In this document: in pieces, positions 1 to 64,000 of the stretch | How the letters are laid out: each line of letters opens with the position of its first letter | How positions within the stretch are numbered: position 1 is the stretch's first letter | Assembly (NCBI RefSeq): GCF_051105105.1 | Contig: NZ_CP185339.1 | Source of the DNA: Nannocystis pusilla | GTDB taxonomy: Bacteria; Myxococcota_A; Polyangia; Nannocystales; Nannocystaceae | DNA length: 64,000 nt | Strand: one strand, 5' to 3' | Notes under the pieces: model-generated | Databases searched by the model: none | The model's input: the letters and a program-made list of their open reading frames with translations, nothing else | Told to the model about the DNA's origin: nothing | Position numbers and translations under genes: made by a program

Positions 1-1
1 T

Positions 2-1162
2 CCGATCCCGGCCGTACCTGGCCTTTCGGTCATGTCGAGCGATCTACCGGCGGTCGAGCTGGTGGCGAGCGACACGGTGGTGGTGTTCGACAACTTCTCG
101 AACCGCGTGCGCGTGCTGGCGACCGCGTGCGCCGAGAGCGAGGGCGGGGCGGAGGCGGCGGAGGCGGCCGCGCGGGCCCGCGTCGACGCGGTGGCGCGGG
201 CGCTGCACGGGCCCTCGGTGCTGGGGCCGCGGCGGGTGCCCGACGTCGCGCCGCCGGCGACCGAGGTGGCGGCGCCGTGGTCGCGCGAGAAGTACCGGGC
301 GTCGATCGCGGCCGCGCGCGAGCACATCATGGCCGGCGACATCTTCCAGGTCGTGCTGTCGCAGCGGTTCGTGAGCCGGCGCGACGGGATCGACCTTCTC
401 GACGTCTACCGCATGTTGCGGGTCGGCAACCCGGCGCCCTACATGTACCTGTTCGACCTGCCGGCGGCGGCGCTCACGGGCGCGTCGCCGGAGGTGCTGG
501 TCCGCTGCGATCGCGACGCGCTGGCGCCGGCGGTGACGGGGGCCTCGAGCAGCGAGGCGGCCCCGCAGTCGGGCCTGCGCGTCACCGTGCGGCCGATCGC
601 GGGCACGCGGCCGCGCGGGCGCGACGCGGTCGAGGACGAGGCGCTGGCCAGCGAGCTGCTGGCCGATCCGAAGGAGCGCGCCGAGCACCTCATGCTGGTC
701 GACCTCGGGCGCAACGACCTCGGGCGCGTCAGCGTGGCCGGCAGCGTGCGGGTGTCGGAGTCGTTCTCGATCGAGCGCTACAGCCGGGTGATGCACATCG
801 TCAGCGAGGTGCAGGGCGAGCTGCGGCCGGAGCTGACGGCGCTCGACGCCCTGCGCGCGACGTTCCCGGCCGGGACGCTGAGCGGGGCGCCGAAGATCCG
901 CGCGCTGCAGATCATCGACGCGCTCGAGCCGGCGCCGCGCGGCTGGTACGGCGGCGCGGTCGGCTACCTCGGCTACGACGGCGCGGCCGACTTCGCCATC
1001 TGCATCCGCTCGCTGGTCGCCGTCGGCGAGGAGTTCCGGGTCCAGGCCGGCGCGGGGGTCGTGTACGACTCGTCGCCGGAGGGCGAGGACAACGAGTGCC
1101 ACGTCAAGGCGAGCGCGGTGCTGCGCGCGATCGCGGCGGCGGCCGAAGGAGGTGCTGCGTGA
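2..1162 (+). CDS. trpE: Anthranilate synthase component I, N-terminally truncated by the window edge
   Basis: Translation shows chorismate-binding-enzyme motifs (VRPIAGTRPRG, LMLVDLGRNDLGRV, GAVGYLGYDG, PKIRA). The reading frame is open to base 2, so the start lies upstream of the window. Confidence 0.9.
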   Translation, partial: PIPAVPGLSVMSSDLPAVELVASDTVVVFDNFSNRVRVLATACAESEGGAEAAEAAARARVDAVARALHGPSVLGPRRVPDVAPPATEVAAPWSREKYRASIAAAREHIMAGDIFQVVLSQRFVSRRDGIDLLDVYRMLRVGNPAPYMYLFDLPAAALTGASPEVLVRCDRDALAPAVTGASSSEAAPQSGLRVTVRPIAGTRPRGRDAVEDEALASELLADPKERAEHLMLVDLGRNDLGRVSVAGSVRVSESFSIERYSRVMHIVSEVQGELRPELTALDALRATFPAGTLSGAPKIRALQIIDALEPAPRGWYGGAVGYLGYDGAADFAICIRSLVAVGEEFRVQAGAGVVYDSSPEGEDNECHVKASAVLRAIAAAAEGGAA

Positions 1163-1866
1163 GCGCGAACGACAACCCCGCGGTCACGGCCGTCGACGCG
1201 GCCCCGCCGCTGCCGGGCGGCCAGCGCCTAAGGCCCGCCGGCGCGACGCGGCCCGGCTGCCGCGTGCTGGTGATCGACAACTACGACTCGTTCACCTTCA
1301 ACCTGGTGCAGTACCTGCTGCAGCTCGGGGCGGTGGTCGACGTCCACCGCAACGACGCGGTCAAGCTCGAGCAGGTGCTGGCCGACGCGCCGAGTCACAT
1401 CGTCCTGTCCCCGGGGCCAGGTACGCCGGCCGAGAGCGGGGTGTGCCAGGACCTGTGCCGCCGGCTGGCCGAGGCCGACGCGCCGGCGATCCCGGTGCTC
1501 GGGGTGTGCCTCGGCCACCAGACGCTGTGCGAGGTGCTGGGCGCGCGGGTCGAGCGGGCCGGGCGGATCATGCACGGCAAGCTGTCGCCGATGCTGCACG
1601 ACGCCACCGGGGTGTTCGCCGGCCTGCCGTCGCCGTTCATGGCCACGCGCTACCACAGCCTGGTCGCGGTCGAGAGCACGCTGCCGGCGTCGCTGATCCC
1701 CAACGCGCGCACCGACGCCGGCGAGCTGATGGGCGTACGCCACGCGACGCGGCCGCTGCACGGGGTCCAGTTCCACCCCGAGTCGGTGCTCAGCGAGCAC
1801 GGCCACGCGATGCTGCGCACCTTCCTCGAGATGCCTGCCCCTTCGAACATGGCGGTGACGACATGA
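1159..1866 (+). CDS. trpG: Anthranilate synthase component II (glutamine amidotransferase)
   Basis: Class I GATase motifs: VLVIDNYDSFTFNLVQYL, GVCLGHQ (catalytic Cys) and HPES. The GTG start overlaps the trpE stop as GTGA. Confidence 0.85.
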   Translation: MSANDNPAVTAVDAAPPLPGGQRLRPAGATRPGCRVLVIDNYDSFTFNLVQYLLQLGAVVDVHRNDAVKLEQVLADAPSHIVLSPGPGTPAESGVCQDLCRRLAEADAPAIPVLGVCLGHQTLCEVLGARVERAGRIMHGKLSPMLHDATGVFAGLPSPFMATRYHSLVAVESTLPASLIPNARTDAGELMGVRHATRPLHGVQFHPESVLSEHGHAMLRTFLEMPAPSNMAVTT

Positions 1867-2930
1867 CTGAAGGGACAGCCGACGGGGCGCTGCGGCGCGG
1901 GCTGGCCCGGCTGGTCCGCGGCGAGGCGTTGGACGAGGCCGAGGCGCTGGCGATCTTCCGCGAGATCGTGGCCGGGGCGGCCGACCCGGCGCAGATCGGC
2001 GGGCTCCTGGTCGCGCTGGCGATCCGCGGCGAGACGGCGCCGGTGATCGCGGGCGCGGTGCGGGCGATGCGAGAGGCGGTGGTGCCGGTGCCGCTGCGCG
2101 AGCCCGGGGCGATCGACACCTGCGGGACCGGCGGCAGCGGGGTGGCCCGGCGCAACGTGTCGACGGCGGTGGCGATCGCGGCGGCGGCCTGCGGGGCGCG
2201 GGTGGCCAAGCACGGCAACCGCGGGATTTCGAGCCCGTGCGGCTCGGCCGACGTGCTGGCCGCGCTCGGCGTCGACATCACGGCGCCGCCCGAGCGCGTC
2301 GGCCAGTGCGTCGACGAGGTCGGCGTCGGCTTCATGTTCGCGCCCAGCCTGCACCCGGCGATGCGCCACGCGGCCGGCCCGCGCAAGGCGCTCGGGCTGC
2401 GCACGCTGTTCAACCTGGTCGGGCCGATGTGCAACCCCGCAGGGGTGCGCCGGCAGGTGATCGGCGTGTTCGACCCGGGCAAGGTCGAGGCGATGGCGGC
2501 GGCCCTGGGCGCCCTCGGCAGCGAGCGCGTGTTCGTGGTCCACGGCTTCTTCGCCGGCGCGGACCGGCCCGGGATCGACGACCTCAGCCCCGAAGGTCCG
2601 AGCACGGTCGCCGAGTGGCACCGCGGCGCGCTGCGCACGTACACGCTGCGCCCGGCCGACGCCGAGCTGCCGGAGGTGCCGATCGCGGCGATCGCCGGCG
2701 ACGACGCGGCCGGCAACGCGAGCGCGCTGCGGGCCGTCCTGGCCGGCGAGCCGGGGGCCTACCGTACAAGTGTGCAGTACAGCGGGGCGCTGGCCCTGCT
2801 GGCGGCCGGGGACGACGGCATCGAGACGCTGCCGGTCAAGGCGCGGGCGATCGGCGCCGCGCTCGAAGACGGCCGGGCCGCGGCGGTGCTCGACCGGCTC
2901 GTCGCCGCCAGCCGCGCTGCGCTACCCTGA
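1863..2930 (+). CDS. trpD: Anthranilate phosphoribosyltransferase
   Basis: DTCGTGGSG loop, KHGNRGISS and NLVGPMCNPAG motifs. The ATG overlaps the trpG stop as ATGA. Confidence 0.9.
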   Translation: MTEGTADGALRRGLARLVRGEALDEAEALAIFREIVAGAADPAQIGGLLVALAIRGETAPVIAGAVRAMREAVVPVPLREPGAIDTCGTGGSGVARRNVSTAVAIAAAACGARVAKHGNRGISSPCGSADVLAALGVDITAPPERVGQCVDEVGVGFMFAPSLHPAMRHAAGPRKALGLRTLFNLVGPMCNPAGVRRQVIGVFDPGKVEAMAAALGALGSERVFVVHGFFAGADRPGIDDLSPEGPSTVAEWHRGALRTYTLRPADAELPEVPIAAIAGDDAAGNASALRAVLAGEPGAYRTSVQYSGALALLAAGDDGIETLPVKARAIGAALEDGRAAAVLDRLVAASRAALP

Positions 2931-2939
2931 GGGCAGGAC

Positions 2940-3746
2940 ATGAGCGACAAAGGCAGCACGTACCTCGACAAGATCCTGGCCGCCAAGCGGGCCGAGCTCG
3001 CCGCCCCCCGGGCGACCCGCTCGGGAGCGCTGACCGACCGCGAGCTGATCGAGCTCGGCGCCCGCCTGCCGCGCCCGCGCGACTTCATCGGCGCGCTGCG
3101 CGAGGGCCCGCGCCCGGGGATCATCGCCGAGTTCAAGCGCGCCTCGCCCAGCGCCGGCGTCCTCCGCGAAGGCGCCGATGCGCGCCAGATCGCGATGCTG
3201 TACGCGGCCGGCGGCGCGACCTGCATGAGCGTGCTGTGCGACCGGCACTTCCAGGGCTCGCTCGAAGACCTCCGGACGGTGCGCCAGAGCGTGGCGCTGC
3301 CGCTCCTGGCCAAGGACTTCATCCTCGAGAAGACCCAGATCGTCGAGGCCAAGCGGGTCGGGGCCGACTGCGTCCTGCTGATCGTCGCCGCCCTGCCGGC
3401 GCCGCAGCTGCGCAACTTGATCGAGTTCTCCCACACGCTCGAGATGCAGGTGCTGTGCGAGACCCGCGACGAGGCGGAGATCGATCGCGCCATGGCAGCC
3501 GGCGCGAAGCTCATCGGGGTCAACTCGCGCGACCTGCAGACGTTCGAGCTCGACCCCGATCGCGCGGCCAAGCTGCGCAAGTACGTGCCCAAGAGCTTCA
3601 CGTACGTGGCCGAGAGCGGGGTCCGGACCATCGACGACGCGCTCCGCCTGCGCGACTCGGGCGCCGACGCGCTGCTGATCGGCAGCTACTTCATGACGGC
3701 CGACCAGCCGGGCGAGGCGCTGCGCGACCTGGTGATGGCGCTGTGA
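2940..3746 (+). CDS. trpC: Indole-3-glycerol phosphate synthase
   Basis: 268 aa ORF with IIAEFKRASPS, LAKDFI and CETRDEAE-type (IGPS) motifs. Confidence 0.9.
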   Translation: MSDKGSTYLDKILAAKRAELAAPRATRSGALTDRELIELGARLPRPRDFIGALREGPRPGIIAEFKRASPSAGVLREGADARQIAMLYAAGGATCMSVLCDRHFQGSLEDLRTVRQSVALPLLAKDFILEKTQIVEAKRVGADCVLLIVAALPAPQLRNLIEFSHTLEMQVLCETRDEAEIDRAMAAGAKLIGVNSRDLQTFELDPDRAAKLRKYVPKSFTYVAESGVRTIDDALRLRDSGADALLIGSYFMTADQPGEALRDLVMAL

Positions 3747-3807
3747 GGCCGGCCGGTGCGCCGGGGCGAGCCGAGCGCGCGAGCGAGGTCGCGTGGGGCC
3801 TGGCTTT

Positions 3808-3832
3808 CAGGACATGTTTCTCTGGACAGGGT
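3808..3832. repeat. GGACATGT / GGACAGG palindromic repeat pair between trpC and trpF
   Basis: The sequence caggacatgtttctctggacaggg belongs to the dispersed GGACATGTCC family, with a 14-bp half-site spacing. Confidence 0.6.
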
Positions 3833-3855
3833 GAGATAGACAGGTCGGTGCGCGC

Positions 3856-4485
3856 ATGGCGGTGAAGCTCAAGGTGTGCGGGGTGACCCGCGCCGAGGAC
3901 CTGGCGGCCTGCGTCGAGCTGGGGGTCGACGCGGTCGGGATCAACCTGTGGAGCGGGTCGCGCCGCGGGCTGTCGCTGACCGAGGCCGAGGCGCTGCTGC
4001 GCGCGGTCGATCCGCCGCGCTCGCTCGAGCGCGTGGGGGTGTTCGTCGAGCCGTCGGCCGACGAGGTCCGCCGCGCGGCCGAGGCGCTGGCCCTCGACCT
4101 CGTGCAGATCGTCGGCGCCGAAGAGGTGACGGGCTACGGGCTGCCGTACCTGTGGGTGGTCCGCGGCACGCCTGCCCTGGCCGAGCTGCTGCCGCCGACG
4201 CCCCGACCGGCCCGCGCGCTGCTCGACGCGGCGGTGCCCGGCTACGGCGGGGCGGGGCAGACGACCGACTGGGCGTGGGCGGCGGCGGCGGTGCAGCAGC
4301 TCGCGGGGCTCGAGGTGTGGCTGGCCGGCGGGATCACGCCCGCCAACGCGGCGCAGGCGATCGCGCAGGTCCGCCCGGCCGGGCTCGACGTCGCCAGCGG
4401 GACGGAGTTACCGGGGGCGCGCCGCGGGGAGAAGGACCGCGCGGCCATCGAGGCGCTGCTGGCGGCCTGTCGCGCGGCCACGTGA
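3856..4485 (+). CDS. trpF: Phosphoribosylanthranilate isomerase
   Basis: 209 aa. Starts with the LKVCGVT motif typical of PRAI, has a TIM-barrel-like composition and follows trpC. Confidence 0.85.
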   Translation: MAVKLKVCGVTRAEDLAACVELGVDAVGINLWSGSRRGLSLTEAEALLRAVDPPRSLERVGVFVEPSADEVRRAAEALALDLVQIVGAEEVTGYGLPYLWVVRGTPALAELLPPTPRPARALLDAAVPGYGGAGQTTDWAWAAAAVQQLAGLEVWLAGGITPANAAQAIAQVRPAGLDVASGTELPGARRGEKDRAAIEALLAACRAAT

Positions 4486-4491
4486 ACGATC

Positions 4492-4573
4492 GGGCATGCT
4501 CGAAAGAGCATGTCCATCGGAGCATGTTTAATGAGGCATGCCTGGACGGGCATGCCCGATCGCGCATGTCCTG
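4492..4573. repeat. Tandem array of six 14-bp units with a CATG core (RRGCATGYYYnnnn)
   Basis: CATG cores at 4495, 4509, 4523, 4537, 4551 and 4565 are exactly 14 bp apart. The array lies in the intergenic space after the trpF stop. Confidence 0.85.
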
Positions 4574-4773
4574 AGTCGTGAGGCCGCCGGGCGCCCGAGC
4601 GCCTCTCGGTGCGGCACGCGAGCGCGACGCATGAGCGGTCGACGGGCGAGCGGCTGAGCAGAAAAACAGGCGAGGAGCAGTCGGTGAGCGGGCGAGCGCG
4701 GAGGTGGCTGCCTCGCTGCGCACGGGCCCTCGCGCGCGAGACGAGCGTCGGCGGTCCGGGTTATGCTCGCCGG

Positions 4774-6028
4774 GTGACGAGCGTCTCGCGGCCGGTGGCG
4801 GCGGCGGCTCCGTGGGCGGAGTCGATGTTCTCGTTCGGGGTCACCGGCACCAACGGCAAGACGTTCGACGACGTGGATGCTGGCGGCGGCGGTGCGGGCG
4901 GCCGGGCTGTCGGTGCTGCGGGTGTCGACGCTCGGGGTCGCGTTCGACGACGAGGCGTGGCCGCGCGGCAAGCGGTTCACCGATTTCGTCGCCACGCTGG
5001 CGCGAGCGCACGAGCGCGGGGCGAGGCACGCGGTGATCGAGACGACCAGCCACGCCTTGGCGCAGGGCTACGCGCGCAGCTGGCGGTTCGACCTGGGGGT
5101 GTTCACCAACCTGTCGGTCGACCACTTCGGCACGCACGGCAGCTGGGAGCACTATCTGGCGGCCAAGGCCCAGCTGTTCATGCACCTGGGGCCCGGGCGC
5201 GCGGCGGTGCTCAACGCGGCCGACAAGCACGCGCTGTTCGTCGACCAGGCGATCCCCGCCGACGTGGAGCGGCGGTGGTTCGCGGCGCCGGGTCGTGGAC
5301 CGCGGCTGCGCGCGGCGGACCTCGAGGCCGAGACGATCGAGGTCGAGGCGACCGGGACGCGCGTGGTGCTGCGCCCGTCGCCGGCCGCGACGGCGCTCGG
5401 CGGGGCGCTCTTTACGAGGATGGTCGGCGAGGTGTTCGCCGAGAACGCGCTGGCGGCCGCGCTCGCGGGGCTCGCGGCCGGGCTGCCCGGCGAGGCGGTG
5501 GCACGCGGGCTCGCCGAGTGCCCGATCGTGCCGGGGCGCTTCGAGGTGCTGGCCCACGCGCCCGGCGGGCCGACGATCGCGGTCGACTACGCGCACTCGC
5601 CCGACGCGCTGACGCACACGTGCGCGACGGCGCGGCGGCTCGCGGGGCCGCAGGGACGGGTGCTCGTGGTGTTCGGCGCCGGCGGCAACTCGACCCCGGA
5701 GAAGCGCGCGCCGATGGGCGCGGCAGTCGGCGCGCTGGCCGACGTGGCGCTGGTGACGAGCGACAACCCGCGCGACGAGGCGCCCGAGGCGATCGCGGCG
5801 GCGGTGGTGGAAGGGCTGCAGGGCGGTCGCGCGGGCTGGTCGATCGTGCTCGACCGCGGGCAGGCGATCGCGGAGGCGGTCGCGGCGGCCGGAGCCGGCG
5901 ACGTGGTGGTGATCGCCGGCAAGGGCCACGAGGAGGGCCAGACGGCGCGCGGGCAGACGCGGCCGTTCTCCGACGTCGCTGAGGTGCGGCGGCTCGTCGG
6001 CGGTTGGGATGTGCCTGTAGGGACATGA
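4774..6028 (+). CDS. Mur ligase family protein (MurE/MurF-like central and C-terminal domains) with an apparent +1 frameshift near 4864; N-terminal domain absent
   Basis: The P-loop GVTGTNGKT (about 4840-4866) is in frame 1. The continuation MLAAAVRAAG..., DYAHSPDAL, VFGAGGNS..KRAPMG, SDNPRDE and AGKGHE are in frame 2 from 4877. Removing one base in acgttcgac restores KTSTTWMLAA. Only about 20 aa precede the P-loop, and the start (GTG 4774 or ATG 4825) is uncertain. Confidence 0.6.
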
Positions 6029-6187
6029 CCGAGAGGTCATGCCGCCGGGGCGGCTCGTGCGCGCAGGTCCTCATGGCCATCCGACCGTGGAGCTCGTCGA
6101 ACGCGGCGCAATTCGAGGGCGCCCGCGCATGTCCCCTGCGGTGGGGCGGCGGCGGTCCTTCCGCTGCAGGCGACCGCGCGCGGCGTG

Positions 6188-6215
6188 GACATGTCCTTTC
6201 GGGCATGTCCATGCG
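6188..6215. repeat. GGACATGTCC repeat pair downstream of the LDLa lipoprotein stop
   Basis: The sequence ggacatgtcctttcgggcatgtcc has two cores 14 bp apart. Confidence 0.7.
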
Positions 6216-6221
6216 GTCATC

Positions 6222-6834
6222 TCAGCAGTCGGCCTCGTCGGAGCCGTCGGGGCAGTCGTCGGCCGTGTCGCACTTCCAGGTCGCCGGGATCTCGGTGCCG
6301 TTGGTGCAGACGAAGGCCTCGAGGCCACAGCCGGTGACCTCGTCGGAGTTGTCGAGGCAGTCGGGGACCTCGTCGCAGGCCCAGGTCGCGGGGATCTCCT
6401 TCTTGTCGGTGCAGGTGAAGGCCTCGAGGCCGCAGCCGCTGACCTCGTCGGAGCCGTCGGGACAGTCCGGGTTCTCGTCGCAGACCCACGCGGGGTTCTT
6501 CGAGCGCGGTGCCGTCGCTGCAGACGAAGCCGTCGCCGGTGGTGTCCGCGGTGGCCTCGGTGGTGCCCGCGGTGGCCTCGGTGGTGCTGGTCGGGGCCTC
6601 GGTGGTCGTCGGCGCGCTGGTGCCGGTGTCGGTCTCGGTGCCGTCGGTCGTCTCGCCCGCCGTGCCGGTGGTGGTCGTGTCGTCCGTGGTGCCGGCGGTG
6701 CTCGTGGTCGTGGTCGAGTCGGGGCCGATGTTGGTATCGGAGAGACCGCCGAGGTTGATCGTGCAGCCGGCTGTGGCCACGCCCTGGCTCATGAGGGCGG
6801 CGACGGACAAAAATTTGGCGAGGTCGATGTTCAT
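6222..6834 (-). CDS. Secreted lipoprotein with a Thr-rich linker and three LDL-receptor class A-like Cys repeats; frame disrupted near 6505
   Basis: Signal/lipobox MNIDLAKFLSVAALMSQGVATAGC, then a TTTTSTAGTT linker. The C-terminus, read in a second minus frame, gives GCGLEAFTCTDKKEIPATWACDEVPDCLDNSDEVTGCGLEAFVCTNGTEIPATWKCDTADDCPDGSDEADC-stop, which matches the LDLa pattern CxxxxFxCxxGxCIxxxWxCDGxxDCxDxSDE. The two parts sit in different frames. Confidence 0.6.
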
Positions 6835-6902
6835 CGTGCCGGCGAATGTGCCACGGGGCAGCGCGCAGGGGCGCGCGCGGCCCATGTCCCGGGGCGCGCG
6901 AT

Positions 6903-7403
6903 TCAGGTCGGTGCGAGGCGGACGGTGACCTCTGCGCTCGGGTCGAACGGCGAGCCCTTGACGTTGGCGATGCATTTGACGACCAGCCGCACCCGCGGAT
7001 CACGCGTGGCGGCGTTCGGATCGGGGAAGCCGTTGCGCGCGAGGATGCCGGCGAGGTCGACCTCGCTCACCATCCACGGCTGGGTGATGACCTGCCCGGG
7101 CTTGAGGTCGCACGGCATCTTGAGGCAGCTGTCCGAATAGCTGACGTTCGGATCGGGATCCTTCTCGGCGCGCGCGAGGTTCGGCGAGTCGATGTCGTCC
7201 TTCTTGATGTACAGCCACACCTCGTACTTGGTCGCCAGCAAGGTGCACTCCTGCTGCGCGGTGATCACCATCGTGCCCTTGAGGACCGAGTCGGTGACCG
7301 GGAAGGTGGCGGTCTCCGCCGGTTGACGCTCGATGACCGTGATGGCGACGCTCGCCATGTTCTTGCCGCCGAGGAACTGCTTGGCCTTGTCGAAGAATCC
7401 CAT
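6903..7403 (-). CDS. Hypothetical protein (166 aa), weakly SpoOM-like
   Basis: Clean ORF MGFFDKAKQFLGG... with lower GC than its neighbours. No confident family assignment. Confidence 0.5.
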   Translation of the reverse strand: MGFFDKAKQFLGGKNMASVAITVIERQPAETATFPVTDSVLKGTMVITAQQECTLLATKYEVWLYIKKDDIDSPNLARAEKDPDPNVSYSDSCLKMPCDLKPGQVITQPWMVSEVDLAGILARNGFPDPNAATRDPRVRLVVKCIANVKGSPFDPSAEVTVRLAPT

Positions 7404-7591
7404 GGCGACGAGAGGTACCACGTCGGTGCAGGGAGCGACGATTCCGCGCAGCGATCGGAGAGGTCTCGGACAGTCGGGATTCGTGTTGGTCGAGGCGGCC
7501 GTGGGCGACTCGCTCGGAGCCTGAGGACGGCCGCTTGTCGCGGTAATCGATGTTCCGCGGCGGCGGCCCACCTCGACCGACACGCATGATT

Positions 7592-8677
7592 TCAGCCGAG
7601 GCTGACGCGGACGGGCGGGGCGAAGGCCGGCGGGCGATCGCTGACTGCGGCGCCGTGCACTGCGGCCTGGTAGCGGTCCCCGAACATCGCGTAAGGGGTG
7701 GTGACGGGCGGCGTACTGGCCTCGTCGAGGCGGCGCAGGAGCTCGGGCGGGATCTGGAGGTCGAGCGCGCCGAGGTTGTCCTCGAGCTGCTCGGGCCGGG
7801 TGGCGCCGAGGATCACGGAGGTGACGCCCGGACGCGTGAGCACCCACTGCAGCGCGACCTGGGCCATGCTGCGCCCGAGCTCGCCGGCGACGGCCTCGAG
7901 CGCGCCGACGATCTGCCAGTTGCGCTCGGTGAAGAGGCTGAGCGACTTGCCCGTGCCAGTGCTGAGCCGGCCGCTGCCGCCGTCGCTGTTCGGGCGGTAC
8001 TTGCCCGACAGGAGGCCGCTGGCGAGCGGGCTCCAGGCGGTGATGCCCATGCCGAGGTTGGTGGCGAGCGAGGTGAACTCGGCCTCGATGCCGCGCTCGA
8101 TCAGGGAGTATTGCAATTGCAGGTTGACGATCGGCGCGAGGGCGTGAGCCTCGGCGTAAGTGTGGGCCCGCGCGGCGTACCAGGCGGGGACGTCGGACAG
8201 GCCGGCGTAGCGGATCTTGCCGGCGCGCACGAGGTCGTCGAAGGCGCGCACGACCTCCTCGGCGGGGGTGATCCGGTCCCAGGTGTGAAGCAGGTAGAGA
8301 TCGAGGTAGTCGGTCCGCAGGCGCTTCAGCGAGGCCTCGAGGGCGCGGATCATGTTCTTGCGGCCGTTGCCGCCGGCGTTGGGGTCGCGCTCGGCGAGGT
8401 TGTAGCTGTACTTGCTGGTGAGCACGAGGCGATCGCGGTTGCCGTCGGCGATGAACTCGCCGAGCAGCGACTCGCTGGTGCCGCGGGTGTACAGATCGGC
8501 GGTGTCGATGAAGTTGCCGCCGGCCGCGACGTAGCGATCGAACACGGCGCGCGCGGCCTGCTTGCTCGAGCCCCAGGCGCCGTACGGGCCGTCGGTGCCG
8601 AAGGTCAAGGTGCCGAGCGCGAACGGGCTGACGCGCAGGCCGGAGCGGCCGAGCAGGTAGTACTGATCGAGAGACAT
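7592..8677 (-). CDS. Aldo/keto reductase family oxidoreductase
   Basis: 361 aa with AKR motifs: FIDTADLY, GLSDVP and IVNLQLQYSLIER-like segments. Confidence 0.85.
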   Translation of the reverse strand: MSLDQYYLLGRSGLRVSPFALGTLTFGTDGPYGAWGSSKQAARAVFDRYVAAGGNFIDTADLYTRGTSESLLGEFIADGNRDRLVLTSKYSYNLAERDPNAGGNGRKNMIRALEASLKRLRTDYLDLYLLHTWDRITPAEEVVRAFDDLVRAGKIRYAGLSDVPAWYAARAHTYAEAHALAPIVNLQLQYSLIERGIEAEFTSLATNLGMGITAWSPLASGLLSGKYRPNSDGGSGRLSTGTGKSLSLFTERNWQIVGALEAVAGELGRSMAQVALQWVLTRPGVTSVILGATRPEQLEDNLGALDLQIPPELLRRLDEASTPPVTTPYAMFGDRYQAAVHGAAVSDRPPAFAPPVRVSLG

Positions 8678-8692
8678 GACGAATCACTCCTG

Positions 8693-8951
8693 TCGACGAC
8701 GGCCGCCCGAAGCGGTGCGTCGCGGACTGTCACGATGGGTTGTGGACGAAGCAGTCGTCGACGGCCGCCACATGCGGTGCGTCGCCAACTATCACGAACG
8801 AAGGGTCGGGTACGATGAAGTCGACGACGGCCGCTCATGCGGTCCGCCGCGGGCTGCCATGAGCGGTGAGTCGTGAACGGTGCAGTCGACGACGGCCCGC
8901 TCATGCGATGAGTCGCAGGCTGCGTCGAGCGATATGTTGTGGACTATGCAG
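8693..8951. repeat. Four imperfect tandem copies of a 62-66 bp unit, each beginning GTCGACGACGGCCGC
   Basis: Units at 8693, 8755, 8821 and 8886 fill the whole space between the TetR stop and the AKR start. Confidence 0.75.
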
Positions 8952-9554
8952 TCAAGAACTCGCGGCGAGCGGCGGGCCCCGGAGGGCGGCGATGGCGAAG
9001 CCGGCGACGGCCCGCAGGGCCTCGGGCGTGGCGCCCGTGCGGGCGCTGACCCGCAGGCCCTGCAGGGTGGAGAGCAGGAAGCGGCCGGCGCTGCGCTCGT
9101 CGACGTGCGCGCCGACCTCGCCGCGGTGCTTGGCCTCGGCGACCATGCGCTCGAAGGCGGCCTCGCACAGGGCGGTGGCGCTGCGGGCCAGGGTCACGAC
9201 CTCGGGGTCGCGCCCGGCCATCTCGATGATCGACTGGATGCCGAAGCAGCCGCGCGAGCGCCCCTCGGCGGTGTCTCCGGCCACGCCGAGCAGGATGTCC
9301 TCGATCGCGCCCAGCGGCGAGGCGACCGCCCGCAGCCGCTCCAGCAGGTCGGCGCCCTGACGCGCCTGGTAGCGCTCCAGCGCCGCGAGGTAGAGGCCGT
9401 GCTTGTCGCCGAAAGCGGCGTACATGCTCTGGCGCCCGATCCCCATGGCCTGGAGGAGCTGCTCGGTCGAGGTGCCGTCGTAGCCGTGCTCCCAGAACAC
9501 GGCCATGGCCCGCTCGATGGCCTCGTCTCGGTCGAACTCGCGTGGCCGGGGCAT
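8952..9554 (-). CDS. TetR/AcrR family transcriptional regulator
   Basis: The N-terminal HTH segment TSTEQLLQAMGIGRQSMYAAFGDKHGLY is typical of TetR_N. 200 aa. Confidence 0.85.
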   Translation of the reverse strand: MPRPREFDRDEAIERAMAVFWEHGYDGTSTEQLLQAMGIGRQSMYAAFGDKHGLYLAALERYQARQGADLLERLRAVASPLGAIEDILLGVAGDTAEGRSRGCFGIQSIIEMAGRDPEVVTLARSATALCEAAFERMVAEAKHRGEVGAHVDERSAGRFLLSTLQGLRVSARTGATPEALRAVAGFAIAALRGPPLAASS

Positions 9555-9573
9555 GGAGGAAGGCTAAGCGTTC

Positions 9574-9589
9574 TTGACTGCGCTGTCAA
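9574..9589 (-). promoter_or_regulatory. Candidate TetR operator / promoter -35 region (TTGAC-n6-GTCAA) upstream of the TetR gene
   Basis: Inverted repeat TTGACTGCGCTGTCAA in an AT-richer stretch, 20-35 bp upstream of the TetR ATG. It contains TTGACA on the coding strand, and the transcript may be leaderless. Confidence 0.4.
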
Positions 9590-9740
9590 AATTAAATGTG
9601 ATGGATGCGCGTGCGACGCGGCCACCCGAGGGGCCGCATAGGCAGGCGTCCGCGTGGGGCGGTGAGGTTCGACCGAGGGACGGGCGCGCGTCACGGCGAG
9701 GTGCGGACCGCGACGGCTGGCTCCGCGAGGCGCCGCGAGG

Positions 9741-9800
9741 ACGATGATGGGCATGTCCTCGAGAACATGGTCTCATGGACATGCTCGATGGAACATGTCT
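9741..9800. repeat. CATG-core repeat array (gggcatgtcc..aacatgg..ggacatgctc..aacatgtc)
   Basis: Four or five CATG cores at about 14-bp spacing between the TetR gene and the next upstream gene. Confidence 0.7.
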
Positions 9801-9851
9801 TGAAGACCGCGCCGTCGAGGCGAGAGCGGAAATCGAGCGGCGGCGGCCCGC

Positions 9852-10202
9852 TCAACGGCCGGCGGCGGAGCCCGGGCGGAACGAGTCGACGAAGCGGCGC
9901 AGCTCGTCGGCGCGCTCGCGGGCCTGCGCTCGCGGGACCTCGCCGACGATCACGCAGGTGGCGTCGGCGACGGTGACGAGGCGGACGAGGCCGTGGGCGT
10001 CGTCGGTGGTGAGCGCGCCTTCGAGGCCGGCGGTGCCCTCGACGTCGATCGCACGCACGCCCTGGAGGCGCATGGTGTCGGCGATGCTACGCAGCTCGTC
10101 GGCGGGCGTGCGGCCGGCGATCGGCTGGGCGCGGGCGCTGCAGGTGACGAGGCGCGAGACGTCGCCGGGCTGCTTGAGCGCGAGCATGCGGGTGGTCATG
10201 GC
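9852..10202 (-). CDS. Hypothetical protein (about 117 aa), or the C-terminal part of the upstream lipoprotein if a frameshift is present
   Basis: ORF MTTRMLALKQPGDVSRLVTCSAR...FVDSFRPGSAAGR. It overlaps the tail of the 10087-11220 ORF in another frame. Confidence 0.4.
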   Translation of the reverse strand, partial: AMTTRMLALKQPGDVSRLVTCSARAQPIAGRTPADELRSIADTMRLQGVRAIDVEGTAGLEGALTTDDAHGLVRLVTVADATCVIVGEVPRAQARERADELRRFVDSFRPGSAAGR

Positions 10203-11220
10203 CACGCCGTCGGCGGCGGTGAAGCTTCTGGCGCTGCGCGTTGGGCCGCCGCGGGAAGACTGCAGAGAAGCCGACGTCGGGGAAGGCCCAGCGGACCTGC
10301 GAGCCCTCGCGCCCGACCTCGACCGGCTGGAGCGCCCCGGCCGCGACCGCGGCGAGCACGGCCTCCTGCTGATCGAGGTGCTCGCGGAGCTCCTCGGCGA
10401 GCGCGTCGACGCGCGGGTGCGGCTCGCGATCGGGGGCGAAGGCGGTGCGCAGCGCGGCGAGCCCGGCGGGGGGGACGGCGACGGCGGCGAGGCGATCGGC
10501 GAGGTCGAGGATCCGGTCGCGCTCCTCGGGGAGGAACCACGGAGCGACGAGGTCGCCCAGCGGACCGAAGGTGGCGACTGCGACGGCGGGATCGATGGTG
10601 TCCGGGAGAGCGAGGGCGCTGGCGAGGACGTCGTGGACGCCGCGCGCGAGGTGAAAGCGGGCCTCGACGAAGGTGCGGCGCGCGGGGTCGTCGCCGGCGA
10701 GCCGCTCGACGCGAAGGGCGGACTCTTTGAAAAAAGCCGCGGCCACGGCGAGGTACTCGTGTCCGTATTCGCCGCGCGTGAGGGCCCGCGCGGCGTAGAG
10801 CTGCAGGATGTCGGCGAGGGCCAGGTGCAGCGCGGCGAGCTCGTCGGGGCCGGCCGTGCTCCGGGCGGCCGCCTCGATGCCGTCGAGGGCGACGAGCCGC
10901 CGGAGCCATTCGCCGTCAGGTCCGTCGAGCCGCGGCAACAGCTCGGGACGCTCGCGCTCGAGGCGGACGAAGGCGTCGCGGACTCTTTGGTAATCCCGGG
11001 GGGTCCAGGAGGCGTCGGCGGCCGGGAGGTCGTAACTCCGCCGGAGCTCGCTGGTCGGCTCGCTTCGGGGCGCGTCGATGCTGGCAGGAGCCGCGGTCTC
11101 GGCGCTGCGGCGGCAAGCCGCGAGCAAGACGAGGAGGAGCACCAGGCTTCGACCCGCGCCCCGAGAGCGACGGCGCGGCGCGACCGGGTTCGAAGCGAAC
11201 ATCTGCGATGGACGATACAA
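10087..11220 (-). CDS. Hypothetical lipoprotein
   Basis: Signal/lipobox RSLVLLLVLLAAC. The translation is plausible up to about WAFPDVGFS (near 10240), then becomes Arg-rich and likely out of frame. Confidence 0.5.
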   Translation of the reverse strand: MYRPSQMFASNPVAPRRRSRGAGRSLVLLLVLLAACRRSAETAAPASIDAPRSEPTSELRRSYDLPAADASWTPRDYQRVRDAFVRLERERPELLPRLDGPDGEWLRRLVALDGIEAAARSTAGPDELAALHLALADILQLYAARALTRGEYGHEYLAVAAAFFKESALRVERLAGDDPARRTFVEARFHLARGVHDVLASALALPDTIDPAVAVATFGPLGDLVAPWFLPEERDRILDLADRLAAVAVPPAGLAALRTAFAPDREPHPRVDALAEELREHLDQQEAVLAAVAAGALQPVEVGREGSQVRWAFPDVGFSAVFPRRPNAQRQKLHRRRRRGHDHPHARAQAARRRLAPRHLQRPRPADRRPHARRRAA

Positions 11221-11481
11221 CGGCCGGACCGGAGGCGCACGGACGAGGCCGGGAAGGCGCTAGCGGCGATGCTGGCCGCTGACGGCGGGGCGGCGAGGTC
11301 GGTCGAACCTGGTGCGAGGAGCTGCGGAGCGGTCGCCGCGGGCGGCGATGCCAGGCTCGGTTGCGCTGGCGAGGCGCGGGGCCTCGCTGCGATGACTGTC
11401 GTCGCTCGCTGCGCGAAGAAAAAGCGCGACCCCCTTTCAGAAGGAGGTCGCGCTTCGTCGCAGGCGAGGCTCGAGGTCGGC

Positions 11482-13348
<1,867 letters not shown>

Positions 13349-14105
13349 AGACGCCGTTTTGGGCGGCGGCGGGAAGTAAACCCGGCGGCGCTGCGCTGGC
13401 AAGTCGCGCCGATGTGAGCGGCGCGGGCTTATTTTCGGGCGACAGGCCGGTCACAGGAGTGAATCGGGGGCGAACAGGGGTCGGCTCGGTCGCCGCGCAG
13501 CCGCGAAAGCGGCGGTCCTCCGGCGATCGGCGTCGATCTGCGCCCGCATGACGGCCCATAGGTGCGGCTCGGCCAGGGTCGCACCGAGGCAATCGCGGGG
13601 ATCGCGCGGCGGCACCGGGGCGGGCAGATCCGGCCCGCTCGGCTCGGGCGGCGCGCGCTCCGGCTCCGGCTCGGGCCGCGGCGCGACGTTCCGGCAGACC
13701 TGGGTCGTCCGGAGACGGTAATTCACGGACCGGTGTGGGGGTGATCCGCAGTCGGCGACGGCGTTGCATGGATCGGATCTGTACTGAACACCCAATCAGT
13801 GTCCAGCGATCACCGAGGCTGCCCTGAACTCTTGATCAGAGGCAGACAAACTAAATCGCGCGGCGCAAAACTGCGCCGACGAGCAGATAGGCCCCTGTAG
13901 CGGCCCGCGGGCCGTTTCGGGGGCGGGGCGGAGACGCGCGTGGAACGGCGCGAAGGGCGGGGAGCGGCAGCGCGCGTGGCTGGTCTTCGGGACAGGGAGA
14001 TCGCTTCGCAGGGCGTCGCCGACGCCGGGCCAGCGGCTCGCCGGGCGCGACCGTATCGAGCCGGCGCAAGCGAGGGTCGCCGCGCGCGCTGGGCCCGGTC
14101 GCGGG

Positions 14106-14703
14106 ATGAGGGTGAACAACCGGGTGCTGTACGTCGGCGACGGCGACGACAGCAGCGCCGGCCTCGCGGCCGGGACGGTTGACTCGCTCTACACCTTCGA
14201 CGCCCGGGTCAGCGCGAGCGCGCCGGTCAGCCCGGTGCACGACCTCGTGGCGCTGCTCGGGGGCGAGCTGCACCGCTTCAACGTTGTCACGCACGAGGCC
14301 GAGTGGGTGGTCGACTGGAAGGCCAACGTCCCGGGCCTCGGCCACGAGCTGCACCGCTTCAGCGTCGTCACGCACGGGTGGTCGACTGGAAGGCCGCCGT
14401 CACGGGCCTCGGCCACGAGCTGCACCGCTTCAACGTCGTCACGCCCGAGGCCGAGTGGGTGGTCGACTGGAAGGCCGAGGTCACGGGCCTCGGCCACGAC
14501 GCGTTCGACGGCACGTATACGCCAGCCTGTCGACGCTCGAGGTGGGGCGGGTCCATCCGCTCACCGGGGCGGTCGAGGCGACCGCGACCGTGCCGGGGAA
14601 GGGTCGCGTGGCGGTCAGCCCGAGCGCGGCGCTGTGGTTCACGCCGGCGAAGTTCCTGAACGCCGGGGCGCTGCAGTCGTGGCCGCTGCCGACCGGGCTG
14701 TGA
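14106..14703 (+). CDS. Hypothetical protein containing three 81-bp (27 aa) tandem repeats; frame broken inside the middle repeat
   Basis: Starts MRVNNRVLYVGDGDD, then ELHRFNVVTHEAEWVVDWKANVPGLGH repeated three times. The middle copy lacks about 10 nt. The C-terminus LSTLEVGRVHPLTGAVEATATVPGKGRVAVSPSAALWFTPAKFLNAGALQSWPLPTGL reads in another frame. Confidence 0.4.
14263..14500 (+). repeat. Three tandem copies of an 81-bp unit (the middle copy is about 71 bp)
   Basis: The unit gagctgcaccgcttcaacgt(c/t)gtcacgc..gaggccgagtgggtggtcgactggaaggcc..gtc.cgggcctcggccac is repeated. Confidence 0.7.
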
Positions 14704-14710
14704 CGCGCGG

Positions 14711-14790
14711 GCGTTCGGGGCATGTCGCGGAGGACATGTCCCGACGGGACGGCGCGTCGGGACATGTCACGTGGGACATGTCCCGCGCGC
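14711..14790. repeat. 14-bp-phased GGACATGTCC array (5 units, one degenerate)
   Basis: CATG cores at 14721, 14735, (14749 degenerate), 14763 and 14777, between the repeat-protein stop and the rlmE stop. Confidence 0.85.
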
Positions 14791-14794
14791 CCTG

Positions 14795-15415
14795 TCAGGG
14801 CCGGCGGACGGTGGCGTTGGCCTTGAGGCCGCGGCCGACCAGGTACTGCTCGGTGCTGGTGGTGCGCGAGTTCTTGGCGTGGTAGGGGCGCGCCTCCTGG
14901 AAGGTGGCGCGGAAGCGCTTGAGCAGCTCGCCGAAGCCGCCGCCCTGGAACACCTTGGCGACGCAGTGACCGCCGGGCCGCAGGACCATGCAGGCGATGT
15001 CGAGGGCGCGCTCGGCCAGGCCCTCGCTGCGGACGACGTCGGTGTGGCGGTCGCCGGTGGTGTGCGGGGCCATGTCGCTGAGGACGACGTCGAACGGCTG
15101 CAGCTCGGGGGCGGGGGTCCACTCGAACACGTCGGCGACGCGGTGCTCGACGTGCGCGGGGAAGCTGAGCACGACCGGCTTGAGGTCGATGCCGAGGACG
15201 TAGCCGGTCTCGGTCACGCGGTCGCCGGCGTACTGGATCCACGAGCCGGGCCAGCAGCCGAGGTCGAGCACCCGCGCGCCCTGGCGCAGGATGTGGAACC
15301 GCTTGTCGATCTCCTCGAGCTTGTAGACCGCGCGCGCGGCGTAGTTCTCTTGCTTGGCGCGCAGGTAGGCGGCGTCGTTGCGGTGGGCCTTGTCGCTGAG
15401 GCGGTGGCGGGTCAT
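14795..15415 (-). CDS. rlmE: 23S rRNA (uridine-2'-O)-methyltransferase RlmE/FtsJ
   Basis: 206 aa with FtsJ motifs VLDLGCWPGSW and DVVLSDMAP. Confidence 0.85.
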   Translation of the reverse strand: MTRHRLSDKAHRNDAAYLRAKQENYAARAVYKLEEIDKRFHILRQGARVLDLGCWPGSWIQYAGDRVTETGYVLGIDLKPVVLSFPAHVEHRVADVFEWTPAPELQPFDVVLSDMAPHTTGDRHTDVVRSEGLAERALDIACMVLRPGGHCVAKVFQGGGFGELLKRFRATFQEARPYHAKNSRTTSTEQYLVGRGLKANATVRRP

Positions 15416-15469
15416 GACGTGCGGCTTAAGCAGCCGAGCCGGCGCGTGGCCGGCTCGAGCGGTGTGGCT

Positions 15470-15500
15470 CCAAGGACATGTCCCGAAGGACAGGGCCTTC
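15470..15500. repeat. GGACATGTCC / GGACAGGG repeat pair
   Basis: The sequence aaggacatgtcccgaaggacagggcc lies between rlmE and rplC. Confidence 0.7.
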
Positions 15501-15511
15501 GGAACCGGGTC

Positions 15512-16183
15512 TCAGCCCTTGTTGTTGCCGGCCTTGATGGCGGGCTTGACGGCGGCGCGGATGGTCACGAAGCCGTTGTTGGCGCCGGGGATCGGGCCGC
15601 GGACGAGGATCAGGCCGCGCTCGGCGTCGATCTTGACGATCTCGAGGTTCTGCAGGGTGACGCGCTCGTGGCCCATGTGGCCGGTCATGCGCTTGCCGCG
15701 GTGGACGCGGCCGGGGGTCTTGCGGCAGCCGATGGAGCCGCCGTGGCGGAAGAACTCGTGCTGGCCGTGGCTGTTCTTCTCGCCCTCCATGTTGTGGCGC
15801 TTGATGACGCCCTGGTAGCCCTTGCCCTTGGAGGTGCCGGTGACGTCGACGCGGGCGCCCTCCTTGAACAGGTCGGCGCCGAGCTGGCTGCCGACCGGGT
15901 GGGCGGCGAGCGCCGCAGCGGGGACGCGGAACTCCTTGTGGACGTAGAAGGTGCCGACCTTGGCGGCGTCGGCGGCGCCCTTCTCGGGCTTGCTCGCGCG
16001 GTTCGCCTTCTTCTCGGCGAAGCCGACCTGCAGGGCCGTGTACGTGTCGCGCTCGGCGGTGCGGTGGGCGGTGACGGTGTTGCCGGTGACGTGCAGGACG
16101 GTGACGGGGACGCGGTCGCCCTCGTCCTTGAACACCTGCGTCATTCCAAGCTTTTTGGCGATGAGACCGATCTGGAAGTTCAT
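15512..16183 (-). CDS. rplC: 50S ribosomal protein L3
   Basis: 223 aa. Starts MNFQIGLIAKKLGMTQVF, with VTGTSKGKGYQGVIKRHN segments characteristic of L3. Confidence 0.9.
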   Translation of the reverse strand: MNFQIGLIAKKLGMTQVFKDEGDRVPVTVLHVTGNTVTAHRTAERDTYTALQVGFAEKKANRASKPEKGAADAAKVGTFYVHKEFRVPAAALAAHPVGSQLGADLFKEGARVDVTGTSKGKGYQGVIKRHNMEGEKNSHGQHEFFRHGGSIGCRKTPGRVHRGKRMTGHMGHERVTLQNLEIVKIDAERGLILVRGPIPGANNGFVTIRAAVKPAIKAGNNKG

Positions 16184-16326
16184 TTGGCTCCGATGACTGC
16201 GGGCGCGGCTTCCTTCACGTTGGAATCAGCGAAGAGCGAGGCGCCGCAGGGACGGGGAAGGTGCCCGCGATCGCGCCGGGCGTCAACCTGCGGGCGCGCC
16301 GGGGCCGAGGGGGCGGCGGATTTGCC

Positions 16327-17145
16327 TCACGCGCCGGCGGGGGCCGGCAGGCGGAAGAAGGCGCGGGCGTTGGCCCCGGCCTGCACGGCCAGGGCGGCCG
16401 GATCTTCGCGCCGGACGCCGGCGAGGTGCGCGCAGGTGAAGGCGACGTTGGCCGGCTCGTTCTTGCGGCCGCGCACGGGCACCGGGGCGAGGTACGGGGC
16501 GTCGGTCTCGAGCAGCAGGCGATCGGCGGGGCACAGGCGGGCCGCGTCGCGCAGGCCCTCGGCCTGGGGGAAGGTGGCGATGCCGGAGAAGGACAAAAGG
16601 TAGCCGCGTGCCAGCCACTGCTCGGCCTCGGCGGGGGTGCCGGTGAAGCAGTGGACGACGCCGCCGCGCGGGAGCGGCGGGGCGTCGTCGAGGATGGCGA
16701 GGGCGTCGGCGTGGGCGTCGCGGATGTGCAGGACGAGCGGCTTGTCGAGGTCGCGGGCGATCTCGCGGTGGGCGGCGAGCGCGCGTTTTTGTTCGTCAGG
16801 CGTGCTGCGGTTGTAGTGGTAGTCGAGGCCGGTCTCGCCGACGGCGACGACCTTGGCGTCCTGCGCGAGGGCGGCGATCTCGGAGAGGGCGGCCTCGTCG
16901 GCCTCGCTGGCGTCGTGCGGGTGGATGCCGACGGCGGCGAACAGGTGGGCGTGCGGGGCGACCAGGGCGACGGCCCGCGGGGCGCTGGCGCGCGAGCAGC
17001 CGACGTGGATCATCTGCACGACGCCGGCGTCGGCGGCCCGCTGCAGGGTGGCGGCGAGGTCGTCGATCATCGGCGCGTAGTCGAGGTGGCAGTGGGTGTC
17101 GACGAGGCCGGGGAAACGGGGCGGACGCTGCGCGGGCATGGTCAA
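16327..17145 (-). CDS. TatD family hydrolase (metal-dependent DNase)
   Basis: VDTHCHLD start motif and GETGLDYHY. The start is either TTG at 17145 or ATG at 17139, overlapping the stop of the upstream gene. Confidence 0.85.
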   Translation of the reverse strand: MTMPAQRPPRFPGLVDTHCHLDYAPMIDDLAATLQRAADAGVVQMIHVGCSRASAPRAVALVAPHAHLFAAVGIHPHDASEADEAALSEIAALAQDAKVVAVGETGLDYHYNRSTPDEQKRALAAHREIARDLDKPLVLHIRDAHADALAILDDAPPLPRGGVVHCFTGTPAEAEQWLARGYLLSFSGIATFPQAEGLRDAARLCPADRLLLETDAPYLAPVPVRGRKNEPANVAFTCAHLAGVRREDPAALAVQAGANARAFFRLPAPAGA

Positions 17146-17804
17146 GGGTTCATGGCGAAGATGAGGAAGTACTGGTGCGGGAGGAAGTCCTCCTCGCGCT
17201 CGAGGGCGAAGCCGGCCTGGGCGAGCTCGGCGACGATGGCGTCGCGCGAGAGCCTGTACTTCGGGTCAGGTGCGAACTTCTCCGGCGGCTGAGCGTCGGG
17301 CCGGAAGTCGACGATCGCCAGGCGACCGCCGGGCTTGAGCGCCTGGTGGACCTTCTTGAAGTAGCGCACGCGGTCGCGCAGATAGGCGTAGGTGTTGGCG
17401 ACGAAGACCAGGTCGATGGCCTTCTCGGGCAGCGCCGGGTCGTCGTAGAAGGCGAGGTGCGGCTGGATGTTGGGGGTGCCCCAGCTCTCGCGCTGCGACT
17501 CGATGTGGGACCGGAACTCGTCGTCGATGTCGACGGCGTAGACGGTGCCGGTCGGGACCTGCTGAGCCAGCCGGCGCGAGAAGTAGCCGGAGCCGGCGCC
17601 GATGTCGGCGATCACGGCGCCCTTGTCGGGGATCGGGAGGGCGCGGACGATGCGGTCGGGCATCTCCCACGACTCGCGCCCCTCGCTCTCCATGGTGGCG
17701 ATCGCCGCCTTGGGGTCGTCGTAGTCCATGTCGGCGACGACCTCGCGCTTGCGACACCCGACGGCAGCGACCACGAGCACGGCGGCGAGGAGGGGGCGGT
17801 ACAT
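17142..17804 (-). CDS. Class I SAM-dependent methyltransferase with a lipoprotein-type signal
   Basis: IADIGAGSGYFS (motif I) and RLAIVDF. N-terminal LLAAVLVVAAVGC. Confidence 0.75.
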   Translation of the reverse strand: MYRPLLAAVLVVAAVGCRKREVVADMDYDDPKAAIATMESEGRESWEMPDRIVRALPIPDKGAVIADIGAGSGYFSRRLAQQVPTGTVYAVDIDDEFRSHIESQRESWGTPNIQPHLAFYDDPALPEKAIDLVFVANTYAYLRDRVRYFKKVHQALKPGGRLAIVDFRPDAQPPEKFAPDPKYRLSRDAIVAELAQAGFALEREEDFLPHQYFLIFAMNP

Positions 17805-17892
17805 GTCCGTCAGCTTACGCGCGAGCCCGGCCCCGCGGGAAGTGCCCGAGGCCAGTTCGAGGAGGGCCCGAGTCGGCTACACTCCGCGGCCG

Positions 17893-18696
17893 ATGGCTGA
17901 GCCCGGAACAGCGAGCGCGGCGCGCGTCCGCCAGGAAGCGAAGGGTCGCGAGCTGCTGGCCGACTTGGGCGTGCTCTGGAGCGCGCTGCCGGTGGAGTGG
18001 CCGCGCGAGGCCGAAGGCGGGTCGGCCGCGGCGCTGCCAGGCTGGGGCTGGCGGGTGCGTCGCTCGCTGGCGGCGCTGCTGCTGCGGCCGCGGCGGAGCT
18101 TTCAACACGTCCATGAACCAGTCGACCACGGAGCGGCGCTGCGGCTGCTGCTGACGGTGAGATTGCCGCTGTGGGCGGCGCTGCTTGTGACGCTCGGCAT
18201 TGCAGGCCCGACAGCCGCGGTCCAGGAGGGGATCCCGCTGTTCGACGCGCGCCTGGTCGAGGCGCTGTCGCTGTGGCTGCTGTTGATGGCGCCGGTCGGG
18301 GTGCCGCTGCTGTACGCGAGCCTGGGGATCGCCACCCACGTGGCCCTGGCGCTGACCGGCGGGGCGCCGCGCTCGATCGCCGCGACCATGCGGGCCGTGG
18401 GCTACGCCCTGGCGCCCGCGATGCTGGGGGTCGCGCTGCTCGACCTGCCGCTGTACCTGGGGCAGCTGACGCTGCCGGTCTACCTCGGCGGGCTGGGGGC
18501 GCTGACCCTGCTGACGTTCGTGGTCGCCGGCAACGCGCTCACCGGGACGCACCAGATCCCGGCGATCCGCGGGTTCGTGGTCGCGCTGGTGCCAGCGGCG
18601 ATGTTCGCCGCGACGCAGGCGCTCCGCGCCGTGCTCACGCTCGGCGAGCTGCCCGGCTACGCGCCGCCGCCGGGGCTGCCGTACCTGGTGCCCTGA
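17893..18696 (+). CDS. Yip1-domain integral membrane protein
   Basis: Multiple hydrophobic helices with Yip1-like topology. The start is set at ATG 17893 to avoid overlap with the convergent methyltransferase. Confidence 0.55.
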   Translation: MAEPGTASAARVRQEAKGRELLADLGVLWSALPVEWPREAEGGSAAALPGWGWRVRRSLAALLLRPRRSFQHVHEPVDHGAALRLLLTVRLPLWAALLVTLGIAGPTAAVQEGIPLFDARLVEALSLWLLLMAPVGVPLLYASLGIATHVALALTGGAPRSIAATMRAVGYALAPAMLGVALLDLPLYLGQLTLPVYLGGLGALTLLTFVVAGNALTGTHQIPAIRGFVVALVPAAMFAATQALRAVLTLGELPGYAPPPGLPYLVP

Positions 18697-18720
18697 GGCT
18701 GGCCCCCGAGAGGGCGTGAG

Positions 18721-18860
18721 GGACATGTCAGATCGGACATGTCGGTGCGGACATGTCGGGGATGGGCATGGGCGCAGCGGCCCGATCGGTCTGCGCGTGA
18801 AGGAGTGCGGGGGCGCTGCTTAAAAGACATGTCGCCAGGGGCATGGCCCGGGCGACATGT
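18721..18860. repeat. Two GGACATGTC arrays (14-bp phase) between convergent genes
   Basis: Cores at 18724, 18738, 18752 and 18767. A second cluster at 18808-18860 reads aaaagacatgtcgccaggggcatggcccgggcgacatgtctc. Confidence 0.85.
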
Positions 18861-18885
18861 CTCTCAGGGCAGCTCGTGCGGGCGC

Positions 18886-19588
18886 TCAGCCGGCCTTGGG
18901 CGGCTCGGCGGCGTCGGCGGGGACGCCGAGGACCTCCTGGATGGCGGTGTTGAGGCCGGAGAGGTCGGCCGGGGCGACGCCGGAGTACTTCACGGCGTTG
19001 CGGCCGTCGGCGAACATGACGGTGCGGCTCTTGGTGATGTTGTACCAGCCGTCGAAGGCGTCGTTCTTGCCGCCCTCGTCGGCCGGGACGACCAGCGGGA
19101 TGTTGACGCCGAGGCTCGGCGCGCAGGGCCTTGACCTTGGCCTCGAGCGCGGCGCGGTCACCGGTCGGGGTGGTGGCCTTGCCGTCCTTGATGTCGGTGA
19201 TGACCGCGAAGGCCTTGACCTTGTCCTCGCCGTACTTCTGGACCAGGGCGTCGAGGTTCTTGATGTCGTTGCGGAAGGCCTCGTCGTCGATGGTGCCGAC
19301 GGCCATGATCTTCGGGCTGCCGCCGAACTTGCAGACCTGGCAGTACTTCTCGCCGCTGTCGCAGTTGACGATCTCGAACGGCTTGAACTTGCCGCCGACG
19401 CCGAGGCCGCTGTCGGCGAGGACGGGCTGCTCGGCGGGCTTGGCCGGGGCGGCCTCGACGGGCTTGTCGGCGGGCGCGGGCGCGGCCGGCTTGGCGGCCT
19501 CGACGGGGGCAGGCTTGGTGGCCGCCTCGCCGCCGCAAGCAGCAGCGAGGATCACGGCGAGGGCGAGGCTCGAACGGGTGGTGAGCAT
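18886..19588 (-). CDS. Thioredoxin-fold lipoprotein with a frameshift near 19130
   Basis: GGAGG RBS and ATG, then MLTTRSSLALAVILAAACGG...CDSGEKYCQVC. The C-terminal thioredoxin-like part (PSLGVNIPLVVPADEGGKNDAFDGWYNITKSRTVMFADGRNAVKYSG) is in the adjacent frame. Confidence 0.55.
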
Positions 19589-19807
19589 GGGTTCTTCCTC
19601 CGAGTGGCGGCCCATTTTGGCCGGGCGGGCCGCGCGGCGCCAGCCGATCGCCGGCAATTCGACATCCGGCGCCGCGCACGCGCGGGGGCTGGGGGCCTCG
19701 CTGACGAGGCGCCGGCGCACGGCGCTTCGTGAATGAAGAAGAGGCGAGCGAGGGCCTCGTTGTCCGCACCCGGCGAGCCCCCCGGGCGATCGCGGCGCTG
19801 CCCGGGC

Positions 19808-20906
19808 TCACGGGCACAGCGGGCTCGACGGTTCGAGGCAGGCGAGGCCGGCGACGATCTCGACGCGATGGTTGACGCGCCGGCCCTCCTCGCTGTCGTT
19901 GCCTGCGATCGGCTGGTCGGCGCCGCGGCTGCGCACCTCGAGCGTGTGGTGGATAAAGCCGCGATCGATCAGGACGGCGCGGGCCTTGTCGGCCATGTCG
20001 AGGCCGAGCTGGCGCGCCTCGGCAGGCGGCAGGCCGGCGGCGGTGTGGCCCTCGAGCACGAACACGCCGCGGGTGGAGAGGCGCTCGCCGAGCTGCTTGC
20101 GCCGCGCGTCGAGGTCGAGGAAGCCCTCGGGGTCGAGCTCGCGGGTGACCGGGTCGTAGGCGAGGCGGACGACGAAGCGCCCGCAGTCGGCGACGAAGGC
20201 CTCGGGGCAGCCGTCGGCGTCCTGCTCGCCGTTGATGGTCTTCGGGCTGGTCGCGGCAGTCGCGGCGGTGGATGCCGCGCTCTACCTTGCCGTCGCAGTT
20301 GATCCACTCGCTGCCGGTCCAGCGCGCGGCGTCGAGGACTCCGTCGCCGTCGTTGTCGCGATCGGGACAACCGTCGTCGTCGGCGAAGCGGTCGTGATCC
20401 TCGGGATCGTCGCGGCAGCGATCGACGGCGTCGGCGAGGCCGTCGGCGTCGCGATCGGGGGCGAAGGGCGGACAGACGCGCCGCAGCTGGACCCAGCTGC
20501 CGGCCCACAGATCGTCGGCGGGACCGCCCGGGACGCCGTGGACGACCAGGCCGACGCGCGCGGCGGGCCGGATCTCGGCGCGCACGCGCGCGAGCAGGTC
20601 GGCGCCGAGGGCCCGCATCTGCGCGGAGACCTGCGCCGGATCGGCGCCGGCGCGCGCGGCCGCGGCCATGTGGACGCCGAGCTCGACGCGCACCTGCGGA
20701 TCGGCGCGCAGGCGGGCGATCCACTCGTCGAGCTCGGCGGCGCCGTCGCGGTCGAGCTGCAGGGGCATCGCGGTGGCGGCGTAGGGGATGGTGGCCAGGA
20801 TCGCGGCGCACTCCGAGATCGGGGGCGGCTGCGGCCGCTCGGGCACTTGCGGGCCGCTGCAGGCGAGGAGCGCGGCCAGCGTGGCGGTGGCGGAGGAGCG
20901 TCGCAC
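19808..20906 (-). CDS. OmpA-family lipoprotein with thrombospondin type-3-like Asp-rich repeats; frameshift near 20250
   Basis: Lipobox LLACSGP. Repeats DRDADGLADAVDRCRDDPEDHD...DDGCPDRDNDGDGVLD. The OmpA C-terminal domain (FVLEGHTAAG...RRVEIV) sits in another frame. Deleting one base at gaagaccatc gives QPEDINGEQDADGCPE. Confidence 0.65.
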
Positions 20907-21011
20907 GCGGAGGGATCAGGATAGCGCGAGGACGACGGACGAACCCGAGTTCTCGTCGCGCTCGCGTCCGCGCGGGTGGTCGGGAGGCCGAGAGGCGGAT
21001 AGGGTGGGCGC

Positions 21012-21695
21012 ATGCGCCGGCTGCAGGTCGTGGGGCTCGTCGTGGTGGTGGGATGTTCGGGCGGACCGGCGTCGCCGGGGGCGAGCGAGGCGACCTCCGA
21101 GGCGACGGCCGGCACGGGCGAGACTGCGGCGACGACCGCGGGGTCGAGCTCGACGACGAGCGGCGATTCGACGACGGAGGCAGTACCGACGACGTCGACG
21201 GACTCGTCGTCGACGACTTCGGAGCCGGTGAACTACTGCCAGGGGTTCGAGCGCGACGCGCCGGCGCCGTTCTTCGAGCTGGCGGTGATGGGCGGGGCGC
21301 CGCTGGTCGACGGGGCGGTGCTTCCGCTCGAGTGCGGCGGGCAGGGCCTGTGGATGTTCGGGCTGTACCCGTCGCTCGGCGGCTTCGACCCCGGCGGGTA
21401 TCACCCGCAGGTGTCGGTGGTGGTCGACGTCGAGGGCTACAACATCGGGCCGACCGGACACTTCTACCAGCGCGACGGCGAGTCGTACTACATCGGCTGT
21501 GAGCAGCTCGACGGCGGGGTGACCGGGGTGATCCCGGTGTTCCCGCCCGACGAGCTGGCCAAGCTGGCGGAGGTCGACGGGCTGGCGGCGCAGGTCCACG
21601 TCGAGGTCGATACGCCCGACGGACCGCTGGCGGTCGACGCCCTGGTGACGCTGTCGGCGCCGCCCGAGCTGGTGGAGCTCGGGTGCGTGCTTTGA
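21012..21695 (+). CDS. Hypothetical lipoprotein with a Ser/Thr-rich linker
   Basis: LVVVVGCSGG lipobox and a T/S-rich segment, followed by a globular C-terminal domain. Confidence 0.55.
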   Translation: MRRLQVVGLVVVVGCSGGPASPGASEATSEATAGTGETAATTAGSSSTTSGDSTTEAVPTTSTDSSSTTSEPVNYCQGFERDAPAPFFELAVMGGAPLVDGAVLPLECGGQGLWMFGLYPSLGGFDPGGYHPQVSVVVDVEGYNIGPTGHFYQRDGESYYIGCEQLDGGVTGVIPVFPPDELAKLAEVDGLAAQVHVEVDTPDGPLAVDALVTLSAPPELVELGCVL

Positions 21696-21704
21696 GGCGG
21701 TCTC

Positions 21705-21775
21705 AGGGACATGTTCTTGCGGGCATGTTCATGAGGGCATGGCCTCAGGGGCATGGCGCATGGGACATGTCCGAT
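21705..21775. repeat. 14-bp-phased GGGCATG/GGACATG array (5 units)
   Basis: Cores at 21710, 21724, 21738, 21752 and 21766. Confidence 0.85.
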
Positions 21776-22392
21776 CAGCGGTAGAGGGCGCGCTGGTGGA
21801 GGCGGGCCTCGAGGGCCGGCCAGAAGTCGCGGCGCCAGCGGTCGGTCCAGGCCCGCTGGGCGAGGGCGCGCCGGTGCTCGGGGATCACGACCAGGAGCAG
21901 CAGGACGCTGACGAAGAAGGCGCTGGTCATGAGGCCGATGAAGGCGAGCACCCACAGGTCGCCGGTGACGAGGAACAGGGCGAGGATCATGGCCGCGCCG
22001 AACACGATCTCGCCCCAGAAGTAGGAGTCGCCATGCCACCACGGGCTGTCGGCGAAGGAGCCGCCGGCGGGGCGGATCTGCAGGCCCACGGAGGTGCCGC
22101 TGTCGGTCGCCACGGCGGTGATGTCGACCCAGAGGCCGATGTCGCTGGCGTCGAGGTGCCAGTGCAGGCCGGCAGCCGACGAGCGGTCGCGCAGCTCGAG
22201 GCTCCCGGCCAGCGACTCGAGGGCGTCCATCACCACCGGGAGCTCGGCGTCGCAGGGCCGCCACTCGCAGTCGGAGGCGCCGGGCGCGGGCGCAGCGGGA
22301 CGGCCGGGCTCGTGGTGGGCGAGCGCGTCCGGGGGGGACCTGACGAGGGCGCTGCCCGGGCTCGGCAGCTGGGGGACGGTCTTCTTCCGCAT
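21775..22392 (-). CDS. Hypothetical membrane protein
   Basis: C-terminal hydrophobic segments IVFGAAMILALFLVTGDLWVLAFIGLMTSAFFVSVLLLLVVI. The start is uncertain (ATG 22392). Confidence 0.45.
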   Translation of the reverse strand: MRKKTVPQLPSPGSALVRSPPDALAHHEPGRPAAPAPGASDCEWRPCDAELPVVMDALESLAGSLELRDRSSAAGLHWHLDASDIGLWVDITAVATDSGTSVGLQIRPAGGSFADSPWWHGDSYFWGEIVFGAAMILALFLVTGDLWVLAFIGLMTSAFFVSVLLLLVVIPEHRRALAQRAWTDRWRRDFWPALEARLHQRALYR

Positions 22393-22472
22393 CGCGGTGG
22401 GCGGCGAACGGGAGGTCGCAGCGCTCGCTCGAGGATAGGCGGTCCGGGGCGGCGACACGAGCGCGGGACTGT

Positions 22473-25400
22473 TCATCCGGCCTGATCGGTCGCCGCGGCG
22501 GGGGCCGGGCAGTCGGCCGCGGCCGCGTCGGGCGGGATCAGGGGCAGCCACATGCGCACGACGGTGCCGCGACCGAGCTCGCTGTCGATGCGGATGGTGC
22601 CGCCGTGGGCGCGGACGAACTTCTGCGCCATCGACAGGCCGAGGCCGGTGCCCTTGCCCGGCGGCTTGGTGGTGTAAAACGGCTCGAACACGTGCGGGAG
22701 GTCGTGGGCGGCGATGCCGACGCCGCTGTCGCGGATGACGATCTCGGCGCCCTCGCGGCCGTCGCCGTCGGGCGCGCCGCGGGCCTCGATCTCGATCGCG
22801 CCGCCGGGGCCGGTGGCGTCCGCGGCGTTGCCGAACACGTTGAGGAGGGCGGACTCGAGCGAGGGGCGGTGGACCACCAGCGCGGGCAGCGAGGCGCCGG
22901 TGAAGCCGGCGATCAGGCGGACGCCGCGCTCGTCGGCCTCGGGCCGGACGAGCTCCACCAGCCAGCGGAGCACCTGGGCGAGCTCGCAGCGCTCGGCGCT
23001 GGGCGGGCGCCGGCGGGTGTAGGCGAGCAGGGCGTCGACGAGGGCGGCGCAGCGCTGCGAGTGACGCTCGATCCGCTCGAGGGCGCGGCGCACGAACGGG
23101 TCGCGGGGGCTGCGGCGCAGCAGCATCTGCGCGCTCATGCGGATCACCGCGACCGGGTTGTTGAGCTCGTGCGACAGGCCGGCCACGAGGGCGCCGACGG
23201 CCGCCATCTTGCTCGACTGGACGAGCTGCTCCTGGGCGTCCTGGAGGGCGAGCAGGGCCTGCTCGAGCGCCTGCTTCTGGCGCACGACCTCGAGGTGGGT
23301 GCGGTGCAGGCGGAGGGCGGCGCGGACGCGCGAGCGCAGCTCGACGGCGGCGAACGGCTTGGGCAAGTAGTCGTCAGCGCCGACGTCGAGGCCGCGCGCG
23401 GTCTCCTCGCGGCTGGCCTTGGCGCTGAGGAGGACGACGGGGACGTGGCGCAGGTCGTCGTCGCGCTTGAGCCGCGTGACGAGCTCGTAGCCGTCCATCT
23501 GCGGCATCATGACGTCGGCGAGGATGACGTTGGGCGGGCGAGCGCGGGCGGCCTGCAGGGCGTCGACGCCGTTGGCGGTCAGCTCGACGGCGTAGTCGGG
23601 GCCGAGGACCGCGGCGATGTAGGCGCGCATGTCGGGGTTGTCGTCGGCGACGAGGAGGCGCGGCAGGTCGGGGGCAGGCTCGGGGCGGGCTTCGTCGACG
23701 ACGACGTCGAAGCGACCGCGGCGAGCGAGGGCGGGCTCGCGCGCGGCGGCGAGGCCGACGAGGCGGTCGGCGTCGATCGGGAGGTCGACGACGAAGCTGG
23801 CGCCCTCGCCGAGGGCGCTGTGGAGCTCGACGACGCCGCCGAGCTCCGCGGCGAACTCGCGCACGATCGCCAGGCCGAGGCCGGTGCCCTCGTGCTTGCG
23901 GCTGATCGAGCTGTCGAGCTGCTCGAAGCGCTGAAACACCCGCTCGTGCTCCCCGGGGGCGATGCCGGGGCCGGTGTCGCGGACGGTGAGGCGCAGCCGC
24001 CCGCGATCGCCTTCGAGGGCGACGGTGACGGTGCCCCCCGCGGGGGTGAACTTGAGGGCGTTGCCGAGGAGGTTGAGCAGGATCTTCTCGAACATGCGCC
24101 GGTCGAGCGGGACGACGCCGAGGTCGTCCGCCAGCGCGTGCTGCAGATCGATGCCGGCGGCCTGGGCGGCCGGCTCGGCGTCGAGGACGATGTCGAGCAC
24201 GAGGGCGTGGAGGTCGACCGGCTCCCAGGTGGGCCGCAGCTTGCCGGCCTCGAGCTTTTGATAGTCGAGGATGTCGTCGACGAGCCGGCCGAGCCGCGAG
24301 GCGTTGCGCCACATGCGGGTCAGGGCGGCCCGCGCCTGCTCGCCGCGCAGGTCGTCGGCGCCGGCGAGCAGCGACTCGAGCGGGCCGAGGATCAGCGCGA
24401 GCGGGGTCCGCAGCTCGTGGCTGATGGTGGTGAGGAACTCGCTCTTGGCCCGCAGCGCGGCGTCGGCGGCCTCCTTGGCCCGCTGCAGCTCGATCTCCAT
24501 GCGCTTGCGCTCGGTGATGTCGACGTGGATGCCGAGGAGGCCGGTGACCTCGCCGCTGTCGTCGCGGATCGGGACCTTGCTGGTCAAGAGGTACGAGTCA
24601 GTGCCGTTGGACAGGCGCAGCGGCTCCTCGATGTTGAGGATCGGGACGCCGCTCCGCATGACCTTGTCGTCCATCATGCGGAAGAAATCGGCCTCCTCGC
24701 GCGAGGCGACGACTTCGTAGTCGGTCTTGCCGATCACCTCCTCGAGGCAGGTGAAGCGGGTGCTCTGGAGGAAGTGCTGGTTGCAGCCGAGGTAGCGCGA
24801 GTCGCGGTCCTTCCAGAAGATCGACTGCGGGACGTTGGCCAGCACGTACTTGAACACCGCCTGCTGGCTGGCGTAGCGGGCGATCGTCCGCTCGCGCTCG
24901 GTGACGTCGAGGGCGACGCCGATGAAGCCGTGCACCTCGCCGCTGGCGCGGATCGGGCTGTAGTGGGCCTCGTAGATCACGCCGCGCAGGGCGCCGACCG
25001 CCGTCAACGATTCGCCGGCGAGCGCCCGGCGGGCGGCGTCGATCACCCATGGGATGTCGGCATAGCTCTCGAAGATCGAGCGGCCGACGTCGTCGCCGGG
25101 GTGCGGGCGCAGCGGGCTGATGCCGTGGGGCTCGTTCAAGGTGAGGACGCCGCGGGCGTCGCAGGCGAACAGCACGACCGGGGCGTGGCTGAGGAGCGCG
25201 CGGAGGTGCTGGTCCGACTTCAGGTCGGGAGCGACGAGCGGCGCGGGCTCGGGGCGGAGGACGATCCAGGCGCCATCCGGACGCGGGACGACGCGCACCG
25301 CGAGCCGGGCGCCGCGACCGTCGTCGATGCAGAAGCGGGTCTCGTCGGCGCCTCGACAGGCCTGCTCGAGCGCGGAGTCGGGCAGCAGGCTGGCGAGGTC

Positions 25401-25505
25401 GCGGCCGATCAGGGCGGCGCGCGAGGCCCCGAGCAAGCGCTCGGCCGCGGCGTTGGCGGCCTCGACGGCGCCGCCCGGCGAGACGACGAGGAGCGCGTCG
25501 TCCAT
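22473..25505 (-). CDS. Hybrid sensor histidine kinase (PAS-PAS-HisKA-HATPase-REC-HisKA-HATPase)
   Basis: First H-box ISHELRTPL, with GTGLGLAIV in the first HATPase. Receiver domain LLVADDNPDMRAY...DVMMPQMDG...KPF. Second H-box LSHELNNPV, with GTGLGLSMAQKFV in the second HATPase. The start is assigned to ATG 25505 at the first PAS-like segment. Confidence 0.8.
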   Translation of the reverse strand: MDDALLVVSPGGAVEAANAAAERLLGASRAALIGRDLASLLPDSALEQACRGADETRFCIDDGRGARLAVRVVPRPDGAWIVLRPEPAPLVAPDLKSDQHLRALLSHAPVVLFACDARGVLTLNEPHGISPLRPHPGDDVGRSIFESYADIPWVIDAARRALAGESLTAVGALRGVIYEAHYSPIRASGEVHGFIGVALDVTERERTIARYASQQAVFKYVLANVPQSIFWKDRDSRYLGCNQHFLQSTRFTCLEEVIGKTDYEVVASREEADFFRMMDDKVMRSGVPILNIEEPLRLSNGTDSYLLTSKVPIRDDSGEVTGLLGIHVDITERKRMEIELQRAKEAADAALRAKSEFLTTISHELRTPLALILGPLESLLAGADDLRGEQARAALTRMWRNASRLGRLVDDILDYQKLEAGKLRPTWEPVDLHALVLDIVLDAEPAAQAAGIDLQHALADDLGVVPLDRRMFEKILLNLLGNALKFTPAGGTVTVALEGDRGRLRLTVRDTGPGIAPGEHERVFQRFEQLDSSISRKHEGTGLGLAIVREFAAELGGVVELHSALGEGASFVVDLPIDADRLVGLAAAREPALARRGRFDVVVDEARPEPAPDLPRLLVADDNPDMRAYIAAVLGPDYAVELTANGVDALQAARARPPNVILADVMMPQMDGYELVTRLKRDDDLRHVPVVLLSAKASREETARGLDVGADDYLPKPFAAVELRSRVRAALRLHRTHLEVVRQKQALEQALLALQDAQEQLVQSSKMAAVGALVAGLSHELNNPVAVIRMSAQMLLRRSPRDPFVRRALERIERHSQRCAALVDALLAYTRRRPPSAERCELAQVLRWLVELVRPEADERGVRLIAGFTGASLPALVVHRPSLESALLNVFGNAADATGPGGAIEIEARGAPDGDGREGAEIVIRDSGVGIAAHDLPHVFEPFYTTKPPGKGTGLGLSMAQKFVRAHGGTIRIDSELGRGTVVRMWLPLIPPDAAAADCPAPAAATDQAG

Positions 25506-25794
25506 CAACTCGGTGAACTCGGCCCCCGGCAGCACGCTCGCCAAGAATACGTGAGGCGGGCAGGTTGTTCGAAGCCAGCGAACAGGAACGAGGCCGATCG
25601 CGCGCGGGTCCTCGCGGCCGCGACGCCGAGCGGCTGGCGGGCCCGCCGCCCCCGTCCCGCCCGCACGGAACCACGCTCGGCGAGGTCGCGGCCCCCATCG
25701 GCTGCAGACGGCGAGGTCGATGGCGTCGGGCGCGACGAGATCGGTGGCCGCAGGTCGCGGAGCAGTCGGATGGCCTTGGCGACATGCTCGAAGA

Positions 25795-25830
25795 GATATG
25801 TGCATGAGGACATGTCGCCGAGGGCATGTA
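25795..25830. repeat. GCATG / GGACATGTCG / GGGCATGT repeat cluster
   Basis: The sequence atgtgcatgaggacatgtcgccgagggcatgta lies in the divergent intergenic region upstream of the kinase. Confidence 0.7.
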
Positions 25831-26122
25831 TCGAAGGGCGAACCCGTCAGGGGGAGCGGCGGGCGCGGCACAAGGGAGCGGCGCGGGCTGCTCAGTGGCG
25901 GCCCGGGGCCTGAGCGCCGGTGCGAGGCGGGCCGAAGCGGGGGCGCGAGCCGGGGATGAAGTGGGAGGATGTCGGGGCGGAGGCGCCGGCGGGTCGTCCG
26001 CCGGTGGTGAGGCGGCAGGGGCGGACTGGCACGAGCGGAGAGCCTCGATAGCCTTGGCCCAGGCGCTGGCGACGTCGCGGGGCGAGGCGCGAGCGCGAGG
26101 TGGCCGGGGAGGAGGCCGGGCC

Positions 26123-26506
26123 ATGGAGCTTCGTCGCTGTCGTCGCGGGTTCGTGTTCGTCGGACTGCTGCCATTGATGGTCTCGCCGGGCTGCGAGGAG
26201 GTGCAGACATTCGTCGACGAGGCGGACGAATGGGACGGAACGGCGACGAGCGAGCTCGACGAGGCGGAGCCGGCGGCCCCACGCGGCGGCAGCTCGACGC
26301 AGTCGCAGCACGGCCTGACGTGCAGCAACCGCTGGGCCGACGATTGGGGGGCCACGAACTGCGGCGGCACGCCCGGGGTGAAGTGGCGCCTGAAGGTGGT
26401 CTGCTGGTGGCACGGCGAGCGCCTGGGGCCGTGGCGGTCCGGTCCAGGAGCCGACCGCATCACGTGCAGCTTCGGCGCGTCGCGCTCGATGGTGTTGTGG
26501 GGCTGA
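26123..26506 (+). CDS. Small secreted lipoprotein (127 aa), hypothetical
   Basis: GGAGG RBS, signal FVFVGLLPLMVSPGC, and a Cys/Trp-rich mature part. Confidence 0.45.
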   Translation: MELRRCRRGFVFVGLLPLMVSPGCEEVQTFVDEADEWDGTATSELDEAEPAAPRGGSSTQSQHGLTCSNRWADDWGATNCGGTPGVKWRLKVVCWWHGERLGPWRSGPGADRITCSFGASRSMVLWG

Positions 26507-26585
26507 TCCGCGCCCGCGTCGGAGGCGGTCGCGCAGGCGGGCGAGCGGCCTGGTTGCGCGCCCGGCCGGCGGTTACCATGCGCCG

Positions 26586-28281
<1,696 letters not shown>

Positions 28282-28751
28282 CGCGCGGGCGAGGATAGCA
28301 AGGAGGGCCGTGCTCGGGGTTTCAGGAGCGGGCGGGATGGTTGGGTCGACAGGGACACCGGGTGGCGGGCGGGGCGCCGACCGCCGATTGCCTGCGGCTG
28401 GCGGAGCTGCTCGAAGAGCCAGGTCATCCGAAGAGCATCGCGGCGACCATGAGAGGCGAATGCTCGGATTGTCCTCCGAGCAATGAGCGTTCGGTGCGAT
28501 CGCGTCCGGTGCTCGGATGATTGCTCGATGGGGCAATCAATAGAGTGCGTGATGGCGGCCGGGGTGAATCTCCGAGGTCGCGGTGCAGGTCGATGCACCG
28601 TTCGAGCAGAGGCGTGGTCGGAGCAGTCCGGGAGAATATCGTCTCGGCGAATCGCGGCAGCCGAGATGCTGCCATTCGCCGCGAATGGCCGCGGAGTCGA
28701 CCTGCGCGTCGAATCGCGCGTAGAAGGCTCTCGTCGCCGCCCCCGGGGCGA

Positions 28752-30194
28752 TCAGCCGGGCGGGGGGGTGACGCTCTTGAGCTGGCCGCCGGTCATGTCG
28801 GAGTAGACGTAGTGGTCGCCGGCGACGGGGATGTTCTGCATGGCCGGGACGTTCTGCGGGTCGATCTTCCACGCCCAGCCGGCCTGGTCGACCAGCCACA
28901 CGAAGCCGTCGACGTCGACGCTGACGCCGATCGGGGTCGAGCACTGGGCGAGGGTGTGCTGGGCGACGAGGGTGCGGGTGGGGACGTTGATCTCGACGAG
29001 GCCGCAGGGGCTGTTGGAGGCGACCCAGGCGTGGTCGTCGTGGTCGATGGCCATGCCGCGGTGGCAGGCGTTGGTGCCGGCGACCGAGATCCACTGGCTG
29101 GTGGCGACGTCGTAGGTCGAGACCGGGCCCTGGCAGCCGGCGAGCCACGGGTTGCCGTTGCGGTCGACGGTCATGCCGTAGGTCTGGATGTTGGAGGGCT
29201 GGGGGATCCGCGTGAGGCTGATCGGGTTCTCGTTGGCGTTGACGCGCGCGAGCTCGCCGCGCAAGCCGGTGAACCAGGCGTTGCCCAGCGGGTCGAGGGC
29301 GCCGCCGTAGGGGGCGTAGCCGCTGCCGTTCCAGGCCACGGCCTCGATCGACTGCTCCATCACGCCGGTGGCGCCGTCGAGCCGGACCATGTTGGCAGAG
29401 CCGGCCTGGAGGGCGCCGAAGCCGAGCCAGACCTTCTGGTTCTTGTACGTGCAGGTGGCCTTGTCGTAGTCGCCGATGGTCCAGGTGATGCCGCGCGGAC
29501 CCTCGATGTACTGGCCCGACCAGTTGGCGTGGACGATGGTCCACACGACGCACTCGTCGGTGCCCCACGGCAGGATGTCGGCGACGCTGGTGGAGGTGGT
29601 GATCTGGCCGTCGCCGTTGAAGTCGATGCAATCGGAGATGTTGGCGGCGACGGCGGTGGAGCGCCCGGTGCCGCGCGCGTTGACGACGACGAACCGACCG
29701 TCGCCCGAGACGGCCGTGCGAGAGACGCTCTCGGTGGCGCCGCTCGGACCGGTGAGGTAGCGCGCCTCCTCGACGAGGGTGCGCGTGTTGATCTTGGAGA
29801 CGAGGCCGTCGCTGGTGGCGGGGATCCAGATGAAGCTCTCGTCGATGTCCATGTCGCCGGCGCAGCCCGTGCCGCCGTCCGGGGTGACGCCGAGGTCGAA
29901 CTTGGGGCCGCCGTTGGTGGTCGGACCCGACATCGAAGCATTGGTGGTGGTCGGCGGGTCGCCGCTGGCGCTCTCGGTCTGACCGACGGTGCCGTCGGTG
30001 CCCTCGCTGGCGCTCATCGAACCGCCCTGCGTCGGGTCGGTCATGGTGGTCTCGGGCAACGTGAGGCTGCCGATGCTGGTCGCCACGGTGGTCGGCGCCG
30101 TGGCGCTGGCCGAGTCGGCGCGCCCGCTGTCACCGCAGGCGACGAGGAGACCGGCGACGGCCATGGATGCGACCGAGAGACGAGGGGAGACCAT
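28752..30194 (-). CDS. Secreted lipoprotein with repeated beta-propeller-like blades
   Basis: Lipobox LLVACGD and a Thr-rich linker. Recurring GNAWFTG, GNPWLAG and GFVWLVD blade-like motifs. Confidence 0.6.
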   Translation of the reverse strand: MVSPRLSVASMAVAGLLVACGDSGRADSASATAPTTVATSIGSLTLPETTMTDPTQGGSMSASEGTDGTVGQTESASGDPPTTTNASMSGPTTNGGPKFDLGVTPDGGTGCAGDMDIDESFIWIPATSDGLVSKINTRTLVEEARYLTGPSGATESVSRTAVSGDGRFVVVNARGTGRSTAVAANISDCIDFNGDGQITTSTSVADILPWGTDECVVWTIVHANWSGQYIEGPRGITWTIGDYDKATCTYKNQKVWLGFGALQAGSANMVRLDGATGVMEQSIEAVAWNGSGYAPYGGALDPLGNAWFTGLRGELARVNANENPISLTRIPQPSNIQTYGMTVDRNGNPWLAGCQGPVSTYDVATSQWISVAGTNACHRGMAIDHDDHAWVASNSPCGLVEINVPTRTLVAQHTLAQCSTPIGVSVDVDGFVWLVDQAGWAWKIDPQNVPAMQNIPVAGDHYVYSDMTGGQLKSVTPPPG

Positions 30195-30782
30195 GGGGCG
30201 ATGAACGCACGATCACCCTCATGAGGGCAAGTACCCGACCGAACCGATCGAGACGGGGATGTTCGGATCCATCGTCGGGGGAGCGCCGAGGGGCCTCGCA
30301 TGCGGGGGTCCCGATGTCGCGTCACCGACGCGCTCGCGACGAGCATGTGTCCGGCACGAGGAGCGAGACGAGAGGCGGGGTCGCCAGGCGACTTGCGCAG
30401 GCGAATGCGCGGAGGGCCGGGGCGCGGGCGAATGCGAGGAGAGGCCGCGAGAGGGCGACAGGAGGGCTTGCGGCGAGGTCCGCGGAGAGTCCGGGCGGCG
30501 GTGGTGATTGCAGGGAGGATGGAGGGTCGATGCATTGCGAGCCGGCGCGGGGGACCGGCGTCGGCAGCGCGGCCGCACGCGGGGATCTCCGCAGGGGCTG
30601 CCCACCGGCGTGGGTCGCGCGCAGGGCGACGGCCCTGGCGTCGGTCCGGGGGCCGTCGGGGCCGGACGACCCGGGGAGCGCCGCCGGGCAGGGGATCCTC
30701 CGCGCGGCGCGGGTCCGCGGGCGGCTGCAGGGGCGTGCATTTCGGGCGCGGCGCCGCGGGCGGGATGGGTATCATCGCGCCG

Positions 30783-32414
30783 ATGTCGAGCTCTCGCCGC
30801 TCCTTCCTCGCGCTCACGGGGCTCTGTGGGGCCGAGGCGCTGCTCCACGGCTCGCGCGCGGCCTGGGCCGGTCCGCCGCCGAGCCGGATCCCGGCGCCGA
30901 AGTCGGCGCCCGCGAGCGCAGACGCGGGCATGGCCCTGCTGGCCGCGAGCCGCTTGCTGGCCGACGAGCATCTGCTGCGCACGGCGCTCGAGGCGGCGAC
31001 GAAGGCGGGGGCGAGCTACGCCGACGCGCGCCTGGTGCTGATGCGCCGCGAGCGGGTCGGCGTGCGCGACGACCACGTGAGCGGGATCGGTCGCAGCGAG
31101 GACTACGGGGTCGGTCTGCGGGTGATCGCGGACGGCGGCTGGGGCTTCGCGGCGACGGCGGAGCGCAGCGCGAAGGCGGTCGAGGGGATCGCGAAGGCGG
31201 CGGTGGCGATGGCCCGCCAGAGCGCGCTGCTGATGCCGCAGCCGGTGACGCTGGCGCCGGCGCCGGTGCTGCAGGGCGGCTGGGTGTCGCCGTTCCAGGT
31301 CGACCCGTTCTCGATCGCGCCGGCCGAGAAGGCGGAGCTGCTGCTGGCGGCGGCCCGCGCGGCGCTGGCGGTGCCCGGGGTGGCCCACGTGGACGCGAGC
31401 GTGGCGTGCGTGCGCGAGGAGAAGCTGGTGATGACGAGCGAGGGCTCGCGGGTGCACCAGATCTTCTTCCGCGTGGTTCCAGGGCTGACGGCGACGGCGA
31501 TCGATCGCCGGCGCGGTCGCTTCGCGGGGCGCGACCACGAGGTGGCGGCGATGCTGGCGGGCTGGGAGCACGTGACCGCGGCGGACCTGGTCGGCAGCGC
31601 GCCGAAGATCGCCGAGGAGGCGCTGCAGAAGCTGCACGCGGCGCCGGCGGTGCCGGGCAAAAAGCACGCGATCCTGGCGCCGTCGAACCTGTGGCTGACG
31701 ATCCACGAGAGCATCGGCCACTCGACGGAGCTCGACCGGGCGCTCGGCTACGAGGCGAACTACGCCGGCACGAGCTTCCTTCAGCCCGACAAGGCGGGCA
31801 AGGTCAAGATCGGCAGCGAGATCGTGAACCTCGCGGCCGACCGCACGCAGCCGGGCGGTCTGGCGACGACCGCGTGGGACGACGAGGCGGTGGCGTCGCA
31901 GCGCTGGGACCTGGTGAAGAAGGGGACGTTCGTCGGCTGGCAGACGACGCGCGATCTGGCGGCGGCGGCCGGCGAGCCGGCGAGCCGCGGCTGCAGCTAC
32001 GCCGACAGCTACGCGAGCGTGCCGTTCCAGCGCATGCCGAACGTGAGCCTGCAGCCGGGCAGCGAGGGCTACACGACGGAGGACCTGATCTCGGCGACCG
32101 ACGACGGGGTGCTGATCACGGGCCGCGGCAGCTGGTCGATCGACCAGCAGCGCTACAACTTCCAGTTCTCGGGCCAGTTCTTCTGGGAGATCAAGCACGG
32201 GCGGTTGACGCGGCCGCTGCGAGACGTGGCGTATCAGGCCAACACGGTCGAATTCTGGAGCTCGTGTGACATGCTCGGAGGGACAGACACGTACCGCCTC
32301 GGCGGCAGCATGAGCGACGGCAAGGGCGAGCCGTCGCAGAGCAACGCGGTCAGCCACGGGTGCCCGCCGGCGCGCTTCGTCGTCAACATCCTCAACACCG
32401 GGGGTGACAAGTGA
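30783..32414 (+). CDS. tldD: TldD family metallopeptidase (peptidase U62) with a Tat-type signal
   Basis: Twin-arginine signal MSSSRRSFLALTG. TldD/PmbA core motifs HESIGHSTELDR and GxC-type segments. About 543 aa. Confidence 0.85.
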   Translation: MSSSRRSFLALTGLCGAEALLHGSRAAWAGPPPSRIPAPKSAPASADAGMALLAASRLLADEHLLRTALEAATKAGASYADARLVLMRRERVGVRDDHVSGIGRSEDYGVGLRVIADGGWGFAATAERSAKAVEGIAKAAVAMARQSALLMPQPVTLAPAPVLQGGWVSPFQVDPFSIAPAEKAELLLAAARAALAVPGVAHVDASVACVREEKLVMTSEGSRVHQIFFRVVPGLTATAIDRRRGRFAGRDHEVAAMLAGWEHVTAADLVGSAPKIAEEALQKLHAAPAVPGKKHAILAPSNLWLTIHESIGHSTELDRALGYEANYAGTSFLQPDKAGKVKIGSEIVNLAADRTQPGGLATTAWDDEAVASQRWDLVKKGTFVGWQTTRDLAAAAGEPASRGCSYADSYASVPFQRMPNVSLQPGSEGYTTEDLISATDDGVLITGRGSWSIDQQRYNFQFSGQFFWEIKHGRLTRPLRDVAYQANTVEFWSSCDMLGGTDTYRLGGSMSDGKGEPSQSNAVSHGCPPARFVVNILNTGGDK

Positions 32415-33760
32415 GCGCGCAGTCGCCTTTGAGCCCGGCCGAGGCGCGGGCGCTGGTCAAGTCGGCGCTGGCCGCCGCGAGCTTCGAGGACGTGAGCCTG
32501 CGAGTGACGGCGCGGCGCACGGCGTACCTGCGGTTCGCCGCGGGCGCGCCGACGACGTCCGGCGAGGCGGCGCGCTTCGAGGTGTCGGTGACGGCGGCGA
32601 AGGACGGGCGGGTGGCGACGGTGTCGGGCACCGGGCGCGACGCCGCGTCGCTGCAGGCGCTGGTGCGCGAGGCGGAGGCGCTGGCCAAGCTGGCGCCGAA
32701 GGACCCGGAGCACGAGCCGCCGCTGGGGCCGCAGCAGTACGCGAAGGTGGCGGCCCGCGACGCGAAGACGGCGGAGGTCGGGCCCGAGGGACGCACCGAG
32801 GTGGTGGCGCGGGTGCTGAAGGTGGCGCGCGAGGCCAAGCTGGTGGCGTCGGGGATCGTCGAGCACGAGGACGGGGTGACTGTCCTGGCCAATCGGACAG
32901 GTCTGTTCGCGCTCCACGCGGCGACCGAGGCGTCGCTGACGACGACGATGCGCACGCCCGACGGCAAGGGCAGCGGCTGGGCCGGCGGCGCGTCGCACCG
33001 CCTGGCCGAGCTCGACGCGCAGGCGCTGGCGCGGCGGGCGGCCGACAAGGCGACGATGTCGAGCCAGGGCGCGGACGCGCTGGCGCCGGGGGCGTACACC
33101 GTGGTGCTCGAGGCGCAGGCGGTGGCCGACCTGCTCGGATTCCTGGTGTCGGCGCTGCAGGCCCGCGCGGCCGACGAGGGCCGCAGCTTCTTCAGCCGCC
33201 CCGGCGGCAACGCGATCGGCGAGGCGCTGTTCGACCCACGGGTGACGCTGCGCTCCGACCCGACCGATCCGCGCTGGCCGTCGATCCCGTTCGCGGGCGA
33301 CGGGCTGCCGCTGCCGGCGACGACGTGGATCGAGCGCGGGACGCTGAAGGCGCTGGCCTACAGCCGGTTCTGGGCCCACAAGCAGGGTAAGCCCCCGCTG
33401 CCGGGGCCGCGCTCGATCTTCTTCGCGCCGGCCGACCCGGCCGAGGGCAAAGACCTGCTCGAGCTGGTCCGCGGGGTCGAGCGCGGGGTGCTGGTGACGC
33501 GCTTCTTCTACAACCGCATGCTCGACCCGCGGCAGATCCTGGCGACCGGGCTGACCCGCGACGGCACGTTCCTCATCGAGCAGGGGAAGATCGCGCGGCC
33601 GGTCAAGAACATGCGCTACAACGAGAGCCCGGCGGCGCTGCTGAAGAACCTGGTGGCGATCGGCAAGCCGGAGCGCACGGCCGGCGACGGGATGGTCGCG
33701 GTGGTGCCGCCGCTGGTGGCGAAGGAGTTCCACTTCGCCAGCGTCAGCGACGCGGTGTGA
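32411..33760 (+). CDS. pmbA: PmbA/TldE family peptidase U62 partner protein
   Basis: The GTG start overlaps the tldD stop. 449 aa with PmbA_TldD-fold similarity (GTGRDAASLQALV, ERGVLVTRFFYNRMLDP). Confidence 0.8.
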   Translation: MSAQSPLSPAEARALVKSALAAASFEDVSLRVTARRTAYLRFAAGAPTTSGEAARFEVSVTAAKDGRVATVSGTGRDAASLQALVREAEALAKLAPKDPEHEPPLGPQQYAKVAARDAKTAEVGPEGRTEVVARVLKVAREAKLVASGIVEHEDGVTVLANRTGLFALHAATEASLTTTMRTPDGKGSGWAGGASHRLAELDAQALARRAADKATMSSQGADALAPGAYTVVLEAQAVADLLGFLVSALQARAADEGRSFFSRPGGNAIGEALFDPRVTLRSDPTDPRWPSIPFAGDGLPLPATTWIERGTLKALAYSRFWAHKQGKPPLPGPRSIFFAPADPAEGKDLLELVRGVERGVLVTRFFYNRMLDPRQILATGLTRDGTFLIEQGKIARPVKNMRYNESPAALLKNLVAIGKPERTAGDGMVAVVPPLVAKEFHFASVSDAV

Positions 33761-33769
33761 GGCGGTCTG

Positions 33770-33832
33770 GATGTCCCCGGCGACATGTCGCCGGGGACAT
33801 GTCTGCTAGGACATGGCCGGAAGGGCATGCTC
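33770..33832. repeat. 14-bp-phased GGACATGTC array (5 units)
   Basis: Cores at 33770 (atgt), 33784, 33798, 33812 and 33826, immediately after the pmbA stop. Confidence 0.85.
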
Positions 33833-33869
33833 CGAGGGACCGGTGACGGGCGGCCGCCGATGAGGTACT

Positions 33870-34391
33870 GTGGGCGGCATGGTCGTCGCCGCGCTGGTCT
33901 CGGTCGCCCTGCTGCTGCAGCCGCCGGCGGGCCTGGAGGCGCCGGAGTCCTGTCCGGAGGGGGCGACGACGTGCGCGGGCGGCTGCGCGCCGGCAGGGGA
34001 GCCGTGCCCGCCGCCCAGAGTGCCGCGGCCCGATGTCACCGCGTCGCCGCCGACGCCCACCGACGAGGAGATGGCGGCGGAGATCCAGGCGGCGTGGGGC
34101 TGCGACGAGAGCGACGCGCAGCTGGCCCGGCGCAAGCTGAAGTGGCTCGCGGCGTTCGGGCTGCCGGCGCTCGGGCTGGCGGCCGGAGGGGTGGTCGCGG
34201 CGGTGACGATGCGCGAGCCGGTGAGCCCGCGCGAGGACGCCGAGCTGCGCCTGACCCGTCAGGGCCTCGGGGTGAGCGTGTCGCTGCTGCTGATCTCGAG
34301 CGCGCTGTTCTTCACGGCGGGGCTCGGGGCGATGCGGCTCAAGCGGAAGCGGGTGCGGTGCGATCCGAGCGGCTGCGCGCTGCGGTTCTGA
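33870..34391 (+). CDS. Hypothetical protein with an N-terminal signal and a Cys-rich region
   Basis: MVVAALVSVALLLQPPAG..., then CPEGATTCAGGCAPAGEPCP and a C-terminal TM-like segment. Confidence 0.4.
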   Translation: MGGMVVAALVSVALLLQPPAGLEAPESCPEGATTCAGGCAPAGEPCPPPRVPRPDVTASPPTPTDEEMAAEIQAAWGCDESDAQLARRKLKWLAAFGLPALGLAAGGVVAAVTMREPVSPREDAELRLTRQGLGVSVSLLLISSALFFTAGLGAMRLKRKRVRCDPSGCALRF

Positions 34392-34443
34392 GAGGCGGTC
34401 GCGCCGGCCTGCGGCTCGCGGCCCGTGGTAGCGTCGACGGACG

Positions 34444-34932
34444 ATGATCGCGTTCTCGATCCGCAGCCTCGTGGTCGAAGGTCAGCTCGGCGGCGTGCGC
34501 CCGGGCGACGACCGGTCCACCGTCCTGGGGCGGCTCGGCCCGCCCAGCGAGCGCATGGCCAGCGGCGGCGGCACGGAGGTCTGGCGCTACGGCAACTTCG
34601 AGCTGTTTCTCGACGGGGACCTCGTCTACACGCTCTATCACGATTATCTGATCCAGCTCGAAGCCGACGGGGAGCGCGAGGTCGACGCGTGGATCCTCGG
34701 CGGCCCGGAGGCGCCCGACTACGACGACGTCGTCGCGCGACTCACCGCCGAGCAGGTGCCCTTCGTCACCGGGCGCGACCGAGACGGCCGTCGCATGTTG
34801 GCGATCTTGGGCGGCGCTCGCCTGCTGTTCGAGGTCGACGAGGAGACCGGCGTGGAGGCGTGGACCATGATCGCGGTGGACCACCCTGATTATTCGTGGG
34901 GAAAGTTCACGCCCGACGAGCCCGGCGAGTGA
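34444..34932 (+). CDS. Hypothetical cytosolic protein (162 aa)
   Basis: Non-repetitive ORF of balanced composition (MIAFSIRSLVVEGQLGG...). Confidence 0.5.
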   Translation: MIAFSIRSLVVEGQLGGVRPGDDRSTVLGRLGPPSERMASGGGTEVWRYGNFELFLDGDLVYTLYHDYLIQLEADGEREVDAWILGGPEAPDYDDVVARLTAEQVPFVTGRDRDGRRMLAILGGARLLFEVDEETGVEAWTMIAVDHPDYSWGKFTPDEPGE

Positions 34933-34939
34933 ACGCAGA

Positions 34940-34975
34940 GGATTCGAGGATGTCCTTCGGGACAGGTCAGTCGCG
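34940..34975. repeat. GGATGTCC / GGACAGGTC repeat pair
   Basis: The sequence gaggatgtccttcgggacaggtcag. A near-identical copy (gaagatgtcctgaaggacaggtgag) lies at 35590-35616 on the other side of the SnoaL-like gene. Confidence 0.7.
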
Positions 34976-35371
34976 GTGGGGCATGACGACGCGGATCCGC
35001 AGGGCCCCGGAGTCGTCGCGGCGGAGGGCGTAGGTCGAGCGCTCGAGGCCGACCTCGCGGCCGTCGCGGTCGATGTAGGGCCAGGCCACGCGGACGAGGA
35101 CCACGCGGTCGCCGACCCACTCGCGCGACTCGACCTCCGGGCGCGTCATCGTCACGCCGCGCTCGAGGTACTGCGCCCGCGCGCCGGCGAAGAAGCGCTC
35201 GATCTCCTCGCGCCGGGCGACGGCCTGCGCCCCGGAGTCCGCCAGCACGAAGGCCGGGGTCTCGTACAGCGTCGCCACCGTGAGGGCGTCGCCTTCCACC
35301 AGCGCGCGCCCGAGGAGGTGCAAGAACGCGTCGACCTCGCGGTCACGCTCCGGGTTCGTCGGTGCCGTCAT
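34967..35371 (-). CDS. SnoaL/NTF2-like (DUF4440-type) small protein
   Basis: 134 aa with NTF2-fold-like composition (VDAFLHLLGRALVEGD, RVVLVRVAWPYIDRDGREV). Confidence 0.5.
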   Translation of the reverse strand: MTAPTNPERDREVDAFLHLLGRALVEGDALTVATLYETPAFVLADSGAQAVARREEIERFFAGARAQYLERGVTMTRPEVESREWVGDRVVLVRVAWPYIDRDGREVGLERSTYALRRDDSGALRIRVVMPHRD

Positions 35372-35813
35372 GCTCGAGGCATTGAGCGGGCCTGGGGACA
35401 GGGCAAGCCGCCGCTGGCTCGCACGCCGGCGAAAGCGGCGGTCGGGGCCCTGGGAGCGCGTTTCGAGCGGTGAGCGCAAGAGGCGCGACCGGCCCGGCGA
35501 GCGCGGCGCGGCGGCCTGGGGGCGACCTCGGGCGCCGCGGACAGCTGGCCGCCACCGGCCCTGGCTGGCAGGGCGGTCGTCGAGAATTTTGAAGATGTCC
35601 TGAAGGACAGGTGAGCTCGGTTGCACTCGAGGTGCCGCTGTGAGGGCCCGGACGGCAAACTCGTACGCGCTCGCATGGGTCACGCACGGCGAGGGTGCTC
35701 GCGGCGCGTTCCGATGCTTCGCCGCGAGGGGCTCGGGAGCTGGAGCGCCGCGCGCAGACCCAGCGGACGAGCGCGTCGGTCGACGGCGAGCTTGCGGGTC
35801 TACGGCTTCGAGC

Positions 35814-37212
35814 TCAGCGCGGCTCGTCGTCGGGGCAGACGAAGCGCTCGAAGCGGCGGGCGAGCACCGAGTCGGGCAGGCGCGCGGCCAGGCGCTGGGC
35901 GGCGGTCGCGGCGTCGGCGGGGCGGCCTTGCAGGCACAGGAGCTCGACCGCGGCGGCCTCGCGGGCGTCGACGAGGGCGCCGCGCGGGAACTGGCGCGCG
36001 TGGGCGTCGAGGAGCTGGGCGGCGCCTGCGGGGTCGCGGGCATCGAGGCGGGCGCGGGCGCGGTCGAGGAGGCCGACCTCGAGGGCGAGGTCGTCGCGGG
36101 CGGGCAGGCGCGTGGATGTCTCTCGGGACAGCAGCTGATCGTAGGCCGGGCGCGTGACCCGGCCGGCGGGCGCGGGTGCGGCTGTCCTCGGGGACAGGCC
36201 GGCCGCCGGGCCCGGCGACAGGGGGGCCGTCGCGCGGGTCCACACGCCGGCGACCTGCGCGCGGAGGTGGGCGAACGAGACCGGGGAGACGGGGGACCGC
36301 AGCGCAGTGGCGGGCGCTTCGGTGGGCGAGATCGAAGCTGTCTCTCGGGACATGTCGTCGGACGAAGGCGTGGCTGTCTCTCGGGACATGTCGTCGGGCG
36401 AAGGCTTGGCTGTCTCTCGGGACATGTCCCCGCTGGAACGAGAGCCAGCTGTCTTTGCGGACAGGTCCTCGATCTGCGCGGCGGCGGCCCGGCCCGGGGC
36501 CTGGCGGGGGGCGACCGCGACGACGGCGGTGGCGCCGGCGACGACGAGGGTGGTCATGACGCCGGCGCGCGCGGTGGTCCAGGCGGCGGCGACGGTGGCG
36601 AGCTTGCCGTGGCCGAAGAGCGGGACCATCACGGCCCAGGTGCGCGAGGCGGCGCCTTCCGGGGGCTCGTCGCGGCGGCGGCTCTCGGCGACCTCGACGG
36701 CCAGCAGCTCGGGGCTGGCGGCCAGCTCGAGCAGGCGGGCGCGCGCGAGGCGGAGCCGCGAGTAGACGGTGTTGAGCGGCAGCTCGAGCTCGGCGGCGAT
36801 CTCGGGGCCGCTCATCCCGAGCAGCTCGGTCAGCTCCCACACCTCGCGGGTGCCGCGAGGCAGGCCGGCGAGCAGGCGCTCGAGCAGGCGGGCAGCGTCG
36901 TGGCGCTCCTGCGGGGCCTCGCCGACGTGGCCGGTGAGGTCGCCGAGGGCGGCGATCCGGCGGGTCCGGCGGGCGACGCCGCGGTGCCAGTGGGAGGCGA
37001 CGCGGCGGGTGACGCCGTACAGCCAGGCGCGCGCCGAGACCTGGTAGTGGACCTGGTCGAAGCGGCGGTAGGCGGTGAGGAAGACGTCCTGGACCACGTC
37101 GTCGCGGGCGGCCGCGGGGACGCCGAAGTACTTCGCGGCCGACCACACGAATTGGAACTTCTCGGTCGTAGATGGCGCGAAAGCGCGCTTCTCGGTCGGT
37201 GGCGAGCAGCAT
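35814..37212 (-). CDS. ECF sigma factor continuing in-frame into an anti-sigma (single-TM) domain; frameshift near 37155
   Basis: Sigma region 2 (DVVQDVFLTAYRRFDQ) and region 4 (VWELTELLGMSGPEIAAELELPLNTVYSRLRLAR) are followed by TM LATVAAAWTTARAGVMTTLVVAGATAVVAVA and an anti-sigma-like C-terminal domain. The N-terminus MLLATDREARFRAIYDREVP is in the adjacent frame. An extra base in the ccaattcg homopolymer explains the shift. Confidence 0.65.
36330..36470. repeat. GGACATGTC-family repeat array with 36-bp period, in-frame within the anti-sigma periplasmic linker
   Basis: Cores at 36351, 36387, 36423 and 36459. It translates as DMSRETAKPSPD / DMSRETATPSSD / DMSRETASISPT. Degenerate copies lie at 36100-36180. 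Confidence 0.75.
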
Positions 37213-37250
37213 GGGGCCGTGGGGGCTGTCCCCGGCCGAGACGGTTTCCG

Positions 37251-38348
37251 TCACCGCGGGTCTCCGAGGCGCAATTCGAGGCCCAGGAGCAGGCGCAGGC
37301 TCGCCGGCGCGCTGGTGAACAGGTTGACCGGCTCCGGGGTGTCCGCCAGGTCGAAGCTCGGGGCGGCCAGGCGGACGAGGCCCTGGGCGGCCAGGCTGAG
37401 GCCGAGCAGCCGGTGAAACCGCCAGGTCGCGCCGGCCGAGACGAGCACGGCGGCCCACAGGCCGGTGGCCGCCCGCGCGCCTGGACCGCGCCCGTGGCCG
37501 CGCAGGCCGCCGAGCTCGGCGCCGCCGCACAGGGGGAACTCAAAGCGGCCACGGGACAGGCGAGCGCAGCCGCGGGCGCCGGCGCCGAGCAGGTAGACGC
37601 GGACCTCGTTGGGCAGGCGGGCCTCGGTCTGCGGGACGAGGTGGACGCCGTGGAACTCGAGGCGAGCGCGCCGCCACAGGACGCCGACGGCGAGCTCGAG
37701 CGCGGCGGTCGGCGCGGGGACCGTGCCGACCTCGAGGCCGGCCGAGAGGCGGAGCAGCGCGCCGGGGCCTCGCTTGCGCGGCGGCGGGGCCGGGGCCAGC
37801 GGCTCGTCGGCGGTGACGAGGGCGGGCTCGGGCGCGGGCTCGGGCGCGGGCGCGAGCGGCTGGATTGGGGCGGCAGGGTCGTCGACGACGACTTCGGGGG
37901 CGAGGGCGACGGGCGGGGCAGGTTCGGGCTCGGGGGCCGCTTCGGGCGCGGGGGCCTCGGGCTCGGGCGATGTCGACTCGACCTCCGACGCGACGGGATC
38001 GGTCGACCCACCGCGCTCGGCGGCGGCGGGGTCGAGCGCGAGGGCGGTCAGGAGCGCGGCCGCGTCGACCAGCGCGGCGCAGCGGCGGGCGCTGAGGCGC
38101 CGGGTCTGAGCGTGGCCGGCGACGGTGAGCCGCAGGTCGAGGTGATACTGCGAGGCGCCGTCCCGCTCGACCCGCCCGACCAGCGAGATCTCGTCGGCGG
38201 CGGGCTCGCGGCCGAGGCGGCCGGCGATCGCCCGGGCCAGGGCGCGGCCATCGGGGCAGCCCGCCGGCGCCTGCCACACGATCGCGTCCGCGGACGGTGG
38301 CTGGGGTACCTGGAACGCGAGCACTGCGGCGAGGAGCGCGGACGGCAT
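37251..38348 (-). CDS. Hypothetical secreted protein with a Pro/Glu/Ala-rich linker and a beta-rich C-terminus
   Basis: Signal MPSALLAAVLAFQVP. PEPEAPAPEAAPEPEPAPP linker. C-terminus with alternating hydrophobic residues (possible outer-membrane barrel). Lies directly upstream of the ECF sigma gene. Confidence 0.5.
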   Translation of the reverse strand: MPSALLAAVLAFQVPQPPSADAIVWQAPAGCPDGRALARAIAGRLGREPAADEISLVGRVERDGASQYHLDLRLTVAGHAQTRRLSARRCAALVDAAALLTALALDPAAAERGGSTDPVASEVESTSPEPEAPAPEAAPEPEPAPPVALAPEVVVDDPAAPIQPLAPAPEPAPEPALVTADEPLAPAPPPRKRGPGALLRLSAGLEVGTVPAPTAALELAVGVLWRRARLEFHGVHLVPQTEARLPNEVRVYLLGAGARGCARLSRGRFEFPLCGGAELGGLRGHGRGPGARAATGLWAAVLVSAGATWRFHRLLGLSLAAQGLVRLAAPSFDLADTPEPVNLFTSAPASLRLLLGLELRLGDPR

Positions 38349-38454
38349 CGTCGGACCGATCCATCCTAGCGCAGACGGCGACCTCCGGCGCCGGTCGGAG
38401 CGGCGCGCCGCGCGCCCAATCGAGCGGCCGCGCGCGGTCGGCCGGCGGCGAGGC

Positions 38455-38515
38455 GATGAATGTCTGCGAGGACATGTCGTGAAAGACATGTCCTCGCAGC
38501 CATGCATAAGCCAGG
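38455..38515. repeat. GGACATGTC repeat cluster
   Basis: The sequence gaatgtctgcgaggacatgtcgtgaaagacatgtcctcgcagccatgcat. Confidence 0.75.
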
Positions 38516-38537
38516 TCGTAGCTCGCGGAGGTGAGGA

Positions 38538-41147
38538 TCAGGGCGGGGGCAGGTCGTTGCCCTCGAGGTTGAGGAAGGTGCGGATCGGCTTGGGGCTGCC
38601 GGCGGCGCCGACGGCGGGGATCTCGAGGCCGTCCCCCTTGAAGAGATCCTCGTCGGAGCGGCCGTCGTCCGGCTTCTCGTCGTCGACGTCGTCGAGGCCG
38701 TTGGGGACGAACAGCTGCGGGTGGTCGAACGGCGCCCGCTCGTAGACGACGTTCGGGTCGGTGAGCGACTGCATGAACAGGACCAGATCTTTGCGCTGCT
38801 CGGCGTCGAGGTCGAGGAAGGTGATGTCGGGGTCGAGCTCGAGGTTGCGGTGGAAGTCGCCGCCGCGGTTGTAGAACTCGACGACCTGCTCGAGGGTCGA
38901 CATGCCGCCGTTGTGCATGTACGGGGCCGTGAGCTGGACGTTGCGCAGGGTCGGGGTCTTGAAGGCGCCGCTGACGGCGGTCCGCAGGCGCTGGATGGAG
39001 CGCTTGTTGGCGGCGTTGTTCTTCGGCTCGCCGGTCGGGGTCTCGAGCTTGTCCTTGCAGTCGGTCTTGTCCCTGAAGCCGCCGGGGAACAGCGGGCGGT
39101 CGACGACGATGTTCCACGGGACGGCGAAGCTGCACGGGTCGACCTCGAACGGGTCGCGCGCGTCCTTGCCGAGCAGCATCTGCACGTACTGCTCGGTGAA
39201 CGACAGCGGGTTGCCGAACGGGTCCTCGCCGCCGACGCCGATGTCCTCGGCGGTCGGCCGCACGCCGATGTTGTAGAAGCCGTTGTCGTAGAGCGCCGGC
39301 TGGCGCAGCTCGACGAGGGTGCTGGGGCCCTGGCCGACGAACGCGAGGGTGCCCTCGTCGTCGTAGACGAGGACGAAGTCGAGCCAGGCGTTGGCGACCT
39401 TGACGTCGTCGAGGACGGAGATCCGCAGCGCCGAGGGGCAACCGCTGCCGCCGACCCGCTTGACGTTGATGCGGGCGTCGCGGGTGGCGGAGTCGTCGAC
39501 GCCGAAGGTCATGGTCTCGGGCTTGTAGGTGCAGCTGGCGTCGTCGTCGACCTTGCTGAGGACGACCTGGCCGACGGCAGGGCCCGGGACGATGTCGTCC
39601 TTCTTGGCGGTGGGGGTGGCCTCGACGTCGATCGTGAGGCTGCGCTGGCCCTTGCCGGGCTTCCACTGCGAAAACGGCAGGACCTTGAACGGCGGGTTGG
39701 TGCGCACGCCGTAGTGGTAGTGCTCCTCGGTCATCAGCATGCGCTCGACCAGGCCGTCCTCGTCCTCCTCGTCGATGAGGTGCAGGGTGGAGGCGCCGGT
39801 GAACATGGCGGTCTTGTGACAGTTGACGCACTTGCCCTGGTTGAGGAAGACGTCGAAGCCGGCGAGCTCGCGCTTGCCGAGCGCCTTGGGATCGCGGCCG
39901 TCGCGGTACCTGTCGAACGGGCTGTCGTCGGAGACGAGGGTGCGCTCGTAGGCCTGGATGGCGAGGCCCCAGAACAGGCTGAAGTTGATCTCCATCAGGC
40001 TGAAGCGCTGGTCGGCGGGGACGGAGTTCGGGTCGGTCAGCAGGTTCTTGTCGGCGTCGAACCATTGCTCCGACTGCCACAGCTTGGCGGCGAAGGCGGC
40101 CTCGATCATCTTCCTGTAAGTGGTCTCCAGGCCCTTGTTCGGCGCGGCCAGCGGGCCGAGCACCGAATCGTCGGGGTGGACCTTCTGAAACGCGAGCGGG
40201 ACGGTGGGCGGGCGCACCAGCTTGCGGCCGACGTTGGGCAGCGTCCGCCCCTGACACGAGGCCTCGAACGGGCTGAGCACCGGACCGACAGCCTGCGAGG
40301 CGAGCGAGCCGTTGACGATCTCGAGCTTGCGCTTGACCGGCTTGCCGCCCTTGACCTCGAGGATGAAGGCGTCCTTGTTGCGGCGGCCGAACGGGTCGAC
40401 GCCGTTGAACCAGCGGTTGGCCCGGCCGTCCCAGAAGTTGCGGAAATTGAAGGCGGCGTTGATCACGGTCGGGGCGTTGCGCGGCTCGACCCGCCGCACG
40501 TTGACGCCGTCGACCTGAAACGGCGGATCGGGGACGGTCTCACACTTGTCGTCCAGCGCGCCGGGCTTGACGGCCTCGAAGTCGGCGCGCCGGACGCCCT
40601 GCGAGGAGGTGGCGTCGTCGGTGTCGAAGAGCACCTTCGAATCGCGGTCCTTGGGGTCCTTCAAGACGTGAAATGGATAGTCGCCGGCGACGAGCTGCAA
40701 ATTGGGCCCCTGGCCGCCGGTCCGGGTCGGATCGAACTTACCGTTGCCGCCGAGCAGACCGGGAGTCAGCTGATTGCGCGATCGGTTGTCGGCGCCGGCC
40801 GCGAAGTGACAGCTGGCGCAAGCCTGGCCGTCGCTGCCGCTCTGCATGTCCCAAAACAGGGCCTTGCCGAGCGCGATCGCGGCGTCGTTGTCGACGATCA
40901 AGTCGGGCTCGACGGGCTTGCCGGTGATCCGGTCGAACAGCGGCGGGAGCTTCTCCTCGGCCAGAGATCCTGGGACGCCGTCGTTCGGCGCGTCCGGTCC
41001 GTCCGGCTCGTCCGGCGGCGCGCCCGGACCGGGGGCCCCGTCGCCGTTCCAGGTGAAGACGAAATCGCATGCCGTCGTCGCCAAGGCGCCGAACCCTATG
41101 CCCATGCATGCGAGCGTGGAGAACCATCCACACAGACGATTACGCAT
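38538..41147 (-). CDS. Di-haem cytochrome c peroxidase (CCP/MauG) family lipoprotein, unusually large (869 aa)
   Basis: Haem-binding CASCH and CVNCH. CCP signatures NAPTVINAAFN..FWDGR and PYMHNGGMSTLEQVVEFY. Lipobox ALATTAC. Confidence 0.8.
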   Translation of the reverse strand: MRNRLCGWFSTLACMGIGFGALATTACDFVFTWNGDGAPGPGAPPDEPDGPDAPNDGVPGSLAEEKLPPLFDRITGKPVEPDLIVDNDAAIALGKALFWDMQSGSDGQACASCHFAAGADNRSRNQLTPGLLGGNGKFDPTRTGGQGPNLQLVAGDYPFHVLKDPKDRDSKVLFDTDDATSSQGVRRADFEAVKPGALDDKCETVPDPPFQVDGVNVRRVEPRNAPTVINAAFNFRNFWDGRANRWFNGVDPFGRRNKDAFILEVKGGKPVKRKLEIVNGSLASQAVGPVLSPFEASCQGRTLPNVGRKLVRPPTVPLAFQKVHPDDSVLGPLAAPNKGLETTYRKMIEAAFAAKLWQSEQWFDADKNLLTDPNSVPADQRFSLMEINFSLFWGLAIQAYERTLVSDDSPFDRYRDGRDPKALGKRELAGFDVFLNQGKCVNCHKTAMFTGASTLHLIDEEDEDGLVERMLMTEEHYHYGVRTNPPFKVLPFSQWKPGKGQRSLTIDVEATPTAKKDDIVPGPAVGQVVLSKVDDDASCTYKPETMTFGVDDSATRDARINVKRVGGSGCPSALRISVLDDVKVANAWLDFVLVYDDEGTLAFVGQGPSTLVELRQPALYDNGFYNIGVRPTAEDIGVGGEDPFGNPLSFTEQYVQMLLGKDARDPFEVDPCSFAVPWNIVVDRPLFPGGFRDKTDCKDKLETPTGEPKNNAANKRSIQRLRTAVSGAFKTPTLRNVQLTAPYMHNGGMSTLEQVVEFYNRGGDFHRNLELDPDITFLDLDAEQRKDLVLFMQSLTDPNVVYERAPFDHPQLFVPNGLDDVDDEKPDDGRSDEDLFKGDGLEIPAVGAAGSPKPIRTFLNLEGNDLPPP

Positions 41148-41653
41148 GCTCCGTTCATTCGCGGCGACCGCGGTGAAAGTTGTGATCGGGGCGAAGTCGG
41201 CTCGGGTCGCCACGGGTGTCGCCGCGAGAACGACGTATCGGGTATCAGGCCGTGCGACAGCGGGGAGGTCCGACCGGACTGCGGCCCCGGCGCCGAGATG
41301 AAACGGTGAATTCGCGGGAAAACAGGCGTTTCAGGCCGATCTGCACGCAAAAGTCGATGGCGTTCTTACGGCGCCGGGCGAGCTCCGTGGATCTACGTGT
41401 TACGATTCGGGTGAAACCCTATACTGTGAGAACGTGGCTCGCTGCACACGCGGTGACCCATTGCGCAGACCTTTCGCTCGCGGCCAGGAGCGGGCGAGCA
41501 ATCGTCCGAGCGGCGTTACGAAGGCCGCGGACAATGACGGTACGAACATCGGCGCGGACCATTCGCGGCAGGCCGCCCGGATCGCGCGCCGCGAAGGACC
41601 GGTCTTTCGGGCCATGTCGGCGGGCTAAAATCCCACCTGGCGCGAGGGACAGA

Positions 41654-41974
41654 TCAACGGCGCCGGGCGGCGCGCGGACGCCATTGATATTCGCCGAGGT
41701 CGATGCGGCCGTCGTCGCCGAACTCGACGCCCTCGGCGACAAGCAGCGCGCGCTGGCGGTCGCCGGAGGGGCCGGACAGGCTGATCTCGCCGCGAGCGTT
41801 GAGGACCCGCTGCCACGGCACGGGGCTGCCGCCGGGCAAGGCGTGGAGGGCGTAGCCGATCTGGCGCGCGCGCCCGGGCAGACCGGCGAGCTCGGCGATC
41901 TGCCCGTAGGTGGCGACGCGGCCGCGGGGGATCCGCTGGATGGTGGCGTAGATCCGGGCGTAGTCGGGGTGCAT
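41654..41974 (-). CDS. MGMT-family DNA-binding protein lacking the catalytic Cys (alkyltransferase-like / YbaZ-type)
   Basis: 106 aa with PRGRVATYGQIAELAGLPGRARQIGYAL...VPWQRVLNARG. The ATG lies 2 nt from the kynureninase stop. Confidence 0.75.
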   Translation of the reverse strand: MHPDYARIYATIQRIPRGRVATYGQIAELAGLPGRARQIGYALHALPGGSPVPWQRVLNARGEISLSGPSGDRQRALLVAEGVEFGDDGRIDLGEYQWRPRAARRR

Positions 41975-41975
41975 G

Positions 41976-43172
41976 TCAGCTGCGGCCGGCGAGGGCGACC
42001 ACGCGGTCCATCAGGAGCTCGACCTCGGCCTCGGTGTTGTAGAAGTGGGGGCCGAGCCGGAGGCCGCAGTTGGGCCGCCAGTCGAGCTTGTAGCGCTCCT
42101 CGATGAGCTGCTTGCTGGCGTCCTCGCTGCCCTCGAAGTCGACGGCGACGAAGCCGGTGCGGCGCTCGTGGTCGAGCGGCGAGTGGACGACGAGGCCGGC
42201 GTCGTGCGCCCGGTCGATGATGCGCTGGCACAGGGCGAGGTTGTGGGCCCGGATCCGCTCGACGCCGATCTCGTGCAGGTTCTTGTAGGCGGCGAGGGCG
42301 ACGTAATAGGCGGGGATCGAGGGGGTGCCGGCGAGGAAGTGGCGGTGGTCGCTGGCGAAGCGGATCGGCGGCGGCTCGAAGGCGAACGGGTCCTGGTGGC
42401 CCATCCAGCCGGTGAGGCGCGGCCGCAGGCGCTCGCGCAGCTCGGGCTTCATCCACATGAAGGCGGTGCCCGGGCCGCCGCACAGCCACTTGTGGCTGCC
42501 GCCGACGACGATGTCGGCGTCCCACTCGGCGACGTTGATCGGGACTGCGCCGGCGGTCTGATAGACGTTGACCATGACCAGCGCGCCGACCTCGTGGGCC
42601 CGGCGCGTGATCGCGGTGATGTCCTGCAGCGCGCCCGAGACGTAGATGCCGTGCGACAGCGGGACGATCGCGGTCCGCTCGTCGATGGCCGCGAGCATGC
42701 GCTCGGTCGGGATCGTCATGCCGTCGTCCGAAGGCACCTGCACGAGCTCGGCCCCGAGGTCGCCGAAGCGCTCCCACACGTAGAGGACGTTGGGGAACTG
42801 CAGCGACTCGACGACGACGCGGTTCTTGCCGCGCGACCCGGCAGGCCCGGAGGGCCGTGAAGCAAAGTCGAGGCAGGAGGCGATGGCGGCCTGGAAGTAG
42901 GCGACGTTCTGGTTGAGGATCGTCTGCCCCGGCGGCGCATTCAAAAAGCGCGCGGCGCTGTCGGCGGTGTCGCGCATGACGTCGAGCCAGTGCGGCCACA
43001 CCTCGACGCCCTCGCTGGCCCAGTCGTCGGCGTACTTCTGCAGCATCTCGGCGGCCTGCCGCGGCATGGCGCCCATGCTGTTGCTGTTCATGTAGGTCGA
43101 GTGGGCGAGGATCGGGTAGTCGTCGCGGTAGCGGGCCAGCTGCGGCTGGAGTTCGGGAAGGATCGGGGTCAC
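41976..43172 (-). CDS. kynU: Kynureninase
   Basis: 398 aa with PLP aminotransferase class V-like motifs (GGSHKWLCGGPG with the Lys, YLNSNSLG-like MNSNSMG). GTG start. Confidence 0.85.
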   Translation of the reverse strand: MTPILPELQPQLARYRDDYPILAHSTYMNSNSMGAMPRQAAEMLQKYADDWASEGVEVWPHWLDVMRDTADSAARFLNAPPGQTILNQNVAYFQAAIASCLDFASRPSGPAGSRGKNRVVVESLQFPNVLYVWERFGDLGAELVQVPSDDGMTIPTERMLAAIDERTAIVPLSHGIYVSGALQDITAITRRAHEVGALVMVNVYQTAGAVPINVAEWDADIVVGGSHKWLCGGPGTAFMWMKPELRERLRPRLTGWMGHQDPFAFEPPPIRFASDHRHFLAGTPSIPAYYVALAAYKNLHEIGVERIRAHNLALCQRIIDRAHDAGLVVHSPLDHERRTGFVAVDFEGSEDASKQLIEERYKLDWRPNCGLRLGPHFYNTEAEVELLMDRVVALAGRS

Positions 43173-44146
43173 GGGGCGGTCCTCTGGGTCGCGTGGATGT
43201 CGTAGGGGCGGAACTCTTGCCGGCTGGTGCGGCGGCCGTTCATGTCGGCGAGCTCGCGCTTGCTGAAGGCGTTGGGGCCGGACCGCGGCAGCTGGCGGCG
43301 CACGAACGTCTCGATGATCCGGCGCGCCTGCTCGGCGACGTCGGCGCGGGTGCGATCGATCTCCGACATGGCCTCTTCGGGGATCTCGCCGGCGAACTCG
43401 ACGCGGTAGGTCTCGTCGCACTCGTCCCAGCGCTGAAACAGCAGCTCGCGCTTCTTCGCCGGATCGCCTGCGGCGTTCCACAGCTCGAACAGCTCGCGCT
43501 CGAGCGTGCCGAGGCGGTAGGTCAGGGTCCGCAGGGTGAACTCGATCGCCATCTGCGTCCGGAGCTCGCGCGTGCGGTTGAGGAACTCGCGCTTGGCGGC
43601 CGCGTCGGTCTCGGGGCCGCCGAGCAGGTCCTGCAGCTTGACCAGCCACTCCGACGGGCCCGTGACGCCGAGGCCGGCCATGTTGATCTGGCGCAGGGCG
43701 GCCCGCGAGCCCTTGACCTTGTTGCCGTTCTGGTCGCGGTTCCAGCGGTCGCCGAAGCGCACGGTGCCGTCGGCGTTGAACACGGCGGTGAACCGCTTGC
43801 CGGCGTCGACGTACATCATGGTGCCGTCGCGCTGGCGCTTGAGGCCGAGCGAGCCGAGGGTGTCCTCCGAGACAGGTTTGAAAGCACCTGTCCCATAGGT
43901 CCGGAGGGACCGCGGCGAGGGGATCTTCGGCACCCCGCCGGGCGGCTCGGCGCGCTCGTTGCCCTCGGCCTCGATCATCTCGGGCGCGGGCGCGGCGGGG
44001 ACGGCCGGGCTCGCGGGCGCCGGCCTCGGGCCCTCCGGGGTGGCGCCGGCCGACGGGCTCGCGGGCGCCGGGCCCTGCGGGGCCGGCGTCGAGGTCGCGG
44101 GCGGCGCGAGGCCGATCGCCGCGACGAGCGCGAGCCAGGCGGCCAC
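43169..44146 (-). CDS. Hypothetical secreted protein with a Pro/Ala-rich N-terminal linker
   Basis: Strong AAGGAGGA RBS then GTG. VAAWLALVAAIGLAPP signal-like segment. Conserved-looking C-terminal domain. The start is uncertain. Confidence 0.4.
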   Translation of the reverse strand: MAAWLALVAAIGLAPPATSTPAPQGPAPASPSAGATPEGPRPAPASPAVPAAPAPEMIEAEGNERAEPPGGVPKIPSPRSLRTYGTGAFKPVSEDTLGSLGLKRQRDGTMMYVDAGKRFTAVFNADGTVRFGDRWNRDQNGNKVKGSRAALRQINMAGLGVTGPSEWLVKLQDLLGGPETDAAAKREFLNRTRELRTQMAIEFTLRTLTYRLGTLERELFELWNAAGDPAKKRELLFQRWDECDETYRVEFAGEIPEEAMSEIDRTRADVAEQARRIIETFVRRQLPRSGPNAFSKRELADMNGRRTSRQEFRPYDIHATQRTAP

Positions 44147-44151
44147 GGCGA

Positions 44152-44542
44152 CTAGTCCTCCTTGAGGAAAGCCTCGTACTGCTCGGCGGTGAGCAGCCCA
44201 TCGAGCGCGGAGCGGTCGGTCGGGCGGATCCGGACCATCCAGCCGTCGCCGTAGCAGTCGGTGTTGACGTTCCTCGGGCGAGGCGTCGAGCTCGCCGTTG
44301 ACCTCGATCACTTCGCCGTCGATCGGGGCGTACAGCTCGCTCACGGCCTTGACCGAGTCGACCGTACCGAACTCCTGTTCGGCGGTCAGCCGGGTGCCGA
44401 CGGTCGGCAGGGTGACGAGGGTGATGTCGCCGAGGGTGTTGACGGCGTGGTCGGTGATGCCGACGACGACGGTGCCGTCGCTCTCGAGGCGGGCCCACTC
44501 GTGCTCTTTGGTGTAGCGGAGGTTGCTCGGGATCTTGGACAT
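44152..44542 (-). CDS. gcvH: Glycine cleavage system H protein with a 1-bp frameshift near 44273
   Basis: Lipoyl-lysine region GTVDSVKAVSELYAPIDGEVIEVN. The C-terminus NVNTDCYGDGWMVRIRPTD...AEQYEAFLKED is in the adjacent frame. An extra g in the ttcctcggg run explains the shift. Confidence 0.8.
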
Positions 44543-44552
44543 GGTGAAACTT

Positions 44553-44608
44553 CGGGGCAGGTTGTCGGGGACAGGTACGCGGGGACAGGTACGCGGGGAC
44601 AGGTACGA
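44553..44608. repeat. Four tandem 14-bp units GGGGACAGGTACGC (a variant of the family)
   Basis: The sequence ggggcaggttgtc|ggggacaggtacgc|ggggacaggtacgc|ggggacaggtacga lies between gcvT and gcvH. Confidence 0.8.
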
Positions 44609-44621
44609 AGCGACAGCAGGC

Positions 44622-45743
<1,122 letters not shown>

Positions 45744-45814
45744 GGTGCTGCCCCGTTCCCATAGCCAACTTCGGCCGCCGCGGGAAGGGCCGCGGCGTGC
45801 TACACCCCGGGGCG

Positions 45815-46963
45815 ATGCGCTCCGAGAGGGAACCCGGAAGCAAACCGCGATGGCGCGCGGCGCATTTCGCGCCGATGGCCGCGTTGGCGTCGTGTCTCGC
45901 CCTTTTGACCCCCGCGTGCGCGGCCCGCAAAGGCGCGCCGCCGACCGGACTCAACTCGTTCGGCCAGGGCACCCGCTACATCCAAAAGGCGGTGCGCAGC
46001 AGCAGCGAGGGCGTGATCATCCTGCCGTCGAAGCGCGCCGAGAACCTGTTCGACCTGCAGCGGCTGAACGAGATCGCCCAGGCCCTGCGGCCGCCCGCCG
46101 CGGCCTGCTTCGTCAACCGGGCGATCGAGACGATGAAGCGAGGCAAGCGCGACGGCGAGGAGGCGTACCTCGACGTGCCCGAGGGCCAGGTCAAGATCCG
46201 CACCCGCCTGTCGCCCGACGGCGAGGTGCTGCGCACGGAGGTGCTCGACACGGGCTTCAAAGACCCCGAGATCGAGCCGTGCATCATGGAGGCGATCCAG
46301 GGCCGCAAGTGGATCAAGAACCGCAGCGGGGTGGTGCAGTACCTCGACGTGATCTACTGGGTCAGCCTCGGCGACGGCTCGGAGGACAAGTCGCCGCAAG
46401 CCAAGGCCGAGCTGCGCCGGCAACAGGCGATCGCGGCCATCCGCGGCAAGGGCTGCCTCGAGCGCCGCGTCGGCGCCGGGACGTACCCGGTCGAGGGCCT
46501 CAACCTGGTCGACCGCGACGGCAACACGCTGGTCAGCCGCGTCGAGCCCAACTCGCTGCCGCAGAAGGTCCAGGAGTGCCTGTCGGTGGTGCTCCGCGAC
46601 ATCCAGATGCCGCGCGCGCCCAACTCGTTCGTCCGCCCGATCTCGCCGCAGGTCGAGTACACGGTGGCGACCGACGGCACGGTGTCGTTCGCCGACGAGC
46701 GCTGGATCAACCTGATCCTGATGGAAGAGAAGGCGGCCCGCGAAGACCGCCTGGCAGAGGTCGACCGCGGGCTCGGGATCGCGGAGCCGCGAGCGAGCGA
46801 GACCGAAGCCGCGGCGACACCGAGCGAGAGCGCGGAGGCGGCGGCGAGCGCGGGCGAAGAGACGACGCCGCCGAGTGAGCCGCAGGCCCCCGCGCAGGAC
46901 CCGGGGCAGGGGGGGATGAAGCTCAAGCTCGGCGGGCACCGGCGCTCCGAAGCGCCGAAGTGA
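45815..46963 (+). CDS. Hypothetical lipoprotein
   Basis: Lipobox LALLTPAC. Conserved Cys pairs. Acidic Ala/Glu-rich C-terminal tail. The start is ATG 45815 or 45875. Confidence 0.5.
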
Positions 46964-47196
46964 GCCGGGCGCGGCGCCGGCTGCCGGTCGGCGCTCGCGC
47001 GGAGCGGCGGAGTGCGTCGCGGATGGCACATCCGCGGATTGACGGTTGAAGCTGTCTTCGAGGGCACGAGGCGAGCCTCGGGCGCTCGCAGACTTGCAGG
47101 TATTCGTGGCTGGGCTGGCGAGACGAATCGTCGCCGTCGCGGGCGTCGCGCGATACGGCGGGTCGCGCGATGCGCGGAAGGGCCGCCTGGTCTTGA

Positions 47197-47218
47197 CATG
47201 CAACCAAAAAGTTGCATG
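47197..47218 (+). promoter_or_regulatory. Perfect 8-bp-arm inverted repeat CATGCAAC-n6-GTTGCATG overlapping a TTGACA -35 box; candidate ArsR-family operator
   Basis: TTGACA at 47194-47199. The palindrome sits 23 bp upstream of the ArsR ATG in an AT-richer patch. Confidence 0.5.
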
Positions 47219-47240
47219 ATAGGACCATCCCATCCGCACC

Positions 47241-47576
47241 ATGGACGAGGTGTTCAAGGCGCTGGCCGACGCGACGCGGCGGCAATTGCTCGACCGGCTG
47301 TTCTGTGAGAGCGGGCAGACGCTGCACGCGCTGTGCGAGCAGCTCGAGATGACGCGCCAGGCGGTGGCCAAGCACCTCGCGGTGCTCGAGGCGGCCAACC
47401 TGGTGGTCGTGGTCCGCAGCGGGCGGGAGAAGCTGCATTACCTCAACCCCGTGCCGATCCACGAGATCTACGAGCGGTGGATCGGCAAGTACCAACAACA
47501 CCACCTGGCGGCCCTGTCCGCCCTCAAGACGAGCCTCGAGGAGAGACGCGATCATGACGACGACGACACCTGTTAA
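47241..47576 (+). CDS. ArsR/SmtB family transcriptional regulator
   Basis: wHTH segment ALADATRRQLLDRLFCESGQTLHALCEQLEMTRQAVAKHLAVLEAANLV. Confidence 0.8.
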   Translation: MDEVFKALADATRRQLLDRLFCESGQTLHALCEQLEMTRQAVAKHLAVLEAANLVVVVRSGREKLHYLNPVPIHEIYERWIGKYQQHHLAALSALKTSLEERRDHDDDDTC

Positions 47577-48030
47577 ACCCAGCTTCGTGTATGTCACGTT
47601 CATCACCACCACGGCGGAGAAGCTGTGGGAGGCGCTGACGCAGGGCGAGTTCACCGAGAAGTACTGGGGCGGGCGCCGGGTCGAATCGACGTGGCAGCCG
47701 GGGGCGCCGATCGTGTACCGCTACGACGAGGGCCGCAAGACCGATATCACCGGCGAGGTGCTGCGCTGCGAGCCGCCGACGGTGCTCTCGTACACGTTCG
47801 GGGTCGACCACGGCGCGGCGACCGAGCCGGCCTCGCGCGTGACGTTCGAGCTCAAGCCGCTCGGGCAAATGGTGCGCCTGACGCTGACGCACGACCAATT
47901 CGTCCCCGACAGCAAGGTGCTGGCGGGCGTGTCGCGCGGGTGGCCGGGCATCCTGTCGAACCTCAAGACGTTCCTCGAGACCGGCAAGCCGATGCCGTTC
48001 GGCAATTGGGACAAGGCGACCGCGACCTGA
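47554..48030 (+). CDS. SRPBCC superfamily protein (AHSA1/Aha1-like)
   Basis: 158 aa. This is the typical partner of ArsR regulators. It overlaps the ArsR gene by 23 nt. Confidence 0.7.
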   Translation: MTTTTPVKPSFVYVTFITTTAEKLWEALTQGEFTEKYWGGRRVESTWQPGAPIVYRYDEGRKTDITGEVLRCEPPTVLSYTFGVDHGAATEPASRVTFELKPLGQMVRLTLTHDQFVPDSKVLAGVSRGWPGILSNLKTFLETGKPMPFGNWDKATAT

Positions 48031-48072
48031 CGGCGACGCCTTCGCCCCGCCGCGCACGCGCGTCCCTGCCCG

Positions 48073-48963
48073 TCACTCGGGGATGATGATGGCGACGAGC
48101 TTGTCGCAGAACACCGCGTCGAAGGGGCCCGAGATGGCGCCCTCGACCGTCCCGACGACCCGCGGCGGATCGGCGGGGTCGAACGCGTCCCAGTTGCCCG
48201 CGAGCTCGGTGATCTTGACGCTGTCCGGCTCCGGGGGGAAGCCGGTCATTCCCTTGTCGTGGATCGTGGCCATCGTCTCCCAGGTGCCGATCCAGCCCTC
48301 CTCGAGGATCGAGTCGGATTCGACCCAGTGGGCCACGACCAGGCCGGAGTTGCCCATGGGCCAGGGTTCGGCCAGCTCGGTCGCCGCGTCGGCCTCCGGC
48401 GAGAGGAAGACGAGGCGCGGGCTGTAAGGCGTAGTGGCCGCCAACCAGCCGAAGTATGCGCGCTGGGCGGTGAACTGCCCGAACACGGAGGGCCCCTGGA
48501 CCAGGGTGCCGGGCGGAGCGTCGAAGGGGCAGCCGGTGAACCCTTCGAGCCCCGGGAGCGGCCTCGGAGCCATGGTGGTGCCCTCGCTCGAGTCGGTGGC
48601 GCTCACGTCTCCCGTGCTCGACGTGCCGTCGGTGGTCGTCGCGGTGACGGCGGTGCTCGCGGCGTCGGTGGTCGTGCTCGTGATGGTCGTGTCCGCGGTG
48701 TCGGCCGTCGTGGCGGTGATGGCCGTGCTCGCGGTGCTGGTGTCGGGGTCGCTCGTGCTCGACGGATTGGCGGTGGTGGTCGTGGGCCCGGCGCCGGTGG
48801 TCGGGGTCGAGGTGGTCGCAGTGCCGGTGCTCGGGGGAGTCTCGCTGGTACCGGGAGCGGGGTCGCTGTCCTGGGGGTTGTCGCCGACGACGATCGAGGG
48901 GATGCAGGCGGGCAGGACGAGCGTGCAGATGGTGATGAGCGCGGTGCGGGCGGCGAAGGGCAA
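48073..48963 (-). CDS. Hypothetical lipoprotein with a long Thr/Ser-rich linker
   Basis: Lipobox LVLPAC. About 100 aa of T/S/A low-complexity linker. Globular C-terminal domain. Confidence 0.55.
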   Translation of the reverse strand: MPFAARTALITICTLVLPACIPSIVVGDNPQDSDPAPGTSETPPSTGTATTSTPTTGAGPTTTTANPSSTSDPDTSTASTAITATTADTADTTITSTTTDAASTAVTATTTDGTSSTGDVSATDSSEGTTMAPRPLPGLEGFTGCPFDAPPGTLVQGPSVFGQFTAQRAYFGWLAATTPYSPRLVFLSPEADAATELAEPWPMGNSGLVVAHWVESDSILEEGWIGTWETMATIHDKGMTGFPPEPDSVKITELAGNWDAFDPADPPRVVGTVEGAISGPFDAVFCDKLVAIIIPE

Positions 48964-49117
48964 GGGTCTACCTCCGCGGCGGCTCGTGCCCGCCCGTCTT
49001 CGTTTCCGTCACCAGGCTCGAATTTTCTGTCTTGGCCGCGAAATCAAGGGTTGCGGGTCGGGTGCGCGAACTCGGGCTGGTCGTCCGCGCGCGGGTGAGG
49101 GCGATGCGTGTCGCCCG

Positions 49118-49819
49118 TCAGTGGCGCGGCTGCGACTCGACCTCGCCGACCATCGGCACGAAGCGCACCGGCAGGACCGTCTCGACGTGCAGGTCGCCGC
49201 GCGGGCGCTTCTCCAGGACCTGCAGGTCCTGCACGAACTCGCCGACGGGGATCACCAGGCGACCGCCGACGGCCAGCTGTTCGGTGAGCGGGCGCGGGAG
49301 GGTCGGCGCGGCGGCGGCGACGATGATGGCGGAGAACGGCGCGGCCTCGGGCCAGCCGCGGTAGCCGTCGCCGGCGCGCACGCGGACGTTGTCGTAGCCG
49401 AGCTCTGCGAGCAGCGTCGCGGCTCGCTCCGCGAGGTCGGTGACGACCTCGATGCTGTAGACCTCGGCGCCCATCTCGGCGAGGACGGCGGCCTGATAGC
49501 CGGAGCCGGTGCCGACGTTGAGGACGCGGTCGCCTCGCTTGACGTGCGCCAGCTGGGTCATGAGCGCGACGACGTACGGCTGACTGATGGTCGCCCCGTG
49601 GCCGATCGGCAGCGGGTGATCGCCGAAGGCGTAGCGCTGCTCTTCGGGCGGGACGAAGCGCTCACGTGGGACCCGGCGCATGGCGGAGAGGACGGCCTCG
49701 TCGGTGATGTCGCGCGCGACGAGCTGCTGCTCGACCATCCGGCTGCGGGCTTGTGACGGTTCGTCCATGGCGGCGGCGCACGCGACGAGCAGGCACAGCA
49801 GGAGGCTCGTTCGGCGCAT
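49118..49819 (-). CDS. pcm: Protein-L-isoaspartate O-methyltransferase with an N-terminal signal
   Basis: PIMT motifs VLNVGTGSGYQAAVLA and GGRLVIPVG. Confidence 0.85.
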   Translation of the reverse strand: MRRTSLLLCLLVACAAAMDEPSQARSRMVEQQLVARDITDEAVLSAMRRVPRERFVPPEEQRYAFGDHPLPIGHGATISQPYVVALMTQLAHVKRGDRVLNVGTGSGYQAAVLAEMGAEVYSIEVVTDLAERAATLLAELGYDNVRVRAGDGYRGWPEAAPFSAIIVAAAAPTLPRPLTEQLAVGGRLVIPVGEFVQDLQVLEKRPRGDLHVETVLPVRFVPMVGEVESQPRH

Positions 49820-49924
49820 ACGGGCAGGCTAGCGCGCGCTCGGTCGGATGCCCGCGCAGGCGCTGCGCGGCGGCGGTCTCAGGCGCGAAAGCCTGGGGAT
49901 TTTACCGGCGGCCAGGCGGCTGTC

Positions 49925-50015
49925 TCCCCGGACATGTCGCAAACGCCAGGCAGGCTCAGCCGTGCTCGCGGGGGGCGCGCGCCTGGGGGATGTCCTCGGG
50001 GACATGCCCCCTAAG
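49925..50015. repeat. Duplicated GGACATGTC + GCCAGGC(A)GGCTCAGCC module
   Basis: The sequence ggacatgtcgcaaacgccaggcaggctcagcc ... ggatgtcctcggggacatgccccctaagccaggctcagcc lies between pcm and nadE. Confidence 0.7.
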
Positions 50016-50021
50016 CCAGGC

Positions 50022-52001
50022 TCAGCCGCTCTTCGGCACGACGTTGTCGAGCTCGGCGAGCTCGTGGGTAAAGCCGCCCGAGAGGATCGGGAAGCGGCAC
50101 CACGTCTTGGGGTCGAGGTTCTCGTCGTCGAGGTGGAAGCTCGGTGCGTAGCGCTCGCGCTTCCACTGGTTCTGGCTCCACAGGCGGAAGAACCGCTTGA
50201 TCCACAGCAGCAGCTGGTCGCGGCCGTGCTCGGGGAAGCGGCTGGCGAGGACCCGGTAGACCTCTTTCGGCGCGAGCTTGTCGCGGATGGCGGCGCGCTC
50301 GATGACGTTGAGGATCGGGTACGGCATCAGGTCGTCCTCGTCGGTCTGCTTGGCGCCGGCGGGCCGCAGCTCGGCGGTCGGGGCCTGGACGTTGACGGCG
50401 CGCAGGGCCGGCGTGGGGCCGACGCCGGCGGGGCCCTCGTGCTCGACCCACCGCAGCCACTGGCGCAGGAAGGCCTTGTCGATGCCGGCGATCGGCGACA
50501 GGCCGCCGCAGGTGTCGCCGTCCATGGTGGCGTAGCCGACGGCGGCCTCGCTGCGGTTGCTGGTGGCCAGCAGGAGGGCGCCGCGCAGGTTGGCGAGCAG
50601 CCATACGCCGGGGGCGCGGGCGCGGGCCTGGATGTTCTGCAGGGCGATGTCGTCGCTCTTCCAGCCGAGCTCGCGGCCGATCGCGCCCTCGACCGTGCGC
50701 ACGTAGGCGCGCACGAGCGGGTCGACGTTGAACTCGAGGAACTCGGCGCCGACGGCCTCGGCGACCGCGCGGGCGGCGTTGCGGGTGGTATCGGAGCTGT
50801 TGGCGGTCGCCTGGTAGACGCAGGTCAAGAGCGCCCGCACGATCGCCCGCGGGGTGGCACACGAGTCCTCGGGCAGGCCGAGCCGGGCGCAGGTGGCCGC
50901 GACGCCGAGCTCCTGCGTGGCCAGCGTGACCATGAGGTGGACGAGGTAGGCGACCGCGGCCGAGTCGGCGCCGCCGCTGAGCGAGACGACGAAGCCGCGC
51001 GACCGGCTCTTGCGCAGGTAGTCGAACAGGCCGAGGGCGACGGCGCGCGAGAACTCCTCGCGCTTGTCGTCGGGCCACGGCGCGCGCGGCAGCGGCTCGT
51101 GCGGCGGCAGGTCGGCGACCGGCAGCTGCATGTCGAAGCGGGTGATCCGGCGCAGGTGGTCGTCGACGGTCGGGGCCGAGGTCCTGCGGGCGTGGATCAT
51201 GCGCGCGAGGTCGACGTTGACCACGGCGCTGGTGAGGTAGACGTTGTCGTAGCCGAGCCGCGGGCCCTCGGCGATCAGGTGGCCGGAGGCGGCGATCATG
51301 CACTCGCCGTCGTAGATGACGCGGCCGGCCTCGTTGCCGATGAAGTTGGAGTAGACGTAGGTGGCGCCGAAGCTGCGCGAGGCGCCGATGACGATCTGCT
51401 TGCGCACCTCGTGCTTGCCGAACGCGAAGTGGCTGGCGCTGGGGTTGCAGATGACGTTGACGCCCTGGGCGGCGAGCTCGACGCCGGGGCGGTTCGGGAC
51501 CCACGCGTCCTCGCAGATCTCGAAGCCGATCCGCAGGCCGCCGACCTCGAAGATCTGGTCGCCCAGCGGGTAGCTGTGGCCGTCGTGCTCCCACTGCACG
51601 AACTTGCCGGCCGGCCAGCCCTTGAACCACCGCGGCTCGTAATGGATGCCGTCGCCGGCGAGGAAGCGCTTGCCGACCAGGCCGACGATGTGGCCGTCGG
51701 CGACCAGGCAGACCGCGTTGTAGTTGGCGGCGCGGTGCATGATCGGCAGGCCGAGGGCGACGACCATGCCCTTCGTCTCGGGCAGGAGCTCCTGCGAGAT
51801 CCGCCACGACTCGAGGATCGTGCCGCGGCTGAAGAACGCGTCCTCGCAGCCGTAGCCGGGGATGCACAGCTCGGGCAGGCACAGGACGGCGACGCCCTGC
51901 CGGCGGGCCAGGCGGATCGCCTCGACGATCCGGGCCTGGTTGCCGTCCCAGTCGAGCGGCGTCTGGTTGAGGGCGGCGGCGGCGACGCGGACGAGGTGCA
52001 T
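50022..52001 (-). CDS. nadE: Glutamine-dependent NAD+ synthetase
   Basis: N-terminal nitrilase/CN-hydrolase domain (catalytic-triad context EICED, NPSAS). C-terminal NAD synthetase domain with SGGADS PP-loop. 659 aa. Confidence 0.9.
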   Translation of the reverse strand: MHLVRVAAAALNQTPLDWDGNQARIVEAIRLARRQGVAVLCLPELCIPGYGCEDAFFSRGTILESWRISQELLPETKGMVVALGLPIMHRAANYNAVCLVADGHIVGLVGKRFLAGDGIHYEPRWFKGWPAGKFVQWEHDGHSYPLGDQIFEVGGLRIGFEICEDAWVPNRPGVELAAQGVNVICNPSASHFAFGKHEVRKQIVIGASRSFGATYVYSNFIGNEAGRVIYDGECMIAASGHLIAEGPRLGYDNVYLTSAVVNVDLARMIHARRTSAPTVDDHLRRITRFDMQLPVADLPPHEPLPRAPWPDDKREEFSRAVALGLFDYLRKSRSRGFVVSLSGGADSAAVAYLVHLMVTLATQELGVAATCARLGLPEDSCATPRAIVRALLTCVYQATANSSDTTRNAARAVAEAVGAEFLEFNVDPLVRAYVRTVEGAIGRELGWKSDDIALQNIQARARAPGVWLLANLRGALLLATSNRSEAAVGYATMDGDTCGGLSPIAGIDKAFLRQWLRWVEHEGPAGVGPTPALRAVNVQAPTAELRPAGAKQTDEDDLMPYPILNVIERAAIRDKLAPKEVYRVLASRFPEHGRDQLLLWIKRFFRLWSQNQWKRERYAPSFHLDDENLDPKTWCRFPILSGGFTHELAELDNVVPKSG

Positions 52002-52002
52002 T

Positions 52003-52023
52003 CAATGTCTCCGGGGACAGGGT

Positions 52024-52040
<17 letters not shown>
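52003..52040. repeat. GGGGACAGGG / GGACATGTCC repeat pair
   Basis: The sequence caatgtctccggggacagggtctaaaggacatgtcctg lies in the 22-bp gap between the Prs-like stop and the nadE start. Confidence 0.75.
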
Positions 52041-52967
<927 letters not shown>

Positions 52968-52971
<4 letters not shown>

Positions 52972-54921
52972 GCGGCGGGGGAAGAGTACCCCTCGGCGAG
53001 CGCGTTGGCGACCTCGGTATAGGCGTAATCGCTGACGCGTTCGTCGATGCGCATGCGCAGCAGCGCCTTGCTGCGGCAGGTGGCCGCGAAGAAGAACGCG
53101 CGATCGTCGGCGCACGCGCGCGCGAGCGCCGGATCGGCGGTCCAGCGGTCCCACTCGCGCTGGCAGATCCGCCGCACCGCGGGCCACAGGACGTTCGGGC
53201 CGGGGCCGCCGGCGTCGTCGACCCAACCGATCACGGCCGCGAGGTGGGCGTGCACGAGGGTGTGCAGCAGCTTGCCCTGGGCCTCGGCGAGGTCGGAGGT
53301 CAAGGTGAAGGAGTCGGGCGCGAGCGCGGGGGCGTGGCCGGCCGCGGCCAGCCGCCCGCGGTGGAGCCGCACGCCGCCGAGGTCGCGGACGACGAAGCCG
53401 CAGGGGCGCCCGGCGTGGACGAGGAGGGTGTTTTGCAGGTGCGCCTCGAGGGCGACGCCGTGGGCGGTGAGCAGGCGCAGGGCCGCGGGGACCAGGAGGT
53501 CGAGGTAATCGTGGAAGAAGGCCGCGAGGCGCGCGCGCGGATCGCCGGGGTAGTCGGCGGCGAGCTCGCGCAGCAAGAGGTCGCCGCCGGGCCGGCGCTC
53601 GCCGAGGGCGGCGCAGACGACGAGCTGCGGGGTGCGCGATGGGACATGTTCGATAGGGAATGTCGCGCGGGACAGGTCCCCGGGGGCATGTTGCAAGGGG
53701 AATGTCTCGGAGGACAGGTCGGAGACGCGGGCGGAGGGGCGCGAGGGCGGCGAGGCGGTCGGACCGGTGAGCGGGCCGGCGAGCGAATTCGGGGCGGTCC
53801 GCGCGGCGCGGGACGGGTCCCCCGGGGCAGGTGCGGCGAGGGTGGCGAAGAGGTCCGCGTGGAGGTCGCGGGCGAGGGCGGCGGGGTCGGGGCGGAGGAC
53901 GACGCCGAGCTGGCCGGCGCTGGGGCCGTGGCGGGGGTGCAGGCCGGCGGCGGCGAGGTCGGGCTGGACCTGCAGGCCGCGGCGGGTGAGCGGATCGGCG
54001 GCCTGGATCGCGGCCAGGAGGGCGGCGATCGGCGGGCCGTTGTGCACCGAGGCGGGCGAGACCTGGCGCCGCGCGCTGGTGGTGTGGATGTCGACGGCCA
54101 GCTTGAGGTGCAGCGCGGGGGCGACGAGGGCGACGGTGCGCAGGCTGAGCAGGGCGCGCGCGTGCAGCGGGGGCAGGCCGGCCGGGCGGACCTCGCGGCC
54201 CCACAGCGGGCCGAGCAGGCGCGGGAGGCGGCGCAGCTGCAGGGCGTGGACGGGCAGGCGGACGAGGCCCGGCGGCGGGGCCGGGAACAGGGCGCGCGCG
54301 AGCTCGGCGTAGACGGTCGGCTCGGCCAGCTGGGCGTGTTCGGCGGCGACGTTCGACGGCGTGGACGGCCGCCTGGGCCAGCAGGTCGGGGCCATGGCGC
54401 AGGTTCTCCCAGGCGCGCAGGCCGAGCCGGGTCTTGCTCATCGGGTGCCACGGGTGGCCGTCGACGACCAGGTTCTCGGGGTCGAGCGGGGCGGGCCACG
54501 GCTGGCCTTTAGAGCATGTCCGATGGCGCAGGTCGGCGGCGACGCGGGCGAGGGCGAGGTTCCAGCGGCTGTCGGCGAGCTCGCCTGCGATCCGGGCGCG
54601 GATGGCGGGGGCGAGCGCGGGCAAGAGGCGCGGGAGGAGGCCGGGGAGGTCGGGGAGGTCGGCGCCGTCGAGGTCGGCGGCGTGCAGCTCGAAGGCCCGG
54701 CGCCGGCGCAGCGGGAGGCTCAAGGAACATGTGCGAAGGGACATGTCCTGGAGGTCGAATTCGACCAGCCGCTCGCGCGCGCAGGCGAGGACGAGGCGGG
54801 CGCCGATCGCCTGGGTCGCGGCCCGCCAGTGGGCGGCGAGCTCGGCGGGCGCCGGCCGGGCGCCGAACGCGACAGGCACGGCCCGGGCGGCGAAGGCGAG
54901 GAAGCGGTCGCGCTCGGACAC
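52968..54921 (-). CDS. IucA/IucC family (NRPS-independent siderophore synthetase-like) protein with a frameshift near 54330 and in-frame palindromic-repeat insertions
   Basis: N-terminal block [17 protein letters not shown] is in one frame. The mid-domain [24 protein letters not shown], the catalytic region [19 protein letters not shown] and the FhuF-like C-terminus are in the adjacent frame. The segment between the SLRT-like and H-Q-N blocks is roughly 75 aa longer than in characterised members, and it contains the 84-bp repeat array. The start is uncertain (GTG about 54921). Confidence 0.6.
53645..53728. repeat. Six 14-bp-phased repeat units (84 bp = 28 codons), in-frame inside the IucA/IucC ORF
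   Basis: Cores at 53645, 53659, 53673, 53687, 53701 and 53715. It translates to [28 protein letters not shown]. Further copies inside the same ORF lie at 54510-54535 and 54720-54750. Confidence 0.8.
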
Positions 54922-54934
54922 GGGCGAAAGGTAG

Positions 54935-55187
54935 CGCGCGGGGCCGGACGACGAAAGCGGCCGGTCCAGCCGGGAGTGGAGCTCGCGCCCGAGTCGTCGC
55001 GCGGGGCCGGACGACGAAAGCGGCCGGTCCAGCCGGGAGTGGAGCTCGCGCCCGAGTCGTCGCGCGGGGCCGGATGACGAAAGCGGCCGGTCCAGCCGGG
55101 AGTGGAGCTCGCGCCCGAGTCGTCGCGCGGGGCCAGGCGCTGCGAGCGGCAGGTCGGGTGAGCCGGTGGAGCTCGTGGCCGAGTGGT
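54935..55187. repeat. Three near-perfect and one degenerate tandem copies of a 63-bp unit
   Basis: The unit gcgcggggccggacgacgaaagcggccggtccagccgggagtggagctcgcgcccgagtcgtc repeats at 54935, 54998 and 55061. A degenerate fourth copy lies at 55124-55187. Confidence 0.8.
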
Positions 55188-55217
55188 CGGGCGCGGCGGG
55201 GCGACGAGCGCCGCCGG

Positions 55218-55990
55218 TCAGGCCGCGCGGCGGAGCTCGAGGCCGAGTTCGCCGAGCATGAGGGCGGCGGACAGGAGCAAGATCCAGGCGATCCAGCGGC
55301 GCAGGCTGTCGGGGTCGAGGTCGCCGGTGCGGCGGGCGCCGAGGTTGGCGCCGAGCAGGGTGAGCGGGGTGACGACGGCGAAGGCGGTGAGGTCGACCTG
55401 TCCTTGGAGGAAGGTGGCGACGCCGGCCGACAGCCCGGTGACGGCGCCGATCGCCATGTTGGTGCCGACGGCCACGGGCGGGGGGACGCGGGCGTAGCGG
55501 ATCATGGCCGGCAGGCGCAGGCTGCCGAGGAGGAGGCCGACGAGGCCCGAGATCGCGCCGAGGACGGCGCCGACGACGACCTCGGCGAGGACGGCGAAGG
55601 TGCGCGAAGGGACATGTTCGGAAGGACCGGCGGGCTCGGGCCGGGGCCGCAGCATGGCGGCGCCGGTGAGCAGGAGGACGCCGGCGATGGCGGCCTTGAG
55701 GAGGCGGGCGTCGACGCTGCCGGCCCAGCGCGCGGTGGCGAAGGCGGCGACGGCCGAGGGCGCGCCGACGGTGGCCAGCAGCCACAGGCTGACGCGGCCG
55801 TCGCGGGCGTGACGCCAGGTGCCGGTGAGGGTGCCGGCGGTGGAGATGGCGAGGCTGGTGGCGGCCCCGACGACGGGGCTGCCGAGGACGTAGACGAGGA
55901 GGGCCACCCGCAGCTGACCGAGCACGAGCCCGACCGTGGCGCCGATGTAGCTGAGGCCGAAGGAGACCAGCGCGATGAGCGCCAGCGCGA
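55218..55990 (-). CDS. TauE/SafE (DUF81) family anion exporter; no canonical start codon
   Basis: Two TauE half-repeats of TM helices with GxxxG-rich segments. The N-terminal helix [22 protein letters not shown] lies upstream of the GTG given in the ORF track, and no ATG/GTG/TTG was found there. A GGACATGTTC repeat unit (55600-55625) lies in-frame in the central loop ([11 protein letters not shown]). Confidence 0.65.
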
Positions 55991-56148
55991 GGATCTCGGT
56001 GGAGCGCAGGCGCCGACGCTATCACGCGCGCGGCGAGTCCGGGGCAGCCGCGCCGACGCGAGCGCCGACATGAGGTGGCGTTCATGATCGCAGCGTTCAC
56101 GCCTCGCGCGATGCGAGGCCGCGTGCATCGGCGTCGGCGCGAGCGATC

Positions 56149-57003
56149 GTGTCGGCGGTGAAAGCCGGGAGGCGGCTTGACAGGCGGGCGCGCGGGGGCG
56201 GACGCTGCGGCGGCGTGACGGAGCGCGGAGACACTGCGGCGGCGGAGGAGCTCGCAACGGGGCTCTCAGGGCCGACGAGGCCGCGCTGGGTGGTGATCCA
56301 CTGGACGCCGGAGGCGCTCGGGCTGGTGCGGGCGATCGCGGCGGCCGAGCCGGCGCCGGAGCTGACGCTGATCGGGCCGGCGCCGGCGGACGAGGTCGCG
56401 GCGGCGCTGGCCGAGTTGCCCGCGGGACATGTCCAAAAGTACTGGCAAGGCTCGGCGAGCGGCGGGGTCGAGGCGCTGGCGCGCTTCTTCGCCGACACCG
56501 CCGGGCTGCCGGCGGCCGACGCGATCATCGTGCTGCCGCTGCGCGGCCACGGCGAGACCGACGCGTTCTCGCGCCTGGTGTGCACGGCGATCCTGCGCGC
56601 CTGCAAGGGCAAGCCGCCGCACGTGGTGGTGGCGGTCGAGGACCCGGAGGCGACCCACGAGTTCGAGGGCCTGGGGGTGGCGACGATCTTCTACCCGGGC
56701 TTTCTGCGCGCGGCGCTGCTGGCCCACGCGTGCATCGACCTCGGGGCGTTCCGCTTCATGCTGGCGCTGCTCGGCGGGCGCCTGCGCGTCGAGACCTGGC
56801 CGGTGCCGCCGGAGCTGCGCGCGGGGACGTTCCGCGAGGCCTGCCTGAACGTGGAGGTCGACCGCCGCGGCCGCCCGGTGACGCTGATCGGGCTGTTCGC
56901 GCCCGGCGAGGGCGGGCCGGACGCGATGCTGCTGAGCCCGTCGCCCGCCCGCCCGCTGCGCGACGCGAGCGCGCTGCTGGTGCTGACCGGGGAGGCCGAG
57001 TGA
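56149..57003 (+). CDS. Soluble RCK/TrkA-like (Castor/Pollux-type cytosolic domain) protein; start uncertain
   Basis: Rossmann-like alternating patterns ([38 protein letters not shown]) resemble the C-terminal domains of the downstream channel gene. Confidence 0.35.
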
Positions 57004-57083
57004 GACGCGGGCGCGGGGTGCGGCGGCAGGACGACGCGGACGGCGCGAGCTCGTCGCGGGCGCGGTGGCCTGGTCGTCGGGGC

Positions 57084-59408
57084 ATGTTCTCTCGGACATG
57101 GCCGATCGCTACTGTCTTCTTGGGCATGTTCCTGCAGACAGGCGCGGCGCGGGCGGGCGAGGCGATCGTGGTCCGCTTCGGCTCGGGGGCGAAGAAGGGC
57201 GGCTTCGACGTGACCGCGCACGCGCTGGCCGAGGCGGTCCAGGGCGAGGGGCGGGTGACGATCGCGCCGGAGGCGACCCGGGGCTCGTGCGAGAACGTCC
57301 ACAAGCTGCTGTCGGGCGAGCTCGACGCGGCGCTGGTGCAGTACGACGTGGCGGCGGAGGCGTTCAAGGCCGGGCTGGCCGACGCGGACGCGGGCGACAG
57401 CGCGATCCCGAAGGGCGGGTGGATGTGCAAGCTGTCGCCCGAGGAGGCCGACAAGGCCGAGCTGCGGGTGATCGCGGCGGTGTCCGACGCGGCGGTCCAC
57501 GTGCTGGTGCGCCGGCCGGTGCGCCTCGACGACTTCGCCGAGATCGGCCGCGAGCCGCTGTTCATGGGCAAGGACGGCTCGGGCAGCTACGAGACGGCCA
57601 AGGTGATCCTCGGCGCGGCCGGCCACACCGCGGAGCAACTGCCGCTGTTCACGGGCACGGCCGACGAGGCGCTGGCGGCGATGAGCCGGCGCGAGCTGCT
57701 GACGATGCTGCGCACCACCGAGCCCGGGCACGCGGAGATCCGCGACGTGCTGGCGTCGGGCCTGGCGACCCTGAACCCGCTGCCCGAGGGGGTGCTAAAC
57801 CGCCTGATCGACGGCTACCCGTACTACCGGATCTGCCCGATCGAGACCGGGACCTATCCTGGCCTCGAGTACAGCATGCCGACGGTGTGCGTGAGCTCGG
57901 TGGTGCTGGTGGCGACGCCGCGCGAGCGGGTCGAAGACGAGAGCTTCTTGGCCGACCGTCGGCTGGCGGTCGAGGCGATGATCCAGGGGCTCAAGAAGCT
58001 CGCGCGCGACAAGCAGTACGCGAGCCTCAAGATCCGCGTGGAGTGGCGCGGGTTCGCCGAGCGCGAGCCGATCCCGCTCCACCCGGTGGCCGAGCTGCAC
58101 GAGACCAGCGAGCGCCGGCAGGCGTGGCTGCAGGGCGGGGCGTTCGCGGCGGCGCTGGGGTTGGCGCTGTACCTGGTGCGCCGGGCGCTGCGGCGGCGGC
58201 GGGTCCCGGGCGCGGGGATCGAGAGCCAGCTGTCGAACCCGCTGGTGCCGTTCGCCGCGTTCGCGTGCGTGGTGACGCTGTCGACGTTCATCGTCTGGTC
58301 TCTGGAACATGACTCGAACGCCAGGCTCAGGACGCTCAACGACTCGTTCTGGGAGATGAACACGTTCGCCACCGGCAACTTCACGACCGAGACGCTGAAG
58401 ACGCCGACGGCGCGGCTGGTCGGGGCGGCGGCGACGATCCTCGGGCTCGGCCTGCTCGCGTGGTTCACCGCGACGCTGACCAACATCTTCGCGCAGGAGC
58501 AGACGCGGCTGTGGCGGCGGCTCAACCGGCACCTGGTGGTGCTGAACTTCCGCGAGGACATGCTGCCGCTGATCCGGCTGCTGCGCAGCCCGGGGCCGAC
58601 CCGGCACCGGCCGCTGCACGTGGTGGTGTCCGACGCGCTGCCGCGGCGGGTGCGGCTGCAGCTGGCGCGCGTGAAGGCGCTGACGATCCACCACTCGAAC
58701 CCGGAGGTGCCGGAGGACCTGGCGGGGCTGCGGCTGCCGCGGGCGTCGCGGGTGATCGTGCTCGGCGACGGCGACGGGTCGGGGGCCAGCTACGATCCGC
58801 TGCGGATCGCCCGCGCGGTCCATCAGGCGTGCGCCCGCGACCCGCTCGGCGGCGGCCAGCGAGCGCGGACGCTCGGGGTGGCGGCGACGTCGGTGGAGAT
58901 CGCCCGCACCGCGCCGGCGCTGCCGGTGACTCTGGTCGAGACGTCGGAGGCGGAGCGCGAGGAGGTGTTCTCGCCGTTCGCGGCCTGGCTGGTGCCGGTC
59001 GATTGCCAGGCGCTGGCGCACCGCTGGCTGGTGATGGCGTGCCGCGACCGCGCGTTCGCGGAGCTGTTCAACCGCGTGGTGGCGTTCGCCGACGACAACG
59101 CCGAGGTCTACACGGCGCCGGCACCGACCTGGCTCATCGGACAGCCGTGGCGCAAGGTCCGGCGCGCGTTGCTCGAGGTGCAGGGCCGCGGCGGCGCGGT
59201 GCCGCTGGGGCTGTATCGCGCCGCCGATCCGGGCGGCAAGGCGCCGGCGGGCGGGACGTCGCACGCGGAGCTGCGGCGGCGGCTGATCGTCAACCCGCGG
59301 CCGGACGAGACGCTGGTGCCGGGCGACCTGATCGTGGCGCTGTGCGAGGACGAGGCCGACCTGGTGCGGATCGTGGCCGAGAGCCGCAAGGTCGCGGCGC
59401 CGGGCTGA
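57084..59408 (+). CDS. Fusion protein: periplasmic TAXI-type solute-binding domain + 2-TM pore domain + tandem RCK/Castor-Pollux-like cytosolic domains
   Basis: Signal MFSRTWPIATVFLGMFLQTGAARA. TAXI-like PBP2 motifs (GS.EN..L..GELDAALVQYD, GKDGSGSYETAKVILGAAG). TM1, a pore-helix-like segment FWEMNTFATGNFTTETL and TM2. Then RCK-like segments (HLVVLNFRED..., ASRVIVLGDGD). The ATG and signal-peptide coding are supplied by a GGGCATGTTC/GGACATGG repeat array (57078-57140). Confidence 0.65.
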   Translation: MFSRTWPIATVFLGMFLQTGAARAGEAIVVRFGSGAKKGGFDVTAHALAEAVQGEGRVTIAPEATRGSCENVHKLLSGELDAALVQYDVAAEAFKAGLADADAGDSAIPKGGWMCKLSPEEADKAELRVIAAVSDAAVHVLVRRPVRLDDFAEIGREPLFMGKDGSGSYETAKVILGAAGHTAEQLPLFTGTADEALAAMSRRELLTMLRTTEPGHAEIRDVLASGLATLNPLPEGVLNRLIDGYPYYRICPIETGTYPGLEYSMPTVCVSSVVLVATPRERVEDESFLADRRLAVEAMIQGLKKLARDKQYASLKIRVEWRGFAEREPIPLHPVAELHETSERRQAWLQGGAFAAALGLALYLVRRALRRRRVPGAGIESQLSNPLVPFAAFACVVTLSTFIVWSLEHDSNARLRTLNDSFWEMNTFATGNFTTETLKTPTARLVGAAATILGLGLLAWFTATLTNIFAQEQTRLWRRLNRHLVVLNFREDMLPLIRLLRSPGPTRHRPLHVVVSDALPRRVRLQLARVKALTIHHSNPEVPEDLAGLRLPRASRVIVLGDGDGSGASYDPLRIARAVHQACARDPLGGGQRARTLGVAATSVEIARTAPALPVTLVETSEAEREEVFSPFAAWLVPVDCQALAHRWLVMACRDRAFAELFNRVVAFADDNAEVYTAPAPTWLIGQPWRKVRRALLEVQGRGGAVPLGLYRAADPGGKAPAGGTSHAELRRRLIVNPRPDETLVPGDLIVALCEDEADLVRIVAESRKVAAPG

Positions 59409-59669
59409 CGGCGCGGCGCGCGACGCGGGCAGGCGCGCATGGGCGCCGGAGCGCGCTGCCGGTCCACGCCTCGCGCTCGGAGTCGGAGGGTCTGCAGGCT
59501 GCGGCCGCAGCGGCGAGGTGAACGAGCTGCAGGTCGCGACAGCGGTCGATCGCAGCGAGGATGCGGTAGCGAGGTCGCGACGCGGGCCGTCGACCCCACG
59601 CGCGGGCGCGAGTCGCCTGCCGCGCGCCGGTTGACTGCGGCGGCGGTCAGGTCGTATGCGAAAGATGAG

Positions 59670-60869
59670 ATGCTGCCCTCTCGCGTCGTCCTCGCGTGGT
59701 CTTCCGTGCTCGTCGTCGGCTGCTATTCGGGCGTCGCGGAGGTGACCGAGAGCATCGGCGCGCCGGAGACCGCGAGTGAGGCGACGAGCACCGGCGCGGG
59801 CGCGGCGAGCAGCGAACCGGAGACGAGCGATGCGAGCGCGCCGGGCACCGGCGAGGCGTCGACTTCGGGACCGCCGACGAGCACGAGCGGCGCCGGGACG
59901 ACGACCACGGGGCCGGACGAGGTGTCCTCGGGGCCAGGTCCGACCGGCGACGGGACCTCCGGCGCGGCTTCGGCGACCACCGGCGAGCTCACCACCGGCG
60001 AGCTCACCACCGGCGAGCTCACCACCGGCGACATCACCACCACCGGCGAGCCGATCGATCCGGCGGCGGAGGTGTGCGCGCGCTGGACGGCGGACCGTAC
60101 GGACATGTCTGAAGGGACATGGAGCGGGGCGGTCGCCGGCTGTCAGGCGGGGGACACGGGCGCGCCGGGCCGCGACAACGCGCTCAGGCTGATCAACTTG
60201 TACCGCTGGCTGGCCGGGCTGCCGGCGGTCGGGCACGACCCCGGGCTCGGCGCCAAGGCGCAGCAGTGCGCGCTGATGATGCACGCCAACGGGCAGCTGT
60301 CGCACGACCCGCCGATGCAGTGGGACTGTTACACCGCCGACGGGGCGCAGGCGGCGAAGAACAGCAACATCTCGTCGACGCCGGGCGTGGTAGCGGTCGA
60401 CCTCTACATGGTCGACCCCGGCAACGCGACGACCTTCGGCCACCGGCGGTGGATCCTCTCGAACAAGCTCGGGCCGGTCGGGCTCGGGTCGACGGCCGTC
60501 AACTCGTGCATGTGGGTGATCGGCGGGCAGGGCGGCGGCGACGCGGCGTGGACGGCCTGGCCGCCGCCCGGGGTGGTGCCGATCGCCGCGATCCACGTGC
60601 CCGAGGTGCCGTGGTCCGACGTCGACGAGACGGGCTGGACGATCCAGAGCGACGCGATCGACCTCGGCGCGGCGCAGGTCAAGATCAGCGAGGGCGGGGT
60701 CGACCGGCCGGTGAAGACGACGGCGCTCATGGGCGGGTTCGGCTCGGCCAGCGCGATCGCCATGACGCCGCAGGGCTGGACCTCGGAGGCCGGCAAGACC
60801 TACACGGTGGCGGTCAGCGGGGTGCCGCAGCCGTTCAGCTACGACGTGCAGGTGGTCGCCTGCCCATGA
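59670..60869 (+). CDS. CAP (CRISP/Ag5/PR-1, SCP) domain lipoprotein with a Ser/Thr/Gly-rich linker
   Basis: Lipobox LVVGCYSG. (GELTT)x3 tandem peptide repeat. The CAP core LINLYRWLAGLPAV...AQQCALMMHANGQLSHDPP..WDCYT..GAQAAKNSNI..HRRWIL. A GGACATGTCTGAAGGGACATGG repeat pair at 60100-60125 is in-frame (TDMSEGTWS), and the stop codon lies inside the next repeat array. Confidence 0.75.
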   Translation: MLPSRVVLAWSSVLVVGCYSGVAEVTESIGAPETASEATSTGAGAASSEPETSDASAPGTGEASTSGPPTSTSGAGTTTTGPDEVSSGPGPTGDGTSGAASATTGELTTGELTTGELTTGDITTTGEPIDPAAEVCARWTADRTDMSEGTWSGAVAGCQAGDTGAPGRDNALRLINLYRWLAGLPAVGHDPGLGAKAQQCALMMHANGQLSHDPPMQWDCYTADGAQAAKNSNISSTPGVVAVDLYMVDPGNATTFGHRRWILSNKLGPVGLGSTAVNSCMWVIGGQGGGDAAWTAWPPPGVVPIAAIHVPEVPWSDVDETGWTIQSDAIDLGAAQVKISEGGVDRPVKTTALMGGFGSASAIAMTPQGWTSEAGKTYTVAVSGVPQPFSYDVQVVACP

Positions 60870-60873
60870 GGGA

Positions 60874-60920
60874 CATGTCCGTACGGGCATGGCCGAGCGG
60901 GCATGTCCCGACGGGCATGG
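60874..60920. repeat. 14-bp-phased GGACATGTCC / GGGCATGG array (4 units)
   Basis: Cores at 60874, 60888, 60902 and 60916, starting inside the CAP gene stop codon (cccaTGAgggacatgtcc). Confidence 0.85.
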
Positions 60921-60924
60921 CCGA

Positions 60925-61383
60925 TCAGACAGCCGCGACGCAGACCAGGCGGACCTCGATGGCGCGCGTCTCCTCGCCGCTCGGCTCGATGTTGGTGGCC
61001 TCGATCACGAGCTCGTCGCCGTCGCGGCGGAAGGCGGTGCGCCAGCCCCAGCGCTGATCGCCGGCGCGGTAGCTGCCGAGGACCGAGACGGCGGGGCCCG
61101 CGGGCCCGGTCGACCACAGGGGGGAGGCGCCGGTGTGGAAGGTGTCGATCCAGTACAGGGTGTGCTCGTGGTCGTCGACGCCGAGGGTCATCTCGCCGTG
61201 GTGCAGCTTGCCGGTGCACACGCCGTCGTAGCGGAGGCGCGCGTAGCGGCCGTCGAGCAGCGACTCGATCTGGACGCGCCAGTCGCCGACGTTCGGCTCG
61301 CCCGTCGGGTCGAGCCAGGTGCGCGCGGGGCCGGTCCATGAGCCTGTGAGTTCGGTGAGGGGGTGGGCCATGACGCCGGTCAT
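60925..61383 (-). CDS. Hypothetical small protein (DUF1579-like)
   Basis: 152 aa ORF MTGVMAHPLTELTGSWTGPARTWLDP...IEVRLVCVAAV of balanced composition. Confidence 0.5.
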   Translation of the reverse strand: MTGVMAHPLTELTGSWTGPARTWLDPTGEPNVGDWRVQIESLLDGRYARLRYDGVCTGKLHHGEMTLGVDDHEHTLYWIDTFHTGASPLWSTGPAGPAVSVLGSYRAGDQRWGWRTAFRRDGDELVIEATNIEPSGEETRAIEVRLVCVAAV

Positions 61384-61443
61384 AAGCGATCGCCGGCGGG
61401 CGATCCACCGGCGTGGGGTCGGGCCAGTGCTATAGTGACGGCG

Positions 61444-62562
61444 ATGCGAGCGGTCCGCGGTGCGGTCGGGGTGTTGTGGCTCGGGCTCGGTGCGTGCCCG
61501 TCGCCGGCCACGCGCGGCGAGAGCGACGCGGGGACGACGAGTGGTTCGGCGGAGGCGGGCGCGCCCGCCGAGACGAGCAGCTCGAGCAGCTCGAGCGAAA
61601 CGACGGCGGCGCCGACGACCACGGGGCCGGGGCCCGACGTCGGGATCGCGTCGCGCTGCGGTCACGACAGCCCGGAGGCGCTGATGGACTGCGTCGACCC
61701 GGCTCGCTGGGCCGAGGACGTCGCGTTCATGGCCCAGTCGCGGCCGCCGGGATCGATCCACTGGCAGAAGGTGCAGGATCGCTGCGCGGCGGCGCTCGAG
61801 CAGGCGGGCTTCGTGGTGCAGCGCCAGGACTACGGCACGGGGATCAACGTGATCGGGACGCGCGAGGGCACCGCGGCGGCGTCCGAGGTGGTGCTGCTGA
61901 CGGCCCACTACGATCACGTCAGCGGCTGCCCCGGCGCCGACGACAACGCGAGCGGGGTGGCCGGGGCGCTCGAGGTGGCGCGCGTGCTCGGGCAGGCGAC
62001 GCTGCCGCGCACGCTGATGGTGGCCTGCTGGGACGAGGAGGAGCTGGGGCTGCGCGGCTCGCGGGCGTTCGCGCAGACGTTCACGGGCGCGAAGCTGGCG
62101 GTGGCGTTCAACTTCGACATGATCGGCTACGCGAGCGCGGCGGAGCACTCGCAGATCTTCCCGGGGCCGCTGGCGGAGCGGTTCCCCGGGCTGGCCGACG
62201 AGCTGACCGCCAACAAGGGGCGCGCCGACTTCATCGCCGTGGTCGCCGACGCGTCGGCCGAGGCGTTCGCGCGCGAGCTGGAGGCGCAGGCGGAGGGCCT
62301 CGGCCGGCTGACGGGGGTGATGACGCTGACGGACGCGGAGAAGCTCGACGACGACGCGTTCGGGGTGCTGAGCACGTCGGACCACCGCAGCTTCTGGGAG
62401 CGCGGGCTGCCGGCGCTGCACGTGTTCGACACCGGGGTGTTCCGCAACCCGGCGTATCACTGCGCGGTCGGGCTCGACACCCCGGACAAGCTCGATCACG
62501 CGTTCGCTACCGACGTGCTCAAGGCGACGACGGCGGCGGTCGCGGCGGCGGCCGGGCTGTAG
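61444..62562 (+). CDS. M28 family Zn aminopeptidase lipoprotein
   Basis: Lipobox LGLGAC and a Ser-rich linker. M28 motifs LLTAHYDHV, DDNASGVAGALEVAR, CWDEEELGLRGS and FNFDMIG. Confidence 0.8.
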   Translation: MRAVRGAVGVLWLGLGACPSPATRGESDAGTTSGSAEAGAPAETSSSSSSSETTAAPTTTGPGPDVGIASRCGHDSPEALMDCVDPARWAEDVAFMAQSRPPGSIHWQKVQDRCAAALEQAGFVVQRQDYGTGINVIGTREGTAAASEVVLLTAHYDHVSGCPGADDNASGVAGALEVARVLGQATLPRTLMVACWDEEELGLRGSRAFAQTFTGAKLAVAFNFDMIGYASAAEHSQIFPGPLAERFPGLADELTANKGRADFIAVVADASAEAFARELEAQAEGLGRLTGVMTLTDAEKLDDDAFGVLSTSDHRSFWERGLPALHVFDTGVFRNPAYHCAVGLDTPDKLDHAFATDVLKATTAAVAAAAGL

Positions 62563-62571
62563 CCGCGCGGC

Positions 62572-63538
62572 TCAGCTCCACTGCAGGTCGAGGACGAAGC
62601 GCCGCCACTCGCGCTCGAAGCGGGGCATGTCGCGGTGGCCGACGAGCTTCTGCAGGGTGCCGTAGCCGCCGGGATCGAGGACGGCGCCGGCGACGAAGGC
62701 GTGATAGTAGTCGCGCAGGCGACCCTGCTCCTGTAAATAATAGCAGAGGTAGCGGGCCTGGGCGTAATTGAGGCCGGAGCGCGCGCCGTAGAATTTCGTC
62801 GGAGTCGGTGGCGCACAGCTCGGCGAACGAGCGCAGGCGCCGGGCCCGGATGGCGGCCTGCAGCTGCGGCAGGCGCCAGTTGGGGTAGCCGACGATCCGG
62901 CCGCCGTGCTCGCCGCACTGCTCGTAGAGCGAGGCGAGGCCCTCGTTGAACCAGGCGGGGCAGGCGGGGAAGTTGGCGGCCATGAACGGATGGACGATCT
63001 CGTGGACGAGGGTGCCGCCGCCGGTGCCGATGTTCATGATCAGGGCGGCGTGCCGCGGCGAGTAATAGCCATAGGGGGTGTCGGGCTCCTCGCCGAACAA
63101 CTCGCGGGTGTTGCGGCCGTAGCTGGCACGGTCGGCGAACAAATACACGTCGATGATGCGCGCCGGGTCGCGGGCGAAGTAGTCCTGCTTGAGCCGCAGC
63201 ACCGACCAGTGGATCGTGCGATCGGCCCGCCGCTGGACGTCGGCGGGCGGTTCGTCGCCGATGACCACGAAGGGCGGCTCGACGAGGACGGTGAAGCCGC
63301 GGCCGACGTGGCGCTCGCGCAATGCGTCGGCGCGGGCGTCGAGGGCGGCGCGAGTGACGAGGGGCGGGCCGAGGGCCGAATTCGCGACCGGAGGCGGCGG
63401 CGGACCCGGCGAGGGGAGCTCGGGCTCGGGCTCGGGCGCGAGCGCGCGGCGGGGAGGGGGCGGCGCGGAGGTCGGGCGATCGCCGCAAGCCCAGGTGCCG
63501 GCGGCGACGAGCCCGAGGGCGAAATCTCGGCGGTGCAT
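62572..63538 (-). CDS. DUF1570-like (peptidase MA superfamily, HExxH) secreted lipoprotein with a frameshift near 62800
   Basis: Lipobox GTWACGD. HEIVHPFM...FNEGLASLYE zincin-like motif. The C-terminus FYGARSGLNYAQARYLCYYLQEQGRLRDYYHAF...FVLDLQWS is in the adjacent frame. An extra base in the gaatttc run explains the shift. Confidence 0.6.
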
Positions 63539-63599
63539 GCAGCGGTAGAGCACGCACGCGCCGGGCCGATGGGTCTGGTGCGACCGACGAGGTCGCAAG

Positions 63600-63745
63600 A
63601 GAGGATGGAGCCAGCGGTTCGATCTGCGCCTGGGGACGGGTCGATGCGGACGATGCCGCGCGAGGATCGATCTGTTCGTGGGGACAGGGCCGGCTCGACG
63701 CAAATGATGCCGCGTGAAGCTGTCCCGAGAGACATGTGATTCGCC
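63600..63745. repeat. Degenerate GGGGACAGGG / GGACATGT repeats plus a duplicated GATGCCGCG motif
   Basis: The sequence ggggacgggtcgatgcggacgatgccgcg ... ggggacagggcc ... aatgatgccgcgtgaagctgtcccgagagacatgtga. Confidence 0.5.
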
Positions 63746-63759
63746 GGCTCGGCGGCGCG

Positions 63760-64000
63760 TCACGGGTCGTGCTGCAGGTAGCTCGGATGCCGCGGCAGGC
63801 GCAGGCTGACGAGGGCGGTGAGGACCATCATCGCGCTCACGTACCAGAAGAACGACGTCTCGTGGCCGAGCGACTTGAGCGCCAGCGCCACGTACTCGGC
63901 CGAGCCGCCGAAGATCGCGTTCGCCACCGCGTAGGCGAGGCCGACCCCGAGCGCGCGCACCTCCGGGGGGAACATCTCGGCTTTGACGATGCCGCTGATC
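63760..64000 (-). CDS. MFS transporter (MHS/ProP-like), C-terminal fragment; the gene continues past the window end
   Basis: C-terminal MFS helices [33 protein letters not shown]. The ORF is open to position 64000. Confidence 0.55.

Follow-up and report, generated by a model that had tools for sequence, protein, structure and literature searches.

Two adjoining genes on the plus strand of a 64,000-nucleotide stretch of Nannocystis pusilla DNA (contig NZ_CP185339.1; the whole stretch is referred to as the window) probably encode a single complex, namely a tetrameric P-loop cation channel whose gating would depend on a periplasmic ligand and on a cytoplasmic ring of eight RCK domains, four of them tethered and four free. 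The architecture of the channel subunit, a protein of 774 aa encoded in a single open frame at positions 57084–59408, is well supported by domain searches and AF2 modelling: a signal peptide and a periplasmic solute-binding domain of the TAXI family are followed by a linker transmembrane helix (TM0), a pore unit consisting of outer helix M1, pore helix and inner helix M2, and a single RCK domain in the cytoplasm. The gene upstream of it (56149–57003) encodes a soluble, complete RCK protein that is proposed as the free subunit of the gating ring. All features described below lie on the plus strand unless stated otherwise.

An earlier, sequence-only reading had described the downstream open reading frame as a fusion of binding domain, pore and gating domains. 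Both open reading frames were found at these coordinates, with the motifs GSCENVHKLLSGELDAALVQYD, GKDGSGSYETAKVILGAAG and FWEMNTFATGNFTTETL all present, and a genuine three-part fusion rather than two genes with a missed stop was borne out: no stop interrupts the frame, and the same layout is kept by more than 100 homologs of full length (approximately 775–830 aa; 94% down to about 45% identity). The channel protein is 94% identical to a protein of Nannocystis exedens; its homolog search returned 124 matches, mostly full length, and the survey of domain architectures revealed TAXI-pore-RCK proteins also in MAGs of Acidobacteriota, Planctomycetota, WOR-3 and others. Candidate starts of the channel gene are ATG 57084 and the in-frame GTG 57000, the latter overlapping the upstream stop codon as GTGA.

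The membrane part had been expected to hold two transmembrane helices; the M1-P-M2 pore was recovered, but the protein possesses a third helix, TM0 (58119–58181; aa 346–366), marked by a hydropathy peak over AWLQGGAFAAALGLALYLV, located within a continuous AF2 helix (aa 334–371) and succeeded by an Arg-rich loop with six Arg residues. The presence of TM0 places the pore in the orientation of K+ channels. Ahead of M1, a conserved cytoplasmic segment (58218–58253; aa 379–390; consensus LEGQLSNPLVPF) contains the residues E380, L383, N385, P386, P389 and F390, which are invariant among 84 homologous sequences, and may serve as a coupling element. M1 (58242–58316; aa ~387–411; AF2 helix and hydropathy peak) aligns to the outer helix of K+-channel-type pores; it is followed by the pore helix with the selectivity-filter region (58332–58391; aa 417–436, TLNDSFWEMNTFATGNFTTE; AF2 helix 418–430) and by the pore-lining inner helix M2 (58404–58499; aa ~441–472), in which G454-L-G456 and a WFTAxLT motif are invariant. 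Profile searches supported the pore helix as well as the TAXI fold (the latter by Pfam NMT1_3, see below): the family profile matched the pore regions of BK, MthK and KCNQ with E-values from 1e-10 to 1e-29 and, over pore plus RCK, BK with 3e-29 and MthK (residues 32–325) with 4e-24, and the alignment was colinear from the pore to the C-terminus. Pfam searches with the Nannocystis protein alone gave only sub-threshold matches in this part (Lig_chan, E = 0.06, 13.6 bits versus a cut-off of 30.8; TrkA_C, E = 0.095), so that the channel and RCK assignments rest on the profile and on transitive homology; in the AF2 monomer model, the transmembrane and RCK region is of low confidence (pLDDT ~50–70).

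The non-canonical filter noticed in the sequence-only reading was confirmed by profile and alignment as part of a P-loop pore. The residues A429-T-G-N-F433 (58368–58382 by translation) occupy the position of the K+-channel TVGYGD and align also to SG[LFG][EF] of distant TAXI channels; the K+ selectivity signature T-V-G-Y-G was not found in the filter of any of the 84 sequences, all of which read A-T-G-N-F, and F422, W423 and M425 are likewise unchanged in 84/84. As this filter has neither the second glycine of TVGYG nor the aspartate of CASTOR, the protein is not a canonical K+ channel and should not be classed as K+-selective; judging from the filter residues, it is perhaps non-selective for cations.

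The RCK domain of the channel (58524–59396; aa ~481–771; AF2, phmmer and family profile) directly follows M2. Two RCK-like domains had been assigned to this chain, an assignment that has to be revised: the C-terminal 300 aa constitute one RCK, composed of a Rossmann N-lobe (strands A–F, without GxGxxG), a helix-turn-helix and a TrkA_C-like C-lobe, with a poorly modelled insertion at aa 585–613 (AF2). The proposed affinity to the gating domains of CASTOR, POLLUX, Slo and MthK was upheld, since the family profile matched CASTOR RCK1 with 1.4e-42, DMI1 with 6e-39 and MthK with 4e-24, and phmmer returned full-length matches to TAXI channels bearing Pfam Slo-like_RCK, TrkA_N and Castor_Poll_mid domains. 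Castor_Poll_mid was not detected by Pfam in the Nannocystis protein itself and was seen only in distant relatives. The tethered RCK retains a single one (E619) of the three positions that hold Ca2+ ligands in MthK.

The upstream gene, which had been regarded as coding for a free RCK-type domain, indeed does so. It may start at GTG 56149 (284 aa) or GTG 56215 (262 aa), the latter giving the length of an N. pusilla protein with 100% identity. Its AF2 model (pLDDT 80) displays a six-stranded Rossmann N-lobe, a helix pair and a C-lobe, and the top Foldseek matches (E ~1e-9) were the gating ring of LjCASTOR (1.4e-9), the MthK RCK and MtDMI1. The free RCK is paralogous to the tethered one, as seen by comparison with the channel RCK profile (hhalign: 99.2% probability, E = 3e-19, 229 columns). 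Its residues D116 and D143 are invariant and E145 is near-invariant; they are located at the positions of MthK D184 and E212 and of CASTOR D442 and D444, the latter pair aligning with D143 and E145. In the MthK sequence used for this alignment, the landmark residues fall at the published numbers. The presence of acidic residues at Ca2+-ligand positions suggests that the intracellular signal is probably a divalent cation.

According to the homolog and locus comparisons, the free RCK family occurs only beside the channel gene. The gene pair recurs, usually with an overlap of 4 bp, at five further loci of the Nannocystaceae type, namely in Paraliomyxa, Nannocystaceae ST9, Plesiocystis, Enhygromyxa and a metagenomic relative with 32% identity, and nine additional pairs of channel and free-RCK matches were each situated on contigs equal in size. 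The 4-bp overlap of the called genes suggests translational coupling; in the window, such coupling would require GTG 57000 to be the start of the channel gene. Upstream of the pair lies a divergent gene on the minus strand (55218–55925) for a membrane protein of the TauE/SafE family (Pfam TauE, E = 3e-34). The same divergent arrangement was seen in L003, L005 and L030 and was absent in L001 and L029, i.e. it is present in four of six Nannocystaceae-type loci; any link between this conserved neighbour and the channel is conjectural.

In MthK, the M1-P-M2 unit is likewise followed directly by one RCK, and the gating ring requires additional free RCK subunits. There, the free RCK has the same sequence as the tethered one and originates from an internal start. 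The analogy drawn in the sequence-only reading holds in part: relatives of ~1000 aa, which contain RCK1 and RCK2 in one chain, support a pairing of tethered and free RCK, whereas the Nannocystis ring would be built from the products of two genes and not by way of an internal start, the free RCK being a diverged paralog from a separate, usually overlapping upstream gene. In a comparison of the free RCK with one of these ~1000-aa relatives, the sole match was to the RCK2 region, and this match was weak (57% probability). The Nannocystis channel further deviates from MthK by its ATGNF filter in place of TVGYGD, by the additional TM0 and periplasmic TAXI domain, and by the loss of most Ca2+ ligands in the tethered RCK. 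In the distant clade with an SG[LF]E filter and a single RCK, no free RCK gene adjoins the channel gene; the free partner is thus not universal in the wider family.

For both RCK proteins, the best structural and profile matches were obtained with CASTOR, POLLUX and DMI1 (see above), and the CASTOR filter (ADS/AGNHA) shares with ATGNF a non-K+ sequence with [ST]-G-N. In contrast, CASTOR is a eukaryotic protein of the nuclear envelope that carries RCK1 and RCK2 in one chain, a tandem also present in Slo, and has no extracellular sensor. Its filter residue D265, which is suspected of setting Ca2+ selectivity and is required for current (PMC6697748), corresponds to Ala429 in Nannocystis.

The altered filter and the eroded Ca2+ site of the tethered RCK would also fit a receptor with a degenerate, non-conducting pore, in which the ligand signal is transmitted solely by a conformational change of the RCK, perhaps regulating another protein; the TauE membrane protein encoded next to the channel in most of the Nannocystaceae-type loci might be cited in favor of such a role. 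However, pore helix, filter and inner helix (including G454/G456) show little or no variation among 84 sequences that range down to ~45% identity, which is the pattern expected of a working permeation path, and CASTOR, which does not possess TVGYG either, still conducts (PMC6697748). A receptor of this kind is therefore considered unlikely.

The N-terminal part of the channel subunit starts with a signal peptide (57084–57155; aa 1–24, MFSRTWPIATVFLGMFLQTGAARA|GE), recognizable by its hydrophobic N-terminus and an A-x-A end immediately ahead of the start of the TAXI fold (aa ~28); the N-termini of homologs are equivalent, and cleavage would follow aa 24. Export by this signal peptide positions the TAXI clamshell in the periplasm. 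The presence of a signal peptide and a TAXI-type binding domain (57156–58097; aa 25–338), as seen in the sequence-only reading, was substantiated by Pfam NMT1_3 (80.9 bits, cut-off 27, E = 1.6e-22) and by the fold match to PDB 1US4 (TMt, i.e. target-normalised TM-score, 0.78), an entry that is also matched by sequence (E = 3e-15); the stricter model NCBIfam TIGR02122 scored slightly under its cut-off (81.9 versus 84.35 bits). The best seven Foldseek matches comprised six TAXI entries of the PDB (1US4, 8U79, 4DDD, 9IBO, 8S4J, 9IBP; TMt 0.74–0.81), and the modelled two-lobe clamshell (pLDDT >90 across the domain) superposes on solved TAXI structures. Family-specific features are an insertion at aa ~99–124 and four invariant cysteines. 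Pocket residues were mapped by structure and sequence alignments with glutamate-binding TAXI proteins and their conservation was assessed over 84 homologs: S68, Q86, G167, S168 and T211 are invariant (84/84), D135 is found in 82/84 and R210 in 71/84 sequences. Ser68 and Gln86 of the glutamate-binding proteins are kept, and Arg210 replaces a tyrosine; by its residues, the pocket would suit a small carboxylate-bearing or amino-acid-like molecule.

In an alternative reading, the TAXI domain would capture a substrate and pass it to the pore, and the pore itself would carry the substrate in a binding-protein-dependent uptake. Indeed, the characterised TAXI proteins are all substrate-delivery subunits that serve TRAP membrane components; GltS has recently been proposed as a further partner, and a TAXI-GltS fusion exists (PMC12344293), which also provides a precedent for a TAXI domain fused to a membrane protein. 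An uptake function would likewise be compatible with the non-canonical filter. In addition, some orthologs carry tandem TAXI domains, an arrangement reminiscent of ABC importers, which may have tandem binding domains. The partner in Nannocystis, however, is a channel-type pore with RCK gating and not an elevator-type secondary transporter; its membrane part is homologous to the pores of tetrameric cation channels, and we know of no member of this fold that carries organic anions or amino acids. Moreover, the predicted ligand is anionic or zwitterionic (pocket Arg, Ser and Gln), as opposed to the conserved acidic residues E408, D410, D420 and E424 at the pore entrance. Uptake through the pore is consequently regarded as improbable.

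No greater weight is given to an RCK-gated channel whose TAXI domain has ceased to bind a ligand and acts in the periplasm as a structural cap or as an assembly or localisation domain. Such a loss would agree with the marginal TIGR02122 score, with the substitution of several glutamate-site residues in the channel TAXI family (Y45→F, E125→A/S/G, Y200→R, D157→S) and with the exchange Q86→K in the first repeat of some tandem-TAXI orthologs. Yet few positions of the domain are as well conserved as those of the pocket, five of which are unchanged in all sequences; this speaks for selection to maintain a defined binding site and against decay. Finally, NCBI and JGI name the homologs “TAXI family TRAP transporter solute-binding subunit”, a designation that accounts for no more than residues 1–340 of the 774, the rest being pore and RCK. 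No DctQM gene for the TRAP membrane component was found next to the gene, either in the window or at the nine related loci inspected; the domains present in the protein suffice to refute an ordinary TRAP subunit.

The preferred reading of a ligand-gated and RCK-gated channel invites comparison with GluR0 and the ionotropic glutamate receptors, which likewise combine, by fusion, a tetrameric P-loop pore with a clamshell of the periplasmic-binding-protein fold. Among the solved TAXI structures, the closest one binds L-glutamate and was deposited under the name “putative GluR0 ligand binding core”; the weak Lig_chan matches to the pore lie far below cut-off. The glutamate receptor family possesses a family-3 binding domain split as S1-M1-P-M2-S2 and a Lig_chan pore (PMC2950845). 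In contrast, the binding domain of Nannocystis belongs to the TAXI (NMT1_3) and not to the family-3 binding proteins, is continuous and ends before TM0. The pore of ionotropic glutamate receptors is inverted, whereas the additional transmembrane helix of the Nannocystis protein results in the K+-channel orientation; a cytoplasmic RCK domain is present in addition.

In the proposed mechanism, binding of a small carboxylate-bearing or amino-acid-like ligand would close the TAXI clamshell, and this closure might reach the pore via TM0 and the invariant cytoplasmic segment ahead of M1; alternatively, the closed TAXI domain might dock on the outer mouth of the channel. As a K+-oriented pore has its gate at the cytoplasmic end, a long way from the TAXI domain, the route of coupling is speculative. 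Beneath the pore, four tethered and four free RCKs would assemble as a mixed eight-subunit gating ring that receives an internal input, probably a divalent cation. The net role of the complex would be to convert an external chemical cue, conditioned by the internal ionic state, into a flow of ions or a shift of the membrane potential.

No description of TAXI-pore-RCK proteins or of the combination of a TAXI channel with a free RCK was found in the literature searched. To our knowledge, the opening of a P-loop pore by a binding-protein clamshell has been well studied only in glutamate receptors, where the evolution of the coupling is still debated; the same task has apparently been solved here with another binding-protein family, a full additional transmembrane helix, the opposite pore orientation and an added RCK ring. 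More than 100 database entries named “TRAP transporter solute-binding subunit” are channel fusions, and their annotation should be corrected. If the channel conducts, it would offer a bacterial, probably tractable model of two-input gating by an outside ligand and an inside ion, and a natural test of whether clamshell closure acts by docking or via a peripheral helix; it would also add a new function to the TAXI proteins, since these are treated only as transporter subunits in the TAXI literature searched. Tentatively, and with somewhat less confidence than in the complex itself, we suggest that the family may represent a second, independent case of binding-protein gating of a P-loop channel, built unlike the glutamate receptors, in which a mixed ring encoded by two genes acts as coincidence detector, the channel opening only in the joint presence of a metabolite outside and an RCK ligand (probably a divalent cation) inside the cell, and that it may translate chemical cues into electrical or ionic signals in social myxobacteria and in members of several other phyla.

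The open reading frame at 57084-59408 (+) translates without interruption into a putative channel protein of 774 amino acids, and the one preceding it at 56149-57003 (+) into an upstream protein of 284 amino acids; both reading frames are real, and all motifs quoted in the sequence-only reading are present in their translations. The upstream protein shares 100% identity with a hypothetical protein of Nannocystis pusilla and the channel protein 94% identity with a protein of N. exedens, which assigns the window to a Nannocystis genome (Myxococcota); a search of 5.8 billion proteins returned 124 homologs of the channel protein, mostly full length (775-830 aa) and with identities down to approximately 45%. 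All 124 originate from Nannocystaceae-type myxobacteria (Nannocystis, Enhygromyxa, Plesiocystis, Pseudenhygromyxa, Paraliomyxa and related MAGs), where they bear the database name TRAP solute-binding subunit. Since full-length homologs occur throughout this group, the fusion is a conserved gene and no result of a missed stop codon: this alternative fails on the open frame and the 124 homologs.

The N-terminal part carries a typical signal peptide (ending A-R-A), matches Pfam NMT1_3 with 80.9 bits (cut-off 27) and scores just below the cut-off of NCBIfam TIGR02122 (81.9 versus 84.35). The closest solved structures by sequence are those of the glutamate-binding TAXI proteins of Thermus (1US4/8U79, E approximately 3e-15) and Vibrio (8S4J/9IBO); in the AlphaFold model, the pLDDT exceeds 90 over aa 28-335, and TAXI proteins account for all seven of its best Foldseek rows (six PDB entries; TMt, the target-normalised TM-score, 0.74-0.81). 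Signal peptide, NMT1_3 match and the 1US4-type sequence and fold matches support the proposed periplasmic TAXI-type domain.

The glutamate site of VcGluP (S75, Q93, G156, M201, Y45, D157, E125 and Y200; PMC11574862) was mapped by alignment onto an 84-sequence family alignment: S75, Q93, G156, M201 and D157 correspond to S68, Q86, G167, T211 and S168, each conserved in 84 of the 84 sequences, Y45 to F41 (Phe in 70, Tyr in 12), Y200 to R210 (71/84) and E125 to a small, variable residue, adjacent to which D135 is present in 82 of the 84. Judged from this alignment, the pocket is strongly constrained, yet no copy of the glutamate site, and its probable ligand is a small molecule that bears a carboxylate or resembles an amino acid. 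Specific to the family are an insertion at aa ~99-124 and the cysteines C69, C115, C251 and C269 (codons 57288-57290, 57426-57428, 57834-57836 and 57888-57890 (+); each invariant in 84/84), among which disulfide bonds are likely. One of these cysteines directly follows the predicted ligand-binding Ser68, and another lies inside the insertion. Orthologs from Enhygromyxa, Plesiocystis (locus L029, 4001-7285) and Pseudenhygromyxa (P0011, P0014, P0015 and P0035) contain two tandem TAXI domains ahead of the same channel; in three of these four, the first repeat has Lys at the position of the key pocket Gln, and in the second repeat Ala replaces the following Asp. These substitutions suggest that the repeats differ in, or have lost, ligand specificity. 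The idea that the approximately 1100-aa homologs (P0011-P0015, P0035) join the upstream RCK to the channel was rejected, as they carry tandem TAXI domains.

Hydropathy revealed three membrane segments in the channel protein (aa ~347-365, 385-407 and 443-468), and the AF2 model places helices at 334-371, 387-411, 418-430 (short) and 441-472; the loop following the first membrane helix contains six arginines. The two-TM pore claimed beforehand was thus retained as a module of M1, pore helix and M2, and its total had to be corrected, with hydropathy and AF2 adding a third helix (TM0) between the TAXI domain and M1. The sole topology compatible with a periplasmic TAXI domain has TM0 running from outside to inside and M1 back to the outside, the pore helix entering from outside and M2 again leading inward; the C-terminal domain after M2 is then cytoplasmic and the pore oriented as in K+ channels. 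In glutamate receptors the pore orientation is opposite to that of K+ channels, whereas the pore described here is predicted to be K+-channel-like. Membership in the iGluR/GluR0 group, as suggested by Lig_chan matches and by the designation of 1US4 as 'GluR0 ligand binding core', was rejected on topology and scores.

A pore-region profile aligned the family with the pores of K+ channels and of distant TAXI-linked proteins; where K+ channels have TVGYGD at the filter, the distant TAXI channels have SG[LFG][EF] and the window protein ATGNF. As anticipated, the filter is non-canonical, and the 84-sequence alignment shows it to be invariant (A429-T-G-N-F433) together with F422, W423, M425, G454, G456 and W460-F-T-A463. 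In CASTOR, the filter reads AD(S/A)GNHA and Asp265 is needed for current (PMC6697748), in contrast to the Ala at this position in the channel here. Given the ATGNF motif and this Ala, the protein is no canonical K+ channel and has no CASTOR-type Ca2+ filter; its sequence does not reveal the selectivity.

In the model of the C-terminal part, Rossmann strands A-F span aa 483-639, interrupted at 585-613 by an insertion of poor model quality; after them come a helix-turn-helix (641-667) and, at 674-771, an alpha/beta C-lobe. The RCK identity assigned to this region stood; the number did not, as the model shows one RCK in place of two. Single-sequence Pfam and NCBIfam scans gave no channel or RCK family above threshold for either window protein, the channel protein alone showed a weak TrkA_C match (E=0.095), and a profile of the Nannocystaceae family alone barely reached DMI1 and KCNQ in the PDB. 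A strong RCK/channel signal emerged only after distant TAXI channels had been added to the profile. Searched exhaustively by phmmer, aa 345-774 yielded 86 relatives, the distant ones of which were again TAXI fusions, aligned over the whole query with E values down to 3.5e-12 and bearing clear Slo-like_RCK, TrkA_N and Castor_Poll_mid domains. Built from the channel protein and ten such distant relatives, a profile matched the CASTOR gating ring (1.4e-42), DMI1 (6e-39), BK channels (3e-29, pore included) and MthK residues 32-325 (4e-24) in the PDB, which agrees with the proposed RCK gating on a pore.

For the upstream protein, the AF2 model (pLDDT 80) had the CASTOR ring (1.4e-9), the MthK RCK domains and DMI1 as top Foldseek matches; the upstream-family profile matched DMI1 and CASTOR only, and weakly, in the PDB. 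Paralogy to the channel RCK was visible only by profile-profile comparison of the two families (99.2% probability, E=3e-19, 229 columns, whole RCK covered); direct BLASTP against the channel C-terminus gave no significant match (E=0.84). Fold matches and paralogy thus uphold the reading of this gene as a free RCK. In five other loci (Paraliomyxa, Nannocystaceae ST9, Plesiocystis, Enhygromyxa and a metagenomic relative of only 32% identity) it directly precedes the channel gene and shares 4 bp with it, and nine further pairs of channel and upstream-RCK matches stem, pair by pair, from equal-sized contigs. Relatives of approximately 1000 aa combine TAXI, pore, RCK1 and RCK2 in a single chain, and in one of them the RCK2 region was the sole match of the free RCK profile (57%, E=1e-4). 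Sequence comparison and models point to the free RCK protein as the partner of the channel: RCK fold, paralogy, conservation of the gene pair and the tandem RCK1-RCK2 relatives support a predicted gating ring in which four tethered RCK domains combine with four free ones.

Between 56997 and 57087, a GTG in the channel frame (57000) shares bases with the RCK gene's stop codon in the form GTGA, so that the coupled arrangement of the five related loci may hold in the window too; this start and the annotated ATG at 57084 are equally possible from the sequence. If used, GTG 57000 would add 28 Arg-rich N-terminal residues. A scan of 55800-59700 for promoters and terminators found none, which is unsurprising at the region's G+C content of approximately 75%. 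Divergent from the pair lies a gene for a TauE/SafE-family membrane protein (55218-55925 (-)), also present in the ST9 (L003, 4288-5145), metagenomic (L005, 3077-3853) and Enhygromyxa (L030, 2139-3041) loci, one of these three being only 32% identical, and absent from the inspected Paraliomyxa and Plesiocystis loci; a functional link to the RCK-channel pair is possible.

Over both strands, the window holds 30 copies of the near-palindrome GGRCATGTYC (0.4 expected), in short arrays spaced by ~14 or 42 bp and often at gene ends (e.g. 6187-6210, 14732-14783, 21707-21772, 57080-57131 and 60871-60908); one pair, 57080 and 57122, extends across the annotated start codon and first 16 codons of the channel gene. 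The motif resembles a repeat spread through the genome or a family of regulator sites, and its copies account for the recurring 'GHV / TCP / DMS' peptides in all six frames. Further repeats are a 63-bp unit at 54935-55134 (3.2 copies, 99% identity) between an IucA/IucC-FhuF-like gene and the TauE gene, and a 15-bp unit at 59976-60041 (4.4 copies), whose translation, repeated TTGEL, lies in the N-terminal low-complexity stretch of a secreted protein with a CAP domain (59439-60869).

With respect to an intracellular ligand, MthK and the free RCK were aligned to one profile; in the MthK sequence used, D184, E210, E212 and TVGYGD occupy their published positions. In this alignment, MthK D184 falls on the invariant D116 and E212 on the invariant D143 of the free RCK, and the tethered RCK retains E619 only, at the position of E210. 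The free RCK residues D143 and E145 also correspond to D442 and D444 of CASTOR; a GxGxxG nucleotide motif is absent from both RCKs. The simplest conjecture, of low to moderate confidence, would be that a divalent cation is sensed inside, mainly by the free RCK subunit.

As the gate of a K+-oriented pore is cytoplasmic, a direct pull on the inner helix of the kind that operates in glutamate receptors would be unavailable here. The closed, ligand-bound TAXI domain might instead dock onto the outer mouth of the channel; alternatively, binding might be transmitted from the TAXI domain through TM0 to the invariant cytoplasmic segment ahead of M1. In the model, TM0 and the end of the TAXI fold form one continuous helix, and the pre-M1 segment (aa 380-390, consensus E-G-Q-L-S-N-P-L-V-P-F) is invariant in the 84-sequence alignment. 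Docking would fit the tandem-TAXI orthologs better than the TM0 route.

When single genomes representing each species were scanned with the related SG[LF]E-filter clade as query, members of this clade turned up in MAGs of Acidobacteriota/Thermoanaerobaculia, Planctomycetota (Sedimentisphaerales, Phycisphaerae), WOR-3, Hydrothermota, Abditibacteriales, Myxococcales, Chitinophagales and one archaeon. Most loci matched from TAXI domain to C-terminus and several in the pore and RCK part alone; pore-RCK proteins devoid of a TAXI domain exist too. Overall, the proposed architecture and its interpretation are supported once corrected for TM0 and for a single in-chain RCK, the second being encoded upstream. 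No description of a TAXI-channel fusion was found in the literature library searched by full text, including papers on TAXI proteins, TRAP transporters, CASTOR and prokaryotic glutamate-receptor relatives, which is no proof of absence. All modules belong to known types, and binding-protein-gated P-loop channels are already known; the combination of TAXI domain, pore and RCK, its topology and the putative two-gene ring appear to be undescribed.
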